DNA from: Candidatus Eiseniibacteriota bacterium
Lineage (GTDB): Bacteria; Eisenbacteria; RBG-16-71-46
Direction: 5' to 3'
Length of the DNA stretch: 64,000 bases
NCBI GenBank assembly: GCA_035712145.1
Contig: DASTBI010000158.1
Location: forward strand, 74,945 to 138,944
This document shows positions 1 through 64,000 of the stretch, piece by piece. Under the pieces are notes generated by a model. The model did no database searches. It was not told the origin of the DNA and worked only from the letters and a program-made list of their open reading frames with translations. The translations under genes were made by a program, and so were the position numbers. How positions within the stretch are numbered: position 1 is the first letter of the stretch; the number at the start of each line of letters is the position of its first letter.

Positions 1-872
1 TGCCTTCCACGTTCCAGCCCGACGACTACCGGCGCGCGGTGGAGCGCGTGAAGGAGTCGATTCGACGGGGCGACATCTACCAGGCCAATCTCTCCCAACG
101 CTGGACCTGCGCGTTCGATTCCGCCGATCCCGGCGCGCTCGCGCTCGCGCTCGCCGATGCGCTGTCGTTCCATTCGCCGGCGCCGCACGGAGCGCTCTTC
201 TCGGCGCCCGACCATGCGATCGCATCGGCCAGCCCCGAGCGCTTCCTCGAGCTGCGCGGGCGGCAGGTGGAGACGCGCCCGATCAAGGGAACCCGGCCTC
301 GCTCCACCGATGCCGCGGAGGACCAGGCGCTGCGCCAGGCCCTGATCGAGAGCGCCAAGGACCGGGCCGAGAACGTGATGATCGTGGACGTGCTGCGCAA
401 CGATCTCGGTCGCGTGTGCGAAACCGGCAGCGTCAACACCACGGGACTCTGCGATCTCGTGTCGCTGGCCCAGGTCTTTCATCTCGTGTCCACCGTGCAG
501 GGAACGCTGCGCGAAGGGCTCGACGCCTTCGATCTGCTGCACGGCTGCTTCCCGGGCGGCTCGATCACCGGCGCCCCGAAGATTCGCGCGATGGAGATCC
601 TGGAGGAGCTGGAGCCGGTCCGTCGCCACATCTACACCGGGAGCCTCGGCTACATCGACTGGCGCGGCGACGCCGACTGGAACATCGCCATCCGCACGGC
701 GCTCGTGACGCCTCGGGCCGTGCACATCTCGGCGGGCGGAGGAATCACCGCCGACTCGGATCCCGACGAGGAGTTCCGCGAGACGCTGCACAAGTCCGAA
801 GGTCTGGTCCGCGCGCTCGAGTCCGTCCTGGGGCCGCTCGCCATCGCGCCATCGATGGCGACCATGCCTTGA
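1..872 (+). CDS. pabB: Aminodeoxychorismate synthase component I (chorismate-binding enzyme), 5' partial; frame continues to window edge
   Basis: ORF 39..872 reads through to position 1 in frame (DYRRAVERVKESIRRGDIYQANLS). Chorismate-binding motifs PGGSITGAPKIRAMEI and SAGGGIT. Followed by an aminodeoxychorismate lyase gene. Confidence 0.8.
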   Translation, partial: PSTFQPDDYRRAVERVKESIRRGDIYQANLSQRWTCAFDSADPGALALALADALSFHSPAPHGALFSAPDHAIASASPERFLELRGRQVETRPIKGTRPRSTDAAEDQALRQALIESAKDRAENVMIVDVLRNDLGRVCETGSVNTTGLCDLVSLAQVFHLVSTVQGTLREGLDAFDLLHGCFPGGSITGAPKIRAMEILEELEPVRRHIYTGSLGYIDWRGDADWNIAIRTALVTPRAVHISAGGGITADSDPDEEFRETLHKSEGLVRALESVLGPLAIAPSMATMP

Positions 873-913
873 GCGTGGACGTCCGGCGCCGAGCGCCAAA
901 GGCGCTCGACCGG

Positions 914-1777
914 ATGGTGTGGATCGACGGCGAGATCCGGCGCGGCGAGGACGCGGTGCTCTCGGTGTTCGACCGCGGCGCGCGGGACGGCGAAGGCCTG
1001 TTCGAGACCGTGCGGATCTATGACGGCCAGCCGTTCCAGTGGAAGCGGCATCTCGAGCGCCTCGTCGTGTCGGCGGCCGAGCTCCGGTTCCCCGTCCCGC
1101 CCTCTCCACGAGTCCTGCGCGATGGCCTCGCCGAGCTCCTGCGGCGCGCCGGGCTGACCGATGCCGCCGCCCGCATCACGGTGACCCGCGGCATCCCGGG
1201 CGGCGGCGGCAAGCGAACGCGGACCGGATCATGGATCGAGGCCGAGAACCTCGCAGCGCGACTGTGGCGCGCGCATCGCTCGGGCGCTCGTCTCGTCTAC
1301 TCCCGCCGACCTTTCGAGCCAGGCCCCCTCGGTCGCCACAAGACCACGAGCCGGCTCGCCTATCACCTGGCGCGCGAGGAAGCACGGGCCGCGCGCGCCG
1401 ACGAGGCCCTGCTCGTGTCCGCTTCCGGAGCGGTCCTCGAAGGCTCCGTGAGCACGCTGTTCGTGGTCGATCGCGGGGTGGTTCGCACGCCCCCGCTCGC
1501 GCTCGGCATCCTGCCCGGCATTGCCCGCGCCACCGTGCTCGAGCTCTGTGCCGAGCTCGGCCTCGTGGCCGAGGAGTCGCGGCTCACGCCACGGGACCTC
1601 GATCGCGCCGACGAGATCTTCCTGACCAACTCCATTCAGGAAGTCGTGCCGGTCGCGGTTCTCGAAGGCCGGTCCGCCCCGCTCGGCGATGAAGTCGTTG
1701 CGCGGATCAGGGCCGCCTACTCCGCGGCCGTGGCTCGCGAGATCGAGCGTGGCGCGTTGCCCCCAACCGTGGCGTGA
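914..1777 (+). CDS. pabC: Aminodeoxychorismate lyase / class IV aminotransferase fold (alternative GTG start at 875)
   Basis: C-terminal 290 aa of ORF 416..1777 resemble PabC/IlvE-fold proteins (MVWIDGEI..., RFPVP..., EIFLTNS...). The N-terminal part of that ORF overlaps pabB in another frame and is rejected. Confidence 0.7.
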   Translation: MVWIDGEIRRGEDAVLSVFDRGARDGEGLFETVRIYDGQPFQWKRHLERLVVSAAELRFPVPPSPRVLRDGLAELLRRAGLTDAAARITVTRGIPGGGGKRTRTGSWIEAENLAARLWRAHRSGARLVYSRRPFEPGPLGRHKTTSRLAYHLAREEARAARADEALLVSASGAVLEGSVSTLFVVDRGVVRTPPLALGILPGIARATVLELCAELGLVAEESRLTPRDLDRADEIFLTNSIQEVVPVAVLEGRSAPLGDEVVARIRAAYSAAVAREIERGALPPTVA

Positions 1778-1937
1778 ATTCACCCTGCCCACGCGCCGAA
1801 AACCCTGATAGCTCCCAGGATGGACGCACCGGCGCGTTCTCCTTCCGGGTTCCAGACCGTGGCACGAGCGATGCACAAGAAATACAGAGAATTCTGGAAA
1901 CCCGGGCCCGCATCGGAAAAGAGGCAGGAGAAGTGAC

Positions 1938-3378
1938 GATGGCATCGGTCCAGAACGGCGGCCTGAAGATCCCAACCGGGAACGTGAAGGGCGGGAGGCT
2001 GGAGCTTCTGGTCCCCCACATCCTGAGGGGACAGCTCCTGCGCCCTGGCTTCGTGCGGCTCAGCCTCCGCCTCGGGGTGGCCCAGCAGATGCCCGCTTGG
2101 GCGAAGCTCCAGTTCACGAACGCCGGAGTCAGCCCCGAAGATCTCGCCCGTGTGCTGGGGCGGATCGGTAGCCTCGGCTCGTGGGTCGATGAGTGGGAGG
2201 CGCTCGGCCGCGCCCACGAGCAGGGCGCCCAGGATGCGCTCGCTCTGGGCCGGACCGCGGAGGCTTCGCGGCGCTTCATCTCCGCTTCGGCCGCATACAA
2301 CTTCGGCCAGTACGTCATCTTCCTCGACATCAACCGCAAGCGCGCGCTGCACGCCGCATGCGTCCGCGCGTACGCGCAGGCGGCGCCTCTCATGGACCCG
2401 CCCGCGAGGCCTTTCGAGGTGCTCTTCCGCCGTCAGCTGATGCGCGGGTACGTGCGGGTTCCGAAGGGAATCCGCCCCGCTCCCGTCGTCGTGGCCTTCA
2501 ACGGAACCAACGCGGTCAAGGAAGAGCTCCACTGGTGGGGCGAGAGCATGCTGGAGCGCGGGCTCGCCGTGGTCACCTTCGACGGGCCAGGGCTCGGCCG
2601 CACGTGGAACCGGCTCTCGATGGTGGCCGAGCCGCGGCCGGTGGGTGTGGCCATTCTCGACCATATCGAGACCTGGCCGGAGCTCGATGCCGGCGCCATC
2701 GGTTGCATGGGCCTGAGCCTGGGCGGATACCTCGCGATTCGGATGGCATCGCATGATCCACGCATCAAGGCGGTCGCCGCGGTCAGCCCGCCCTACTCCG
2801 CGGACATCTACTGGAACGTGACGCTCTCCAGCATGCGGCGTGAGCTGGCCGCGCTCTACAACCTCGCGGAGCGGGAGATGGGGGCGGCGATCGAGCGCAT
2901 CACGCTCGCCGGCATCCTGCAGAACCTCAGGCAGCCGATGTTCCTCGCCGCCGGCGGGCACGACCTGGTCACGCCCGGCACCGAGGCGTGGCGGATCTTC
3001 GAAGACGCTTGCTGCGAACGCGAGATCGTGTATTACCCGCGCGGCGCGCACGACTGCTTCAACGTCGTCACCGACCTGCGGCCGCGCGTCGTGTCATGGC
3101 TGGCCCGCAAGCTCGAGCGGCACCGTCGAGTGAGGCATCCCATGGAGGCCCTCCCTCCGAGCGGGTGTATTGCGGCCGAGGCGGTCGACATCGACTTCGC
3201 CGAAGCCCTGGAGGGAGACGTCCCTCGCCCCATCTGGACGGCAACGACCCGCGATCAGGCCTCCGATCCCGTCCGCTGGTCCTGGCCCTGGGGGACGAGG
3301 CCCAGAAGCCCGCTCGAGCTCATTCACCGCGTCGCGGCGCCCACACACCCCGCATCGGACGTGGATTCCGAGTCCTAG
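1938..3378 (+). CDS. Alpha/beta-fold hydrolase (esterase/peptidase-like)
   Basis: GLSLGGY nucleophile elbow (GxSxG). ATG at 1938 preceded by GAGGCAGGAG. ~480 aa. Confidence 0.65.
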
Positions 3379-3456
3379 AAGGCCGGTCAGCCATTCCCTC
3401 GCGACTTTTCTGACGAGCGGGGGGTGGTCCTGAGACTGAGGATCATCAAGACGTTA

Positions 3457-3472
3457 GGGGTTTCAAAACCCC
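3457..3472 (+). terminator. Short GC hairpin GGGGTT-TCAA-AACCCC downstream of the hydrolase gene; no U-tract
   Basis: Perfect 6-bp inverted repeat with a 4-nt loop, 80 nt after the stop at 3378. Confidence 0.25.
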
Positions 3473-3855
3473 CGAATCCGGTCACCGGACCGCGCTCCGC
3501 CGCACCCTTCCAGGGATAAGTCTTGAATTGCCAGTCGGTTCTCACGTAAATTCCGCGTCAAGCAAAGGTCAGAGAGAGAGAAAGATGGTCCGTCCCTTCC
3601 ACCAGGCTCTTGGGCGCGGCCTCTCTCAAGTCTTTCATCTCAGGGAAAGGGGGTCGTCGCTCACTTCCTAGACCATGCCCTCTGCCGCAGGGCGACCGTT
3701 TCTGTGCTCGGGGTGTCGATCGGGTGGAAACGGAGAAGTAGAACCGCCTCCCGGCGAGACCAAAGGGCTCGGCGGTCACAGGCGTCACCTCGCTCATCAG
3801 TGCCCTGATTCACAACCCTTCGGGACTGGCCCCGAAGGATCATGGAGGTGCGCAG

Positions 3856-6800
3856 ATGCAGTTTCGTATGAAAGCGCTTCTCGTCACCCTGCTCTTCGGG
3901 CTGGCAGGCGCGGCGGAATTCATGCTCAGCACCGCGTCAGCCGACGTGGTCGTCCGTTCGCGGATGGAGCAGGAACTTCGTGTTCGCGCCGCCAAGCTGC
4001 GTCCCCGAACGAGCGCCGGCTCCGATCCCGACACCGTCTGGATCGGCCACGTGAACACCGTTCAGCCTGGTGTTCCGGGGACGCCGGGCGGATACGGTCC
4101 ATTCAAGATCGGGCGCGGGCCCCACAGACTCACGAACGGGGCTCTCGGCTCGGCGACGGACTTCAACGGCACGTGGGACTTCGACCACTTCCAAGGCGGA
4201 GAGACCGACTCTCTGATGGGCTGGTGGCCGATCCAGGCGCCGTTCGGTTCGGTCGGACCGACGAACTTCGACGACAACATTCGCCCCTGGTTCTCGCTGG
4301 ACTACGGCAACCAGGGCAACTACGTCATCCCGCAGGGTTCCCCCAAGCGGACCTTCGGCGTCATCGGCTACTGGCATCGTGACGTCGGCAGCGCCTCGTC
4401 ACCTCTGCCGGCTGGCGACGCAGTTCCCGGACCCAATCCCGAGTGGACTCCGATCGCGGGAACGGCATCCGCGTGGTGCGGTCTGCGGTCCGAGGGTGAC
4501 AACAGCGTCATCGACCCGATCACTGGAAACCCGATCAATGGTCTTCTGGTCTCCTTCCAGGGCAACAACAGCGGCCGGCAGATCTCGGCGCAGCGGAGCC
4601 AGGGCACCGACAACAACTTCCCGGGCTACGGTTCGCAGTGGGACCAGATGCTCTACCGCGACGTCGCCTTCGGGGCGAACGCCAGCGGCAACGTCACGGT
4701 CACTTTCAAGTACACGACGAACATGAGCACCGGCTCGCAGGGCGACCATGCCTCGCAGGCCGGGTGGTTCGACAAGGACCCGCTCAAGACGCCGGTGATC
4801 GGTGACGGCAACTACCGGAGCCGCAACCTGGCGAACCTGGTGGACTCGTTCATGGTGTACGTGGGCGCCCCGGTCGACGAGGCGAACTGCCTCCGCTCGG
4901 ACGGCTCGATCGCTCCGGTGTACGACCTCCAGCGCCGTTGGTTCTCCGAGGTGGTGAAGATCAACGCTCCGGGAACCTCCTATCGTGAACTCGTGAGCGT
5001 GGCCGGTTCCCAGGGCACGCCCGCGGCTCCGATCACCGCGAACATCGTCCTCACCCAGGCGCAGGTCAACTCGATCCTGGATGCCGACGGCGGAGCGGGG
5101 AACGGCGGTCGCCTGCGTCTGGTGTTCCGCGTCAAGACCAACCGCGGCTCGGACGACGAAAACCAGGGCAACACGCCGAACGAAGGCACCAACAACGCGG
5201 CGGGTGGCTTCAGCTCGCTGACCCGCGGCGCGGCCATCATCGACGACGTCTCGGTGTCCGGCGGCGGCGCAACGGCGCTGACCAACGGCTTCGAATCCGT
5301 CAACGACGTGGACAACAACACGGGTGTCGCGGCGACGCTGGCATGGAAGTCGACCGGCAAGCCTCCGGGCGCGTGGTTCCACACGCACCGCATCAACGAG
5401 CCCGGCTCGCCTCTGCCATTCGAAGATCCGTGCGGCGCGGTGACCGCGGCGGTTCGCTTCTGCAATGCGACCGGCGCCGTGCTGTCTCCGGGTAATCACG
5501 ACGACGCCGACAAGACCGGCGGTCTCTACGGCGGCAACACCCAGGATCAGCAGAAGTACATCGTCTCGCCGACGATCAACCTCAAATCCAACGGGGTCGG
5601 GGACTACAACGGAATGGGGATCGATGCCGAGATCGCCAACCGTGTGCCTCAGCTCTGGGGCGAGTACCTGCACAACGTCTACAACTACGATCTGACGGCA
5701 AACGGCTTCCGCTTCGGCTGGCAGAGCTGGCCGGCAACCCAGGCGAACGGGCAGAAGGTCTGGGGCTGCATGGTCAAGAGCATCTTCTTCAGCAGCTGGA
5801 GTGATCGTGGCTGCTACGAAGAACTGCTCGTGGATCCGTTGGTCGATCAGCTCGTCGTCACCAGCAACCCGAGCGGCGTTCCGGACTCGTTCCGGGTGTA
5901 CATCGAGTCGATGTCGCGCTGCTACTCGTTGCAGGGCACGGTGACGGCTCTGGCCTGCTCGCCGACCTCCGGCGCCAACGCCGGCGGCTACTTCGACAAT
6001 CTGGCGATCGCCTTCGTCACGGCGCCGCCTCCTCCGGCTCTGGCCGCGACCTTCTCGAATCAGTTCCAGGACTGCTTCCCGGTCAACTCCCAGAACAAGC
6101 CGGTGAACACGTTCGGAGTGGGTTACGACACGCTGGCGGCCCGCCTCCAGACCGGCTACAACGTCGCTCCGCAGACCGGGAGCAGCTCGGTCACCGGCAA
6201 CAACGCGCGCGAGAACATCTCGGGTGACTCGGCGCTGGCAGGCGGAGCGGGGGCCAACGTCCGCATGGACCTGGTCTTCCGCATCCTCCCGGGTCCCGGC
6301 AACTACGTGACCATCGGCAACCGGTCGTCCGGCATCGCTCGGCGTCCGGATCAGGCGCCCAGAGTCGCGGCAAGCGCCGGTGACGTGGGAGCGGCGATTC
6401 CTTCGGCCAGCAAGTTCTGGGGCGCTTACATCGCCGACAACGGCGGGTTCGGAACCGGCGGCAACGGCGCGACCGGACCTGGCCACGCCGGCGCGGTGGG
6501 CAACTGGGACTGGAACAAGTGGAACAGCGCGCGGATGGACACCGTCGAGACCAACTTCTTCCCCACCAGTCTCCTCGATCCCACCGCGAGCACCAATCTC
6601 ACGCCCGGCGTGTGGATGACGATGTACCACGAGTCGGATCCGAAGTACGCGACGCTCGGCATCAACAAGAACCGGTGCTTCATCAACACCGGAGCCCAGA
6701 GCAACAAGGCCGACAACATCAACTGCGGCAACCTCGGCGGCGGCAATCCCTATCCGCCGTCGGCCTACGCGGTGGGTGGCGTGCCGGTCGCCGGCTCGGG

Positions 6801-8385
6801 TCTGCCCGCGTCCGAGAACGGCCTGGCCATCGGCCACACGTTCGAATACACGAAGATCCTTCCGGACGGCATCTTCACGCCCGGGACGGAGATTCAGTAC
6901 TTCTATCGCAAGTCGATCCTCGGCGATCCCGTCTCTCAGTTCGAGATGTCGCCGGATACCAACTACATCTTCCCGCAGAACACCGAGACGTTCGGCTACT
7001 TCGACTTCCACCGCTGGCGCGAGGTTCGCGTTCTTCCGGATCGCTGGAAGGACGGAGCCTGGGGCACCGGCGGACAGGGAATGGCGTGCATGCTCGTGCT
7101 CGATCTGGGCGAGCGGCGCGGCGACCTTGGAATCTGGATAGCCACGGCGGACTCGATGGGCATGACGGCTTCGACCAAGCGCGGCGCTCACAACGGCTGG
7201 CGCGCACGTCCCGACCAGGACTGGGCGGGCGTGAACGTGGGCAGTGACGACTCGATCTGCCGCCGCGACAACGGCGGACAGCCGGGAACGATCTTCGACG
7301 TCTATTCGACGATCGCCGGCGAGTCGAACATTCCCTCGGGTCGTCCCGGCAGCCGCGGCGCCAACCGGAACACCGCCGGCGGAAGCCTCACGACCGGCAA
7401 GTGGTCGACGCACGGACCGAGCGAAGACATGGTGAAGAACTACCGCATGCTCGTCCTGCTGGCGGCGGATATCGGTGATCAGGCCCTCGGCCCGATTCCC
7501 GATCAGACCGACGCCGACATCGGCCTCTTCCAGAGCTTCCTGTCGCTGCCCGGTGGTTCGGCCCAGCCGCGCGGATTCATCGCCCAGGGTATGCGTCTCG
7601 GTGAGCTGATGAGCGTGTACCACGGCACTTTCATGAGCTCGTTCCTCAGGGCGACGCTCCGGAACGGCGATTACCGCCTGTTCTCGGGCAACGCGTCCAA
7701 TGTCGCAGACGTCATCGTGCAGCCTCCCGTCACGTCAGGCGGAAGCCCCTACACGTTCGGTCTGTCGAGCTTCTGCTTCATCAACAACGACGTCTTCAAC
7801 GTGCAGGTGGCTGCCCCCGCGGGGCAGGTCGGCGCGTACCATGAGAACGTCGGCGCCGGCGCCCCGTACGTGGCGTCGGTGTACGCTCCGGCATCCGGCG
7901 GAGCGCGACCGTTCAAGACCCTCTACAACGGCTGGACCATGGGTCTGTTCGGCGGCATGGGAACGGAGACGTCGCTGCTCAACGTCGGAACCCGGAAGTA
8001 CTTCTACGACGCGCTCACCAGCGCGTTCGGAGACCTGCTCTGCACGCCGTCGGGTAGCCCGGTGGGCGTGGGTGACGGCAACGGGACCGGCAAGACGTTC
8101 GTGAACTTCATGAACCTGAAGTCGTCCAACCCGATGCGCTCCGGTGAAGCCCGGATCGCGTTCGGCCTGGAGAAGACGGAACGCATCCAGCTGCGGGTCT
8201 TCGACGTCACCGGTCGTCTGGTCAAGACGGTGGCTGACAGGACCTTCCAGGCTGGTCAGCAGCACGTCGTGGTCTGGGACGGGACGAACGACGCAGGTCA
8301 GAAGGTCAGTCACGGTGTGTACTTCTATCAGCTGAAGTCGAATAGCTGGACGAGCCAGAAGAAGCTGGCGGTTCTCGCCAACTAG
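3856..8385 (+). CDS. Very large (1509 aa) secreted Gly/Asn/Thr-rich protein with T9SS-type (FlgD-Ig/Por) C-terminal sorting domain; function unknown
   Basis: N-terminal signal peptide MKALLVTLLFGLAGAAEF. C-terminal ~80 aa (KTERIQLRVFDVTGRLVKTV...GVYFYQLKS...KKLAVLAN) match the T9SS C-terminal domain pattern. RBS GGAGGTG 6 nt before ATG. No catalytic motif recognised. Confidence 0.75.
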   Translation: MQFRMKALLVTLLFGLAGAAEFMLSTASADVVVRSRMEQELRVRAAKLRPRTSAGSDPDTVWIGHVNTVQPGVPGTPGGYGPFKIGRGPHRLTNGALGSATDFNGTWDFDHFQGGETDSLMGWWPIQAPFGSVGPTNFDDNIRPWFSLDYGNQGNYVIPQGSPKRTFGVIGYWHRDVGSASSPLPAGDAVPGPNPEWTPIAGTASAWCGLRSEGDNSVIDPITGNPINGLLVSFQGNNSGRQISAQRSQGTDNNFPGYGSQWDQMLYRDVAFGANASGNVTVTFKYTTNMSTGSQGDHASQAGWFDKDPLKTPVIGDGNYRSRNLANLVDSFMVYVGAPVDEANCLRSDGSIAPVYDLQRRWFSEVVKINAPGTSYRELVSVAGSQGTPAAPITANIVLTQAQVNSILDADGGAGNGGRLRLVFRVKTNRGSDDENQGNTPNEGTNNAAGGFSSLTRGAAIIDDVSVSGGGATALTNGFESVNDVDNNTGVAATLAWKSTGKPPGAWFHTHRINEPGSPLPFEDPCGAVTAAVRFCNATGAVLSPGNHDDADKTGGLYGGNTQDQQKYIVSPTINLKSNGVGDYNGMGIDAEIANRVPQLWGEYLHNVYNYDLTANGFRFGWQSWPATQANGQKVWGCMVKSIFFSSWSDRGCYEELLVDPLVDQLVVTSNPSGVPDSFRVYIESMSRCYSLQGTVTALACSPTSGANAGGYFDNLAIAFVTAPPPPALAATFSNQFQDCFPVNSQNKPVNTFGVGYDTLAARLQTGYNVAPQTGSSSVTGNNARENISGDSALAGGAGANVRMDLVFRILPGPGNYVTIGNRSSGIARRPDQAPRVAASAGDVGAAIPSASKFWGAYIADNGGFGTGGNGATGPGHAGAVGNWDWNKWNSARMDTVETNFFPTSLLDPTASTNLTPGVWMTMYHESDPKYATLGINKNRCFINTGAQSNKADNINCGNLGGGNPYPPSAYAVGGVPVAGSGLPASENGLAIGHTFEYTKILPDGIFTPGTEIQYFYRKSILGDPVSQFEMSPDTNYIFPQNTETFGYFDFHRWREVRVLPDRWKDGAWGTGGQGMACMLVLDLGERRGDLGIWIATADSMGMTASTKRGAHNGWRARPDQDWAGVNVGSDDSICRRDNGGQPGTIFDVYSTIAGESNIPSGRPGSRGANRNTAGGSLTTGKWSTHGPSEDMVKNYRMLVLLAADIGDQALGPIPDQTDADIGLFQSFLSLPGGSAQPRGFIAQGMRLGELMSVYHGTFMSSFLRATLRNGDYRLFSGNASNVADVIVQPPVTSGGSPYTFGLSSFCFINNDVFNVQVAAPAGQVGAYHENVGAGAPYVASVYAPASGGARPFKTLYNGWTMGLFGGMGTETSLLNVGTRKYFYDALTSAFGDLLCTPSGSPVGVGDGNGTGKTFVNFMNLKSSNPMRSGEARIAFGLEKTERIQLRVFDVTGRLVKTVADRTFQAGQQHVVVWDGTNDAGQKVSHGVYFYQLKSNSWTSQKKLAVLAN

Positions 8386-8406
8386 CTCGTAGTCGCACCA
8401 CAGCGT

Positions 8407-8443
8407 GGCGGGCGGGGAGCGATCCCCGCCCGCCTTCGCTTTA
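8407..8443 (+). terminator. Intrinsic terminator: 11-bp perfect stem GGCGGGCGGGG / CCCCGCCCGCC, loop AGCGAT, then TTCGCTTTA
   Basis: Perfect inverted repeat 8407-8417 / 8424-8434, 22 nt after the stop of the 1509-aa gene, followed by a T-rich tail. Confidence 0.6.
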
Positions 8444-8523
8444 CGTCCCGCCCGGCTGTGCGCGCTCCGAAAACCTGCTAATCTCGCTGCGCTTTCATCC
8501 CTTCGCGTTCCCACGAGGCCTCC

Positions 8524-8988
8524 ATGCCCGTTCAGGCGCAAGCCAAGGTCCGCCCGCTCGACGAGCTCGACATCGGGGCGATCGTCAAGATCGACGAGCG
8601 CATCACCGGCATCTACCGGCCCGAGATCTGGGAGCAGCGGGTGGGCTATTACCTGCGTCGCGACCCCGAGTCCTCGCAGGTGGCCGAAGTCGGCGGGAAG
8701 GTCGTGGGTTTCATGCTGGGAGACGTCCGCGGCGGGGAGTTCGGCATCGAAGAGCCCAGCGGCTGGATCGAGCGCTTCGGGATCGATCCCGACTACCGGG
8801 GCCGCGATCTGGGCCGACAGCTCTATGGCGCCATGCTGGAGACCTTCCGCGCGCGGGGAGCGTCGATGGTCCGCACGCTGGTCGACGAGCAGGACCAGGC
8901 CGTCGCGGGGTTCCTCGCGGCGCTGGGATTCAAGCCGTCGCCGATGCGCGCCCTGGTCATGCCGGTGCCGTCGTCACGGGAGTCATGA
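8524..8988 (+). CDS. GNAT-family N-acetyltransferase
   Basis: Acetyl-CoA-binding-type motif (RGRDLGRQLYGAM), ~150 aa. Stop overlaps the next start (ATGATGA). Confidence 0.7.
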   Translation: MPVQAQAKVRPLDELDIGAIVKIDERITGIYRPEIWEQRVGYYLRRDPESSQVAEVGGKVVGFMLGDVRGGEFGIEEPSGWIERFGIDPDYRGRDLGRQLYGAMLETFRARGASMVRTLVDEQDQAVAGFLAALGFKPSPMRALVMPVPSSRES

Positions 8989-10313
8989 TGAAAGTCGCGA
9001 ACACCACGCTGGAGAAGAAGTATCACGATGCCGTCGAGCACTGGCGCCGGCACTGGATGCCGGACTACGAGCTCCTGATCAAGAGCTGGGACAAGTACTT
9101 TCCCAAGGACGAGGCGTTCTGCCTGTGCGCGAAGATGGAGATCGGCACGCCGGACACCGTCCCGGTCGGGGATCACGCGGGCGAGAAGAAGCGGCTGAAG
9201 CCCAGCGAGCTGACCGAAGAGGAAGCCCGGCATCTGCTGGCCATCATCCGCGCCCAGGCATCGACCGAGTTCGGCTCCATCCAGCAGCACGCCGGCACGC
9301 TGGCCCGCGCCCAGGACGATGAAGACCGCTTCTGGGTGATGCGGGTGATGGCGGAGGAGCTGCGCCACGGATATCAGATGTTCCACCTGCTCCTCTCCGA
9401 GGACTGGAGCAAGGCCTCCGGCGGCTTGAAGGGCGAGGATATGGTGGAGGAAGTGCTCTCGATGGGCACCGGCTCGCACGTCCTCGACGCCTTCAACCTC
9501 GACTACGACTCCTTCATCGACAACATCTGCTTCGCCGCTCTCATCGACCGGGTCGGCAAGTACCAGCTCACCATGCAGAAGGCCTGCGCCTACAAGCCCA
9601 TGGCCGACAGCATGCCGCCGATGCTGCGCGAAGAGGCCTTCCATCTCGCCGCCGGGGTCATCCCGCTCCGCCGCTGGGCGAAGCGAGCCGCCGAGGGCGA
9701 CCCCTACGTGACCATGGAAGCCATCCAGAAGTCGTTCAACAAGTGGTTCCCGCGCGCGCTGGAGATGTTCGGTGACGAGCGCGGCGGCGAGACCAACGTG
9801 AAGTTCGGCTTCAAGGACATGAAGAATCGCGAGGCCCAGGATCTCTACATCGAGGAGGTGCGTCGCATGGTGCGCGACATCAACCTCCGGTTCCTGCGGG
9901 CGCGCTTCCCCGGCCAGTCGCTGGAGGCCGTCGAAGGCATCCTCGACACGCTCGAGCGCGATCACGGACGCCACGATGGCGTGGCATGGACGGACCTGCT
10001 GCGATTGCCGGACGCTCGATTCTTCCGCCGCAAGGGCGAGCCGGCCTGGACGATGATCGGGGCCGATGGGGAGTCCTTCGCCGACGCCGACACCTACCTG
10101 CGCTATCTGGCCACTCAGCTCTCCGACGGGTACATGGCGAGCCGCGACATGAAGCTCTACGGGGACGGCCTTCGCAAGGTCGCCGCCTCGGAGTGGAGCC
10201 CGGCCGAGGCCACCCAGCACATGCCCAAGCTCCGCCGCGTGGGCGGCAACTGTCCTTGTTCGCGCGCCGTGCGATGGGTGGTCGACGAGCCCGCCGCCAA
10301 GCACCCGTCCTGA
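8985..10313 (+). CDS. Ferritin-like diiron oxygenase, PaaA/BoxB (phenylacetyl/benzoyl-CoA oxygenase) family-like
   Basis: Two E...EXXH diiron motifs (STEFGS...AEELRHG and LREEAFHLAAG), ~440 aa. No partner box/paa genes nearby. Confidence 0.45.
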   Translation: MMKVANTTLEKKYHDAVEHWRRHWMPDYELLIKSWDKYFPKDEAFCLCAKMEIGTPDTVPVGDHAGEKKRLKPSELTEEEARHLLAIIRAQASTEFGSIQQHAGTLARAQDDEDRFWVMRVMAEELRHGYQMFHLLLSEDWSKASGGLKGEDMVEEVLSMGTGSHVLDAFNLDYDSFIDNICFAALIDRVGKYQLTMQKACAYKPMADSMPPMLREEAFHLAAGVIPLRRWAKRAAEGDPYVTMEAIQKSFNKWFPRALEMFGDERGGETNVKFGFKDMKNREAQDLYIEEVRRMVRDINLRFLRARFPGQSLEAVEGILDTLERDHGRHDGVAWTDLLRLPDARFFRRKGEPAWTMIGADGESFADADTYLRYLATQLSDGYMASRDMKLYGDGLRKVAASEWSPAEATQHMPKLRRVGGNCPCSRAVRWVVDEPAAKHPS

Positions 10314-10334
10314 AGACTCCTTAGGCTTCCTTCC

Positions 10335-11933
10335 ATGCCGGCGCGCGGCGTCGTGGCCTACTTCTGCATGGAGTTTGGACTCGACGAGTCGTTTCCGATC
10401 TATTCGGGCGGCCTTGGCGTCCTCGCGGGCGACTTCGTCAAGTCTGCGCACGATCTCGAGCTCCCCCTCGTGGCGGTGGGTCTGTGCTGGGAACGCGGCT
10501 ATGGCGTCCAGCGGATCGATGAAGGCGGACGGCCGACCTACGAATACCCGCCAGTCGACCGCAGCTTCCTCGAGGACACGGGCGTCCGCGTGCGCGTCCG
10601 CGTGCGCGGCGTCGAAGTGCCGTGCTCGGTGCTGGTCACCACCCGCTTCGGCAACGCGCCTCTCTACATGATCCAGCCCTATCGGGACGAGCACCGCTGG
10701 ATCACGCGCCGGCTCTACGAGGCCGGCAACGACGTGCGCATCGCGCAGGAGATGCTGCTCGGGATCGGCGGCGTGCGGGCGCTCAACTGGCTGGGCTTCG
10801 AGGTGTCGACCTACCACTTCAACGAAGGCCACGCGGTGTTCGCCGGCGTGGAGATGCTGGCGGAGCGCATGGCCGGGGGCATGACGTTTCCCGACGCATG
10901 GGACGACACTCGGCGGCGCATCGTCTTCACCACGCATACCCCGGTGCCCGCCGGCAACGAGGTGCACGGCATCAAGGACCTCCGCCGCATGGGCGCCTGT
11001 CTCGAGCTGTCCGGCGCGGAGGTGCGCGCGCTCGGCGGCGACCCGTTCAACATGACGGCGGCCGGCCTGCGGCTGGCGCGCAGGGCCAACGCCGTCTCGG
11101 CGCTCCACGGCGAGACCACGCGCGCGATGTGGGCCAGAGTGGACAAGGCCGCTCCCATCGTGTCGATCACCAATGGCGTGCACCGCAAGACCTGGCAGGC
11201 CCCGGCGATCGCCGCCGCGGCCGGCGATGCGCGGTCGCTGCGTGCCGCCCGCCAGGATCTGCGCAAGGAGCTGGCGCTGGAAGTCGCGAGACGCAGCGGA
11301 CGCCCGCTCGTTCCCGAAGCCCTGGTGATCGGCGTGGCCCGGCGCGCCGCCGGGTACAAGCGCGGCGATCTCATCCTGCGGGACGAGGCGCGGCTCGAGG
11401 CTCTGATGGAAGCGCGGCCCGTGCACATCGTGTTCTCCGGCAAGGCACATCCTGACGACGCGACCGGACAGGCCATCGTCGCCCGCCTGGCGCGCGCCCA
11501 GCACGAGCACGAAGGCCGCGTGTGGTTTCTCGAGAACTACGACCTGGCGCTCGCGCGCCTGCTGACCCGCGGATGCGACGTCTGGCTCAATCACCCGGTC
11601 CGGCCGCTCGAGGCTTGCGGGACATCCGGAATGAAAGCGGCGCTGAACGGCGTTCTCAATCTCAGCGTGCTCGATGGCTGGTGGGCGGAAGCCTGCGAGC
11701 ACGGGGTGAACGGCTGGGCGATCGGGGACGAGCGCGCGGGAGAGGACACGAAGGATCTCCAGGCGCTCTACGATGTGCTCGAGCGTGAGGTGCTGCCGGC
11801 GTGGGCCGACCAGGAGCGCTGGACCACCATGATGCAGGCCAGCATCCTGACCGCGGAGCGCCGGTTCACCTCGGAGCGGATGGTGAAGGAGTACTTCGAG
11901 CGCCTCTACGAGACGCCGCCGCCCGTCGACTAG
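10335..11933 (+). CDS. glgP: Alpha-glucan (glycogen/maltodextrin) phosphorylase, short GT35 type
   Basis: N-terminal FCMEFGL...SGGLGVLAGD. PLP-lysine region GTSGMKAALNG. 532 aa. Confidence 0.85.
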   Translation: MPARGVVAYFCMEFGLDESFPIYSGGLGVLAGDFVKSAHDLELPLVAVGLCWERGYGVQRIDEGGRPTYEYPPVDRSFLEDTGVRVRVRVRGVEVPCSVLVTTRFGNAPLYMIQPYRDEHRWITRRLYEAGNDVRIAQEMLLGIGGVRALNWLGFEVSTYHFNEGHAVFAGVEMLAERMAGGMTFPDAWDDTRRRIVFTTHTPVPAGNEVHGIKDLRRMGACLELSGAEVRALGGDPFNMTAAGLRLARRANAVSALHGETTRAMWARVDKAAPIVSITNGVHRKTWQAPAIAAAAGDARSLRAARQDLRKELALEVARRSGRPLVPEALVIGVARRAAGYKRGDLILRDEARLEALMEARPVHIVFSGKAHPDDATGQAIVARLARAQHEHEGRVWFLENYDLALARLLTRGCDVWLNHPVRPLEACGTSGMKAALNGVLNLSVLDGWWAEACEHGVNGWAIGDERAGEDTKDLQALYDVLEREVLPAWADQERWTTMMQASILTAERRFTSERMVKEYFERLYETPPPVD

Positions 11934-11937
11934 CCGG

Positions 11938-12423
11938 TCAAGGCTGCTGGCCGACCGGCTCGATCGTCAGAAGCCATTCCACGTATTCCTCAGGGAGCCG
12001 GTGGTGCTGCGCGCCTCGCAGCAGCGCGTCGAGATACCGCCGCGAAGGCGCGGACGGATTGGACTGGCGTGGCAGGTACGTGGTCGCTCTCACCCGGCGG
12101 GGCGCCGAGCCATCCTCGGGACGCACCAGCTCGACGGTCACCGTCTCGCGCTCGTAGAGGTTGTGCTGATTGCCCGGGCCCTTCCACCCCTCGTGGGCGT
12201 CGAGGGCGGACTGATCCGCTTCGGTCAGCTCGTGGAGCACGCCCCACACCTTCTGGCCGTGCGCGTGCACCAGCCCGGCGACACCGCCTTCCCATCGGTG
12301 TGAGTACAGAGGAAATCCGAGGCGATGGTCGGGAATCATGGCCAGTCCGACCACGCGGTGGCCCGGACACATGGCCTTCATCTCGTTGGGATCCAGGTCC
12401 GATCCGTACGCGAAATAGTGCAT
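11938..12423 (-). CDS. Gamma-glutamylcyclotransferase (AIG2/GGCT-like) family protein
   Basis: N-terminal YFAYGSDLD motif typical of GGCT fold. Confidence 0.65.
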   Translation of the reverse strand: MHYFAYGSDLDPNEMKAMCPGHRVVGLAMIPDHRLGFPLYSHRWEGGVAGLVHAHGQKVWGVLHELTEADQSALDAHEGWKGPGNQHNLYERETVTVELVRPEDGSAPRRVRATTYLPRQSNPSAPSRRYLDALLRGAQHHRLPEEYVEWLLTIEPVGQQP

Positions 12424-12582
12424 GGCGGTCCTCGCGAGGCAGCATACTCCAGCGGAAGGGCCCGGCCTATCGCCGGGTTCCCGGGCACCGGGTTGAGCGC
12501 CCGCGCGGCACGCCGCTATGATGCCGCGTCCCCACCGTCACGCTCGTGGCGTGGATTCGATCCCGGAGAGTCTCGGCCACCG

Positions 12583-13311
12583 ATGTCCATCGATCTGCTC
12601 GTCTTTGGGCCGCATCCAGACGATGCCGAAATCGGCGCCGGCGCCACCCTCCGCAAGGTGAAGGCGCTCGGACATACGACCGGAATCGTGGACATGACGA
12701 CCGGCGACATGGGCTGGGGCACCCCGGAGGCCCGCCTCGAGGAGTGTGCGCAGGCCGCTCGCATCCTCCAGCTCGACGTACGCGAGAACCTCGACCTCGG
12801 CGATGGCCGCATCGAGGACACCTTCGAGAACCGGTGCAAGGTCGCGACGGTGATCCGCAAGCATCGCCCGCAGATCGTCATGGCGCCGTACCACACGCTG
12901 CCCATCGGCCGTGGCCTGGGCCACAACGACCACTACAAGACCGGGCAGATCGTGGCCAACGCGTACAACCTCGCCCATCTGCGCAAGGCCCCGATTCCGG
13001 GCGAGCCGCACCAGGCCAAGGCGATCTACTTCTACTTCCTGCCCCCCGGTACGCCGCCGACGTTCGTCGTCGACGTGACGGACCACGTCGAGGACTGGCT
13101 GGCTGCGCTCGACTGTCACCAGACGCAATTCCACAATTCCGAGCGTCCGCGTCCCGCGACGCTGCCGAGCGTTCGGGACGTGTTCGAGACCTACGCGCGC
13201 TATTGGGGATGGCAAGTCGGGGTGAAGTACGGTCAGGCGTTCCTCTCGACCGCCCCACTCCGAGTCGGCGACCCATTGGGTCTCGTGCGCGACGTGATTC
13301 CGCGACCCTGA
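12583..13311 (+). CDS. PIG-L/LmbE family N-acetylglucosaminyl deacetylase (BshB/MshB-like)
   Basis: LLVFGPHPDDAEIG PIG-L signature. The supplied ORF starts upstream, but homology begins at ATG 12583. Confidence 0.75.
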   Translation: MSIDLLVFGPHPDDAEIGAGATLRKVKALGHTTGIVDMTTGDMGWGTPEARLEECAQAARILQLDVRENLDLGDGRIEDTFENRCKVATVIRKHRPQIVMAPYHTLPIGRGLGHNDHYKTGQIVANAYNLAHLRKAPIPGEPHQAKAIYFYFLPPGTPPTFVVDVTDHVEDWLAALDCHQTQFHNSERPRPATLPSVRDVFETYARYWGWQVGVKYGQAFLSTAPLRVGDPLGLVRDVIPRP

Positions 13312-13324
13312 TCGCACGCCGCCG

Positions 13325-13354
13325 TTGACGCTGCGGGGGCGCGCATTCTAAAGT
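13325..13354 (+). promoter_or_regulatory. Sigma70-like promoter candidate TTGACG-N18-TAAAGT upstream of the carboxypeptidase gene
   Basis: -35 TTGACG at 13325-13330, 18-nt spacer, -10-like TAAAGT at 13349-13354. RBS GGGAGG at 13401-13406, ATG at 13413. Confidence 0.4.
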
Positions 13355-13412
13355 CATAGCCTGCTTAGCCGATACCAGGGACGGCATCGGATCCTCAACC
13401 GGGAGGTTCACC

Positions 13413-14360
13413 ATGTCGCTGCGCCTCCAGCGACCGTATTTGTTCCTGCTCCTCGCCTGCTCGATCGCCCTTCCGGCCACGGCCGCGGAATCGGCCCCCA
13501 TTCCGGACGCTTTCCAGCCCACCGTGCTCACCGCCTCGACCGGCGGGACCAAGAAGAAATCGACCACCCGCCGGAAGCGGCGGCGGGCGCGCCGCGCGCC
13601 TCCACAGGGAGGGGTCTACGCTCGTCACGCCGTGGTTCTCGATCCGTCGACCGACGAGATCCTGTACGAGAAGAACGCGGCCGTGACCGTGCCGATCGCG
13701 AGCCTCTCCAAGCTGATGACCACGATGGTCTTCCTCGAGCAACACCCCGATCTCGACCGCGAGGTGGAGGTGAAGCGCGTGGACATCCTGGGCGCGGGCA
13801 AGACGCACCTCAGGCCTTCCGAGACGCTGGCGCTTCGCGACCTCCTCCACATGAGTCTGATGTGCTCCGACAATGCCGCCACCCGGGTCCTGGTGCGCGA
13901 ATCGGGGCTGTCGTCGGAGGACTTCCTGGCGAGCATGAATCGCAAGGCCGTCGAGATCGGCCTGGCCCGCACCCGCTTCGTCGAGTTCACCGGACTCGAC
14001 GAACGGAATGTCTCCACGGCGGCCGATTGCGCGCGCCTGCTGCGCGCCGCGGCCGAGAATTCGACGATCCAGACCATCACGACGACCCGCTCGTACGAGT
14101 TCTACGGGCGTTATCGTTCCCGCAATCGTCCCCATGCGGTTTACAACACCAACCGTCTGCTGTACGGCCGCTACGAGATCCGCGGCGGCAAGACGGGCTT
14201 CATCTCGGAAGCCGGCTACTGCCTCGCGACCTGGGTGCACACCCAGAGCCGCGACATGATCGCGGTCGTCCTCGGCGCCCCGACCCCCGCCACCCGCTTC
14301 GCGGACGTCGTCCGCCTGGTTCAGAAGACCTCGGCACCCAGCGCCACCCACACCAACTAG
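13413..14360 (+). CDS. D-alanyl-D-alanine carboxypeptidase (peptidase S11, low-MW PBP)
   Basis: Signal peptide. SLSKLMT (SxxK), SDN and KTG active-site motifs. Confidence 0.8.
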   Translation: MSLRLQRPYLFLLLACSIALPATAAESAPIPDAFQPTVLTASTGGTKKKSTTRRKRRRARRAPPQGGVYARHAVVLDPSTDEILYEKNAAVTVPIASLSKLMTTMVFLEQHPDLDREVEVKRVDILGAGKTHLRPSETLALRDLLHMSLMCSDNAATRVLVRESGLSSEDFLASMNRKAVEIGLARTRFVEFTGLDERNVSTAADCARLLRAAAENSTIQTITTTRSYEFYGRYRSRNRPHAVYNTNRLLYGRYEIRGGKTGFISEAGYCLATWVHTQSRDMIAVVLGAPTPATRFADVVRLVQKTSAPSATHTN

Positions 14361-14366
14361 CGCGCG

Positions 14367-15143
14367 ATGCGCGCCCGCGACCGGGTCGATTCCCTGCTCG
14401 GGGGCGCGCTCGCCGGCTTCGGGAGCGGGCTTTTCGGGGTGGGCGGCGGCCTGCTGCTGGTTCCGATCCTCACCCGCCGCTTCCATTGCTCCCAGCATCA
14501 GGCGCACGGGACCTCCCTGGCCGTGATCGGGCTCACGGCGCTGGCCGGAGTCGCGGTCTACGCCTGGCACGGCCACGTCGAATGGGCGACCGCCGCGGTG
14601 GTCGCGGTCGCCAGCGCGATCACGGCACGCTTCGGCGCCCGTCTCACCACACGCTTCTCCTCGGTCGGGCTCTCCCGGGCCTTCGCGCTCTTCCTGGTGG
14701 TCGTGGCGATTCGCCTGCTGCTCAGGATTCCCGAGCCATCGGCCGTCTCGTTCCATCAAGGCTGGACCGGGCTCGCGGTCGACCTGGCGCTCGGAAGCGG
14801 CGTGGGGCTGATCGCCGGCTTCATGGGGGTCGGAGGGGGCATTCTCGCGGTCCCGGTCTTCACGCTGGCGCTCGGCATGACGCAACAGGCGGCGCAAGGC
14901 ACGTCACTGGCCGTGATCATGGTGTCCGGCCCCGCGGGCGCCATCGAGCACGCGCGCCATGGACACGTCGTCGGCTCGCTCGTGCCGATGCTCGCGATCG
15001 GTTCCCTGCTGGGCGCGCCGCTCGCGTCCTGGGTCGCTCAGCTGCTCCCGCACGCAGTCCTCGTGCGCAGCTTCGCCGTGTTCCTCCTGATCAACGCCGT
15101 CCTCACCTGGGTGCGACCACCTCGGCAGAGCCGCCCGAGCTGA
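14367..15143 (+). CDS. TauE/SafE (DUF81) family sulfite/anion exporter membrane protein
   Basis: Two internally repeated halves with GxGGG motifs (FGVGGGLLLVPIL / MGVGGGILAVPVF); polytopic. Confidence 0.7.
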   Translation: MRARDRVDSLLGGALAGFGSGLFGVGGGLLLVPILTRRFHCSQHQAHGTSLAVIGLTALAGVAVYAWHGHVEWATAAVVAVASAITARFGARLTTRFSSVGLSRAFALFLVVVAIRLLLRIPEPSAVSFHQGWTGLAVDLALGSGVGLIAGFMGVGGGILAVPVFTLALGMTQQAAQGTSLAVIMVSGPAGAIEHARHGHVVGSLVPMLAIGSLLGAPLASWVAQLLPHAVLVRSFAVFLLINAVLTWVRPPRQSRPS

Positions 15144-15367
15144 CCTCCACCGGCGGGTGAGCTGACCCAAATCGTGGCGATCGAGAGTCAAAGCGACCCA
15201 GTCTATCCCAGAAGCGAGCGTCGGGAGCGCGGTCAGCCGGCGTATTCCGCCCAAGCGTCGCAACGAGTTGCGGCATTTGTCCCACTCCGGACCTCGGCGG
15301 CCGGCGAATTGCATCTCATAAGCGGAAAACGACGGGTTGTCTGCTCCCCTACCACTCCAGGAGCCCG

Positions 15368-17140
15368 ATGCCCAAGTCACCACGGAAACCCGCGCCACGC
15401 CTCGCGGCGGATGGACTCCCGCGCGTCGCCGGCAGAACGCCGCCGCCGCGAAGCAGGGAAGGAATGCTGTCGGTCGGCAGCCCGCTGCCGGTCGAAGTCG
15501 CACGCCAGGCGCAGCGCGAGATGGATCGCCTTCGCCGGCTCCCGCCGGGAACGCCCGAAGCCGCGCAGGTGCGCGTCTATCTCCACTGGCTGTGGTCGCT
15601 GCCCTGGGACATCACCTCGTCCGAAGATGCGGACCTGAGCCAGGTCGAAGCGGTCCTGAACCGCGACCATCTCGGTCTTCCCAAAGCCAAGGAGCGCATC
15701 CTCGAGTATCTGGCGGTGCGCCAGCTCAAGCCCGACCTTCCCGGACCGGCGTTGTGCCTCGTGGGTCCGCCGGGAACCGGCAAGTCCTCGATCGGCGCGG
15801 CGGTGGCGCGCGCGCTCCAGCGGCCATTCGCGCGCATCAGCGTCTCGGGAACATCCCATGTCGAAGATCTGATCGGAATCTCGCGCAATGTTCCCGGCGG
15901 GCAGCCGGGCAAGCTCCTGCGCGCGCTGCGTGACGCCGGCACCCGCAATCCGGTCCTGATGATCGACGGCGTCGACCGGCTCCACGGCGAAGGCGGATTC
16001 GAGATCATCGAGATGCTGCTCGAGCTGCTGAACCCCGAGAGCAGCTGCCGCTTCACCGACCGCTATCTCGGCCTGCCGGTGGATCTGTCCCACGTCATCC
16101 TCCTCCTGTGCGCCAACAGCATCGACTTCGTCCCGGACGCGCTCGAGGAGCACCTGGACGTCATCGAGGTCCCGGGATACAGCGAAGAGGAGAAGCTCGA
16201 GATCGCGCGCCGCTTCTTGCTGCCGCGGCAGCTGGCCGCGCACGGACTCACCGCTCGCGACCTCACGGTCTCCGAGCCGGCGCTGCGCGAGGTCGTGCGT
16301 CACTACACACTGGAAGCGGGCGTCCGCGGCCTGCAGCGGCAGCTCGCGACGCTGTGCCGCAAGGTCGCGAGGGCACGCGCCATGGGCAACCGCGCACGCC
16401 ACGCGGTCGGCCCGCAGAGTCTCGAGCGCTACCTCGGTCACCGCCTGTACGCGCACGAGGCGCTGGACAAGGAAGACGAGGTCGGCGTCGCCAACGGCCT
16501 GGCCTGGACCGCGGCCGGGGGCGAGATCCTGGTGGTCGAGGCGCTGAAGATGCCGGGCTCCGGTCGCGTGCTCACCACCGGGCAGCTCGGCGAGGTCATG
16601 AAGGAGTCGGTGCAGGCGGCGCACTCCTACGTGCGCTCACGCGCGGACATGCTCGAGATCGATGCGGAGGCCTTCTCGAACTACGATATCCACATCCACT
16701 TTCCCGCCGCCGGCGTACCGAAGGACGGCCCCTCGGCGGGCATCACCGTGGGGCTGGTCATCGCCTCGGTGCTCAGCGACAAGCCGATCCGTCACGATGT
16801 CGCGATGACGGGCGAAGTGAGCTTGCGCGGCAGGGTGCTGGCGGTGGGAGGCCTGCGCGAGAAAGCGATCGCGGCCTATCGGGCGGGCATCCGGGCGCTG
16901 ATGTTCCCGACCGTCAATCTCAAGGACGTCGGCGACATTCCCGAAGACGTGCGCGCGCACCTCGAGCTGGTCGCGGTCGCGAACATGGACGAGGTGTTCG
17001 CCGCGGCTCTGCACAAAGTGATCGTTCCGCAGCGCGTGGCCGGGAACTTCGTCATCGAGATCGACGACGACGAGGAAGGCGAAGTCGAGATCGACACGTC
17101 GGAGCTCGGCCGCTCGGCGCGCGGCTCGCGCCGGCGTTAG
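15368..17140 (+). CDS. lon: ATP-dependent Lon protease (LonA-type AAA+ and S16 domains) lacking the N-terminal LON substrate domain
   Basis: Walker A GPPGTGKSS. S16 catalytic region KDGPSAGIT with downstream Lys. N-terminal segment VRVYLHWLWSLPWD...ERILEYLAV aligns to E. coli Lon residues ~270-320, not to the N-domain. Confidence 0.8.
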   Translation: MPKSPRKPAPRLAADGLPRVAGRTPPPRSREGMLSVGSPLPVEVARQAQREMDRLRRLPPGTPEAAQVRVYLHWLWSLPWDITSSEDADLSQVEAVLNRDHLGLPKAKERILEYLAVRQLKPDLPGPALCLVGPPGTGKSSIGAAVARALQRPFARISVSGTSHVEDLIGISRNVPGGQPGKLLRALRDAGTRNPVLMIDGVDRLHGEGGFEIIEMLLELLNPESSCRFTDRYLGLPVDLSHVILLLCANSIDFVPDALEEHLDVIEVPGYSEEEKLEIARRFLLPRQLAAHGLTARDLTVSEPALREVVRHYTLEAGVRGLQRQLATLCRKVARARAMGNRARHAVGPQSLERYLGHRLYAHEALDKEDEVGVANGLAWTAAGGEILVVEALKMPGSGRVLTTGQLGEVMKESVQAAHSYVRSRADMLEIDAEAFSNYDIHIHFPAAGVPKDGPSAGITVGLVIASVLSDKPIRHDVAMTGEVSLRGRVLAVGGLREKAIAAYRAGIRALMFPTVNLKDVGDIPEDVRAHLELVAVANMDEVFAAALHKVIVPQRVAGNFVIEIDDDEEGEVEIDTSELGRSARGSRRR

Positions 17141-17144
17141 CTCC

Positions 17145-17519
17145 TCAGGGCTCCGAAGCCTCCACGTCCTCGTCCCGAACCGAACCACCTTCGGCCAGCG
17201 CCTGGAGATAGTCCGCGATGATGCTCCGGGCTTCCGCGGCGCAGGAACGCGCCACCAGAATCTCCCCCCAGGCGGACGTCGACCAGTCGCGCCGCACGGT
17301 GCCGTAGCCCGGCAGCGTCGCGGCGCGCAGCACTGCCGGAAGCCCATGGTGCTCGAGGATTCCGCACAGCAGGGCGCCGGCCACGGCGTCGGGGACGCGA
17401 TGCACGACTTCGGCCACATCGTCCTCGCGCGTGCGAGCCGGCTCCAGAACGGCGCGACATCGCGGACACGCGACCACCGCCGGAGGGTAGTGGCTTCCGC
17501 ACTCCGGACACTCGCCCAT
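17145..17519 (-). CDS. Small zinc-ribbon plus DUF2007-like protein
   Basis: CPECG...CPRC zinc ribbon. DUF2007-like pattern after it. Start is 3 nt downstream of the aminotransferase stop (operon). Confidence 0.5.
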   Translation of the reverse strand: MGECPECGSHYPPAVVACPRCRAVLEPARTREDDVAEVVHRVPDAVAGALLCGILEHHGLPAVLRAATLPGYGTVRRDWSTSAWGEILVARSCAAEARSIIADYLQALAEGGSVRDEDVEASEP

Positions 17520-17522
17520 GGC

Positions 17523-18728
17523 TCAGCCGACTCCCGCCGCCGCGGCGCGATGGCGGATGAGGCTCGCGGCCTCCGCCACGTCCTCGCGGCGCGTGGCGAG
17601 CGACAACCGCACCCGGTCGCCGAACTCCGGCCCAAAGGCGGTTCCGGGCAGCACGGCCACGCCGAAGCTCAGCCACTCGTCGACCAGCGCCCAGATGTCG
17701 CGCTCCTGACGGGCGGCCGATACGTCGGCGAACGCGTAGAAGGCGCCGCGCGGAGCGGGAACGGTGACCGCCGCACAGCCCTCCAGGCCGGTGAGCAACA
17801 GGTCGCGGCGCTCTTCGTAGGCTCTGCGCATGCGATCGACGTCGTCCTGAGGGCCGGTGACCGCGGCCAGGGCGGCGCGCTGAACCGAAGGAAAGACGCC
17901 GTGCGTGGTGTAGAAGGCGAGCAGCGGCCCCATCACGGGCCGCAACGCAGGCGGCGAGACCACATAGCCGATGCGCCACCCCGTCATGGCGTAGGACTTC
18001 GACATCGTGAACACGCTCACCGTGCGCTCGGCCATTCCGGGCAGCGACGCGATGCTCACGTGCGCTGCCCCGTCGAACAGAAGGTGCTCATAGGCCTCGT
18101 CGCTCACGACCCATAGATCCCGCGCCACCGCCACCTCGGCGATCGCCGCGAGCTGGTCGCGAGAGAGCACGGCGCCGGTCGGATTGTTCGGCGTGTTGAG
18201 GTAGATGCCGCGCGTGTCCGGCTCGATGGCCTCCTCGAGCCGGGCCTTGAATGCCACGGGGTCCAGACGATTCTCGAGCAGGTCGAGATAACAGGGCAGG
18301 GATCGGTAGCGCGCGCCGTGGACGAAGCCGACCAGCTTCGGAATCGCCATCCAGTGCGGCGAGAGCACCAGCACTTCCTCACCCGAGCCGAGCACGGACT
18401 GGAACACGAGGAACAGTCCGTGGGTGCCGCCGTTGGTGAGCACCACGTCATCGGGCTCGCAGCGAATCCCGTTCTCCCGGGCCAGCTTCTCGACCAGCGC
18501 TTCGCGCAGGGCCTTCACGCCGCGCTGATCCGGATAGTGGGTGTCGCCCGCTCGCGCCGCGGAGCACAACGCCTCGACGATATGCGGAGGCGTGTCGAAA
18601 TCCGGCTCGCCGCGCTCGAGATGAAGGATGCGCTCGCCGGCTTGTTCCCGGGCGCGGGCGGCGGCCATGACCTTGCCGAGCTCGGAGGTCATGCGCAGGA
18701 CGGGGCGATCGGCGACCAGGCGGGGCAT
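17523..18728 (-). CDS. PLP-dependent aminotransferase, class I (aspartate aminotransferase family)
   Basis: SKSYAMTGWRIGY PLP-lysine motif, NPTG motif. ATG at 18728 preceded by AGGAGG. Confidence 0.85.
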   Translation of the reverse strand: MPRLVADRPVLRMTSELGKVMAAARAREQAGERILHLERGEPDFDTPPHIVEALCSAARAGDTHYPDQRGVKALREALVEKLARENGIRCEPDDVVLTNGGTHGLFLVFQSVLGSGEEVLVLSPHWMAIPKLVGFVHGARYRSLPCYLDLLENRLDPVAFKARLEEAIEPDTRGIYLNTPNNPTGAVLSRDQLAAIAEVAVARDLWVVSDEAYEHLLFDGAAHVSIASLPGMAERTVSVFTMSKSYAMTGWRIGYVVSPPALRPVMGPLLAFYTTHGVFPSVQRAALAAVTGPQDDVDRMRRAYEERRDLLLTGLEGCAAVTVPAPRGAFYAFADVSAARQERDIWALVDEWLSFGVAVLPGTAFGPEFGDRVRLSLATRREDVAEAASLIRHRAAAAGVG

Positions 18729-18879
18729 CGGAGTCCTCCTGAGGAAGTTCGTCCGGTTCAACTCTAGCACGCCGCCGCGACGGTCCTAAGCCCCGGTGCT
18801 CGCTGGTCTTGGGGCGGCACACGGATTGCCTGACACGAGAGCGAAGCGCCCGTGCCCAACACGCGAAGGACCGCGAGCC

Positions 18880-20226
18880 ATGTCGAAGTTCGATCTACGA
18901 GACATCTCCCAGCGTTTGTCCGCCTCCAGGGACACCGAGGCGGTGGTCTCCGAATTCCTCGGCTATCTCCAGGACGTACGGCCTGATTGGCGGGCCTCGC
19001 TGTCCTTCTATGAAGTCAGCCGGGACGCGCTGGTGAACGTGTACACGCGCCACGGCGCGAACCTGATGCGCCGAGACGTCACCGTTCCCGTCGATCAGCT
19101 GCCTCCGCGGCTCGTGCGAAAGTTCTTCCACCCCAGTGCATTTTTCAATGCTCCGGAAAAACGCTCGATCCTGGCCAACCTGTTCAAGGCCTCGCCGTTC
19201 TTCGAGCCCGATCAGCACGAGGCCATGGCCATCCAACCGTTGTGCTTTCACCCATCCTGGAACGGCTGCGTCTGCCTGCCGCTCGCCGACCAGGAGGACC
19301 TGCTCGCGCTGCTGACGATCATCAGCGAGAAGAAGGGCGCATTCGGCGGCCGCGCGATGGACGACGTCGTGCCTCTCAAGAACATGGCGGCGCTCGCGCT
19401 GGCTCAGCGCCTGTACCGCTCGGCGCGCCGGGCGGGGGTGCCCGAGAGCCCCAAGGCGGCCGCCAGCGAGTTCCAGGATCGCATCCGTGCGATCCACAGC
19501 GAACCCACCGACCTCGCCGAGCAGAACCAGATCAAAGCGGACCAGCTCGAGCAGCTGAATCGCGAGCTCGAAACACTCGACCGCAGCTCGAACGAGTACC
19601 AGCAAGAGCTCGAGCGGGTGAAGAACCAGCTGTTCGCGCTCGAGGAACAGTCGTCCGCCGCCGCCGAGCACTTGCGCGAGGCGCAGACGCAGGTGAGTGA
19701 AGCGAAGGGCCGGGTCGCCGAGCTGCAGCGGACCATCGGCTTCATGAAGGAAGTCTTCCAGGTGCTGGGCCAGGAGTACGACAGCGACGAGTTCTCCCGC
19801 ACCATGGTGACCTGGTTCTGCGAACACTTCCGGGTCGAGCGCTGCAGTCTGATGAAGCTCGAGGAGAGCCACCACACGCTCCACATCGCCGCCTCCCGGG
19901 GCGTCGATCCAGGCGTCGCCGAACAGGTGAGGGTTCGTCTCGGTCAAGGCATCGCGGGCTGGGTGGCTCACCACCGAAAGCCTCTGCTGATGCGGGTGAA
20001 GAGCGACGAGAGCCCGGTTCAGCACACCCACCAGGACGCCTACAACTCGGACTCCTTCGTCAGCGTGCCGATGGTCTTCAACAGCCGCCTCGCCGGGGTC
20101 CTGAACCTGAGCAACAAGGCGGGCGGAGCGCCGTTCGACGAGTTGGATCTCGACCGAGCGATGCTGGCGGCTTCCGTGCTCGCCATGATCCTCGGCAGCC
20201 GCGATCTGGCGCGGGGCGCCGCCTAG
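18880..20226 (+). CDS. Tandem GAF-domain protein with central coiled-coil
   Basis: Two GAF-like segments flanking a Q/E/L-rich coiled coil (ELETLDRSSNEYQQELERVKNQL...). Confidence 0.65.
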   Translation: MSKFDLRDISQRLSASRDTEAVVSEFLGYLQDVRPDWRASLSFYEVSRDALVNVYTRHGANLMRRDVTVPVDQLPPRLVRKFFHPSAFFNAPEKRSILANLFKASPFFEPDQHEAMAIQPLCFHPSWNGCVCLPLADQEDLLALLTIISEKKGAFGGRAMDDVVPLKNMAALALAQRLYRSARRAGVPESPKAAASEFQDRIRAIHSEPTDLAEQNQIKADQLEQLNRELETLDRSSNEYQQELERVKNQLFALEEQSSAAAEHLREAQTQVSEAKGRVAELQRTIGFMKEVFQVLGQEYDSDEFSRTMVTWFCEHFRVERCSLMKLEESHHTLHIAASRGVDPGVAEQVRVRLGQGIAGWVAHHRKPLLMRVKSDESPVQHTHQDAYNSDSFVSVPMVFNSRLAGVLNLSNKAGGAPFDELDLDRAMLAASVLAMILGSRDLARGAA

Positions 20227-20768
20227 CGCCTTCGCGACCGCGCGGGCGCCCGAATCCGAACCGCTGGAATGGCGGCGTCGCGAAGCTCATCGAGCGCCCG
20301 TCGATGCGCGGCGAAGGCGATGCGGCGCGGGAGGCGCGAGAGCCGCCAGTAGCGCGCATCGATCGCATCGTCTCCCGGCTTGAGCCGGCCCCCGGTGCGC
20401 TCGGCGGTGTAGAGAATCAGCACCGCCCGGACACGCGGATCGTCGAATCCGGCGTAGACGCCGAACAGACCGGTGAGCCGCGCCGAGAGACCGGTCTCCT
20501 CGAACAACTCGCGCAGCGCGCAGCGCTCGGGAGACTCCCCGTACTCCATGAAGCCGGCGGGCACGCACCAGGCGCCGGCGGCCGGCTCGAACTTCCGCTT
20601 CACCAGCAGGACGCCGCCACTCTTGCGTAGCAGGATGCCGGCGGCGGGAGCGGGATTGCGGTAGTGAATGTGCCCGCATTCGGGGCACGTGGCCCGAGGC
20701 CGGCCATGATCGTCGCGCCTCACCAGCCGGGTGCCGCAGCGAATGCAGTAGCGAAGGCGATGCGACAT
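20223..20768 (-). CDS. NUDIX hydrolase with N-terminal zinc ribbon
   Basis: CIRCG...CPECG zinc ribbon. Nudix box GFMEYGESPERCALRELFEETG. Confidence 0.8.
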   Translation of the reverse strand: MSHRLRYCIRCGTRLVRRDDHGRPRATCPECGHIHYRNPAPAAGILLRKSGGVLLVKRKFEPAAGAWCVPAGFMEYGESPERCALRELFEETGLSARLTGLFGVYAGFDDPRVRAVLILYTAERTGGRLKPGDDAIDARYWRLSRLPRRIAFAAHRRALDELRDAAIPAVRIRAPARSRRR

Positions 20769-20814
20769 GGGAGTGGGCAGACTACGAGCGCGCTCGTGAG
20801 CCGCGCAAGGCCAC

Positions 20815-20836
20815 CCAACGCAGAGCCCGGCCAGCA
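20815..20836 (-). terminator. 9-bp perfect hairpin AGCCCGGCC-AGCA-GGCCGGGCT downstream of the PDZ-protein gene
   Basis: Perfect inverted repeat 40 nt past the stop at 20877, followed on the minus strand by a U-containing segment. Confidence 0.35.
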
Positions 20837-20876
20837 GGCCGGGCTCGCGTGAAGCTCTCGCGGTCTCCAGGCGGAT

Positions 20877-21854
20877 CTAGTCCTCGTCCTCCATGTCGTG
20901 CAGCTTCTCGCGGAGCTGCCGGACCTCTTCGCGCAGCTGACGCAGCTCCTCGCTGTCGCTTTCGCGAGACGCCCGGCGGCGCATCTCGGATTCGCGCGGA
21001 CGGGTGAGGGTCATGCCGCGGCCAGACCGCCCGATCCACATGGGCTCGGGCACTTCTTCGAGCTCGGCCTGGACCGTGCGGCGCGCGCCCTTGCGCATCA
21101 CCGTGATCGAGACATTCCCCTCGTCGCGATCACGCAGCGCATCCACGAGATCGTCGTAGTCGGAGATCCGGTGGCCGCCGACATCGGTGATGACGTCTCC
21201 CGCCCGGAGTCCGGCTTTCTCGGCCGGGCTGTCGTCGATCACCTCGGTGATGAGGACCCCCTTGCCTTCCGGAGCCTCGAAGTAGGTTCCGAGGTCCCCA
21301 CTCAGGGCTTCGACACGGACCCCGAGGCGTCCTCGCCCCGAGCCGCGAAACATGTAGGTGTGAGTGTCGGCGTGACGGCGCATCTCCTTCTTGAAGTCCT
21401 CATCCATCACGTGGGGCAGCTTCTTGAGGTCTTCGAGGTCTTGGAGGTCCGTTTCGTACCGGCTGCCGCGCTCCGCGAGCTGGGCGCTCACGGTGCGGCG
21501 CTGCCCATTGCGCATCAGCGCCACCGAAATGGCCTGCCCGACTTTCGCCGACTGGATGACCTCGGTCAGCTGCTCCGGCGAATTGATGCGCCGCGAATTC
21601 ACGCTGAGCAGAATGTCGCCTTTGCGGATACCCGCCCGGGATGCGGGGCTGTTGCTCACGACCTGCGACACGAGAACTCCTTCGCCTTCGTAGTCGAGGC
21701 CTTCACGCAGTCCTTCGCTGAGGGATTGCGTGCTCACTCCGAGCCAGGGCACCTGCTGGTCCTGAGCGAGCGCCGGCCCGGCGGGGGGACCGGTGAGTCC
21801 GGCCACGAGCATCGTGACCAGCATCAGGCCGCCCCAAATGCCCAGCTTTCGCAT
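20877..21854 (-). CDS. Periplasmic protein with two PDZ domains (no protease domain) and an acidic/basic C-terminal tail
   Basis: Signal peptide. Two PDZ-like segments (GVLVSQVVSNSPASRAGIRKGDILLSVN ; GVLITEVIDDSPAEKAGLRAGDVITDV). ATG at 21854 with AAGGAGGA RBS. Confidence 0.7.
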   Translation of the reverse strand: MRKLGIWGGLMLVTMLVAGLTGPPAGPALAQDQQVPWLGVSTQSLSEGLREGLDYEGEGVLVSQVVSNSPASRAGIRKGDILLSVNSRRINSPEQLTEVIQSAKVGQAISVALMRNGQRRTVSAQLAERGSRYETDLQDLEDLKKLPHVMDEDFKKEMRRHADTHTYMFRGSGRGRLGVRVEALSGDLGTYFEAPEGKGVLITEVIDDSPAEKAGLRAGDVITDVGGHRISDYDDLVDALRDRDEGNVSITVMRKGARRTVQAELEEVPEPMWIGRSGRGMTLTRPRESEMRRRASRESDSEELRQLREEVRQLREKLHDMEDED

Positions 21855-21981
21855 CGTTTTCCTCCTTGTGCTAGCGTCCACGCGTCACCCGCGGGCCTAA
21901 CGGTCGCCAGTATGACGCCTCTACACGCGGCGTGGTTCCCCGAACTTCTCGATCGCGGCCATCCCTGCCCCCAACGAGCCC

Positions 21982-23358
21982 ATGAACGTCAATGAGGTGT
22001 TAAGCCTGCGCCTCACCGACCTCGAGCTGGGCGGCAAGGCCCTGGCGCGGCACGAAGGCAGGGTGGTCTTCGTGGACCGCGGGCTCCCCGGCGACGAGGT
22101 CTCCGCCCGGCTCACCCGTGTGCGCGCGCGTTATGCCGAGGCCAGGCTGGAGCGCATCGACGTGCCCGGCGGCGAGCGCGTGGCGGCTCCCTGTCCGCAT
22201 GTGACTCGCTGCGGAGGATGCCGCTTCCAGGATCTCGACTACTTCGCACAGCTCCGCCTCAAGGAACGGCTCGTGCGCGAGACGCTGATCCACCTCGGAG
22301 GCCTCGAGAACCCGCCGGTTCGAGCCATCGTGCCGGCGCCGGAGATCTTCGGCTATCGGAACAAGATGGAGTTCAGCTTCCATCCCGAGGCCGATGGGGG
22401 CGCCGTCCTCGGCCTGCACGAGCGCGGCACCTTCGACCGCGTGTTCCCCGTCCAGGATTGCCTGCTGCCGAGCCGGCTGACCGTCGACATCGTGCGGCGC
22501 ACACAGGCCTTCGCCGAGCAGCGGCGGTGGCGCGCCTATCATCCTCGTCACCACGTCGGCGACGTTCGGTATCTGGTGGTGCGCCACCTGCCGCACACGG
22601 ATCAGTGCGCGGTCCATCTGGTCTCGGCGGCCGACCACATCGATGGGCTCGAGGAATGGGCGCGCGAGATTTCCGCAATGTCTCCGAGCGTGCGCACGGT
22701 CACGCTGGTCCTCAACCGCTCGCGCGCGAACGTGGCGGCGGGAGAGTCCGAGCGGGTGCTGCAAGGAGACGGGGTGATCGTCGAGCGACTGCAGGGTCTC
22801 GAGTTCAGGGCGACCGCGGGAGCCTTCCTCCAGACCAACAGCCGCCAGGCCGAAGCGCTCTATGCGAAGTCTCTCGAGGCCGCCGATCTGGCGGGCCACG
22901 AGACCGTGCTCGACCTCTACTGCGGGACTGGAACGCTCACCCTGATGCTGGCAAGAGGCGCCCGCGAGGCCGTCGGGGTGGAGAGCGAAGTTCAGGCGAT
23001 CGAGGCCGCCACCAACAACGCCCGGGAGAATCAGGTGGGCAACGCCCGCTTCGTCGCCGGAGAGGCGAGGCGGGTGCTTCGCGAGTGGGCCCGCGGCGAG
23101 CGCCGGGATCCGGTGCGGCCTCAGGTCGTGGTGGTGGACCCGCCACGCGCCGGACTCCATCCGCGGGTCGTGGCGCGAGTGGCCGAGCTGCGCCCGGCTC
23201 GCGTGGTCTACGTGTCATGCAATCCGGCCACGCTGGCCCGTGACCTCAAGGACTTTCGCGGGCTCGGCTACGCGCTCGAGTCCGCGACCCCGTTCGACAT
23301 GTTCCCGCATACGCCCCACATCGAGTGCGTGGCTCGCCTCATCCCGGCGGATCGTTGA
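21982..23358 (+). CDS. rlmD: 23S rRNA (uracil-5)-methyltransferase RlmD/RumA family (TRAM + 4Fe-4S + SAM MTase)
   Basis: TRAM N-terminus. Cys cluster CPHVTRCGGCRFQ. MTase motifs DLYCGTG, VDPPRAG, SCNPATLARD. Confidence 0.85.
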   Translation: MNVNEVLSLRLTDLELGGKALARHEGRVVFVDRGLPGDEVSARLTRVRARYAEARLERIDVPGGERVAAPCPHVTRCGGCRFQDLDYFAQLRLKERLVRETLIHLGGLENPPVRAIVPAPEIFGYRNKMEFSFHPEADGGAVLGLHERGTFDRVFPVQDCLLPSRLTVDIVRRTQAFAEQRRWRAYHPRHHVGDVRYLVVRHLPHTDQCAVHLVSAADHIDGLEEWAREISAMSPSVRTVTLVLNRSRANVAAGESERVLQGDGVIVERLQGLEFRATAGAFLQTNSRQAEALYAKSLEAADLAGHETVLDLYCGTGTLTLMLARGAREAVGVESEVQAIEAATNNARENQVGNARFVAGEARRVLREWARGERRDPVRPQVVVVDPPRAGLHPRVVARVAELRPARVVYVSCNPATLARDLKDFRGLGYALESATPFDMFPHTPHIECVARLIPADR

Positions 23359-23408
23359 CAGAGTCTTCGCATCACCCGCACCGGGGGCTGTGCTACGCTT
23401 CTTCGCTC

Positions 23409-24176
23409 ATGCGTCTCCTCCCGGCCTCTCTCCTCCTCCTCTCGGTCGCCGCCTGGCCGGCCTTCGCACAGTCCTCCGCCGAGGTGATCGACCAAGGCAA
23501 TCTCCTCCTCTATCTGCGGGATCAGCCGATCGGCGCCGAGACCTTCGGCGTCGAAGGCCGCGCCGACAGCATCATCTCGGAGGCGCGCTCCTATCGGAAG
23601 GCGCGCGCGAACAGCACCGACATGATCGAGAAGCAGATGGTCCTGACGGCGAGCCGCAGCGAGTCCGCCCTGCGCTTCTACCAGAGCAACGAGACCGTCC
23701 AGGGAAAGACCTTCATCACCGGGGTGGTGGCCGGGGGTCAGGAGGACACCGCGCTCACCGTCTATCACGAAGAGAGTCAGGGCGCGGGAGTCGCGACGCG
23801 CCTGGTCGCGCCGCCGGGCAGGGTATTCGTGCTGGACTCGGGGATGTATTCGCTGTTCAACCTGATCTGTCTCAATCTCCACGGCAAGACGTTCGACACG
23901 CGCCCGATCACGCTGCTGACCTTGAGCGCGGTGGGTGACACGGTCATCGAGGCCGAGGTCCGCGATCTCGGCAAAGAGAGCATCCGCTGGGGGAGCAAGC
24001 CGGTTCAGGCGCGCAAGCTCCAGCTCAGGGACCGCGGAACCGTCTTCCAGGTCTGGGCGCATCCGACGACCGGGAAGATGCTCCGGCTCGTCCACGAGCC
24101 GACCGGGTTGCGCGTCGAGCGCGAGGCCCCGGCCGTGAAGAAGCGCTCGACCCCGACGCCGAAGCCCGGCGGCTGA
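23409..24176 (+). CDS. Secreted hypothetical protein
   Basis: Signal peptide MRLLPASLLLLSVAAWPAFA. No recognised domain. 3' end overlaps the convergent pepA ORF. Confidence 0.5.
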   Translation: MRLLPASLLLLSVAAWPAFAQSSAEVIDQGNLLLYLRDQPIGAETFGVEGRADSIISEARSYRKARANSTDMIEKQMVLTASRSESALRFYQSNETVQGKTFITGVVAGGQEDTALTVYHEESQGAGVATRLVAPPGRVFVLDSGMYSLFNLICLNLHGKTFDTRPITLLTLSAVGDTVIEAEVRDLGKESIRWGSKPVQARKLQLRDRGTVFQVWAHPTTGKMLRLVHEPTGLRVEREAPAVKKRSTPTPKPGG

Positions 24177-25649
24177 GCCACTCGAGCAGCAGTCGCACGC
24201 CGAATCCAGTCGGTCCCCGCCCCTCGTGCGGGCGGACCACCGGCGACCATGCGGTGCTGGCGATGTCGAGATGGGCCCACCGCATGCCCCGCGCGAAGTG
24301 CTTGAGGAACACCGCAGCGAGGATCGCGCCGCCTTCCCGCGCTCCCGAGGAATTCACCAGGTCCGCGACCTCACCACGCATCTCGGGCGCGTAGTCGTCC
24401 CAGACCGGAAGTCTCCAGATTCTCTCGCCGCTGTCTGCGGAAGCCTGCTCGAGCTCGGAGGCCAGCGCGTCGTCGTCCGTGAACATGCCCGCAGCCAGGT
24501 TCCCCAGCGCGATGCTGACCGCTCCGGTCAGCGTGGCCAGATCCACGACGACCTCGGGCTCATAGCGCCGCGCGTAGCCGAGCGCGTCGGCCAGCACGAG
24601 GCGGCCTTCCGCATCGGTGTTGGTGACCTCGATGGTGGTGCCGTCCATCGCCCGCACGATGTCGCCCGGCTTGAGCGCGCGGCCTCCCGGCATGTTCTCC
24701 GCCAGCGCCAATAGACCGACCACGCGAAACGGCAGGTCCATCTCCGCAAGTGCTGCGAAGGCGCCGAGGACGGCCGCCGCCCCGGACATGTCGTACTTCA
24801 TCTTGCCCATGTTCTCCCGGGGCTTGAGCGAGATGCCTCCCGTGTCGAAGGTGACGCCCTTGCCGATGAGGACCACCGTAGGGGTCTTCGCCGAGCTCCT
24901 GCCGCCGCGCTCGAGAACGACGAACCGGGGCGGATGGACACTTCCGCGACCGACGGCGAGCAGCGCGCCCATGCCGAGCTTCTCGAGCCGCCGCACGTCG
25001 AGCACCTCGACTCGCGTGCCGGCACTCTCGAGCTCGCGCGCGCGGTCCGCGAGCCGCTGCGGCGTGAGATCCTGACCCGGCGTGCTGGCCAGATCCCGAG
25101 CCAGACACGTCCCTTCCGCCCACTGGCGGCCGCGCTCCACGGCGGTCTCGATCGCTCGCGCGACATCCGGCTCGCGCTCGACGATCGTGACCTGGCGCAG
25201 CGGAACGCCCGGCTCGGTGCGATAGGCGGAGAAGCGGTACGCGCCCAGCACCACGCCTTCGGCGGTCGCCTGCGCCGCGCGATCCGGGGGCAGGCCACCG
25301 GACCCAGCGCCGAACACGACGGTCACGAGCGTGCCGGCGCGCATGTCCCTGGCGCGGCGTGACACGGCCGCGGCCGCCAGCCGGGCTCTGGCAAGCGTGA
25401 AGGCCTCGCGCGCGCCGAGACCCACCAGGATCAGGCGTTTCGCCCCGAGCCCCCGTGGATAAATCAACGTCACCTCGAGGAAGCGACCCGTGAAATCTTT
25501 TTGCAGGATCAACCTGCGAACGGCGCCGCGAGTTGCACGATCGACCGCTGCCGCGGCCCCGGTCAGTGGGCGCCCTTCGAAGATTCCGAGCGCCAGGGCG
25601 TCGGATTTCTGGCGGATGATGTTGCCATGGCGGGTGATGACCTTCATCG
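24025..25649 (-). CDS. pepA: Leucyl aminopeptidase (M17) with Arg/Ser-rich C-terminal tail
   Basis: NTDAEGRL M17 signature, VTFDTGGISLKP. ATG at 25649 preceded by AGGAGG. Confidence 0.85.
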
Positions 25650-26018
25650 CGACCTCCTGTCCGGGCCGCGCAGCGTATCGGAAGCTCGACGCCCTCCCAA
25701 GAGGTTCAAACTTCGTCACATCCTGAGACATTCGATGCGCGGTGCACGCCTTTCCTTGAATCTGGGGCCCGGGGCGGGCATGTTTAGCGGCATCGAGCCT
25801 TCGAACCGGAACAGCCGTTGCTTGGGAAACCGGGCATCGCAGCTCGTTGGACTTTCGCTCGTCCTTGGGCGTAATTCCTAGGCGTTCGTCGATCCTTCGC
25901 GAATGGCTCGTCGAGACGTCAGTTCACGCGCTCCCAGGAAGGGGTCGCGGTGGAGCCAGCCCTCGGAGGCTGGCGCCCAATCGAGCCGGCCATGGCGCCG
26001 GCAACCAAAGGAGTGATC

Positions 26019-26804
26019 ATGCGACGCATTTCCCAACTCTTCGGCGCCACCCTGCTCGTGATCGCGGCCGCAGGCTGTGGCGGGAATAAGCAGCAAGCTC
26101 AGGAGTCCTCGGTGGACAGCCTGCTCGCGACGAACCCGTCGGAGCAGACGTCCGGGGACATCACGCCTCAGCAGGAGTATCAGCAGCAGCCCGAAGCGCC
26201 TCCGGTCTCCACTCCGGTGAGGCCCGCGGCGACGCGCCCGCGCACGACGACGACGCGGCCGGCCAGCTCGACCCGTGCCTCGCAGTCGGAGCAACCCGGA
26301 GTGACCCTGCCCTCGGGCACCCCCATCAAGGTTGCAGTCTCCGCGCGCGTCACGTCCGAGACCGCGCAGCCCGGAGATACCTGGACCGGAAGCGTGCAGG
26401 AGCCGGTGGTCGTGGGTGACCGAATCGTGATCCCGGCGGGCAGCACCGTCACCGGCGTCGTGAGCGGCGCCAAGGCGGCCGAGAAGGGCAGCCGCGCCTT
26501 CCTCGTCATGTCGGTGAAGTCGATCGACGTCAATGGCCGGAGCTATGCGGTGTCGGCGAGCGCCGACAGCCTGATCGCAGGCTCCACGCGGGCTCGGAAC
26601 GTCGGCGCCGTCGCGGGCGGCGCTGCGGCGGGCGCGCTGCTCGGCAAGGCGATCGGGGGCAGCGGCAAGGGCGCTCTGATCGGCGGCCTGATCGGCGCCG
26701 CGGGCGCGACCGGTGCGGTCGCGGCCTCGAAGGGCTACCAGGTGGAGGTCAAGGAAGGCGCCGAGATGACCTTCAACGTCAACCAGTCGGTGACCATGCG
26801 CTGA
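26019..26804 (+). CDS. Lipoprotein with C-terminal glycine-zipper (Gly-zipper_2TM-like) domain
   Basis: Lipobox LVIAAAGC. C-terminal GAVAGGAAAGALLGKAIGGSGKGALIGGLIGAAGATGA glycine zipper. Confidence 0.6.
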   Translation: MRRISQLFGATLLVIAAAGCGGNKQQAQESSVDSLLATNPSEQTSGDITPQQEYQQQPEAPPVSTPVRPAATRPRTTTTRPASSTRASQSEQPGVTLPSGTPIKVAVSARVTSETAQPGDTWTGSVQEPVVVGDRIVIPAGSTVTGVVSGAKAAEKGSRAFLVMSVKSIDVNGRSYAVSASADSLIAGSTRARNVGAVAGGAAAGALLGKAIGGSGKGALIGGLIGAAGATGAVAASKGYQVEVKEGAEMTFNVNQSVTMR

Positions 26805-27067
26805 GACGCACTCGGGAGTCTTGGATCGGGGTGGGCGACGAGCCCACCCCGATTCATTTGAGCTCGACCGTCCCGGCTGGACCGCGAAGAGACCTCCGAG
26901 TGGACGAGGAGGTACAATCGGAGCGATCCTTCAGGCGCCGCGCTGATGTGGCTCAATGGCTTGCGGTCGCGACGCCCATGGCACATCGACTGCACAGGTC
27001 CATCCACCCGGAACCTGCCCTCTTTGCACGACTTCGGCGCCTCGCGGGCGCCCTGGATGGAGGTCTC

Positions 27068-27985
27068 ATGAGCTTCGCGCGTCGCTGGACACTCGCCATC
27101 CCCCTCTTGGCGCTCCTCTCGATCGGATGTGGAAGCAAGGATCCCCTGGCTCCCACGTCTTCCGGCGAGACGGAGGCCCGGCAAACCGCCACCGAAGAGC
27201 TGTCCCGTCATCCCGAGCTGGTCGACGACGGGCTCTACGACATTCAGACCCAGGCGCAGACCGAGGTGGAGGCCGGGACGTCGTCGGCCATCGATCCTCT
27301 CTTCTTCTGGAGAGACATCCGCCGGGTGACCCGGACCCACGAGGTCGCGTTCGCCGATACCGATTCCACGGGTCAGCCGGCCACCGCCATCGTCACCGTC
27401 CACAAGCGTCTCGCCGGTTCCTTCAACATCGTCGTCGGCGACCGCGGGGAAGAAGGGAGCCCGGCCGACGGCCATGTGATCCACAAGCCGCTTCGCGATC
27501 ACTGGGTGCGGCGCATCCTGCTCAAGCGCGTGGCCCGCATCGATGGCCGTGAGCGGCGGCCCTGGCGCGTGGCGGCGGTGTCGGGAGTGGAAGTGACGTC
27601 GCGCGATGCCCAGACGCGGCTTCAGTCCCTGCGCGTCCAGAGTGGCGATCTCGATACCACGATCACGAATCCGCTGGCCTTCTGGCGGCTGCGGCGCGTC
27701 ATGCAGCTAGAGCCCGAGGCGAGCGTCACGTTGACGGTCACTACCGAGGCATCGGAGGACGTCGTGATCCTCTACGCGCGCGCCCGTCGGGCGCGGTTCC
27801 ACAACAACGGCGACGGGACGCACACCCTCACCTGGACCGTGGGCGCAATGGACGGATTGCGCCATCTGGGAGTCAACGCGCTGTCCCACGGCACGCTGTT
27901 CGACGACGAGGCGCCCTACGACTCGCAGACGTGGATCCTGCCCTACGTCGTGACGCCTACGGAGCTGGCGGACCTGGCTTCCTAG
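27068..27985 (+). CDS. Lipoprotein, hypothetical
   Basis: Lipobox LLSIGC after a positively charged N-terminus. No recognised domain. Confidence 0.5.
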   Translation: MSFARRWTLAIPLLALLSIGCGSKDPLAPTSSGETEARQTATEELSRHPELVDDGLYDIQTQAQTEVEAGTSSAIDPLFFWRDIRRVTRTHEVAFADTDSTGQPATAIVTVHKRLAGSFNIVVGDRGEEGSPADGHVIHKPLRDHWVRRILLKRVARIDGRERRPWRVAAVSGVEVTSRDAQTRLQSLRVQSGDLDTTITNPLAFWRLRRVMQLEPEASVTLTVTTEASEDVVILYARARRARFHNNGDGTHTLTWTVGAMDGLRHLGVNALSHGTLFDDEAPYDSQTWILPYVVTPTELADLAS

Positions 27986-28033
27986 GCCGGCGCTTGGAAT
28001 GGGCGCGGGCGGTCCGAGCGATCGCCCGCGCGC

Positions 28034-28549
28034 TCAGTCTCCGCCCGGCTCGCCCGCGGGATCGGGCTGCCGGTTCCGGAACAGCGCCGCCCACTCCTCG
28101 AGCTCGGCGCGGCTCAGGGATCCCGGCTTCTCGGGGTCGGCCGCGCGTTGAGGCCCGAGCACGCTGCCCACGAAGAGATCGCTGATCGCCACCGTGGCGC
28201 CCATCGCGCGCGCATGACGCGCCACCTCGAGATCCGCGGTCACCACCGTGATGCGGCGGCCACGATCGATCTCCGATTCCACCACGCTTCGGATGACGTC
28301 GTCGGCCTTCGCCGGCGGTCGCGACCAGCGCACCTGGACGCGGTCGCTCCCGGTGTGCGTCTCTCCGCCGCCGTCGGCGCCGTCGAACACCACCATGAAG
28401 CGCGCCTCGCCGGAGCCGACCGTCCACGACAGCAGATTGATGAGCTTCTCCCTCGACTCCTCGAGGGTGCGCTCGGGTCCGGGACGGAGATCGGGTGAAC
28501 GGTGGATGAGGTTGTAACCGTCGATGACGATCAGATGCCCATCGGACAT
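28034..28549 (-). CDS. NYN/PIN-like (YacP family) predicted RNA nuclease domain protein
   Basis: N-terminal LIVIDGYNLIH and VVFDG...D motif pattern of YacP/NYN proteins. Confidence 0.65.
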   Translation of the reverse strand: MSDGHLIVIDGYNLIHRSPDLRPGPERTLEESREKLINLLSWTVGSGEARFMVVFDGADGGGETHTGSDRVQVRWSRPPAKADDVIRSVVESEIDRGRRITVVTADLEVARHARAMGATVAISDLFVGSVLGPQRAADPEKPGSLSRAELEEWAALFRNRQPDPAGEPGGD

Positions 28550-28552
28550 GAC

Positions 28553-29794
28553 TTACTGCCTTCCGCCGCGAGCCGTGTGGATGATCACGCCGCCTTCGCC
28601 GACCGCCCAGCCGCGGAGCGCGTCGACGAAGAAGACGTCGTTGAGCCTCGAGGCGGTGTGACTGGCCTGCGCCTGCCACGTGACGCCGCCGTCGTCGCTC
28701 CGCAGCACCGCTCCCCCCACCATGGCATCGAAGCCCGCGGCATAGCCGATCAGATTCGTGGGGAAGCACACGCCCTCGAGCTGCCGGGTCGGCCCGGCAT
28801 TGCGCAGCTCCCACTCGACCGAGTCGGGCGTGGCGATGGTGCGCGGCGTGACGCCTTGCGTCCCGACCGCCCACGCGGTGGCCGGCCCGGTGCGCCACAC
28901 CGCCTCGAGACCCTGGATCGTCGGGGTCGGAACGATGAACCAGATGAGCCCGCGGTCGTGCGTGCCCGCGATCACGCCACCTCCGCCGACCGCCCACCCG
29001 TCGCGAGTGCCGGCGAAGGCGACTCCGCGCAGCGCGAAGGTCGTCGGCAGCCGGGTCGAGTGCCACGTGACGCCGCCGTCGAAAGTGCGGACGATGAGTC
29101 CAGAGGCCCCGACCACCCAGCCGGTATCGGGCGTGGCGAACCACACGTCATGGAAGGCATCGCCCTCCCCCACCGTGAGAATCCGGCTCCAGCTCTGCCC
29201 GCCGTCGGTCGTGTGCAACACGGTGCCCCCGTTTCCGACTGCCCACCCATCGGTTGGGGTGGTGAACCACACGCCGTTCAGGTTGAACGAGGTCCCGCTC
29301 GCCGGCCGGGTCCAGCTCGCCCCGGCGTCGTTCGTCACCACCACCGTCCCCCCCGCGCCCACCGCGACGCCGTTCCGGCCGTCCGGCTGGAAGAAGACGC
29401 TATTCAGCTCCAGCGTCGTGCCGCTGGCCTGCCGGAACCAGCCGGTATCCGGGAAAACGGTGACCCAGGCGGTGTCGCGATGGCCTCCGGCCTCGACGAA
29501 CAGCGGCGCGGTTCCTTCCGTGAGGCCCTGGACGCGTCCGGTGCTGGTGACCCCGAAGACCTGCGGGTCACCGCTGGTCCACAGAAAGCCAACGCCGTGT
29601 GCGGGATTGCCGAGCGTATCGAACGCGGTGGCGGTGAACTGGACGACCTCGCCGATTTTCAGCGTGTCGACCCCGGGGCTCACCTCCACCCGGGTAAGAG
29701 GAACACTCGGTGCTACGGGCGAGGACTTGCTGTCGCAGCCGGCGAGCGCCAGGAGGATCGCAAGCGGCAAGAGCCGGGAAAGCCACCGCATCTG
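28553..29794 (-). CDS. Lipoprotein with Big_2 (bacterial Ig-like) domain and BNR/Ycf48-like beta-propeller repeats
   Basis: Lipobox LALAGC. Big_2-like VEVSPGVDTLKIGEVVQFTA. Repeated (S/T)xDGGxSW motifs (TNDAGASW, TTDGGQSW, TFDGGVTW, SDDGGVTW). Confidence 0.7.
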   Translation of the reverse strand, partial: QMRWLSRLLPLAILLALAGCDSKSSPVAPSVPLTRVEVSPGVDTLKIGEVVQFTATAFDTLGNPAHGVGFLWTSGDPQVFGVTSTGRVQGLTEGTAPLFVEAGGHRDTAWVTVFPDTGWFRQASGTTLELNSVFFQPDGRNGVAVGAGGTVVVTNDAGASWTRPASGTSFNLNGVWFTTPTDGWAVGNGGTVLHTTDGGQSWSRILTVGEGDAFHDVWFATPDTGWVVGASGLIVRTFDGGVTWHSTRLPTTFALRGVAFAGTRDGWAVGGGGVIAGTHDRGLIWFIVPTPTIQGLEAVWRTGPATAWAVGTQGVTPRTIATPDSVEWELRNAGPTRQLEGVCFPTNLIGYAAGFDAMVGGAVLRSDDGGVTWQAQASHTASRLNDVFFVDALRGWAVGEGGVIIHTARGGRQ

Positions 29795-29908
29795 GTGGGA
29801 CATGGGCATTGATGGTAGACAACTCGACCCGCGACGCGCCAGCACGTCCCGGTCTTGTCGCCGCCGACGGCGATCGCCTAGTCTTCGCGGCTCGGAAAGG
29901 ACGGGCTT

Positions 29909-30843
29909 CGTCCATGCTGCAGGTTCGCGAAGTGGTCAAGCGGTACGACGATCGCGCCGTGGTGGATCACGTCACCTTCGAGGTCCCGGCGGGCGAGATC
30001 TTCGCTCTGCTCGGCCCGAACGGGGCCGGCAAGACCACGCTGATCCGCATGATCACCGACATCCTGCGCCCGGACTCGGGCGAAATCCTGCTCGACGGGC
30101 GCCGCGTGGACTCGCAGACCCGCCATGCCATCGCCTATCTGCCCGAAGAACGCGGACTCTATCGCCGAGCCAAGGTCATCGAAGTCGTCGGCTACTACGG
30201 GGAGCTCAAAGGCATGGCGCCGCGCGCCGCGCGCGACGAGGCTCGGCGGCTGCTCGAGCGGGTCGATCTCGCCGAGTGGGCGGACAAGCAGGTGCAGGCG
30301 CTCTCCAAGGGCATGCAGCAGAAGGTGCAGCTCTGCACCGCGCTGATCGGCGCCCCCAAGCTCCTGATCCTCGACGAGCCTTTCTCGGGGCTCGATCCCA
30401 TCAATGTCCAGCTGTTCGAATCGATCCTGGCGGAGCGGCGGGCGGCGGGAAGCACGGTGTTGCTCTCGACCCACCAGATGAACAAGGTCGAGGAGGTCTG
30501 TGACCGAGCGCTGATGATCAACCAGGGGAGGATGGTGCTGCACGGAACCGTGCGCGACATCCGGCGACGTCATGCCGATCACGCGGTCGTCCTGCACACG
30601 GAGGATGCCGTGCCGGCCCTGCCCGGAGTGCGCTCCATCGAGACCCGGAACGGCGACCACAAGCTCTTGCTCGAGCCGGACGCCACTCCGGAATCGGTGC
30701 TGCGAGCGCTGATCGATCGCAACGTGAAGATCGAATCGTTCGCGCTCGCCTCGCTGCCGCTCGAGGACGTCTTCGTGAAGGTGGTTCGCGAAGGACTGGG
30801 GCTCGACGCTGGCCGGCGGGAGCCGGCGGGAGTCTCGCATTGA
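29909..30843 (+). CDS. ABC transporter ATP-binding protein
   Basis: Walker A GPNGAGKTT, signature LSKGMQQK, Walker B LLILDEP. Confidence 0.85.
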
Positions 30844-32141
30844 GCGCTTCCCGCCAGCGGATCCTGACGGTCGCGCGCCGCGAGTTCCTCACCACGGTCA
30901 AGCGCCGCGCCTTCCTGCTGACACTCATCGGGACGCCCGCGTATTTCGCGCTCGTCACCTTCATCTCCGCCAGCGCTTCCATCCAGGAGAAGAAGGATGC
31001 GCTCAAGGATCTCGACGTGCTGGCCGTGATCGACAGCAGCGGCGCCTTCGCCGGCGCGACTCGAGAGATCCGCACCACGTTCAAGACCGGCCTTTCGTTC
31101 TCTCGCCGCCCTGCCATGGGCGTGGATTCGATCTCGTTCAAGACCGACGTGCGCTTCTATTCCAGTCTCGATTCGGCGCTGGCCGACGTGCGCGCGGGAC
31201 GGGTTCCGCAGGCGCTGGTGATCCCCTCGGACTACGTGGAGAGCGGCCGGATTCGGCGTTACACGCGGCCCAACAGCCCCTTCACGACCGGGGATCGGAG
31301 GGCCATCGGCGGCTGGCTGGCGCGCAACCTGGTGGCGTCCCGGGTGGGAGATGACATCGCGGCGCGCGTCGCGCGGCCGACCGAGGAAGAGCAGCTTCTC
31401 ACCTTGAGCCGCAGCGGACGGTTCGAGGTCAAGGACGACTCTCGCGAGGTCGCGGATTTCCTGGTGCCCATGTTCTTTTCGATGCTGCTCGGACTCTCCA
31501 TCATGATCGGCGGCCAGTACCTGCTGCAGGGAGTCTCCGAGGAGAAGGAGTCCCGAATCCTCGAGTCGTTGATGTGCCAGGTCAGCGCCGAGGAGCTGAT
31601 GACCGGGAAGTTGTTCGGGCTCGGCGCGGTCGGGCTCGTCACCGTCGGGACCTGGGTGGTGGTCGGACTCGCGGTCTCGGGGCCGGCTTTGAGCATGCTG
31701 CCGATCACCACCCAGCCCATGGTCCTCGTGGTGGCGACGCTCTACTTCCTGTTCGGCTACCTGTTCTTCGGCAGCATCATGACCGGGATCGGCGCGATCA
31801 CGAACAACATGCGCGAGGCGCAACAGTTCGCCGTGTGGTTCACCTTGGCCAACTTTGCTCCCTTCATCCTCATCACCGCCATCCTGTCGCACCCTGACGG
31901 CCCGCTCGCATTCTGGCTTTCGTTGTTCCCGCCCACGGCCAGCACCACGATGATGATGCGGCTCGGGGCCTCGAACTCCGTGGTGCCACCGTGGCAGGTG
32001 GGGCTTTCCCTGCTGCTCCTCGCCGCATCGGGGCTGCTGGCGCTGCGGATCTCCGCCCGTATCTTCCGGGTCGGCCTCCTGATGTACGGCAAGACGCCGA
32101 GCCTGCCCGAGATCATGCGCTGGGCGCGCCGGGCGGCCTGA
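30840..32141 (+). CDS. ABC-2 family transporter permease (TTG start overlapping upstream stop)
   Basis: Polytopic membrane protein with a large periplasmic loop after TM1, typical of ABC-2/NatB-like permeases. Start overlaps the ATPase stop (ATTGA). Confidence 0.7.
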   Translation: MSASRQRILTVARREFLTTVKRRAFLLTLIGTPAYFALVTFISASASIQEKKDALKDLDVLAVIDSSGAFAGATREIRTTFKTGLSFSRRPAMGVDSISFKTDVRFYSSLDSALADVRAGRVPQALVIPSDYVESGRIRRYTRPNSPFTTGDRRAIGGWLARNLVASRVGDDIAARVARPTEEEQLLTLSRSGRFEVKDDSREVADFLVPMFFSMLLGLSIMIGGQYLLQGVSEEKESRILESLMCQVSAEELMTGKLFGLGAVGLVTVGTWVVVGLAVSGPALSMLPITTQPMVLVVATLYFLFGYLFFGSIMTGIGAITNNMREAQQFAVWFTLANFAPFILITAILSHPDGPLAFWLSLFPPTASTTMMMRLGASNSVVPPWQVGLSLLLLAASGLLALRISARIFRVGLLMYGKTPSLPEIMRWARRAA

Positions 32142-32507
32142 GCGAGGCATGAGGGCGGTCGCAGCACGCCTGTGGCAAATTGCCGCGTCGTTGGGCAAAA
32201 CCCTGCCACACACCGGCATGGAAGTTTTTACTTGGTGCCCGGCACCTTTCCTTGTGACAATGATTTAGCGCTGGCGATCGCTCTCAGGAGCCTCGGAACG
32301 GTCCTTGCGGACCCTAAGTCGAGGCGCCAAAAGATCGCGTTCAACCCGGCGCCAGTCAGATCGAGAGCCCCTCGGCGTTTCCGCAAGAAAACGGGTCCTG
32401 AGAGACCCCGGCCGCCGGAGGGTCGGAGGCGCCGTCCGTGGCACGAAGGCCTCAGCGGACGCCTCCCTCTCGGGACGACGGACCAGAGCTCGTCCGTCGG
32501 TAACGGA

Positions 32508-32540
32508 ACGCCCGGTCGGTGACCGGGCGATTTCGTTTTT
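32508..32540 (+). terminator. Canonical intrinsic terminator GCCCGGTC-GGT-GACCGGGC followed by GATTTCGTTTTT
   Basis: 8-bp perfect stem, 3-nt loop and T-run, ~370 nt downstream of the permease stop with no convincing ORF in between. Confidence 0.5.
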
Positions 32541-32562
32541 GCCTACCAAAGTCCGGCAGCGA

Positions 32563-33153
32563 TCACTGCGTCGTCGGTGGGTCCGGAGATGGCTTGAGGT
32601 TCTGAGCGTCCCAGGCCGGCGGCGGCGGGAAGGTGAGGCGCGCTCCCGTCGCCTTCGCCGACGGCGGAAGGACGTCCGGGACCTTGTGCTTCACCGGCGG
32701 GATCGACTTGAGATAGGCCGCGACCGCATGCAGGTCCTCATTGGTCATCTGCGAGTACATCGGCCAGGGCATCGGCGGAAGGATGGGTGATCCGTCCTTC
32801 TTCTTGCCAGTCCTCAGCGCCTGGACGATGTCCTCCTCGCTCCAGGTCCCGAGGCCGGTCTCTTCGTCCGGAGTCAGGTTGCGCGGATACGAGACCCCCC
32901 AGGGCCCCTCCCATCCGACCTCCGTCCCGGAGAGCGTCCGCGTCGTGTCCATCTGGCCGTAGAAGGTTCCGGGAGTATGGCAATCGTTGCAGCCGGCGAT
33001 GATGGTCAGGTACCGGCCACGGGCGACCGGATCCGACGCGGCCGCCTGCGGCTGCTCGGCAGGCTGCTGCTGCTGGCTGCAGGAGATCGCGAACAAGACG
33101 AGAAAGCCAGACACGCACACCGCAAGGATTGCAGCGCTTCGAGTCCACCTCAT
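32563..33153 (-). CDS. Membrane-anchored/exported mono-haem cytochrome c
   Basis: CNDCH haem-binding motif. Hydrophobic N-terminus. RBS AGGAAGGAGG before ATG 33153. Confidence 0.75.
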   Translation of the reverse strand: MRWTRSAAILAVCVSGFLVLFAISCSQQQQPAEQPQAAASDPVARGRYLTIIAGCNDCHTPGTFYGQMDTTRTLSGTEVGWEGPWGVSYPRNLTPDEETGLGTWSEEDIVQALRTGKKKDGSPILPPMPWPMYSQMTNEDLHAVAAYLKSIPPVKHKVPDVLPPSAKATGARLTFPPPPAWDAQNLKPSPDPPTTQ

Positions 33154-33299
33154 GGGATGCACGGCCTCCTTCCTGGGTATCGGCGGCACCACTCGAGCCG
33201 CCCGCGGGGGGAGGCGGGAGAATCATCGCAACGTCTTTCGCTGTCAACGCCGAGCGCGCTTGCGACCGGAGGGCCCAAGCCGCAGAATCGGCCGCCCAT

Positions 33300-35076
33300 G
33301 CGCACGCTCCGTCTGGCCTTGGCCCAGATCAATCCCACGGTCGGTGACATCGAGGGCAACGTCCGGCGCGTGACCGAATCCATCGAGCAGGCGCGCGCGG
33401 TGGGCGCCGATCTCCTCGCCTTTCCCGAGATGGTGATCCCGGGCTACATGCCCGAGGACCTGCTGCTCAAACCGTCCTTCATCGAGCGCTCGATCGAGAG
33501 CACGCGCGCGCTGGCGCCGCTCACCCGAGGCATGACGGTGGTGGTGGGCACGGTGGAGCGCGACATCGACCTCTTCAACGCCGCGGTCGTCCTTCACGAC
33601 GGCGAATGGATCGGCAGCTATCGCAAGCGCTACCTGCCGAACTACGGCGTCTTCGACGAGAACCGCTACTTCATGGCGGCCCGTCAGACGCCGGTGTTCG
33701 TGCGGGACGGCACCGTGATCGGGGTCAGCATCTGCGAGGACATCTGGTATCCCGGCGGTCCGGTGGAGGAGCAGGTGATTCGCGGCGGCGCCGAGATCAT
33801 CCTCAATCTCTCCGCCTCGCCTTATCACGCCGGCAAGGCTCAAGCCCGGCGGCGCATGCTGTGCACTCGCGCCGCGGACAACATCGCGGTCGTCTGCTAC
33901 ATCAATCTGGTCGGAGGGCAGGACGAGATCGTGTTCGACGGCGCCAGCCTGGTCGTCGACGAGCAGGGACAGGTGCTGGCCGAAGCGGAGATGTTCGAGG
34001 AGGACTTCCTGGTCGCCGACGTCGACCTCGAAGGCGTATTCAACGCGCGCCTCCACGACCCCCGCCTTCGCAAGGAGCGGGCGCTGGATCAGGGCGATCC
34101 AACGCCCCGGCTGCAGCTTCCGACTCGCGACGCCAACGCCTCCGTGGGAGGAGGCGCCGCGATCACGGTCGCCACCGCGGTCGCCGTCAAGCCGGCGCTC
34201 GAGCGCCGCCCCGCGCCGCACGTCCGTGATCTCGTCGCCGAGATCTACGACGCGCTGGTTCTCGGCACCCGTGACTACGTGCACAAGAACCGCTTCGAAG
34301 CGGTGGTGCTGGGACTCTCCGGCGGCGTCGACTCCGCGCTGTGCGCGGGCGTCGCGTGCGACGCGGTGGGGAGCAAGCACGTGATCGGGGTCTCCATGCC
34401 TTCCCCCTTCACCTCGGGCGCCTCCAAGGAGGACGCCGAGTCGCTGGCCCGGGCGCTCGGCATGCGCTTCTACGTGCTTCCGGTGGCCGATGTCCTGCAG
34501 GCCTACCAGCGCGTGCTCGAGGCGCCGTTCAGCGGCCGCGAGCCCGACGTCACCGAGGAGAACCTGCAGGCCCGGATTCGCGGCAACTATCTGATGGCGC
34601 TCTCGAACAAGTTCGGCTGGCTGGTCCTCACCACCGGCAACAAGAGCGAACTGTCGGTCGGCTACAGCACGCTCTACGGCGACATGGCGGGGGGCTTCAG
34701 CCTGCTCAAGGACGTCTACAAGACGATGGTCTACCAGCTCGCGCTCCATCGGAACCGTCGAGCGGGCCAACCACCCATTCCCGAGCGAACCATCACTCGG
34801 CCGCCGAGCGCCGAGCTCAAGCCCGACCAGACCGACCAGGACACGCTGCCTGCCTATGACATCCTGGATCCCATCCTGCGCCTCTACGTCGAGGAGGATC
34901 GGTCGGCGCGCGAGATCGCCGAGCTGGGCTACGAGGAAACGCTGGTGCGCAAGGTGGTCTCGATGGTCGACCGCTCGGAGTACAAGCGCCGCCAGAGCCC
35001 GCCGGGAATCAAGATCACGCCCCGCGCCCTGGGCAAGGATCGCCGACTGCCCATCACCAACCGCTGGCGCCACTGA
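33300..35076 (+). CDS. nadE: Glutamine-dependent NAD+ synthetase (nitrilase + NAD synthase domains)
   Basis: N-terminal CN-hydrolase domain (LAFPEMVIPGY, C in SICEDIWYP). C-terminal SGGVDS ATP-PPase motif. Confidence 0.85.
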
Positions 35077-35081
35077 GAAAC

Positions 35082-35112
35082 GCAGAGGCCGGACCGTGGA
35101 GGCCCGGCCTCT
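35082..35112. terminator. Bidirectional hairpin CAGAGGCCGG...CCGGCCTCTG between convergent genes
   Basis: 10-bp perfect arms between the nadE stop (35076) and the minus-strand lipoprotein stop (35125). Confidence 0.45.
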
Positions 35113-35124
35113 GTAAGCGCTCGG

Positions 35125-35682
35125 TTACTGGCCGGCGTCCAGCACCAGCACCAGCGCGCCTTCGTCCACGCGGATGTTGAAGGTTCCCGCGCTGCCCGTG
35201 GTGTAGAGGGTGAACTGGCCGTCGCCCTTCACTTCGGAGAGCAGCAGGTCCTTGCCCGCCTGGTTGAAGAGGCCGGCCGATTCGTCCCAGCCGATGGTGC
35301 GCGAGGATCCAGTGGCTCCGATCGTGCCCGGTCCCCACAGCAGCGTGGCTCCCGCGGGAACCGCCGGCGCGCCGCCGGCAGGAGTGTCCAGCGTCGGAAC
35401 GATGTAGACGAGCACTCCTCCCGCGGGTCCGTTCACATTGGTGAACGTGCCGAGGATCGCGAGGTCGACCAGACCCTTCAGCTCGTCCTTGTGGTCGTTG
35501 TATTCGTCGAGCGTGCTGAGGTCGACCGGGATCCGCTCCGAATGGTCGGCGGTGGAGGAGACGATCGTGAACGGGTTCGGCAGCTCGAAGTGCGTCAGGA
35601 TCTGCGCGGACGTGATCACGCAGCCATTACCGAACAGGGCCGCGAGCAAGACGCCGCCGAGAAGCAGTCGGGACATTTTCAT
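35125..35682 (-). CDS. Lipoprotein, hypothetical
   Basis: Signal peptide with lipobox LFGNGC. Gly/Thr-rich. No known domain. Confidence 0.5.
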   Translation of the reverse strand: MKMSRLLLGGVLLAALFGNGCVITSAQILTHFELPNPFTIVSSTADHSERIPVDLSTLDEYNDHKDELKGLVDLAILGTFTNVNGPAGGVLVYIVPTLDTPAGGAPAVPAGATLLWGPGTIGATGSSRTIGWDESAGLFNQAGKDLLLSEVKGDGQFTLYTTGSAGTFNIRVDEGALVLVLDAGQ

Positions 35683-35691
35683 CGCGGTCTC

Positions 35692-36249
35692 CTAAGGCGT
35701 GCTGGGTGCGGGTGTGCTGAAAATCGTGTAGGCGGCGCCGGCGGTGATCTTTCCGAACTTCTGGGAGGTCTCGTCGGTCACGACCATGTCGAGCTCGCCG
35801 CGCAGGTTGAGGTTCAGCTTCGGCATGGGCGCGAAGCCCACTCCCAGGCCGAACGACCAGCCCATGTCGCTGATCTCCTCAGCCGACTCACGCTCGATCT
35901 TGTAGGAGCCGATGCCGGCGAAGGGGAAGAACTGAAACGACGGTTGTCCGAACGTGAATAGCACGTTGGCGCCGAAGGAGGTCAGATCACCGCCGTCGCG
36001 CGTGTAGCTGTTGCTGCCGAAGGTCTCGTCCACGTCGCCGAGCGAGGAGGACCCGTACCAGGGCTCCACCGTGAACATCGACGAGAGCTTGACCGGGACG
36101 CGCGCCCCGAATTCAGAGCCCTGCTCCGACAGGTCGTTGAGCACCGGGATGTTGACGCCGCCATAGGCGCCGACGCCGATGTCCGCCGCTGCCGCCGCAC
36201 CTGTGATCGTCACGAGCGCGAGCAGAGCGAGGGTGAGAGTCTTGTGCAT
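35692..36249 (-). CDS. Outer-membrane beta-barrel protein (OmpW/OmpA-barrel-like)
   Basis: Signal peptide. Alternating hydrophobic beta-strand pattern with C-terminal aromatic residue. Confidence 0.55.
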   Translation of the reverse strand: MHKTLTLALLALVTITGAAAAADIGVGAYGGVNIPVLNDLSEQGSEFGARVPVKLSSMFTVEPWYGSSSLGDVDETFGSNSYTRDGGDLTSFGANVLFTFGQPSFQFFPFAGIGSYKIERESAEEISDMGWSFGLGVGFAPMPKLNLNLRGELDMVVTDETSQKFGKITAGAAYTIFSTPAPSTP

Positions 36250-36375
36250 GACGACCTCCGAGTGTGAGTCGGACATGCCGCTCCCACACGGGGCGGCCTA
36301 TCGCACAACGGGGGGAACGAGGAGACTCGCCCAGCGACCGGGCCGGGTCAAGGCGGCGGCGCCGGCGAGATCGAG

Positions 36376-37062
36376 CTACTGCAGGACGCGAACGGCGGTG
36401 ACGGCCGCGCCGCAGTGCCGCGTGAGGAGGTCGGCGATGTGCTCGAGCGCCGCCGACAAATGCGCGCCCGCACGCTCCGGCGGACTGAACAGGACGACGA
36501 GCAGGTTCCTGGTCTCGGCGCTCACCGAAGTTCGCCTGGAGTCGGACGTCGGCGCCCCGAAAGGCCCGTCGTCATCGGCGAGGAGGAGCCTGCCGCTCAG
36601 ATTGACCCACTGCTTGCGAATGCCGGCGTAACCTTCGTTGTCCCGCCCCACCCTCACCCGCACCGAGCCCTTCACCAGATCGCGGTCGTAGAGACCGAGC
36701 GGCAGCTGATGCTCGAGAGAACAGAGATTGCAGACGTCCACCACGGCGTTGACTCGAGGCAGACCTTTCCCCTGCAGCACTCGGCGCAGCAATGCCTCGC
36801 TGCTCGGACGCGACTTCGTGGGGTCGATGTCGAGCCGGTGGAAGAGGGCGCGGGTCTCGGCGACGCCCGGAATATCGGCAGGCTGCTTGCCCGCGTAATG
36901 CGACGTGAGGCGCCCGATCAGACGATCACGCTCCTCGTCGAATGCAGGCGGCAATCCCTGGTTGCGCGTGCCTTCGGCTTCGAGGAGCCCGAGAGCCAGG
37001 GTTCCTCGAAGCGATTCGTCGACGATCAGCTGGAGCCCCGAGGCACGAGCTTGTAGCGGCAT
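36376..37062 (-). CDS. B3/B4 tRNA-binding domain protein
   Basis: B3/4-like pattern (ADIPGVAETRALF...NAVVDVCNLCSLEHQLPLGLYD). In-frame TGA immediately upstream of the ATG. Confidence 0.6.
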   Translation of the reverse strand: MPLQARASGLQLIVDESLRGTLALGLLEAEGTRNQGLPPAFDEERDRLIGRLTSHYAGKQPADIPGVAETRALFHRLDIDPTKSRPSSEALLRRVLQGKGLPRVNAVVDVCNLCSLEHQLPLGLYDRDLVKGSVRVRVGRDNEGYAGIRKQWVNLSGRLLLADDDGPFGAPTSDSRRTSVSAETRNLLVVLFSPPERAGAHLSAALEHIADLLTRHCGAAVTAVRVLQ

Positions 37063-37493
37063 TCAGAACCGTTCGTCAGAAACAACGCCCGAGAAGACGG
37101 CACTGCCGGCGTTGAAGATGATCCTCCAGAAACCGTCTGTCACCGCGCATCGTGCGCGGGCAGCGGTGTGGGCGGCGGGAACTCCCTTTCCGACCAACCG
37201 GTCGGACGACGCAACGGTCGCGCCGACGTTGCGGCCGAACATCATTGTTTTCGCCGCCCACCGCAGTCCGTCCGCGCGCATCGCGCGGGTCCGAGGCACT
37301 TACCCCGCCGTGGCCATCCGACCGCGGCGAGCGGAGAAGATCACGTGGCGGAACATAGCTTGATCGACGGTGAGATCAACGAAAAAATCGCAAAAAAAAT
37401 TTCTGTCGCATGCGTCGCACGCAACAGCAGTTGGAAGAAAGGTCTTGACTCGAACGATGCGTCGACCAAGAGGTGCGTGCGCGCCGCCCGGGA

Positions 37494-40202
37494 TCAACCG
37501 TTCTTCGCCGCGGGCTCGCGCGGCGCGCTTGGAGGCAGCTTGCGCTCCACCGAGATCACGCGATAGGTGCGATCGCCGAGCGCCACTTCCTCGCCAATGG
37601 TTTTCCCCATCAGCGCCCGGCCTACGGGGGCCTGGAACGAGACCACCTGCTCTCCGTGATGGTGCTCGTCTTCCCCGAGGATCCAGTAAGTCACCAGGTC
37701 CTGATCGCTCTCGAGGACCACCTGGGTGCCAAGGCCGGCGACGCCGTCCGTCTGCTCGGCGTCCTCGACGAAGCGGGCCGTCGCCAGCCGCTTCTGGAGC
37801 GCTTCCACCTGCTTGGTGAGATTGGCCTGCTTGAGCTTGGCGGAGTGGTACTCCGCATTCTCGCGCAGGTCTCCGAGCTCGCGCGCTCGCTGGATGGTCC
37901 GTGGAAGCTCCGTCCGCAGCTCACGTTCCATGCGCTGCACCTCGGTCTTCAGGCGTTCCCAGGTGGCGCGAGTCATCACCGGAAGATCGACGTCCGACTG
38001 CTTTCCCACCTGCTCGAAGAGCTTGCGGGAGCTTCGCTCACGCGCGGCTCGCACCGCGGCGACCGCTTCGGCGAGACCGACCCGCTGTGCCAGGTCGAGG
38101 GCCGGGAAGAGATAACGATCGCTCGAGCGCCACTGCCTCAGCAGCACGGTGAGCTTCAGGCGCTCGTGCTCGGTACAAGGCTGGCCCGCCAGCAGTCGCT
38201 CGAAGGCGCCACCCTCGCTGATCCATCCCAGGACCTTGTCGGCGAGCGAAGGCTTGGGACGCTCCTCGATCAGCGCCAGCGCCGCCCACAGGAGCCGCCA
38301 GGGCTCAGGCCCCGGAGACTGCGACTCCAGCGATTGCTCGATGAGGCGGAGCGCGGCCTGTGGATAACGCGGCGCGTGATCGATCAGCGTGCGACGCAAT
38401 GCCCCGCGGCCGGCCGGATCGAGCGCCTCGCGGCGCCGCGCCGCCAGCTCGCGCACCGAGGAGAAGCGGGAGTCGAGCCCCGACAGAATCGCATCCGCTT
38501 CGACCCCGGCGACGTGGGATGCCTCGAGCAGTGCTTTCTGCTCTTCCTCACCCGAGAGATCGGAGATCGAAAGCCCCTGATCCCACAGCGTCTTGAGCAC
38601 CGCATGCCACTCGGGGATGCGCTCGGGGTACCAGCGAGACACGTAGAGCCCCGCCCGGGCGCGATCGGCGCGATCGGCCTCCTCGTCCAGCATGGCGCGG
38701 AGGAGATAGCGGCCGAAGCGCTGGCCCAGCGCCCTCTCCGAATTTGGATGCTGGGACAGGAACTTACGCATGGTCGCGAGATTGGCCTTCACCGGCTTCC
38801 TTGGCTCGAGGGCGGGCAGCGGGACCTGCTCTTCCTCCCCCGCCGGTGTCTTGCCTTCGGGCTCGAGCCGGTAGTGCTGCTCGAATGCCCGCGCATGGTC
38901 GATGCGCGGGTCCTTCTCCGCCGCCGCCTTGAGCCGCCGGAACGTCGTGGTCCACTCGTTGGCCGGCACGAGGCCGTTCCCCACCAGGAAGAGCTTCAGC
39001 TTTTGCGCGTCCGCCTCGCCCCCCATCGCCACGAGCGCCCGCACCAGGATTTCCGCGGGCTCTTCCTTCCGCAGGCGCTCGAGATCCGCGGGCTGCGTGA
39101 AGCGGAGCAGCCGCAAGTCGTCCTCCGCGAGCGGGGTGAGGCTGCGGCGAGCGGCCGCGTAGGGCATGCGATGGCTGGGCGAGCGAGTGAAGTCGATGAT
39201 CACGTTCTCGGCGTCGTTCGCGGCGACGCGGCCGGCTCCGAACGAGCCGTGAAGCACGGCGCGGCCGGGCGGAAGGACGGCGATCGCATCGTAGCGCTCG
39301 AGCGAGGCAGTCAGAGGTTTGAGATGGTCCGAGAGCCCGCAGAGGGCGAACACCGCGGCCGCGTCCGGGAGCTTCTGTCCGGTGCCCTGGCGGATCGCAT
39401 CGACGACCGCCGCGCGAAACGACTCCGCGGCCGCTGGGCCGCCGGCCGCGAAGGCCTGGCGCACGATCTCTCGCAGCGTCCCTTCGACCTCGCCGGCCTG
39501 CGCCGCGGCCGCGAGCGGTGGGAATGCGACATCGAGCAGCGTCTTCGCTTCCTTGACCGCGCCCTTCGCCGCCACCTGCGGGATCACCTCGATCACGTGC
39601 CGCAGCGCTTCGAGGTCGAGATGCTCGACGAACTCCAGAGCCGCCTCTTCGAGACCGGCGTAGCGACCCTCGGCGGCGAAGCGCGGCGCGAGCTCGGCGA
39701 GCAGCGCGCGGCGATCGCTCGCCTGGCCTGAGTCGCCGAGCCGCACCGCCAGCAGCAATCCCAGCTCGAGATCATCGGGCAGGATCCGCCACGCGCGCCA
39801 CAGCGCGTCGACCCGCTCGGGATCCTTGCGCAGCCCTTCGTGCGCACGCACCAGCAGCCGCGCCCCGGCGGCCGTCTCGTCGAGCTCGAGCGCTCGCTCC
39901 GCCACCGCGGCCAGTGGCTCCCACTGTCTGGACTGCGAAAGCCGGTCGCCGAGAGAGAGCAGGGCCTGGAGCGCGCGCTCTCGCTCGCCGCGAAGCGCGC
40001 ATGCGGCGGCCAGCAGGTAATCCACGGCGGGGCTGGCGCCGGGCTGCTTCAGCCGCGCCGCGCATTCGTCGCGCACGAATGCGGTCTGGTCGTTGGCCGC
40101 CGCCTCGGCGGCCAGCGACTCGAGGGCCGCGCGGGATTCCGGACTGAGCTCGGCATGCTTCTCGCCGCGCAGAATTTCCGGTAGGTCTTCACGAATGGGC
40201 AT
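37494..40202 (-). CDS. 902-aa protein: complete GreA/GreB-like transcript cleavage factor (coiled-coil + FKBP-like domain) at the C-terminus, fused to a ~740-aa helical N-terminal extension
   Basis: C-terminal ~160 aa align along full-length GreA (PVMTRATWERLK...RARELGDLRENAEYHSAK...VISVERK) with the acidic tip D/E conserved. N-terminal region is Ala/Leu/Arg/Glu-rich. Confidence 0.8.
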   Translation of the reverse strand: MPIREDLPEILRGEKHAELSPESRAALESLAAEAAANDQTAFVRDECAARLKQPGASPAVDYLLAAACALRGERERALQALLSLGDRLSQSRQWEPLAAVAERALELDETAAGARLLVRAHEGLRKDPERVDALWRAWRILPDDLELGLLLAVRLGDSGQASDRRALLAELAPRFAAEGRYAGLEEAALEFVEHLDLEALRHVIEVIPQVAAKGAVKEAKTLLDVAFPPLAAAAQAGEVEGTLREIVRQAFAAGGPAAAESFRAAVVDAIRQGTGQKLPDAAAVFALCGLSDHLKPLTASLERYDAIAVLPPGRAVLHGSFGAGRVAANDAENVIIDFTRSPSHRMPYAAARRSLTPLAEDDLRLLRFTQPADLERLRKEEPAEILVRALVAMGGEADAQKLKLFLVGNGLVPANEWTTTFRRLKAAAEKDPRIDHARAFEQHYRLEPEGKTPAGEEEQVPLPALEPRKPVKANLATMRKFLSQHPNSERALGQRFGRYLLRAMLDEEADRADRARAGLYVSRWYPERIPEWHAVLKTLWDQGLSISDLSGEEEQKALLEASHVAGVEADAILSGLDSRFSSVRELAARRREALDPAGRGALRRTLIDHAPRYPQAALRLIEQSLESQSPGPEPWRLLWAALALIEERPKPSLADKVLGWISEGGAFERLLAGQPCTEHERLKLTVLLRQWRSSDRYLFPALDLAQRVGLAEAVAAVRAARERSSRKLFEQVGKQSDVDLPVMTRATWERLKTEVQRMERELRTELPRTIQRARELGDLRENAEYHSAKLKQANLTKQVEALQKRLATARFVEDAEQTDGVAGLGTQVVLESDQDLVTYWILGEDEHHHGEQVVSFQAPVGRALMGKTIGEEVALGDRTYRVISVERKLPPSAPREPAAKNG

Positions 40203-40308
40203 GGACGCTTCTGGGCTCTCCGTGGGAAGGGTCGACGATGATGCGGCAAGCGGGTGGTTGGTCGCAACCCGCGCCGGTCCGGTGCGAAGCCCGTGCTAGA
40301 CTGCCTCC

Positions 40309-40865
40309 TCGTGAAGATCTATACGCGGACCGGCGACGATGGATCGACCGGCCTGCTCGGCCCGGGACGCGTCCGCAAGTCGGCCCCGCGGGTCGAGGCC
40401 TACGGATCGGTCGACGAGCTCAACGCGAGTCTCGGCATGGCGCGCGCACTCGATCGCGAGCAATGGCTGGCCGAGTCTCTGGCGCCCGTTCAGGCCCAGC
40501 TCTTCCAGATCGGCGCCGAGCTGGCCGCCACGGCGCCGGCCATGCTGGGCCAGCTGCAGCGGCTGGATGACTCGGACGTCGCGTCTCTCGAGCAGTGGAT
40601 CGATCGCCTCGAGCGCGACCTTCAAGCACTCACGCAATTCATCCTGCCGGGCGGCGGCCTCCTCGGAGCTCAGCTCCACGAGAGTCGTGCGGTATGCCGG
40701 CGGGCCGAGCGACGCGTCGTCGCGCTCGCGGAGATCGAGCCGGTCGAGCCGCGCCTGATTCGCTACCTCAACCGTCTCGGGGACCTGTTGTTCGTGATGG
40801 CGCGCTGGTGCAACCACCGCGAGGGAATTGCCGAGACTCCGTGGCACTCCGGCCACCGCGGCTGA
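40309..40865 (+). CDS. ATP:cob(I)alamin adenosyltransferase, PduO/MMAB type
   Basis: GTG start. N-terminal KIYTRTGDDGSTGL characteristic of PduO-type adenosyltransferases. Confidence 0.8.
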
Positions 40866-41234
40866 GCGACTCTCGAGGACACGCTGGACATCGCTTCGGA
40901 TCTGTGGAGATAATGCGGCCACGCCTTCCGAGGAGACCTGGGAACGGAGAGCCGAAAGGTTCCTGTTCGACCGACGCTCCACGCCGCGGGTGGATCCCCG
41001 CGCTGACCGATTCCATCGCTCGTGAGAATCCGGGCGAAGCGGTCGCGGCTCGATGCGAGCAGGCCGATGATCGTCCACCGGGCCTTGACGATTCCGCCGT
41101 GCTTCGAAACCTGCAACCTGGTCACGGCGAATGAGCGGAAGGTGTGGATCACTGCGTCACGGCGCGCGCACGATGCGCGTCCCATGGCGTACGCATCCCC
41201 AACTACGGAGCCCGCGCCGAATCGCGGGAGTGCC

Positions 41235-42401
41235 ATGAGACCACGTCGTCGCCGTCCCCGAGGTCCTCGTCCCGTTCAAGGAGCGCCGCAAGGCTCCTCG
41301 CCCATGGCCGGCGCGCCCGCCCAGCAGGCGCCACGGCCGGGAGGCGGCCGCCGCCGCCGCCGCTCGCGGCGCAATCGGCCCAACAACAACGCTCCCGCGC
41401 CGTACGGCAGCAACAACAACAACAACGCGGGACCGGCGACGATGTCGGGCCGCCCGCCGCAGAGGCGGCGAGATCGCGGCCGGAACGGCGAGAAGCGTCG
41501 CGGGCTGGAGGTCTTGCGCGATCTGCAGCAGGCCGGTGTCGCTCTCGATCCCACCGAGCGTCTGATCCTCGAGCTGCCTCCGGGTCAGGGCTCGCCGCCC
41601 TACGGAGATCGGCTGACGGGCCGCGCCATCGATCTCATCGCCCCGATCGGACGAGGACAGCGCTGCCTGATCGTTTCGCCTCCCAAGGCCGGCAAGACCC
41701 GGATCCTGCAGGTCATCGCTTCCTCGGTCGCTTTCAATCACCCCGACGTCGGCATCTACGCGCTGCTGGTCGACGAGCGGCCCGAGGAAGTCACCGACTT
41801 CAAGCGCAACACGCCGGCCAACGTGATCGCGGCCTCGAGCGACATGAGCATCGAGGACCACATCGCGACGGCGGAGCACGCCATGGAGGTGGTGGCCACG
41901 CAGGTGCTCGAAGGCAAGGACGTGGTGCTGCTGCTGGATTCGATCACCCGTCTGGCGCGCGCCTACAACGCCGGGTCGGAGGGCAGCGGGCGGACGATGT
42001 CGGGGGGTCTCGACTCCAATGCGATGCAGGCGCCGCGGCAGATCTTCGGCGCCGCGCGCAAGATCGAGGATGGCGGCTCGCTGACCATCATCGGCACGGC
42101 GCTCGTCGACACCGGCTCGCGCATGGACCAGGTCATCTTCGAGGAGTTCAAAGGCACCGGGAACAGCGAGATCTTCCTGTCGCGCGAGCTGGCCGAGCGC
42201 CGCATCTACCCGGCCATCGACATTCCGAAGAGCGGCACGCGGAAGGAGGAAAAACTCTATCCTCCGGAGATCGTGCAGCGCATGCATCTGCTGCGCCGCG
42301 GTCTCGCCGGCATGGCGCCGATCGAGGCGATGACCAAGCTGCTCGAGCTGCTCACGCGCTGGAAGAGCAACGACGAGATCTTCTCGCTGCTGAAGGGCTG
42401 A
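41235..42401 (+). CDS. rho: Transcription termination factor Rho ATPase with Arg/Asn-rich low-complexity N-terminus; canonical cold-shock RNA-binding domain not detected
   Basis: Full Rho ATPase core (PIGRGQRCLIVSPPKAGKT, LLLDSITRLARAYN, IGTALVDTGSRMDQVIFEEFKGTGNSEI, KSGTRKEE). Preferred start ATG 41235 with GGGAG 5 nt upstream. ORF is open from 41022. Confidence 0.7.
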   Translation: MRPRRRRPRGPRPVQGAPQGSSPMAGAPAQQAPRPGGGRRRRRSRRNRPNNNAPAPYGSNNNNNAGPATMSGRPPQRRRDRGRNGEKRRGLEVLRDLQQAGVALDPTERLILELPPGQGSPPYGDRLTGRAIDLIAPIGRGQRCLIVSPPKAGKTRILQVIASSVAFNHPDVGIYALLVDERPEEVTDFKRNTPANVIAASSDMSIEDHIATAEHAMEVVATQVLEGKDVVLLLDSITRLARAYNAGSEGSGRTMSGGLDSNAMQAPRQIFGAARKIEDGGSLTIIGTALVDTGSRMDQVIFEEFKGTGNSEIFLSRELAERRIYPAIDIPKSGTRKEEKLYPPEIVQRMHLLRRGLAGMAPIEAMTKLLELLTRWKSNDEIFSLLKG

Positions 42402-42417
42402 CGACGAGGAGGGGGCG

Positions 42418-42630
42418 ATGGCCGAACGGCGTCTCTATCGATCGCGGCGCGACCGCAAGATCGCCGGAGTCTGCGGCGGCATGGCCCAGTACTGGGGAAT
42501 CGATCCCGTCATCCCGCGTCTCATCTGGGTGGCCTTCGCCCTGGCCGCCGGAGCGGGGTTCCTGGCTTACCTCATCTGCTGGCTGGTGATTCCCAACGAA
42601 CCTGCAGGACAGCCCGCGACCGGAAGCTGA
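42418..42630 (+). CDS. PspC-domain small membrane protein
   Basis: RLYRSRRDRKIAGVCGGMAQYWGIDPVIPRLIWV matches the PspC domain. One TM helix. Confidence 0.65.
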   Translation: MAERRLYRSRRDRKIAGVCGGMAQYWGIDPVIPRLIWVAFALAAGAGFLAYLICWLVIPNEPAGQPATGS

Positions 42631-42639
42631 TCGGCGGCT

Positions 42640-43197
42640 TCAGGCTCTTTCGACGAATTCGCCCGTGCGAGTGTCGATCTTCACGCGGTTGCCGATCTCG
42701 ATGTAGGGCGGCACCTTGATCTCGAATCCGGTCTCGAGGACCGCGGGCTTCGAGGTGTTCTGCACCGCGGCGCCCTTGATGTTGGGCGTGGTCTCCTTCA
42801 CGGTGAGCTCCACGAACATCGGGACCTCGACGCCCACCACTCGGCCCTCGAAGTACATCGCCGTGAGCAGCATGCCCTCGATCAGGTAGTTCACCGCGTC
42901 ACCGAGAACTTCCGCCGGCAGCGCGACCATCTCGTAGCTCTCGGTGTTCATGAAGTGGTAGTCGTCGCCCGCGCGGTAGCTGAACTGCAGGCTGTGCTCC
43001 TCCATGCGAGCGCGTTCGAGCTTGTCTTCCGACCGGAAGCGTTGCTCGGTGTTGCTGCCGGTCTCGATGTTCACGAGCCGGGTCTGCACCATGCCGCGCC
43101 AGTTGCCCGGGGTGACGTGCAGCACGTTCGTCACCCGGTGCGGCTTTCCGTTGTGCATGATGACCATGCCGACCTTGAGCTGGGTGGCGACGATCAC
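42640..43197 (-). CDS. efp: Elongation factor P
   Basis: 185 aa. KPG...VKETTPNIKGA loop region and three-domain EF-P pattern. Confidence 0.9.
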   Translation of the reverse strand: MIVATQLKVGMVIMHNGKPHRVTNVLHVTPGNWRGMVQTRLVNIETGSNTEQRFRSEDKLERARMEEHSLQFSYRAGDDYHFMNTESYEMVALPAEVLGDAVNYLIEGMLLTAMYFEGRVVGVEVPMFVELTVKETTPNIKGAAVQNTSKPAVLETGFEIKVPPYIEIGNRVKIDTRTGEFVERA

Positions 43198-43714
43198 GAG
43201 AGTCTCCCTAGGCCCTCCGAGAGGCCGGTTTCGAGGGGATGCGAGCGGGATGAACGCCGCGTGACCCGGCGGCGAAGCGGCGGAGCATTGTGCCCGACGA
43301 CCCCTTCCGCGCGCAAACCCAGCACGCTCGAGCGTTCAGGAATGCCACGCCGCGCCTGGATTTCAGGATCTCGCAAGCCCCGTAGAAGTTTGGTCAAGAC
43401 CGTCCGGCTCGGCGAATCGGCGACTGTCACCAGGCGTCGAAGGGGTCGCCGGCAGGCCACCAACCTAGCGAGCCTTTGTCCGGCATCACCCGCGGCGGGG
43501 TGCGTCTGGACCCGAGGCGTCAGACCTCGCGTCTGGTGCACCCTCACCGGGCCCGCTTAGGGCTCCGCGCCTACGGCTTGCCTACCGCCGCACGTGTCGC
43601 CAACTGCCGCGCCGGTGGTGGGGGCTCGATCGGGGCGCCCGGGGCCCGTTATTCTCTGGCCGCAATCCCGATCACGCTGCTCTCTCTCGGCTCCATTCTG
43701 GAGGTCCTTCGATC

Positions 43715-46444
43715 ATGTCGCTCCGAGACCCCCACCTGGGCGCGACCCGGCTCCTCGTCGTCGTCATGGCCCTGGTGCTGTCCCCTCTGACCGCCGTCGC
43801 GGCGCCGAAGCCCAAGAAGGGCTCATCGGATGCCGCGCCCCCCGCCGCCGACAAGCCGTACGCGGATTGGAAGAAGGTCACCAAGGACGCCGAGGTGAAA
43901 AAGGGCTTCTTCACCTTGTACCAGAAGCGCGAGAACCTCTACGCCGAGATTCGGCCCGATCAGTTCGACAAGCCGGTGCTGGGCATCTGGAGCATCGCGC
44001 GAGGCATCGGCCGCGACTTCGTGCTCGGAGGTCTCTCGATCTTCAACGACCGCTTGCTCGAGTTCCACCGTTCCGGGGATCGGGTGCTGGTCCTCGACAA
44101 GAACACCCGCTTCGTGGCGCCGAGCGGCAGCGCGATCGAGAAGGCCAAGGACCTTTCGTTCGGCAACTCGGTCATCGCCTCGCTCAAGATCGAGAGCATC
44201 CACGACGAGAGCAAGGCCGTGCTGGTGGATCTCGCGCCGTTCCTGGTGAGCGACATCGCCGACATGGCCGAGTTCATGCGCTCGGGCTTCAACAACAAGC
44301 CGGTGCGATTCGACAAGGAGCGCTCCGCGATCACCAGCGCCAAGAGCTTCCCCGAGAACGTCGAGATCGAGGCGCTGCTCACCTACTCGCCCAACGATCG
44401 CCAGAACCTGAACCTCAACACCGTTCCCGACGATCGCTACATCGGCGTCACCCTGCACTACAGCTTCTCGAAGCTGCCCGAGACTCCGATGATGCCCCGG
44501 CTCGCGGATGACCGGACCGGGTACTTCCTGCAAGCGGTGAAGGACTTCAGCCGTGACGACCAGGAGCACTTCTGGCGCCGTTACGTGACTCGCTGGCGGC
44601 TGGAGAAGAAGGACTCGGCGGCGGCGCTGTCGGAGCCGGTGAAACCGATCGTCTTCTACATCGACCGCACGGTTCCCGAGCGCTATCGGTCCGCGGTCAA
44701 GAAGGGCGTGGAGCGCTGGCAGAAGGCTTTCGAGGCCGCCGGATTCAAGAACGCGATCATTGCCAAGGATGCGCCGGACGATCCCAACTACGATCCGGCC
44801 GACGTGCGCTATAGCACGATCCGCTGGATCACCTCGTCGGAGCCGTCATTCGGAGCCATCGGGCCTTCGCGCATCGATCCGCGGACCGGAGAGATCCTCG
44901 ACGCCGACATCCTCTTCGAGGCGTCGATCGTGCAGCGGCGCTGGCGCATCTATCGCGACATGGTGGGCCCGACGGGCTCGGTCTTCGAGTCCCCCATGCT
45001 GCGGCAGGCGGAGACTCCGCTGCCGGCCGAGCTGCGCTGCGACGCGGCCGCGGGAGGCTCGGTCGGGATGACGCTCGCGCACCTGTCGGCGCAGATGGAC
45101 GGCACGGCGGCTCCCGGCAGTCCCATTCGCGACGAGTTCGTCGAGCAGATGCTGGTCCACACGGTGCTCCACGAGGTCGGCCACACGCTCGGCCTCACGC
45201 ACAACTTCCGCGCGAGCACGGCGACCCCGATGGACAAGTTGCACGACGTGTCGTGGACCCACGACAAGGGCATGATGGGCTCGGTGATGGACTACGCGAC
45301 GCCGAACATCGCGCGCGACCGGGCCCGGCAGGCCGACTACTACGGCGACACGCCGGGAACCGCGGACATCTGGATGATCCGCTACGGCTATACGCCTTCC
45401 GGCGCCAAGGACTCCGACGCCGACTACGCGGTCGTTCGCGCGATCGCCGGCGAATCGAACCGGGCGGGCCACGAGTACACGCCGGATCCCGACACCTACG
45501 GGCCCGACGCGATCGATCCGCGCTCGAACATCTGGGACCTGGGCAGCGACCCGCTCTCGTTCGCCAAGGAGCGCGCGGCCTGGGTGGCGGATCTGTGGAA
45601 GAACGACGCGCTCGAGAGCCGCATCCTCGGCGCCGAAGGCGAGTACCCGGTGTTGCGCCGCGCCATGGATGGGCTGCTCGAGCAATACGGCATCGCGCTC
45701 AACCTCGGCGTGAAGTACATCGGCGGGCAGTTCCAGTCGCGGAACCACCGAGGACAGCCGGAAGCCGGCGATCCGCTGGTGCCCGTCGCCGCGGCGAAGC
45801 AGCGCGAAGCGCTGGCCTTCATCGCCGACCGCGGCTTCGCGGCCAACGCTTTCGCGGTCTCGCCCGCGCTCCTCAACCGGCTGGCGCCCGATCGCTGGTC
45901 GCACTGGGGCGTGGCCGACAACTTCGGCGTGTGGACCGGACCGCGGCTCGACTACAACCTCAACGACAAGGCGCTGGCGATCCAGACCGGCCTCCTCAAC
46001 GCGCTGCTGTCGCCCAATCTCCTGGCGCGGCTGCGTGAAGCGGAGAACCGTTCCGCGGAGTCCTTCCGGATGAGCGACTACCTGGATCGCCTGACTCGTG
46101 CTTTGTGGGGCGAGGTCGGCGGTGGCAGCGCTGCCGGGATGAAGGCGCTCGACGGCCCGACCACCCGTCGCGAGGTGCAGCGCGCCTACGTGGACCGGCT
46201 GAGCCAGATGGTGGTGAGCCCGCCGCAAGGATTGCCGGACGACGCCCGTGCGCTGGCGCGGCTGCAGCTCACCCGGGTGGATGCCCGCGCGGCGCGGTCG
46301 CTGCAAGGCGAAGGGCCGATGGGCGATTACACACGCGCTCATCTGCTCGAGACGCGCGCGCGCATCAAGCGAGCTCTCGACGCGAGCCGTCAGGCGGACG
46401 TGACTCGCGCGGCCGGCGCGCCAGGGGGATCTGCGACGCCCTGA
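43715..46444 (+). CDS. Secreted zinc metalloprotease, DUF5117/DUF4953-like family
   Basis: Signal peptide. HEVGHTLGLTHNF zincin HExxH motif. ~900 aa architecture typical of this family. Confidence 0.8.
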   Translation: MSLRDPHLGATRLLVVVMALVLSPLTAVAAPKPKKGSSDAAPPAADKPYADWKKVTKDAEVKKGFFTLYQKRENLYAEIRPDQFDKPVLGIWSIARGIGRDFVLGGLSIFNDRLLEFHRSGDRVLVLDKNTRFVAPSGSAIEKAKDLSFGNSVIASLKIESIHDESKAVLVDLAPFLVSDIADMAEFMRSGFNNKPVRFDKERSAITSAKSFPENVEIEALLTYSPNDRQNLNLNTVPDDRYIGVTLHYSFSKLPETPMMPRLADDRTGYFLQAVKDFSRDDQEHFWRRYVTRWRLEKKDSAAALSEPVKPIVFYIDRTVPERYRSAVKKGVERWQKAFEAAGFKNAIIAKDAPDDPNYDPADVRYSTIRWITSSEPSFGAIGPSRIDPRTGEILDADILFEASIVQRRWRIYRDMVGPTGSVFESPMLRQAETPLPAELRCDAAAGGSVGMTLAHLSAQMDGTAAPGSPIRDEFVEQMLVHTVLHEVGHTLGLTHNFRASTATPMDKLHDVSWTHDKGMMGSVMDYATPNIARDRARQADYYGDTPGTADIWMIRYGYTPSGAKDSDADYAVVRAIAGESNRAGHEYTPDPDTYGPDAIDPRSNIWDLGSDPLSFAKERAAWVADLWKNDALESRILGAEGEYPVLRRAMDGLLEQYGIALNLGVKYIGGQFQSRNHRGQPEAGDPLVPVAAAKQREALAFIADRGFAANAFAVSPALLNRLAPDRWSHWGVADNFGVWTGPRLDYNLNDKALAIQTGLLNALLSPNLLARLREAENRSAESFRMSDYLDRLTRALWGEVGGGSAAGMKALDGPTTRREVQRAYVDRLSQMVVSPPQGLPDDARALARLQLTRVDARAARSLQGEGPMGDYTRAHLLETRARIKRALDASRQADVTRAAGAPGGSATP

Positions 46445-46474
46445 GCGGACGGCTCCGCAAGTGCTCAAAGCGAA

Positions 46475-46500
46475 CGGCCCCGGGAGAGATCCCGGGGCCG
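46475..46500. terminator. Bidirectional hairpin CGGCCCCGGGA-GAGA-TCCCGGGGCCG between the metalloprotease gene and groEL
   Basis: 11-bp perfect inverted repeat between convergent stops (46444 and 46523). T-containing tail on the plus side. Confidence 0.55.
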
Positions 46501-46522
46501 TGTCGTCTGTTGCGAGGCGAGT

Positions 46523-48190
<1,668 letters not shown>

Positions 48191-48235
48191 CTATCGTGAC
48201 TCCCTTCGCTCGAGGAGCGCCGGGAAAGGTCTTGC

Positions 48236-48529
48236 CTACTTCTCCGACAGGATGCCGAGGACGTCGTCCTCGCGGAGAATCGTGTACTCGGTGCCGTCGA
48301 TCTTGACGTCCGTGCCGCTGTACTTGCCGATGAGGATCCGGTCGCCCTTCTTCACGTCCATGGCGATGCGCTTCCCGTCCTCGGTCATGCGGCCAGGACC
48401 GACCGCCACGACCTCGCCCTCCTGAGGCTTCTCCTTCGCGGTGTCGGGAATGATGATCCCGCCCTTCTTCATCTCCTGCTCCTCCATGCGCCGAACCAGA
48501 ATGCGGTCGGCAAGAGGTCGAACGTTCAT
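48236..48529 (-). CDS. groS: Co-chaperonin GroES (Cpn10)
   Basis: [14 protein letters not shown]...[24 protein letters not shown]. The ORF's upstream extension is rejected. Confidence 0.9.
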
Positions 48530-48864
48530 GGCTACCTCCAATGAGCCCGGGATGGGCAAGTTGGAACGAAGGACTTGTCTCCGACGACAACGTCACTGAG
48601 CCGGCCTTCCGCGACCGGCCTCGGGCGAGCCAACCTAAGGCCCGGCCGTGAATGGGTCAACGGAACACTGGCCAAGACATTGCAAACTAAACACGTTATG
48701 GATTTTGAACGCCGCGCCGGCCACCTGCGATTGTGCCGAAATGGCAGAGCTGATTTGGCGGTCGACAAAGGGCTCCGCCAATGTGTCACTACGGGGATCG
48801 ATTTGCAAGCTCGGATTGGCGGGCCCTCAAGACATCCCAGGGAGGTGGCCGATAACCAGCGAAC

Positions 48865-49666
48865 CATGCCTGCCCAACCGGATCCATCGGAGCGCCCGGA
48901 AGATCTCGAGACCCGGCCCGAAGCCACGCCCTCTCTTCCCGGGAGGGCCGAGCGTCCGGAATGGCTGGTGGGCTCTGAGGACGTTCTCCAAGCCGATCGA
49001 GACCCCTCGGAGCCCACCCGTCCGACTCTCGCGGAAGCGCCCCCCTCCCAGCCCCGTCCTTTGCGGGTGATCGAAGGCGGCAAGGCTGGCCCGTCCAAGG
49101 GCTGGTCCGGAGCGTCGAGCAGCGTTCCCCGGCTCACGGTGGTCCCCACGGCGGCGCCTCCCGACATCGAGACCGAGGAGGGCGTGATGGCCGCCGACGT
49201 CGGACTCGACTCCGAGCTCCCGCTCGCCGACGAGGCGCCGCTCACGGCTCCCGCGCGATCGGAACCGGTCTTCCAGCCCCTCCAGGAGCCCTGGTATCTC
49301 GTGTGGGGCGAAGCGATCGCCACCCAGCGTCGCATCCAGGTCGGGTTGCTGGTCGTTGCCGCCGCGCTCTCGGCCTACTTCTTCTTGCCGCGGCCCGGCG
49401 AGACCGGCGCTTCGCTGGGCAGCATCCTTCGGCATCCCGAAACCTACGAAGGACGCACGGTCGCGGTCCGCGGCGAAGTGCTCGAGACCTTCGAGGTCGG
49501 CAGCGGCCGCGCGTTCCAGCTGCGTCAGGGTCGGGACGTCGTGGTGGTGTACAGCACGCTGCGCGAGCCTCGGCTGCATGACCGCGTCGAAGTCCGCGGC
49601 ATCGTGAGCACCGGCTACCTCGACGGCAAGCCACGGGTCGCGATCTTCGAAGGCGCCGGGCCCTGA
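48865..49666 (+). CDS. Hypothetical protein: Pro/Glu-rich disordered N-terminus, one TM helix, small C-terminal beta domain
   Basis: ATG 48865. TM segment VGLLVVAAALSAYFFL. No known domain. Confidence 0.45.
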
Positions 49667-49676
49667 GGGGATCCGG

Positions 49677-50630
49677 TCAGGAGATCCGGTAGCGCTGGAT
49701 CTTGCGGTAGAGCGTCCTCAGGCCGATTCCCAGAAGGGCCGCGGATCGTGGCTTGTCGAATCCGGTCTCCTTCAGGGTCGCTTCGATCAATCGGCGCTCG
49801 GCTTCCTCGAGCGACATGCCGACCGTCAACCGCATCTCCTTCGTCTGGCCATCGGCGTCCTTCCATCCGAGCGGAAGATCGGAGAGATCGAGGGTTCGCT
49901 TGCCGCGGGCGGAGACCACCATGCCTTCGAGCGCCGCGCGCAGCTCACGCACGTTCCCCGGCCACGGATGCCGGGCCAGGCGCTCGAGAAGCCCGCGCGT
50001 GAGCCCGCTCACCCGCCGGTGATGGTCCCGGCGGAGCTCGCGGAGGAAGAATTCCACGAGCAGCGGAATGTCCTCGAGCCGCTCGCGCAGCGGCGGCAGA
50101 TGGATGACCACCACGCTCAGCCGCTGGTGGAGATCGCCGCGGAAGCGGCCGTCGCGCACTTCGCCTTCGAGATCGCGCCGTGCGCTCGAGATCACCCGCA
50201 GATCCAGCCGGCGCCGCTGCGTCGAGCCTTGACGCACCACGTCGCGATCGGCGAGGACCTGCAGCAGATGCACCTGGGCCGGCAACGGCATCTCATCGAT
50301 GCCTTTCACGAACAGCGTGCCGGAATCCGCGCGCTCCAGGAGCCCGGGCTGGTCCTGGCCTCCCGGCGACTCCACGCCAAGCAACTCCGTGGCGAGAAGG
50401 TCATGGGGGACAGCCGCTGGGCTCACTTCCACGAAAGGGCCGTCGCGGCGCGGGCTCTGCTGATGGATGACGCGCGCCACGTGGCTCTTGCCCGTTCCGG
50501 CCTCGCCCTGGATCAGGACCGTCGATCGGGTCGGCGCCAGATGACGGATCTGCTCCAGCACGCGCCCCATCGCCGGCGAAGAAGCGATCAAGGCTTCGGA
50601 ACCCGCCTGCCGATCGTGCGTCCTGTGCAT
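49677..50630 (-). CDS. Enhancer-binding-protein-like AAA+ transcriptional regulator (sigma54-interaction-type domain + Fis-type HTH) with degenerate GAFTGA motif and no N-terminal sensor domain
   Basis: Walker A GEAGTGKS, Walker B GTLFVKGIDEM, C-terminal HTH SAALLGIGLRTLYRKIQ. Canonical ELFGHEKGAFTGA is replaced by ELLGVESPGGQDQ. Confidence 0.75.
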   Translation of the reverse strand: MHRTHDRQAGSEALIASSPAMGRVLEQIRHLAPTRSTVLIQGEAGTGKSHVARVIHQQSPRRDGPFVEVSPAAVPHDLLATELLGVESPGGQDQPGLLERADSGTLFVKGIDEMPLPAQVHLLQVLADRDVVRQGSTQRRRLDLRVISSARRDLEGEVRDGRFRGDLHQRLSVVVIHLPPLRERLEDIPLLVEFFLRELRRDHHRRVSGLTRGLLERLARHPWPGNVRELRAALEGMVVSARGKRTLDLSDLPLGWKDADGQTKEMRLTVGMSLEEAERRLIEATLKETGFDKPRSAALLGIGLRTLYRKIQRYRIS

Positions 50631-50659
50631 CGCGAGCGGAGGCGCAGACGCTCAGCCGG

Positions 50660-51139
50660 CTAGGAAGGCCGACGCAGACGCTCGAGCGTTTCGAACACCC
50701 GATCGTTGCTCGGGATCTCGTCGAGATCTGCGCTGACGTCCCGGTAGGCGATCCGCCCTTCGCGGTCGATCAGGAAGAGCGCGCGCTCGGAGTAGAAACG
50801 GTCGGCGATCAGCATTCCGTAGTCGATCGACGTCTGGCGCGACAAGTCGGAGAGCAGCGGAAACGACAGGCCGAGATGCAGGGCGAAGGCCTGGTTGGCG
50901 TAGTAGCTGTCGACGCTGATCCCCAGCACTTCCGTATCGAGCGAATCGAAGCGCTCGAGATCCTTCTGGATCATCGGCAGCTGGTGCGAGCACACCGGCG
51001 AGAACGCGAGCGGGTAGAAGACGAGCAGGACGTTCTTCTTGCGACGGTATTCGGAGAGGGTCACGAATTGGCCGCCGGGTCCCTTGAGCCTGAATTCCGG
51101 AGCGACTTGTCCGACTTCCGTTGATGCCGTGGCCTGCAT
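50660..51139 (-). CDS. Peroxiredoxin (AhpC/TSA / Bcp-like thiol peroxidase)
   Basis: VLLVFYPLAFSPVCSHQLP peroxidatic-Cys region. Confidence 0.8.
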   Translation of the reverse strand: MQATASTEVGQVAPEFRLKGPGGQFVTLSEYRRKKNVLLVFYPLAFSPVCSHQLPMIQKDLERFDSLDTEVLGISVDSYYANQAFALHLGLSFPLLSDLSRQTSIDYGMLIADRFYSERALFLIDREGRIAYRDVSADLDEIPSNDRVFETLERLRRPS

Positions 51140-51175
51140 ACCCACTCCTCGTTGCGGCTCGATCACCGTCCCGGG

Positions 51176-51670
51176 CTACTTGCCGCGCTTGGCGGTGAAT
51201 TCGTCCCAGGTGACGCCACGTTCGAGATGTCCGTCGCCGATGTAGCGCAGGAGGAGCAGGAACTTGTCGGCCTCGATGTAGCCTGGAACGCTCACCAGAT
51301 GCTCGCCATCCGACTTCAGGAACAGCGTCGTGGGATAGCTCGTGATCCGGAAGTGGCTGGCGAGCGTCCGCGACGTGTACGGCCGTCCTTCGTAACGGGC
51401 TCCTTCGGAGGCCTCCGCATCGAGCTTCACGGTGACAAACTTCTGGCTCAGGTAATCGCGGACGTCCTCACGCGAATACACATCGCGATGCATGCGCTTG
51501 CACCAGCCGCACCACTGCGTATAGACGTCGACGAGGACAGGGCGCTTGAGCTGCCGGGCCTGCTGCAGCCCTTCGTCCCAGCTCGTCCACGCGACGTTGT
51601 CCGGACCGGCCTGCAGGGTGGTCGCCGACGAGGCGAGGAGCAGGGCGGAGAGGAGCAGCGGCAGCTTCAC
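51176..51670 (-). CDS. Exported thioredoxin-fold protein (CxxC)
   Basis: GTG start with GGAGGAA RBS. Signal peptide. WCGWCK active site. Confidence 0.7.
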   Translation of the reverse strand: MKLPLLLSALLLASSATTLQAGPDNVAWTSWDEGLQQARQLKRPVLVDVYTQWCGWCKRMHRDVYSREDVRDYLSQKFVTVKLDAEASEGARYEGRPYTSRTLASHFRITSYPTTLFLKSDGEHLVSVPGYIEADKFLLLLRYIGDGHLERGVTWDEFTAKRGK

Positions 51671-51762
51671 GGTTCCTCCGGAGGGAGCGACGGCCAAGAA
51701 GTCTAGCACGAGACCCGCCAGAGCCCCCCCGGCGGCCGGCATTTGACGCGGCGTTGACGGGC

Positions 51763-52602
51763 TCAAGCGTCGTAGACGGTATGGCGCAACGTGGCGGCCG
51801 GAGCCGCAGGATCGAACCACACCCCGCACAATCGGGACGTGCCGAACTGCCCGGGATTGACCACGATGGTCCGTCCCAGGGCATCGCGATAGGAGGACGA
51901 GGTCCGAGGGGACTCGTGGATGTGGCCGGCCAGCACCAGAGGTGGCTGCCGCGCCTCGACGAACCTGCGGATCGCGCGCGAGCCCACGTGGCGTCCCGAG
52001 TGGATGACGTCGCAGCGCGTGCCGTGCGGCGGCGAATGCAGCACGAACACCGTGTCGTCCGCGGGAGCTCGCGTGGCCAGATCCTCCAGCGCCGCCGCGA
52101 TGGTCGGCGTGCGCGTTTCGGGATCGAATCGGCACGGTGTCACGGCGCCGGTGCGGCTCGACCATCCGTCCAGCCGCGCGGGGGTTTCGAATTCGCCATC
52201 ATCCCAGCGCTCCCAGTCCTTGATCGCGAACGGCGTGATCGGAACCCACGACAATCCTGCGACCGGCACGCCGCCGATCTCCACCACCCGTTCGTGGAGC
52301 ACGTGCCATAGACGGCCATGGTGCGTTTCCAGTGACGGCATGTTGGCGGCCCAGTCGTCGTTGCCCATCAGCAGGAGCAGCTCGGTCTCGGGCGAGGCTT
52401 CGTGGAGGCGTCGCGCGAATTCCACCAGCGTCCCCTGCAGGAAAACCCGCTGATGCGCCACGCCTTCGGGGCCCGCGGCATGCTGGCAGAGGTCGCCCCC
52501 GATCAGCACCGCGCGAGGCGTGTGCGCGGCGACCAGCCCCACCAGTTGTTCGTAGAGCGCGCCCTGTCCATGGAGATCGGAAGTGAAGAACCACTGAGAC
52601 AC
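51763..52602 (-). CDS. Metallophosphoesterase (calcineurin-like)
   Basis: FFTSDLHG, GGDL, GNDD, VLHSPPHG, AGHIHE motif series. Confidence 0.75.
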   Translation of the reverse strand: MSQWFFTSDLHGQGALYEQLVGLVAAHTPRAVLIGGDLCQHAAGPEGVAHQRVFLQGTLVEFARRLHEASPETELLLLMGNDDWAANMPSLETHHGRLWHVLHERVVEIGGVPVAGLSWVPITPFAIKDWERWDDGEFETPARLDGWSSRTGAVTPCRFDPETRTPTIAAALEDLATRAPADDTVFVLHSPPHGTRCDVIHSGRHVGSRAIRRFVEARQPPLVLAGHIHESPRTSSSYRDALGRTIVVNPGQFGTSRLCGVWFDPAAPAATLRHTVYDA

Positions 52603-52777
52603 GAGGACCTCGAACCGTCGAAAGAGGATCGACTCTATCCGAGCGTTTTGCAGAGACGCAACAAGCGCGCCGGTTCAGAAAAGCTCTTGACCCGCGCGCA
52701 GAGCGCCACGGATACTTTTCGGCCTTCGCGCCTGGCGGGACGCCAGCCGCCTCTCTTCACGCACCGCAAAGGATCCC

Positions 52778-54025
52778 ATGATGCGCATGCATTGCTCGCC
52801 GGCGGTCGTTCTGGCCCTGCTCGGCGCACTCGCGGCCGCACCCGCGAACTCGGCTCCCGCGAGCCCCGCAAAGACGACGTCCAAAGGCGCCGCGGCGGCG
52901 CCCAAGAATCTGCTCAAGAATCCCGGCTTCGAGGAGGGCATTCCCGAGCACCCGTGGATGGCGGCGGCATGGGACACGTTCCAGTCTGGCCTCCCCACCG
53001 TGTTCTTCGGACGCGACACGGCGCTCGCGCACAGCGGCCGCTGGGCGGTGAGCGTGGCGAATCTCAGCACCTACGTGCCGATGTTCCACAACTGGAGCCA
53101 GACGCTCGTCGTCGGTCGCGAGATGCACGGCAAGGACGTCACCTTCTCGGTGTGGACGCGCAGCAACGGGCTGCAGGGACGCGCCTACATCCTGGTGCAG
53201 GCCTACCGCGACACCGTGACCAAGATGGCGCGCACCTGGAAAGTCGATCGCGAGACCGCGCTCAGCCGTCTCAAGATGCAGAAGTCCGACGATCCGCTGG
53301 TGAACCTCGGCTGGGATCGCGAGTACTTCTCCGAGCCCGAGACGGATTGGGTGAAGCGCGAGGTGCGCATTTTCGTGCCGCCGACCGTGAACGTCCTGGT
53401 CGTGCGCTGCGGCCTGTTCGGAGTCGGCCAGGTGATGTTCGACGACGCGACACTCACGGCTTCTCCCGCGCGACCTCCGGAAGAGCTGCCGCTCAAGACC
53501 AACCTGCTCAGGGACCCCGGATTCGAGGAGAGCGGCGACGCATGGGAATACTCCATGCCTCCCTACGAGGGCTTGATGGTCGAGCGCGACACCACGGTGT
53601 TCCACAGTGGCCGTGGTTCGATGGCCATGGGCGGCGGCGAGCAGGGTCCGGTCTCGGCGCGCGCCGGCGTGTGCCAGGTGATCTCCAACCGCTCGCTGTC
53701 CGGAAAGCGGTTGCGTCTTTCAGGCTGGGTTCGCACGGACAGTCTGCTCGGGCAGGCGTACGTGAAGATCTACTGCTCCACCGTGGACGGTGACGTTCAT
53801 GAGCCGACGCCCGCTCAGTTCGGCATGAACACGGACTGGACCAAGACGGTGATGGAGGTCGACGCGCCGCCCGGTACGTACATGGTGTGGGCATGGTTCC
53901 TCTACAACTGCCCGGCGTCCGGGAGGGTCTATTACGACGACACCTCGCTCGAGATTCTCGGGACCGCCGATTACATCACCAAGGGAACCGCTCCGCCCAA
54001 GGCCCTTCCGCTACCGGCTCGCTGA
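52778..54025 (+). CDS. Secreted protein with two tandem CBM4/9-like (galactose-binding-like) domains
   Basis: Signal peptide. Two ~190-aa repeats each beginning NLL(K/R)(N/D)PGFEE. Confidence 0.5.
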   Translation: MMRMHCSPAVVLALLGALAAAPANSAPASPAKTTSKGAAAAPKNLLKNPGFEEGIPEHPWMAAAWDTFQSGLPTVFFGRDTALAHSGRWAVSVANLSTYVPMFHNWSQTLVVGREMHGKDVTFSVWTRSNGLQGRAYILVQAYRDTVTKMARTWKVDRETALSRLKMQKSDDPLVNLGWDREYFSEPETDWVKREVRIFVPPTVNVLVVRCGLFGVGQVMFDDATLTASPARPPEELPLKTNLLRDPGFEESGDAWEYSMPPYEGLMVERDTTVFHSGRGSMAMGGGEQGPVSARAGVCQVISNRSLSGKRLRLSGWVRTDSLLGQAYVKIYCSTVDGDVHEPTPAQFGMNTDWTKTVMEVDAPPGTYMVWAWFLYNCPASGRVYYDDTSLEILGTADYITKGTAPPKALPLPAR

Positions 54026-54411
54026 CGCGGCCGCCGTCGTGAGGACTCGGGCGTTCCCTTGACAGCCCCTAGCTCCGGGCACATCTTGATCTTGCAGCCG
54101 GGCAGAAAGAACTCCTTGGCAGGGAGCTTTCGGACTCGATCCAAGGATCTCGTCGCTGCAGAGATCTTGTCGGAGACCCGTCGGAGCGGTTTCACGAGCG
54201 AGGTGCACCGCACGACAGGCTCGATGGCCGAGTGGATTGGGGGCTGCAAATCGGGGCGCGAGGACGCTTGCCCAAAGCGGTTCCCTCTCGCGTTCTCCCT
54301 CTGGAGGGATCCCCCCTCCGTCAATCCCCGCATCCCCTGCGGCCGGGTGGAAACGAAGCGACGTCGTGGGGTCTTGATGCCCGCAAAGCGGGGAATCTCA
54401 CGCGGACTGCT

Positions 54412-55365
54412 CTAGAGCCAGCGCTGGCGCTTGAGATACCACCACGTCCCGCCGACCAGCAGGACGAGGAGCCCGAGCACGTAGACCTCGCCGTACTTCC
54501 ATTGGTATGCCGGGAGCTGGAAGTTCATGCCGTAATAGCTCGTCACCACGGTGAGCGGAAGACCGAGCGTGGCGATGACGGTGAGCACCTTGATGACCTG
54601 ATTGAGCCGGTTGGACACCACCGACACGTGCAGCTCCAGCAGCCCCGCGATCTCGTCGCGAAACGAGTCGAGGAGATCGTTGACCCTGGCCAGCCGGTCG
54701 TAGACGTCGCGCAGGTACGGCCGGACTGCGGGCGGAATCGGAGCGTATTCGTCGCGCGTCAGCGCCAGCACGGTGTCGCGCTCAGGACCGACGACGCGGC
54801 GCAGCGCGGCCATGCCCCGCTTCAACCGCAGAATGCGCGGATGGACTGCCCGGTCCGCGGCCCGAAAGACCAGATTCTCCAGCTCGTCGATCTCTTCCGA
54901 GATCTGGTCCATGATCGGCAGGTAGTGATCGACCAGCACGTCGAGCAGATGGTGAAGCATCCCGGCCGGGCCTCTCGCGAGCAGCCCCGGGCGTCGCGGA
55001 AGCAGCTCGTGCGCGGCGGCGATGGAGCGCGTGGAACCATCGTGGTACGTCACCAGGAAGTGCTCTCCCACCAGCAGGTCGATCTCGCGGAGGCTCACCT
55101 TGTCGTTGGATTCCCACCGCGCGGAATGAACGACCAGGTAGAGATAGGAGCCGTAGTCGTCGGCCTTGGGGCGGTTGATCTGCTGGACCATGTCCTCGAT
55201 GGCGAGGGGATGGATCTGCAGCGGGGCGAGCAAGGCCTCGATGGTGGCGGGCTCCTCGCAGTCGAAGTCGAGCCACACCATCGCAGCGCCCGCCGTCGCG
55301 AGCCGCACGGCCTCGGCGGGATCCACGTTCGTCGCGCCGGAATCATCGGCGCGCCAAGCGCGGAT
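54412..55365 (-). CDS. corA: CorA family Mg2+/Co2+ transporter
   Basis: C-terminal two TM helices with YGMNF (GMN) motif. The ORF's long upstream Arg-rich extension is rejected. ATG 55365 overlaps the upstream stop (ATGA). Confidence 0.85.
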   Translation of the reverse strand: MRAWRADDSGATNVDPAEAVRLATAGAAMVWLDFDCEEPATIEALLAPLQIHPLAIEDMVQQINRPKADDYGSYLYLVVHSARWESNDKVSLREIDLLVGEHFLVTYHDGSTRSIAAAHELLPRRPGLLARGPAGMLHHLLDVLVDHYLPIMDQISEEIDELENLVFRAADRAVHPRILRLKRGMAALRRVVGPERDTVLALTRDEYAPIPPAVRPYLRDVYDRLARVNDLLDSFRDEIAGLLELHVSVVSNRLNQVIKVLTVIATLGLPLTVVTSYYGMNFQLPAYQWKYGEVYVLGLLVLLVGGTWWYLKRQRWL

Positions 55366-56279
55366 CATTCCGCGGTTCCGAGCGCGGCGAGACGAAGCGC
55401 GATCTGGCAGGTGCGCGCGTGAATGCGCACCGTATCGGGCACGCGGCGCGCGTAGCCTCCGCCGAGCGTGACCACGGCGGGAATGGCGCGGCGGTGACAT
55501 CCCTCGAGCACCAGCCGGTCTCGGGTCTCGAGCCCCTCGAAGCTGAGCTTCAGCGCGCCGAGCTGATCGTCCTCGAACGGATCGGCTCCCGCCTGGTAGA
55601 GCACGATGTCGGGCCGATGAGCCCACACGGATTCCAGCGCCTCGGCGAGCTGGCGGTTGAACTCCTGGTCGCCGGTTCCGTTCTCCAGCCCGATATCGAG
55701 GTCGCTCTTCTCTTTCACCGGATAGAGGTTCTCCTGATGGATGGAGAAGGTGAACACCGCGGGGTCGTCGCGAAACAGGTGCGCGGTTCCATTGCCTTGA
55801 TGGAGATCGCAATCCACCACGGCCGCGCGCTCGATCAGACCGTCGCGCTGCAGCACCCGGACCGCGACCGCGAGGTCATTGATGTAGCAGAAACCGGAAG
55901 CGAGGGCGGCGAACGCATGATGGAAGCCGCCACCCAGGTTCACGCCGGCGCCGAGCCGCAGCGCTTCGCGAGCGGCGAGCGTGGTCCCTCCCGCCGCCAG
56001 GACGTAGGCGCGCACGATCTCGGCGGTCAGCGGAAGCTCCGAGCAGGCGGTGCGGGTGGTCCACCGCAGGGCCCTGAGATCGTCGAGGTACTCGCGCGTG
56101 TGCACCAGCTCGAGGTCGGCTTCGGGGGCTTCGGCGGGCTCGAGGATGTCTTCCTCGCGGACATCGCCGCTCTCGATCAGGCTGCGCCGCACCCAGGCGA
56201 ATTTCTCCACCGGAAACACGTGGGGTCCGATGTCGCAGTGGTAGGCCGGCGAGTAGACGACGGCCCCATGGTTCGCCAT
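55365..56279 (-). CDS. Histone deacetylase-family (HDAC/AcuC/Apha-like) amidohydrolase
   Basis: GGGFHHA and DCDLHQGNGT motifs of the arginase/deacetylase fold. Alternative start at 56288. Confidence 0.8.
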   Translation of the reverse strand: MANHGAVVYSPAYHCDIGPHVFPVEKFAWVRRSLIESGDVREEDILEPAEAPEADLELVHTREYLDDLRALRWTTRTACSELPLTAEIVRAYVLAAGGTTLAAREALRLGAGVNLGGGFHHAFAALASGFCYINDLAVAVRVLQRDGLIERAAVVDCDLHQGNGTAHLFRDDPAVFTFSIHQENLYPVKEKSDLDIGLENGTGDQEFNRQLAEALESVWAHRPDIVLYQAGADPFEDDQLGALKLSFEGLETRDRLVLEGCHRRAIPAVVTLGGGYARRVPDTVRIHARTCQIALRLAALGTAE

Positions 56280-56365
56280 GCGAGGCATGGTGCCACCCGG
56301 CTCCAGGCGGCGCAAAGGAGCGTGCCCGCGGGCCGCCGGCTCGGGTAGAATCCTCGATCCATCCA

Positions 56366-57597
56366 TGCCTTCCGTCCTCGATTCCGACCTCGTGGCTTTT
56401 CGCTTCCTCCGTCACCAGCTGACCCGGCGTCGCCTCTCGCAGCTCGACCTCCGGCTGAAGATCGAGCTCGCGCTGCTGGCTGCACTGCTGATCGGCTTCG
56501 TGTTCTGGCAGGTGCGCGGCGCCTTCGCCACCGTGGCGGCACAGGGAGGGCAAACCGCCGTACTGGCCGCGCTGACCATCACATGGCTGGTCATGGCCAC
56601 GATTGCCGGAGTGTCCGTGGCGGTCCGGCACGCCCGCCGTCTGCGGTCGGGTCCGCCAGGCCCGGCCTGGCTGTCCGTGCCGGCGAGCGAGCGGGCGCTC
56701 GGGAGGCATCTCGCCTGGGACTCGGGCTTGGCGGCCGGATGGATCGTCGTGCCAGCCGTCGGAGTCTGGAGCGCCGCCTGGGGCTACGTGCACTGGGGGT
56801 GGTCGGTGGGTCTCGTCCCGCTCCTGGCGCTGGCCCTCCTCGCCGCGTGCTGGGCGGGAGGATGGGCCGGCGAGCGCGCGGCGGTCCTCGGAGCGCGCAA
56901 CCGGTCGGTTCCGAGCACGCTCGCGGCGGTGCTCGCGGAGGCCGGAACCGCGACACGCGCTCGGCGCCGGTCCCCCGCGCGGTGGACTTCGCTCCCGGCA
57001 TGGACGGCGCTCTCGCTGAAGGATCTGCGCGTCACGATGCGCGTGGGAAGCGTCCGGCGCCACCTCCTCACCTGGCTCCTCTTCTGGACGTTGTCCGCGT
57101 TCGCGTGGCGAATCCCCTCCCCGCCGCACATGACCGACCTCGACTGGGTCGCCGCCTTCATCCTGGCGCTGCTGGGATCGGCGGCGCTCGGCGAATGGCT
57201 GGTGTCGCTCTCCGGCCTGGATCCATTCCAGACGCTTCGCAGCCTGCCGGTCGGTGTCGCGCAGGTGTGGAGCGCGCGCTTCGCGCTGGCGGTGGTGGCG
57301 ACTGCGGGCCTTCTGACCATCCACGCCATCGGCGCCTCGCATCTCTCGCCGCATGCGCTCCGCCTGTTCCTCGCATGGATCGCGGGCGCGACGCTGGCCA
57401 TCGCGGCGCTCGCCGTGAACTACGGGGTCACGCTGTTCCCGAGAGCCGATGTCGCGCAACGTCTCCTGGGACTCTCGCTCGGGCTGGCGGTGGCGGCGAG
57501 CATCATGATCCCGCTGCTGGGCTGGATCGTGCTCCTTTCGGCGGTGCTTCACTCCGCGCGCCGGCTGCCGCACTGGTCGAGACTCGAGGAGGTCTGA
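56366..57597 (+). CDS. Polytopic Trp/Ala-rich membrane protein, putative permease partner of the downstream ABC ATPase
   Basis: ~10 predicted hydrophobic helices. Stop overlaps the downstream ABC ATPase start (TGATG). Confidence 0.5.
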
Positions 57598-58322
57598 TGC
57601 TCGCGATTCGCGATGTCACCCGGCGCTATGGAGACCTGGTCGCGCTCCACCAGGTCTCTTTCGACGTCCATCCCGGCGAGGTCGTCGGGTTGCTCGGCGC
57701 CAACGGAGCGGGCAAGAGCACGCTGCTCAGAACGGCCGCGGGTCTTCAACCTCCCGATCAAGGTCTCGTGGAGGTCGAAGGGATCGACGTCTGGAACGAA
57801 CCCCAGGAGGCGAAGCGCCGCCTGGGCTATGCCGCGGAGGAACCCAGTTTCTATGAAGAGCTGTCGGCGGACGAATACCTCGCTTTCATCGCCATGCTGC
57901 GCAAGCTCGATCCGAGCGCCGCTCGGCGCCGCGCGCACGAGCTCCTCGACCGTCTCGGACTCAAGGGACGAATCGACGAGCCCGTTCATCAGTTCTCGCA
58001 TGGCATGCGCAAGAAGCTGTCGTTCGTGGCCGCCGTGCTCCATCGCCCCGCCGTCCTCCTGTGCGACGAAGCGCTCGACGGATTCGATGCCGCCGGAGCT
58101 CTCGAGGCCAAGGCCGAGCTCCGTGCTCTGGCGGCCGACCGCGCCGCGGTGCTGTTCTCCAGCCACGTCACCGAGACCATCGAGCGGCTCTGCGACCGCG
58201 CGGTCCTGCTCCACGCCGGCCGCGTGGCCCGCCAGCTCCCCCGCGCCGCGTGGGGCGACCCCGCGCCCGGGCCTTCTCCGCTGGAGCGGGAATTCCTCGC
58301 CGTGGCGGGAGTGGAGCGCTGA
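57597..58322 (+). CDS. ABC transporter ATP-binding protein
   Basis: Walker A GANGAGKST, signature FSHGMRKK, Walker B LLCDEALDG. Confidence 0.8.
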   Translation: MLAIRDVTRRYGDLVALHQVSFDVHPGEVVGLLGANGAGKSTLLRTAAGLQPPDQGLVEVEGIDVWNEPQEAKRRLGYAAEEPSFYEELSADEYLAFIAMLRKLDPSAARRRAHELLDRLGLKGRIDEPVHQFSHGMRKKLSFVAAVLHRPAVLLCDEALDGFDAAGALEAKAELRALAADRAAVLFSSHVTETIERLCDRAVLLHAGRVARQLPRAAWGDPAPGPSPLEREFLAVAGVER

Positions 58323-58323
58323 G

Positions 58324-59778
58324 ATGACCCTACGAACGTTGCTTCTTCTTGCTCAGGGAGTCCTGCTGGTCGTGGGCGCGGCGTCCGCGGCGGGGCGAGT
58401 CGACGACATGATGGCCCGCGCCAGCACCCCCGCCGAGCTGCGCGCCACGCTGCTCGATTTCGCCCGCACGGCCCCCGACTCCGCGAAGGAGGACAAGGGC
58501 CAGGCACTCCTGCAGGCCGGCTGGAGCTACCATGAGGCCGGCCGCGCGGACAGCGCCCTGATCTGCTTCGACCGCGCCGTCGCCATCCGCGGGAGCCACG
58601 CGGACCGCGACGCCTTCGTGGATGCGCTCTTTGACCGCTCGAACACGGGCGACGCCGCCCGCGCGCTCGAAGTGCTCGGGCCTCGGCTCGTGATGGCCAA
58701 GAAGACCTCGGAGCGCGACATCGCGCAAACTCGCGGCCGCCAGGGCTGGGCTCACTACCTGATGAGCCGCGGCGATTCCGCGCTGAGAATCCTGCGAACG
58801 CACCAGCGACTGCTGCTCGATCCAGCCACGCCGCGCCATCGCGACTGGCGCTATCGCCTCGGATTGGTCGAGCTGGAGCACGGAGACGCGGCCAAGAGCA
58901 TCGAGGCGATCTATCCGCTCTCGATCGAGTCGCGTTTCACGGATCGCGACGTGATGAGCATCCTGCGCGATGCCAGCCGCAAGATCCCGCAGTCCGACGG
59001 ATTCGCCGACCGGCTGAAGCAGGAGCTCAACCGGAACGACGAACTGGACCGGAAGGCCATCGAAGAATTCCGCGGCAAGCGGATCACCTTCACGGCGGCC
59101 GACGGCGTCACCATCGGCGCCATCGTCGTGCCCTCGATGCGCCGCCCGGCGCGCGCGGCGGTCGTGCTGATGGACCCGGACGAGCTGCCCGAAGCCTACG
59201 ACAGTCTCGCCACGGGCATGTCCGCCGCGGGTTACTCGATCATCCTGGTGGAGCCGCGCGGCTCCGGCTGGTCGGTGTCTCCCGAATGCCCGCTGCCGAG
59301 TCTCTGGCGCGGCCGGGAGGACGAGATGCGGAGCAAGCTGGCGAGAGATGCGCTCCCCGCACTGCGCGCACTCTCGGCCAAGGCTCCCGCCGATACGTCG
59401 GCCTACGTCGTCATCGGAGCGATGGGCTCGTCCAGCGCCGCGGCCGACGCGGCCAGCCGGGAGCGCCGGGTGCGGGGGCTGGTCCTCTTGTCCCCGACCC
59501 CGTCGCCGGTGGAAGTGGGACCGATGCGCGCCAGGCTCGCCCAGTCGGCCGTTCCCGTGTTCTTCGAGGTGCCGGTGATGGATCACGCCACCGGCCCCAC
59601 GGCCCAGACCCTCTACGAGGGTCTCGATCCACGCACATCACGCATCGCCGAGTCCGAGATCGTCGGCTCGTCGGCCAAGATCTTCCGTTACGACCGCACC
59701 GCGCTGCCGCGCCTCTTGACGTGGCTCAACGACAGATGGAAGCGTCCCGCGCCGCCTTCCTCCAAGCGCAAGAGCTGA
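58324..59778 (+). CDS. Secreted protein with TPR-like helical N-terminal region and alpha/beta-hydrolase-like C-terminal domain
   Basis: Signal peptide LLLLAQGVLLVVGAASAAG. C-terminal IGAMGSSSAA resembles a GxSxG nucleophile elbow. Starts 2 nt after the ABC ATPase stop. Confidence 0.55.
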   Translation: MTLRTLLLLAQGVLLVVGAASAAGRVDDMMARASTPAELRATLLDFARTAPDSAKEDKGQALLQAGWSYHEAGRADSALICFDRAVAIRGSHADRDAFVDALFDRSNTGDAARALEVLGPRLVMAKKTSERDIAQTRGRQGWAHYLMSRGDSALRILRTHQRLLLDPATPRHRDWRYRLGLVELEHGDAAKSIEAIYPLSIESRFTDRDVMSILRDASRKIPQSDGFADRLKQELNRNDELDRKAIEEFRGKRITFTAADGVTIGAIVVPSMRRPARAAVVLMDPDELPEAYDSLATGMSAAGYSIILVEPRGSGWSVSPECPLPSLWRGREDEMRSKLARDALPALRALSAKAPADTSAYVVIGAMGSSSAAADAASRERRVRGLVLLSPTPSPVEVGPMRARLAQSAVPVFFEVPVMDHATGPTAQTLYEGLDPRTSRIAESEIVGSSAKIFRYDRTALPRLLTWLNDRWKRPAPPSSKRKS

Positions 59779-59803
59779 AGTCGCGCGCCGACGCGGCGCT
59801 CGA

Positions 59804-60496
59804 TCATGCGGAACCGCGACGGCGGGCCGCCGGCTTCTGCGCGAGCGCGAACGACAGACTTTCGAGCTCCACCGTCATGTCGACGTTGCGGAGCGCGACA
59901 TGGGAGGGCACGAACAGCTTGCGCGGCGCGAAGTTCAGGATGCCTCTCACACCGACCGCGACCAGCTGATCGGCAACCTCCTGCGCCGCACGGACAGGCG
60001 TGGCGATCACGCCCATGTCCACGCGTTGCTCGGACGCCACCGTCGCGATGTCGTTCGTGTCGCGGATGACCAGATCGCCGATCCGCTGGCCCACGCGCTG
60101 GGGGTCGCGGTCGAAGACCGCGACCACGTCGAATCCCTGCTTCGCGAAGCCTCGATACGCGAGCAGCGCCGTGCCGACGTTGCCGGCGCCCACGATCGCC
60201 ACGCGCCAGCGGCGATCGAGGCCGAGGATGCCGCGGATTTCCTCGCGCAGATGGGCGACGTTGTAGCCCAGACCGCGTCGGCCGAACGAGCCGAAGCACG
60301 AGAGGTCCTTGCGCACCTGGGCGGAGGTGATTCCTTCGCGCTCGGCCAGGCGATGCGACGAGATCAGGCGCTTGCCTTCCGCTTCGACCTCTTCGAGCAC
60401 TCGGTAGTAATGCGAGAGGCGGCGCACCGTGGATTGGGAGATGCGAGCCAGCCGCGCTCGCGGGGTCCCCTCTCCTCGGCGTGTGAACCTTTTCAC
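59804..60496 (-). CDS. rex: Redox-sensing transcriptional repressor Rex (start uncertain; GTG at 60496 preferred)
   Basis: N-terminal winged helix TVRRLSHYYRVLEE. Rossmann NADH site VAIVGAGNVGTAL. The longer ORF to 60604 would overlap gyrA. Confidence 0.75.
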   Translation of the reverse strand: MKRFTRRGEGTPRARLARISQSTVRRLSHYYRVLEEVEAEGKRLISSHRLAEREGITSAQVRKDLSCFGSFGRRGLGYNVAHLREEIRGILGLDRRWRVAIVGAGNVGTALLAYRGFAKQGFDVVAVFDRDPQRVGQRIGDLVIRDTNDIATVASEQRVDMGVIATPVRAAQEVADQLVAVGVRGILNFAPRKLFVPSHVALRNVDMTVELESLSFALAQKPAARRRGSA

Positions 60497-60536
60497 AAAG
60501 TGGCTCGGTTCTGGATCGCGAAGGCGACCGGATCGG

Positions 60537-63083
60537 TCAGGACTCGGCGTCGTCCGCTTCCGCAGGCTCGGCGCCGTTGGTGGTCGCGCCGTCCGCCGGG
60601 GCATCGGCGCTTCCGCCCACGGCGACCGCCTCCTCGCTGACCACGCGGGTCACGCCGGCCACGGCGTCGGGCAGCAGCTCGCCCTCGCCCGCCGGCGCCA
60701 GATTGACGAGCCGCACGCCCTGGGTGTTGCGGCCCATGACCGAGATGCCTTGCACCGGCATGCGAATGAGCTGGCCCTGCCGGGTGATGATCATGAGCTC
60801 GTCACCGTCGACCACTTCCTTCACGGCGACGACGTGGCCGTTCCGATCCGTGGTCTTGATGGTGATGATGCCCTTCCCGCCGCGGTGCGACACCCGGTAC
60901 TCGGAGATCTCGCTGCGCTTGCCGTAGCCGTTCTCGGTCACGGTCAGCAGCGTCGCCTGCCGCTTGACGCCGACCATGCCGACGACTTCGTCCTCGGCGT
61001 CGTCGAGCGTCACCGCTTTGACGCCATAGGCAGTCCGTCCCATGGCTCGCACTTCCTTCTCGTGGAAGCGTATGGCGAGGCCTTTCCTCTTCGCCAGGAT
61101 GATGTCCTGGCTGCCGTCGGTGATCATCGCCTCGAAGAGGGCGTCGCCCTCCTCCAGCAGCACCGCGTTGATGCCTCCACGGCGCGGATTGCCATAGGCC
61201 GACAGCACCGTCTTCTTGATCAGCCCCTTGCGGGTCGCGCACACCAGGAAGTGCTGGTCGTCGAACTCCTTGACCGCGACCACGGCCTGCACGCGCTCCT
61301 CGCGCGACAGGCCTTCCAGATGGTTGACCAGCGGGCGCCCACGCGCCATCCGGCCCGCCTGCTCGATCTCGTGGACCTTGAGCCAGTAGCAGCGTCCTCG
61401 ATCGGTGAGGAACAGCAGGTAGCTGTGGGTGCCGGCGACGAACAGATGCTCGATGTAATCCTCTTCCTTCGTGCGCGCGCCGATGACGCCCTTGCCGCCG
61501 CGGCGCTGCGAGCGATAGGAGGAGATCTCCTGACGCTTGACGTATCCGGCGTGGGAGATCGTGATGACCATGTCCTTCCGCTCGATCGTGTCTTCGTACT
61601 GGATATCGCCGACCTCGGCGACGACTTCCGTCCGCCGGTCGTCGCCGTACTTCTCCCGCAGGCGCGCGACCTCGTCCTTGATGATGGCGAGGATCTTCTT
61701 GGGATTGGCCAGGATGCTGCGCAGCGTCTCGATGAGCTGGATGACCTCGAGGTACTCCTGCTCGACCTTGCTCCGCTCGAGCGCCGTGAGACGCGAGAGC
61801 CGCATCTCGAGAATCGCGTTGGCCTGGATCTCCGAGAGCTTGAACGTGCTCATGAGACCGGTGCGCGCGGTCTCCACGTCCTTGGATTTGCGGATCAGAG
61901 CGATCACCTCATCGAGGTGATCGAGCGCGATCTTGAGTCCTTCGAGGATGTGGGCGCGCCGCTCGGCTTCGGCGAGATCGAACTCGGTGCGCCGCCGAAC
62001 CACTTCCTGGCGGTGGCGGATGTACTGTTCGACGAGCTGCTTGAGATTCAGGATCTGAGGCCGGTTGTCGACCAGCGCCAGCATGATGGCGCCGAAGGTG
62101 CTCTGCAGCGGGGAGTGGACGAAGAGCTGATTGAGGACGACCTTGGGATTGGCGTCCTTCTTGAGCTCGATCACGATGCGCATGCCGTCGCGGTCGGATT
62201 CGTCGCGCAGGTCGCTGATGCCGGAGACGCGGCCGTCCTTCACCAGATCGGCAATCTTCTCGAGCAGCGAGGATTTGTTGACCTGGAACGGGATCTCGGT
62301 GGCGACCAGACTCATTCGCCCGGCCTTGCCCTCCTCCACCTGGACCTTTGCCCGCATCTTGATCAGCCCGCGCCCGTTCAGGTAGCAGTCGCGGATGCCC
62401 TGCGTGCCGTTGATGATGCCGCCGGTCGGAAAGTCCGGGCCGCGGACGATCTTGAGGAGATCGGCGATCTCGCACTCCGGCTGGTCGATGACGTGGACGA
62501 TCGCGTCGCAGATCTCACGCAGATTGTGCGGCGGCACTTCCGTGGCCATTCCGACGGCGATTCCCGAGCAGCCGTTCACCAGCAGGTTCGGGAGCACGCT
62601 CGGCAGCACCACCGGCTCTTCGCGCGTCTCGTCGTAGTTGGGACGGAAGTCGACGGTGTTCTTCTCGAGATCCGCCAGCATCTCCGCCGCCAGCGGGGTG
62701 AGCCGCGCTTCCGTGTATCGCATCGCGGCGGGCGCGTCTCCGTCGATCGAGCCGAAGTTCCCCTGGCCGTCCACCAGCGGATAGCGCATGACCCACTCCT
62801 GGGCCAGACGCACCAGGGTGGGATAGACGACCTGCTCGCCGTGCGGATGGTAATTGCCCGAGGTGTCACCCGCGATCTTCGCGCACTTTCGGAAGCCACG
62901 ACCGGGCTGCAGATTCAGGTCGTTCATGGCCACCAGGATGCGGCGCTGAGACGGCTTGAGGCCGTCACGGACGTCCGGGAGCGCGCGCGAGACGATCACC
63001 GACATCGAGTAATCGATGTAGCTGGTCTTCATCTCGGATTCGATCGTGACGTTCACGACCCTGCTGCGATCGTTGAGCGGCAT
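60537..63083 (-). CDS. gyrA: DNA gyrase subunit A
   Basis: Active-site region AMRYTEARL. QRDR-like segment. C-terminal beta-pinwheel repeats and acidic tail. Confidence 0.95.
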   Translation of the reverse strand: MPLNDRSRVVNVTIESEMKTSYIDYSMSVIVSRALPDVRDGLKPSQRRILVAMNDLNLQPGRGFRKCAKIAGDTSGNYHPHGEQVVYPTLVRLAQEWVMRYPLVDGQGNFGSIDGDAPAAMRYTEARLTPLAAEMLADLEKNTVDFRPNYDETREEPVVLPSVLPNLLVNGCSGIAVGMATEVPPHNLREICDAIVHVIDQPECEIADLLKIVRGPDFPTGGIINGTQGIRDCYLNGRGLIKMRAKVQVEEGKAGRMSLVATEIPFQVNKSSLLEKIADLVKDGRVSGISDLRDESDRDGMRIVIELKKDANPKVVLNQLFVHSPLQSTFGAIMLALVDNRPQILNLKQLVEQYIRHRQEVVRRRTEFDLAEAERRAHILEGLKIALDHLDEVIALIRKSKDVETARTGLMSTFKLSEIQANAILEMRLSRLTALERSKVEQEYLEVIQLIETLRSILANPKKILAIIKDEVARLREKYGDDRRTEVVAEVGDIQYEDTIERKDMVITISHAGYVKRQEISSYRSQRRGGKGVIGARTKEEDYIEHLFVAGTHSYLLFLTDRGRCYWLKVHEIEQAGRMARGRPLVNHLEGLSREERVQAVVAVKEFDDQHFLVCATRKGLIKKTVLSAYGNPRRGGINAVLLEEGDALFEAMITDGSQDIILAKRKGLAIRFHEKEVRAMGRTAYGVKAVTLDDAEDEVVGMVGVKRQATLLTVTENGYGKRSEISEYRVSHRGGKGIITIKTTDRNGHVVAVKEVVDGDELMIITRQGQLIRMPVQGISVMGRNTQGVRLVNLAPAGEGELLPDAVAGVTRVVSEEAVAVGGSADAPADGATTNGAEPAEADDAES

Positions 63084-63169
63084 GCGTACGTCCTATGCGG
63101 GTCCGGTGGTCTCGAGGCGCCTCGGGGAGGCGCCTGCTTCCGTCGTCGGCGGTCCCTGTCCGACGGCGG

Positions 63170-64000
<831 letters not shown>

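Follow-up and report, generated by a model that had tools for sequence, protein, structure and literature searches.

In current models, Rho-dependent termination begins with recognition of a rut site by the OB-fold primary binding site, and rut recognition is defined by the YC-specific pocket of that site. Presence of the domain that holds it (the cold-shock domain, CSD) is the criterion for a 'functional' Rho in the largest survey (PMC11347177), and in that 2024 survey by Moreira et al. the ATPase-only class is called 'Rho-like' and excluded from 'functional Rho'. Every Pseudomonadota species surveyed was found to have a CSD-bearing Rho (PMC11347177). The survey also cites the finding that removal of the first 27 residues of E. 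coli Rho abolishes RNA binding, and loss of the whole N-terminal domain should thus not be trivially tolerated. In the M. tuberculosis Rho, an Arg/Gly-rich disordered insertion is needed for productive RNA recruitment, with 1759 Rut sites compared to 47 without it (PMC13650167), and disordered regions drive phase separation of the Bacteroides thetaiotaomicron Rho, as reviewed in PMC12360218. Second rho genes have been recorded as well: 116 of 2730 genomes carry two, for which mixed hexamers have been proposed, and a 'Group B' second Rho is present among Actinomycetota and within the PVC group. A literature search on Eisenbacteria, on Rho lacking the OB-fold and on arginine-rich tails found no description of an architecture in which a tail stands in for the N-terminal domain.

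The window, which is the whole stretch of 64,000 nucleotides that was analysed, holds a rho-type ORF on the + strand, placed at 41022-42401 by a mechanical ORF call. The source lineage, Candidatus Eisenbacteria, is a soil bacterium. The GTG at 41022 was rejected as the start in favour of the ATG at 41235, as the peptide encoded upstream is not kept in the homologues or in locus L087. The homologues begin at ATG 41235 (MRPRRRRPRGPRP...), with synonymous codon variation in 8 loci, and a Shine-Dalgarno sequence read from the DNA, GGGAG (41226..41230, +), lies 4 nt 5' of this ATG; the product is thus 388 aa long and the true CDS spans 41235..42401 (+; 388 codons and the stop). Other loci have a purine-rich GGAAGGAA or GGAG at the same position. 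The 369-nt intergenic region in front of the gene (40866..41234, +), which contains the non-conserved in-frame ORF extension at 41022-41234, is a possible 5' leader, and intergenic regions upstream of rho are long across the loci. Alignment of 7 upstream regions showed nothing conserved except the Shine-Dalgarno sequence, the fold z-score of the leader (-1.64) was not significant, and comparison of the leader with Rfam gave no match. A sigma-70-like promoter candidate, TGGACA-18-GATAAT (40885..40914, +), was noted as a consensus match alone, with 10/12 matching positions; shuffled sequence averages 0.1 such sites.

The connector and the Rho C-terminal RecA-type ATPase/translocase domain make up residues 90-388 (41502..42398, +). 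The C-terminal domain is 53% identical to residues 145-417 of E. coli Rho, and AlphaFold2 (a monomer model, run with a 50-sequence alignment) gave pLDDT values >90 outside the tail. The top Foldseek matches were all Rho chains, with about 293 columns superposed at an rmsd of about 2-2.5 A. Of the 120 family clusters, 114-120 carry the motifs of Walker A, catalytic Glu, Walker B, Q-loop, R-loop and Arg finger, and the window protein itself has the ATPase motifs PPKAGKT, DERPEEV, LLDSITR and SGTRKEE. The first of these, the Walker A/P-loop read from the sequence at residues 149-155 (41679..41699, +), is invariant in the family: PPKAGKT was found in 100% and LARAYN in 89% of the Eisenbacteria-family sequences sampled. 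In the loops of the secondary RNA-binding site, the SGGLD and DTGSRMD motifs are conserved, and at the positions of E. coli K283, T286 and K326 the protein has the conservative substitutions R, S and R. The protein scored 375.9 bits against NF006886 (cutoff 315) and 371.6 against TIGR00767 (cutoff 509.45). The alignment with E. coli Rho starts in the connector, with GLEVLRDL corresponding approximately to residues 128-135 and ERLILE to residues 141-148.

Upstream of this core, the gene lacks both the helix bundle and the OB-fold, on which Pfam, NCBIfam, PDB search, a custom HMM and AlphaFold2 agree. At E<=10, the Pfam search of the protein returned PF00006 alone, with no match to PF07497 (Rho_RNA_bind) or to PF07498 (Rho_N), the profile of the N-terminal helix bundle. 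The NCBIfam Rho models were matched only at profile positions of about 140-413, and the PDB sequence search aligned only residues 149-417 of E. coli Rho (E=3.5e-88). A tblastn search with E. coli Rho residues 1-130 against all frames of the 64-kb window gave nothing above noise. Similarly, a CSD HMM built from 127 CSD-bearing Rho proteins matched 0 of the 120 family clusters, and six-frame translation of the window and the Eisenbacteria loci likewise gave it no match; these two scans rule out a CSD concealed in a different frame or an adjoining ORF. The initial annotation, made from the DNA letters, had described an intact Rho ATPase core with neither helix bundle nor CSD upstream of it or in the other frames, and all of this is borne out, including by the profile searches, set beforehand as a possible refutation, and by structure prediction, neither of which detected an OB-fold. 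Its core boundary at about residue 125 of E. coli Rho holds structurally, whereas its pairing of ERLILE with NKILFENL does not, given the position of ERLILE stated above.

The place of the entire N-terminal domain is taken by a poly-Arg tail of 89 residues (41235..41501, +). Among 88 residues of the tail, 23 are Arg, 15 Pro, 12 Gly and 10 Asn (26% Arg, net charge +22), as expected from the Arg/Pro/Gly/Asn-rich segment of about 90 aa originally noted here, and only 5 are hydrophobic residues other than Ala. AlphaFold2 gave residues 1-88 a pLDDT of 39-52 and zero secondary structure, and the tail is accordingly predicted to be intrinsically disordered. Tail length ranges from the 89 aa seen here to about 220 aa in relatives; the Arg blocks are kept and the spacers are variable, and Arg and Pro codons differ synonymously between loci. 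The persistence of the tail residues through synonymous codon changes in 8 loci shows purifying selection on its amino acids. Arg block 1, MRPRRRRPRGPRP (41235..41273, +), is the best-conserved part and was found in the window and in loci L001-L005, L007 and L008; L087 has MRQRRRRPRGPRP and the AGA second codon is invariant in 8/8 loci. Arg block 2 with its short conserved motif, RRRRRSRRNRPNNNAPAPY, comprises residues 39-57 (41349..41405, +). In the 50-sequence alignment (A3), R41 and R42 of this block are invariant and R40, R43, R45, R48, P49, N51, P54, P56 and Y57 are at least 90% conserved, the NRP..N.AP.PY part being confined to the subclade nearest the window protein. Arg block 3, RPPQRRRDRGRNGEKRR, residues 73-89 (41451..41501, +), immediately precedes the first helix; R73 and R78 are at least 90% conserved in the 50-sequence alignment, and an RRRR cluster stands immediately ahead of G-L-E in every locus compared.

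The best 120 homologue clusters all had PF00006 only, and 10 syntenic Candidatus Eisenbacteria loci share the combination of tail and core. MAGs of Candidatus Eisenbacteria supplied the close relatives (69-87% identity); the next matches reach at most 57%, and the loci at that level are mostly CSD-less Rho homologues. The gene lies in a syntenic housekeeping order, nadE - OMP - B3_4 - greA-like - pduO - rho - efp - groESL, and the neighbourhood order is also kept on a 1.7-Mb contig. Within the lineage, the C-terminal domains share 83% identity on average, as fits a core gene under constraint. The mean identity of this domain to canonical Rho is 54%, compared to 61% for E. coli Rho with the same set, which suggests that the Eisenbacteria domain has evolved with some acceleration. 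Among the 1.84 billion representatives of one library, identity in the C-terminal domain did not exceed 59% for any protein that bears a CSD, and the gene is thus not a recent duplicate of a canonical rho.

By sequence comparison, the CSD-less, basic-tailed architecture is not unique to Eisenbacteria. Hydrogenedentes, Elusimicrobiota, Omnitrophota, Planctomycetota and many cultured Gammaproteobacteria have such homologues too, and among the non-Eisenbacteria loci retrieved with the window protein, 47 of 71 were CSD-less Rho homologues, 25 of these 47 from Gammaproteobacteria. The Gammaproteobacterial forms must be second copies, given the CSD-bearing Rho of every Pseudomonadota species surveyed (PMC11347177). 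The architecture had at first been regarded as unusual; it does replace both N-terminal domains, but its recurrence in several other lineages makes it less exceptional than supposed. The tails of the independent CSD-less lineages are basic and hydrophobic-poor, with a net charge of +7 to +21, in contrast to the E. coli N-terminal domain (net -2, 33% hydrophobic). The C-terminal domain of the Eisenbacteria proteins is 54.9% identical to the Gamma-type paralogues and 54.2% to canonical Rho. PPKAGKT and LARAYN were found in 0% of the Gammaproteobacterial CSD-less paralogues, and the relaxed P-loop pattern PP[KR].GKT in 0% of these compared to 100% in Eisenbacteria. Neighbour-joining gave no support for grouping the Eisenbacteria Rho with the CSD-less clade of the Gamma/Omnitrophota type (deep bootstraps 0-35), and the bootstrapped trees fit an origin from canonical Rho as well as from an old CSD-less clade. 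There are 10 alignment columns with residues common to Eisenbacteria and the other CSD-less clade and rare in CSD-bearing Rho, and the signature columns are mixed, 10 vs 10, on a single origin of all CSD-less Rho proteins. On these motifs, the Eisenbacteria lineage is distinct from the other CSD-less paralogues and keeps the canonical active-site signatures.

We put the probability at roughly 55% that the gene encodes the Eisenbacteria Rho, with a complete and predicted competent motor on which a cationic disordered tail, in place of the N-terminal domain, loads RNA. The protein is most likely a working RNA translocase/terminator that would capture RNA electrostatically through six tails, for which the disordered insertion of M. 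tuberculosis Rho is a precedent (PMC13650167). It would still be hexameric, and the six tails, with about +130 charges per ring, would exit on the face that normally holds the primary binding sites. There they may form a sequence-unspecific electrostatic crown that catches nascent, probably structured, GC-rich RNA and passes it to the central secondary-binding-site loops, after which ATP-driven 5'->3' translocation and termination would follow the course known from canonical Rho. The invariant MRPRRRRPRGPRP end may serve as a specific docking or RNA-binding peptide. The tail would thus provide a different mode of RNA capture, and the N-terminal domain was most likely lost in the housekeeping rho of the lineage's ancestor.

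As an artefact, the gene could have lost its N-terminal domain through mis-assembly, a frameshift or pseudogene formation, or could have that domain encoded in a different frame or an adjoining ORF. The region is high in GC, of low complexity and error-prone, and the mechanical ORF reaches upstream to 41022. However, the same architecture recurs in 120 independent clusters, drawn from JGI, ENA, NCBI and Logan, as well as in the 10 syntenic loci, including long-read contigs of 1.2-1.7 Mb, the amino acids of the tail are kept through synonymous changes, no frame contains a CSD and the upstream extension is not conserved. The artefact is therefore effectively refuted; the assembly deletion that the initial annotation had named as a refutation finds no support in these comparisons, and the alignment with Rho of related genomes proposed there shows the same architecture in the Candidatus Eisenbacteria loci. 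It is a realistic alternative, if the less likely one, that a canonical CSD-bearing Rho is encoded elsewhere in Eisenbacteria and that the tailed short form is a specialised second translocase, acting for example in mixed hexamers, on particular RNAs or R-loops, or under stress. Such a role would have parallels in the CSD-less second copies of Gammaproteobacteria, which supplied 25 of the 47 CSD-less loci and whose surveyed relatives all have a CSD-bearing Rho (PMC11347177), as well as the 'Group B' second Rho of Actinomycetota and the PVC group; the 116 of 2730 genomes with two rho genes, the proposed mixed hexamers and the 10 columns common to the other CSD-less clade are in line with it. 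The evidence on the other side is indirect. Neither the 64-kb window nor about 100 kb of related Eisenbacteria loci yielded a CSD, and none of the CSD-bearing loci from a scan of genome contigs was labelled Eisenbacteria. Moreover, the C-terminal domain is no nearer to the Gamma type (54.9%) than to canonical Rho (54.2%), the active-site signatures lost in the Gamma type are kept, and the gene context is housekeeping and syntenic.

Improbable, in our estimate, is a Rho-derived ring translocase that does not terminate transcription and acts instead in R-loop removal, RNA remodelling or RNA decay, and we give equally little credence to the proposal that the tail of such a translocase tethers it to the nucleoid (DNA), ribosomes or rRNA, or drives condensates. 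Any polyanion is bound by disordered regions rich in poly-Arg, the primary binding site has gone together with its YC-specific pocket, and phase separation is driven by disordered regions in the B. thetaiotaomicron Rho (PMC12360218), but the Q-loop, R-loop and catalytic residues are conserved as in terminating Rho, and the neighbouring genes indicate no other pathway. Going beyond the preferred reading of an RNA-loading tail on an active Rho, we only tentatively suggest that one Rho without a primary site serves Eisenbacteria, and perhaps Hydrogenedentes and others, as their sole Rho, loaded by a poly-arginine crown that evolved repeatedly in unrelated bacteria. If so, the OB-fold site would be dispensable and there would be a second general mode of Rho-RNA engagement. 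The swap of a domain for a poly-Arg tail across a candidate phylum questions the need for the OB-fold site, and it raises the question of how RNA is selected without a primary binding site. As cultured Halomonas/Vreelandella and Marinobacter have similar CSD-less forms, this can already be tested at the bench. Annotation is a problem too, as all CSD-less homologues are called 'Rho' in the databases and the NF006886 label 'transcription termination factor Rho' is silent on the missing domain.

The protein can thus be set against each of the described types of Rho. With canonical Rho (E. coli type; 'Type 1' of Moreira et al. 2024) it shares the connector and the RecA-type C-terminal domain, including Walker A/B, catalytic Glu, Arg finger, Q-loop and R-loop, and the predicted fold superposes at about 2.3 A, whereas canonical residues 1 to about 127, with the helix bundle, the OB-fold and the RNP1/RNP2 primary binding site, are missing. 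'Type 2' Rho (M. tuberculosis, M. luteus, Bacteroides) likewise has a disordered Arg/Gly/Asn-rich N-terminal segment and a GC-rich host, but there the disordered region is flanked by a helix bundle and a CSD, both retained (retention of the CSD had been remarked at the outset for Rho with N-terminal insertions), and the window protein has neither. Short Rho ('Type 4', 'Group B' or NF041509 paralog_Rho2) is also shorter than canonical Rho and without the helix bundle, yet retains the CSD directly upstream of the ATPase domain, which the window protein does not. Membership in the 'Rho short form' family NF041509 was rejected, as that model includes the CSD (its profile positions 2 to about 75 align with PF07497 in protein P0133) and the window protein matched only positions 84-357, with 333 bits against a cutoff of 628.

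In domain content it resembles the ATPase-only 'Rho-like' proteins of Moreira et al. (2024), in which, as here, only one of the three Rho domains is detectable. The Gammaproteobacterial paralogue of about 320 aa (e.g. Vreelandella aquamarina, L053) and its relatives in Omnitrophota, Elusimicrobiota and Planctomycetota are likewise CSD-less, with a basic tail on the connector, and are auto-annotated as Rho by NF006886, but at 54.9% C-terminal-domain identity and with no supported grouping they stand as a lineage apart. In the Gamma type the tail is short, about 25 aa, with a net charge of +1 to +8 where the copy is full-length; its P-loop is altered, lacking Lys at the position of E. coli K181, and LARAYN is missing, whereas Eisenbacteria keep both the P-loop signature and LARAYN. 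Finally, the Gamma type adjoins a DEAD-box helicase, whereas the Eisenbacteria gene stands in a housekeeping context.

The window protein lacks the N-terminal domain of Rho by each test applied. A Pfam search at E ≤ 10 returned the ATPase domain PF00006 alone, with neither the cold-shock/OB-fold domain (CSD; PF07497) nor the helix bundle (PF07498) reported. Matches to the NCBIfam Rho models began at approximately profile position 140, with nothing before, and the best matches in a PDB sequence search were confined to residues 149–417 of E. coli Rho. When E. coli Rho residues 1–130 were searched by tblastn against all frames of the 64-kb window, nothing rose above noise, and only one Rho-like gene was found there by tblastn. 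Custom CSD and helix-bundle HMMs were seeded with E. coli segments and iterated over a set of 270 Rho proteins. With the CSD model, 127 of 150 diverse Rho representatives were detected but not one of the 120 clusters of closest homologues, and six-frame translations of the window and related loci gave no match. In an AlphaFold2 model built with a 50-sequence alignment, residues 1–88 were without secondary structure (pLDDT 39–52), the first helix comprised residues 90–100 and the remainder exceeded pLDDT 90, with approximately 293 columns superposing on solved Rho chains at approximately 2.3 Å. The 88 tail residues include 23 Arg, 15 Pro, 12 Gly and 10 Asn, carry a net charge of +22 and contain five non-Ala hydrophobics, a composition that cannot form an OB-fold. 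The initial annotation, which had described a Rho without a CSD in this or any other frame near the gene and with an Arg/Pro/Gly/Asn-rich segment in its place, is thus borne out.

The Eisenbacteria relatives recovered in the searches share this form of Rho, which has a poly-Arg tail and no N-terminal domain. The best 120 clusters in a 5.8-billion-protein collection, originating from JGI, ENA, NCBI and Logan assemblies, were 326–418 aa long, 72–96% identical and in every case contained PF00006 only. A scan of GTDB species genomes yielded nine close loci with 69–87% identity (four labelled Candidatus Eisenbacteria), after which the following best matches reached at most 57%. The gene order nadE, OMP, B3_4, a 902-aa GreA-domain protein, pduO, rho, efp, Met-zincin and groESL is conserved, the rho neighbourhood being kept even on a 1.71-Mb contig, and some loci have one additional gene between pduO and rho. 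Each Eisenbacteria-lineage locus has the N-terminus MRPRRRRPRG.RP, a central RRRRRR block and an RRRR block immediately ahead of G-L-E. The spacers between these blocks differ in both length and composition, so that the tails range from 89 to approximately 220 aa. Synonymous changes affect Arg and Pro codons among the first 13, yet the peptide stays the same, from which it follows that this frame is translated and subject to purifying selection. The identical architecture in 120 clusters from several sources, the syntenic loci and the synonymous variation in the tail led us to reject the assembly artefact that the initial annotation had wished to see excluded.

The mechanical open frame spans 41022–42401 on the plus strand (459 codons). 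Alignment with homologues places the protein start at ATG 41235, with the N-terminus MRPRRRRPRGPRP, and the in-frame stretch 41022–41234 is not conserved among homologous loci; the upstream start was therefore rejected and the product is 388 aa. A Shine-Dalgarno sequence, GGGAG, can be read 4 nt 5' of this ATG on the plus strand, and related loci carry a purine-rich GGAAGGAA or GGAG at the same position. Database entries P0077 and P0095, which seemingly lack the N-terminal motif, have mis-called starts, the conserved MRQRRRRPRGPRP lying 20 codons upstream in frame (L087:9944-10000), so that part of the family length spread is a gene-calling artefact. The second rho codon (41238–41240) is AGA in 8/8 loci, namely the window and L001–L005, L007 and L008, unlike the remaining tail Arg codons, which are all CGN and synonymously variable; the invariant AGA may reflect a constraint on translation initiation.

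The intergenic region 5' of rho is long in all loci (approximately 195 to 617 nt), and a promoter-like candidate matching the consensus (TGGACA-18-GATAAT) lies at 40885–40914 on the plus strand. By analogy with E. coli rho, this arrangement is compatible with a regulatory leader; the upstream region lacked sequence conservation, its folding was not significant and it matched no Rfam family. The tail-encoding mRNA is C-rich relative to G at 41286–41405 ((C−G)/(C+G) 0.12–0.28), a rut-like composition that could be relevant to autoregulation, or may simply reflect Arg, Pro and Asn codons. The pduO–rho interval is an insertion hot spot, holding a secreted protein of approximately 394 aa at L001:4448-5632 and at homologous positions in L003 and L008, and a Ser/Thr-kinase-TPR protein at L004:2832-4985. 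In the 902-aa protein (37494–40202, minus strand), the GreA/GreB N- and C-terminal domains are confined to residues 741–885 and follow an extension of approximately 740 aa; the protein keeps its place two genes upstream of rho in L001 and L087, and precomputed Pfam matches there include PF27167 HTH_GRAD. Downstream, a gene for a 70-aa PspC-domain membrane protein (42418–42630, plus strand) begins 17 nt past the rho stop with the Shine-Dalgarno GAGGAGGGGG and probably shares a transcript with rho; L009 has this gene, whereas L001 and L087 do not.

When 1.84 billion cluster representatives were searched with HMMER, the Eisenbacteria family collapsed to a few entries, and further CSD-less, basic-tailed Rho homologues emerged whose architectures were borne out by Pfam and NCBIfam. 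Among these are P0123, the sister lineage (63% C-terminal-domain identity, bootstrap 73–86); P0126 from Hydrogenedentes, whose start overlaps the glmS stop and leaves no space for a CSD; P0131, P0132, P0150 and P0200; and P0224, with only 135 nt upstream in a circular 4.89-Mb genome. Among the 71 more distant loci of the genome scan, 47 likewise lacked a CSD by six-frame HMM scanning. Many cultured Gammaproteobacteria, including Vreelandella, Halomonas, Marinobacter, Paraglaciecola, Microbulbifer and Endozoicomonas (L010–L068 in general), encode a CSD-less homologue of approximately 314–323 aa with the N-terminus MTRKTLSLKVKR, for which we found no characterisation in the literature. In the complete genome of Vreelandella aquamarina its gene (L053:5893-6855) adjoins a DEAD-box helicase gene, and the product has the P-loop PPGSGKT and no LARAYN. 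Omnitrophota, Elusimicrobiota and Planctomycetota also have CSD-less relatives, some of which carry Gly/Gln/His/Arg tails reaching 157 aa; those of L072, L051 and L044 (Elusimicrobiota) and L043, L015 and L073 (Omnitrophota), sometimes with an RRRRRR block, are another version of a disordered tail in place of the N-terminal domain. All these proteins score above the NF006886 cutoff and would be automatically named 'Rho'. The Eisenbacteria form belongs to this wider class of CSD-less Rho homologues, which is essentially uncharacterised.

Whether these lineages share an origin is neither shown nor excluded by the sequence comparisons. The Eisenbacteria C-terminal domain is no closer to CSD-less paralogues (54.9% identity) than to canonical Rho (54.2%), and neighbour-joining trees gave the Eisenbacteria clade 100% support and left deeper groupings unsupported. 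At ten alignment columns the Eisenbacteria residues recur in the other CSD-less clade but seldom in CSD-bearing Rho, and at ten different columns they recur in CSD-bearing Rho but seldom in that clade; the former could equally be convergent adjustments to N-terminal-domain loss.

The motor appears intact. The window protein has Walker A PPKAGKT, catalytic DERPEEV, Walker B LLDSITR, LARAYN, Q-loop SGGLD, R-loop DTGSRMD, EEFKGTGN and the Arg finger SGTRKEE, found in 114–120 of the 120 family clusters, and C-terminal domains are on average 83% identical within the lineage and 54% identical to those of CSD-bearing Rho. Such a canonical active site, together with strong conservation and a housekeeping syntenic context, points indirectly to the protein being the housekeeping Rho and the sole Rho terminator of Eisenbacteria (probability roughly 0.55), as does the representative library, where no CSD-bearing protein has a related C-terminal domain. 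The same observations weigh against an accessory paralogue working beside another Rho, which we consider a less likely though serious rival given the Gammaproteobacterial precedent: in a 2730-genome survey (PMC11347177), all Pseudomonadota included have a CSD-bearing Rho, and the Gamma CSD-less proteins must therefore be second copies. The Gamma type has, however, lost both the P-loop Lys and LARAYN, which the Eisenbacteria proteins retain.

In the mechanism we propose, the six tails would leave the connector on the ring face where primary binding sites normally sit, bringing approximately +130 charges per hexamer. They could capture nascent RNA non-specifically and pass it to the intact secondary-binding-site loops, whereupon ATP-driven translocation would proceed in the usual way. 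The N-terminal 13-mer, which is strictly conserved, may act as a specific peptide ligand whose target is an RNA element, RNA polymerase or one of its factors, or the ring itself. The occurrence of basic, hydrophobic-poor tails in all of the independent CSD-less lineages argues that a cationic tail is the functional substitute for the lost domain.

Literature searches for Eisenbacteria or for Arg-rich/OB-less Rho found nothing relevant. In Moreira et al. 2024 (PMC11347177), a functional Rho is by definition an RNA-binding domain plus an ATPase domain, all four Rho types keep the CSD, and single-Rho-domain proteins are 'Rho-like' and treated only in the supplement. A 2025 review (PMC12360218) mentions N-terminal-domain insertions and no Rho without the domain, and the NCBIfam 'Rho, short form' (NF041509) still includes the CSD, unlike the window protein. 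The nearest functional precedent for the Arg-rich tail is the Arg/Gly-rich disordered insertion domain of M. tuberculosis Rho, without which structured, GC-rich RNAs are not productively recruited (PMC13650167).
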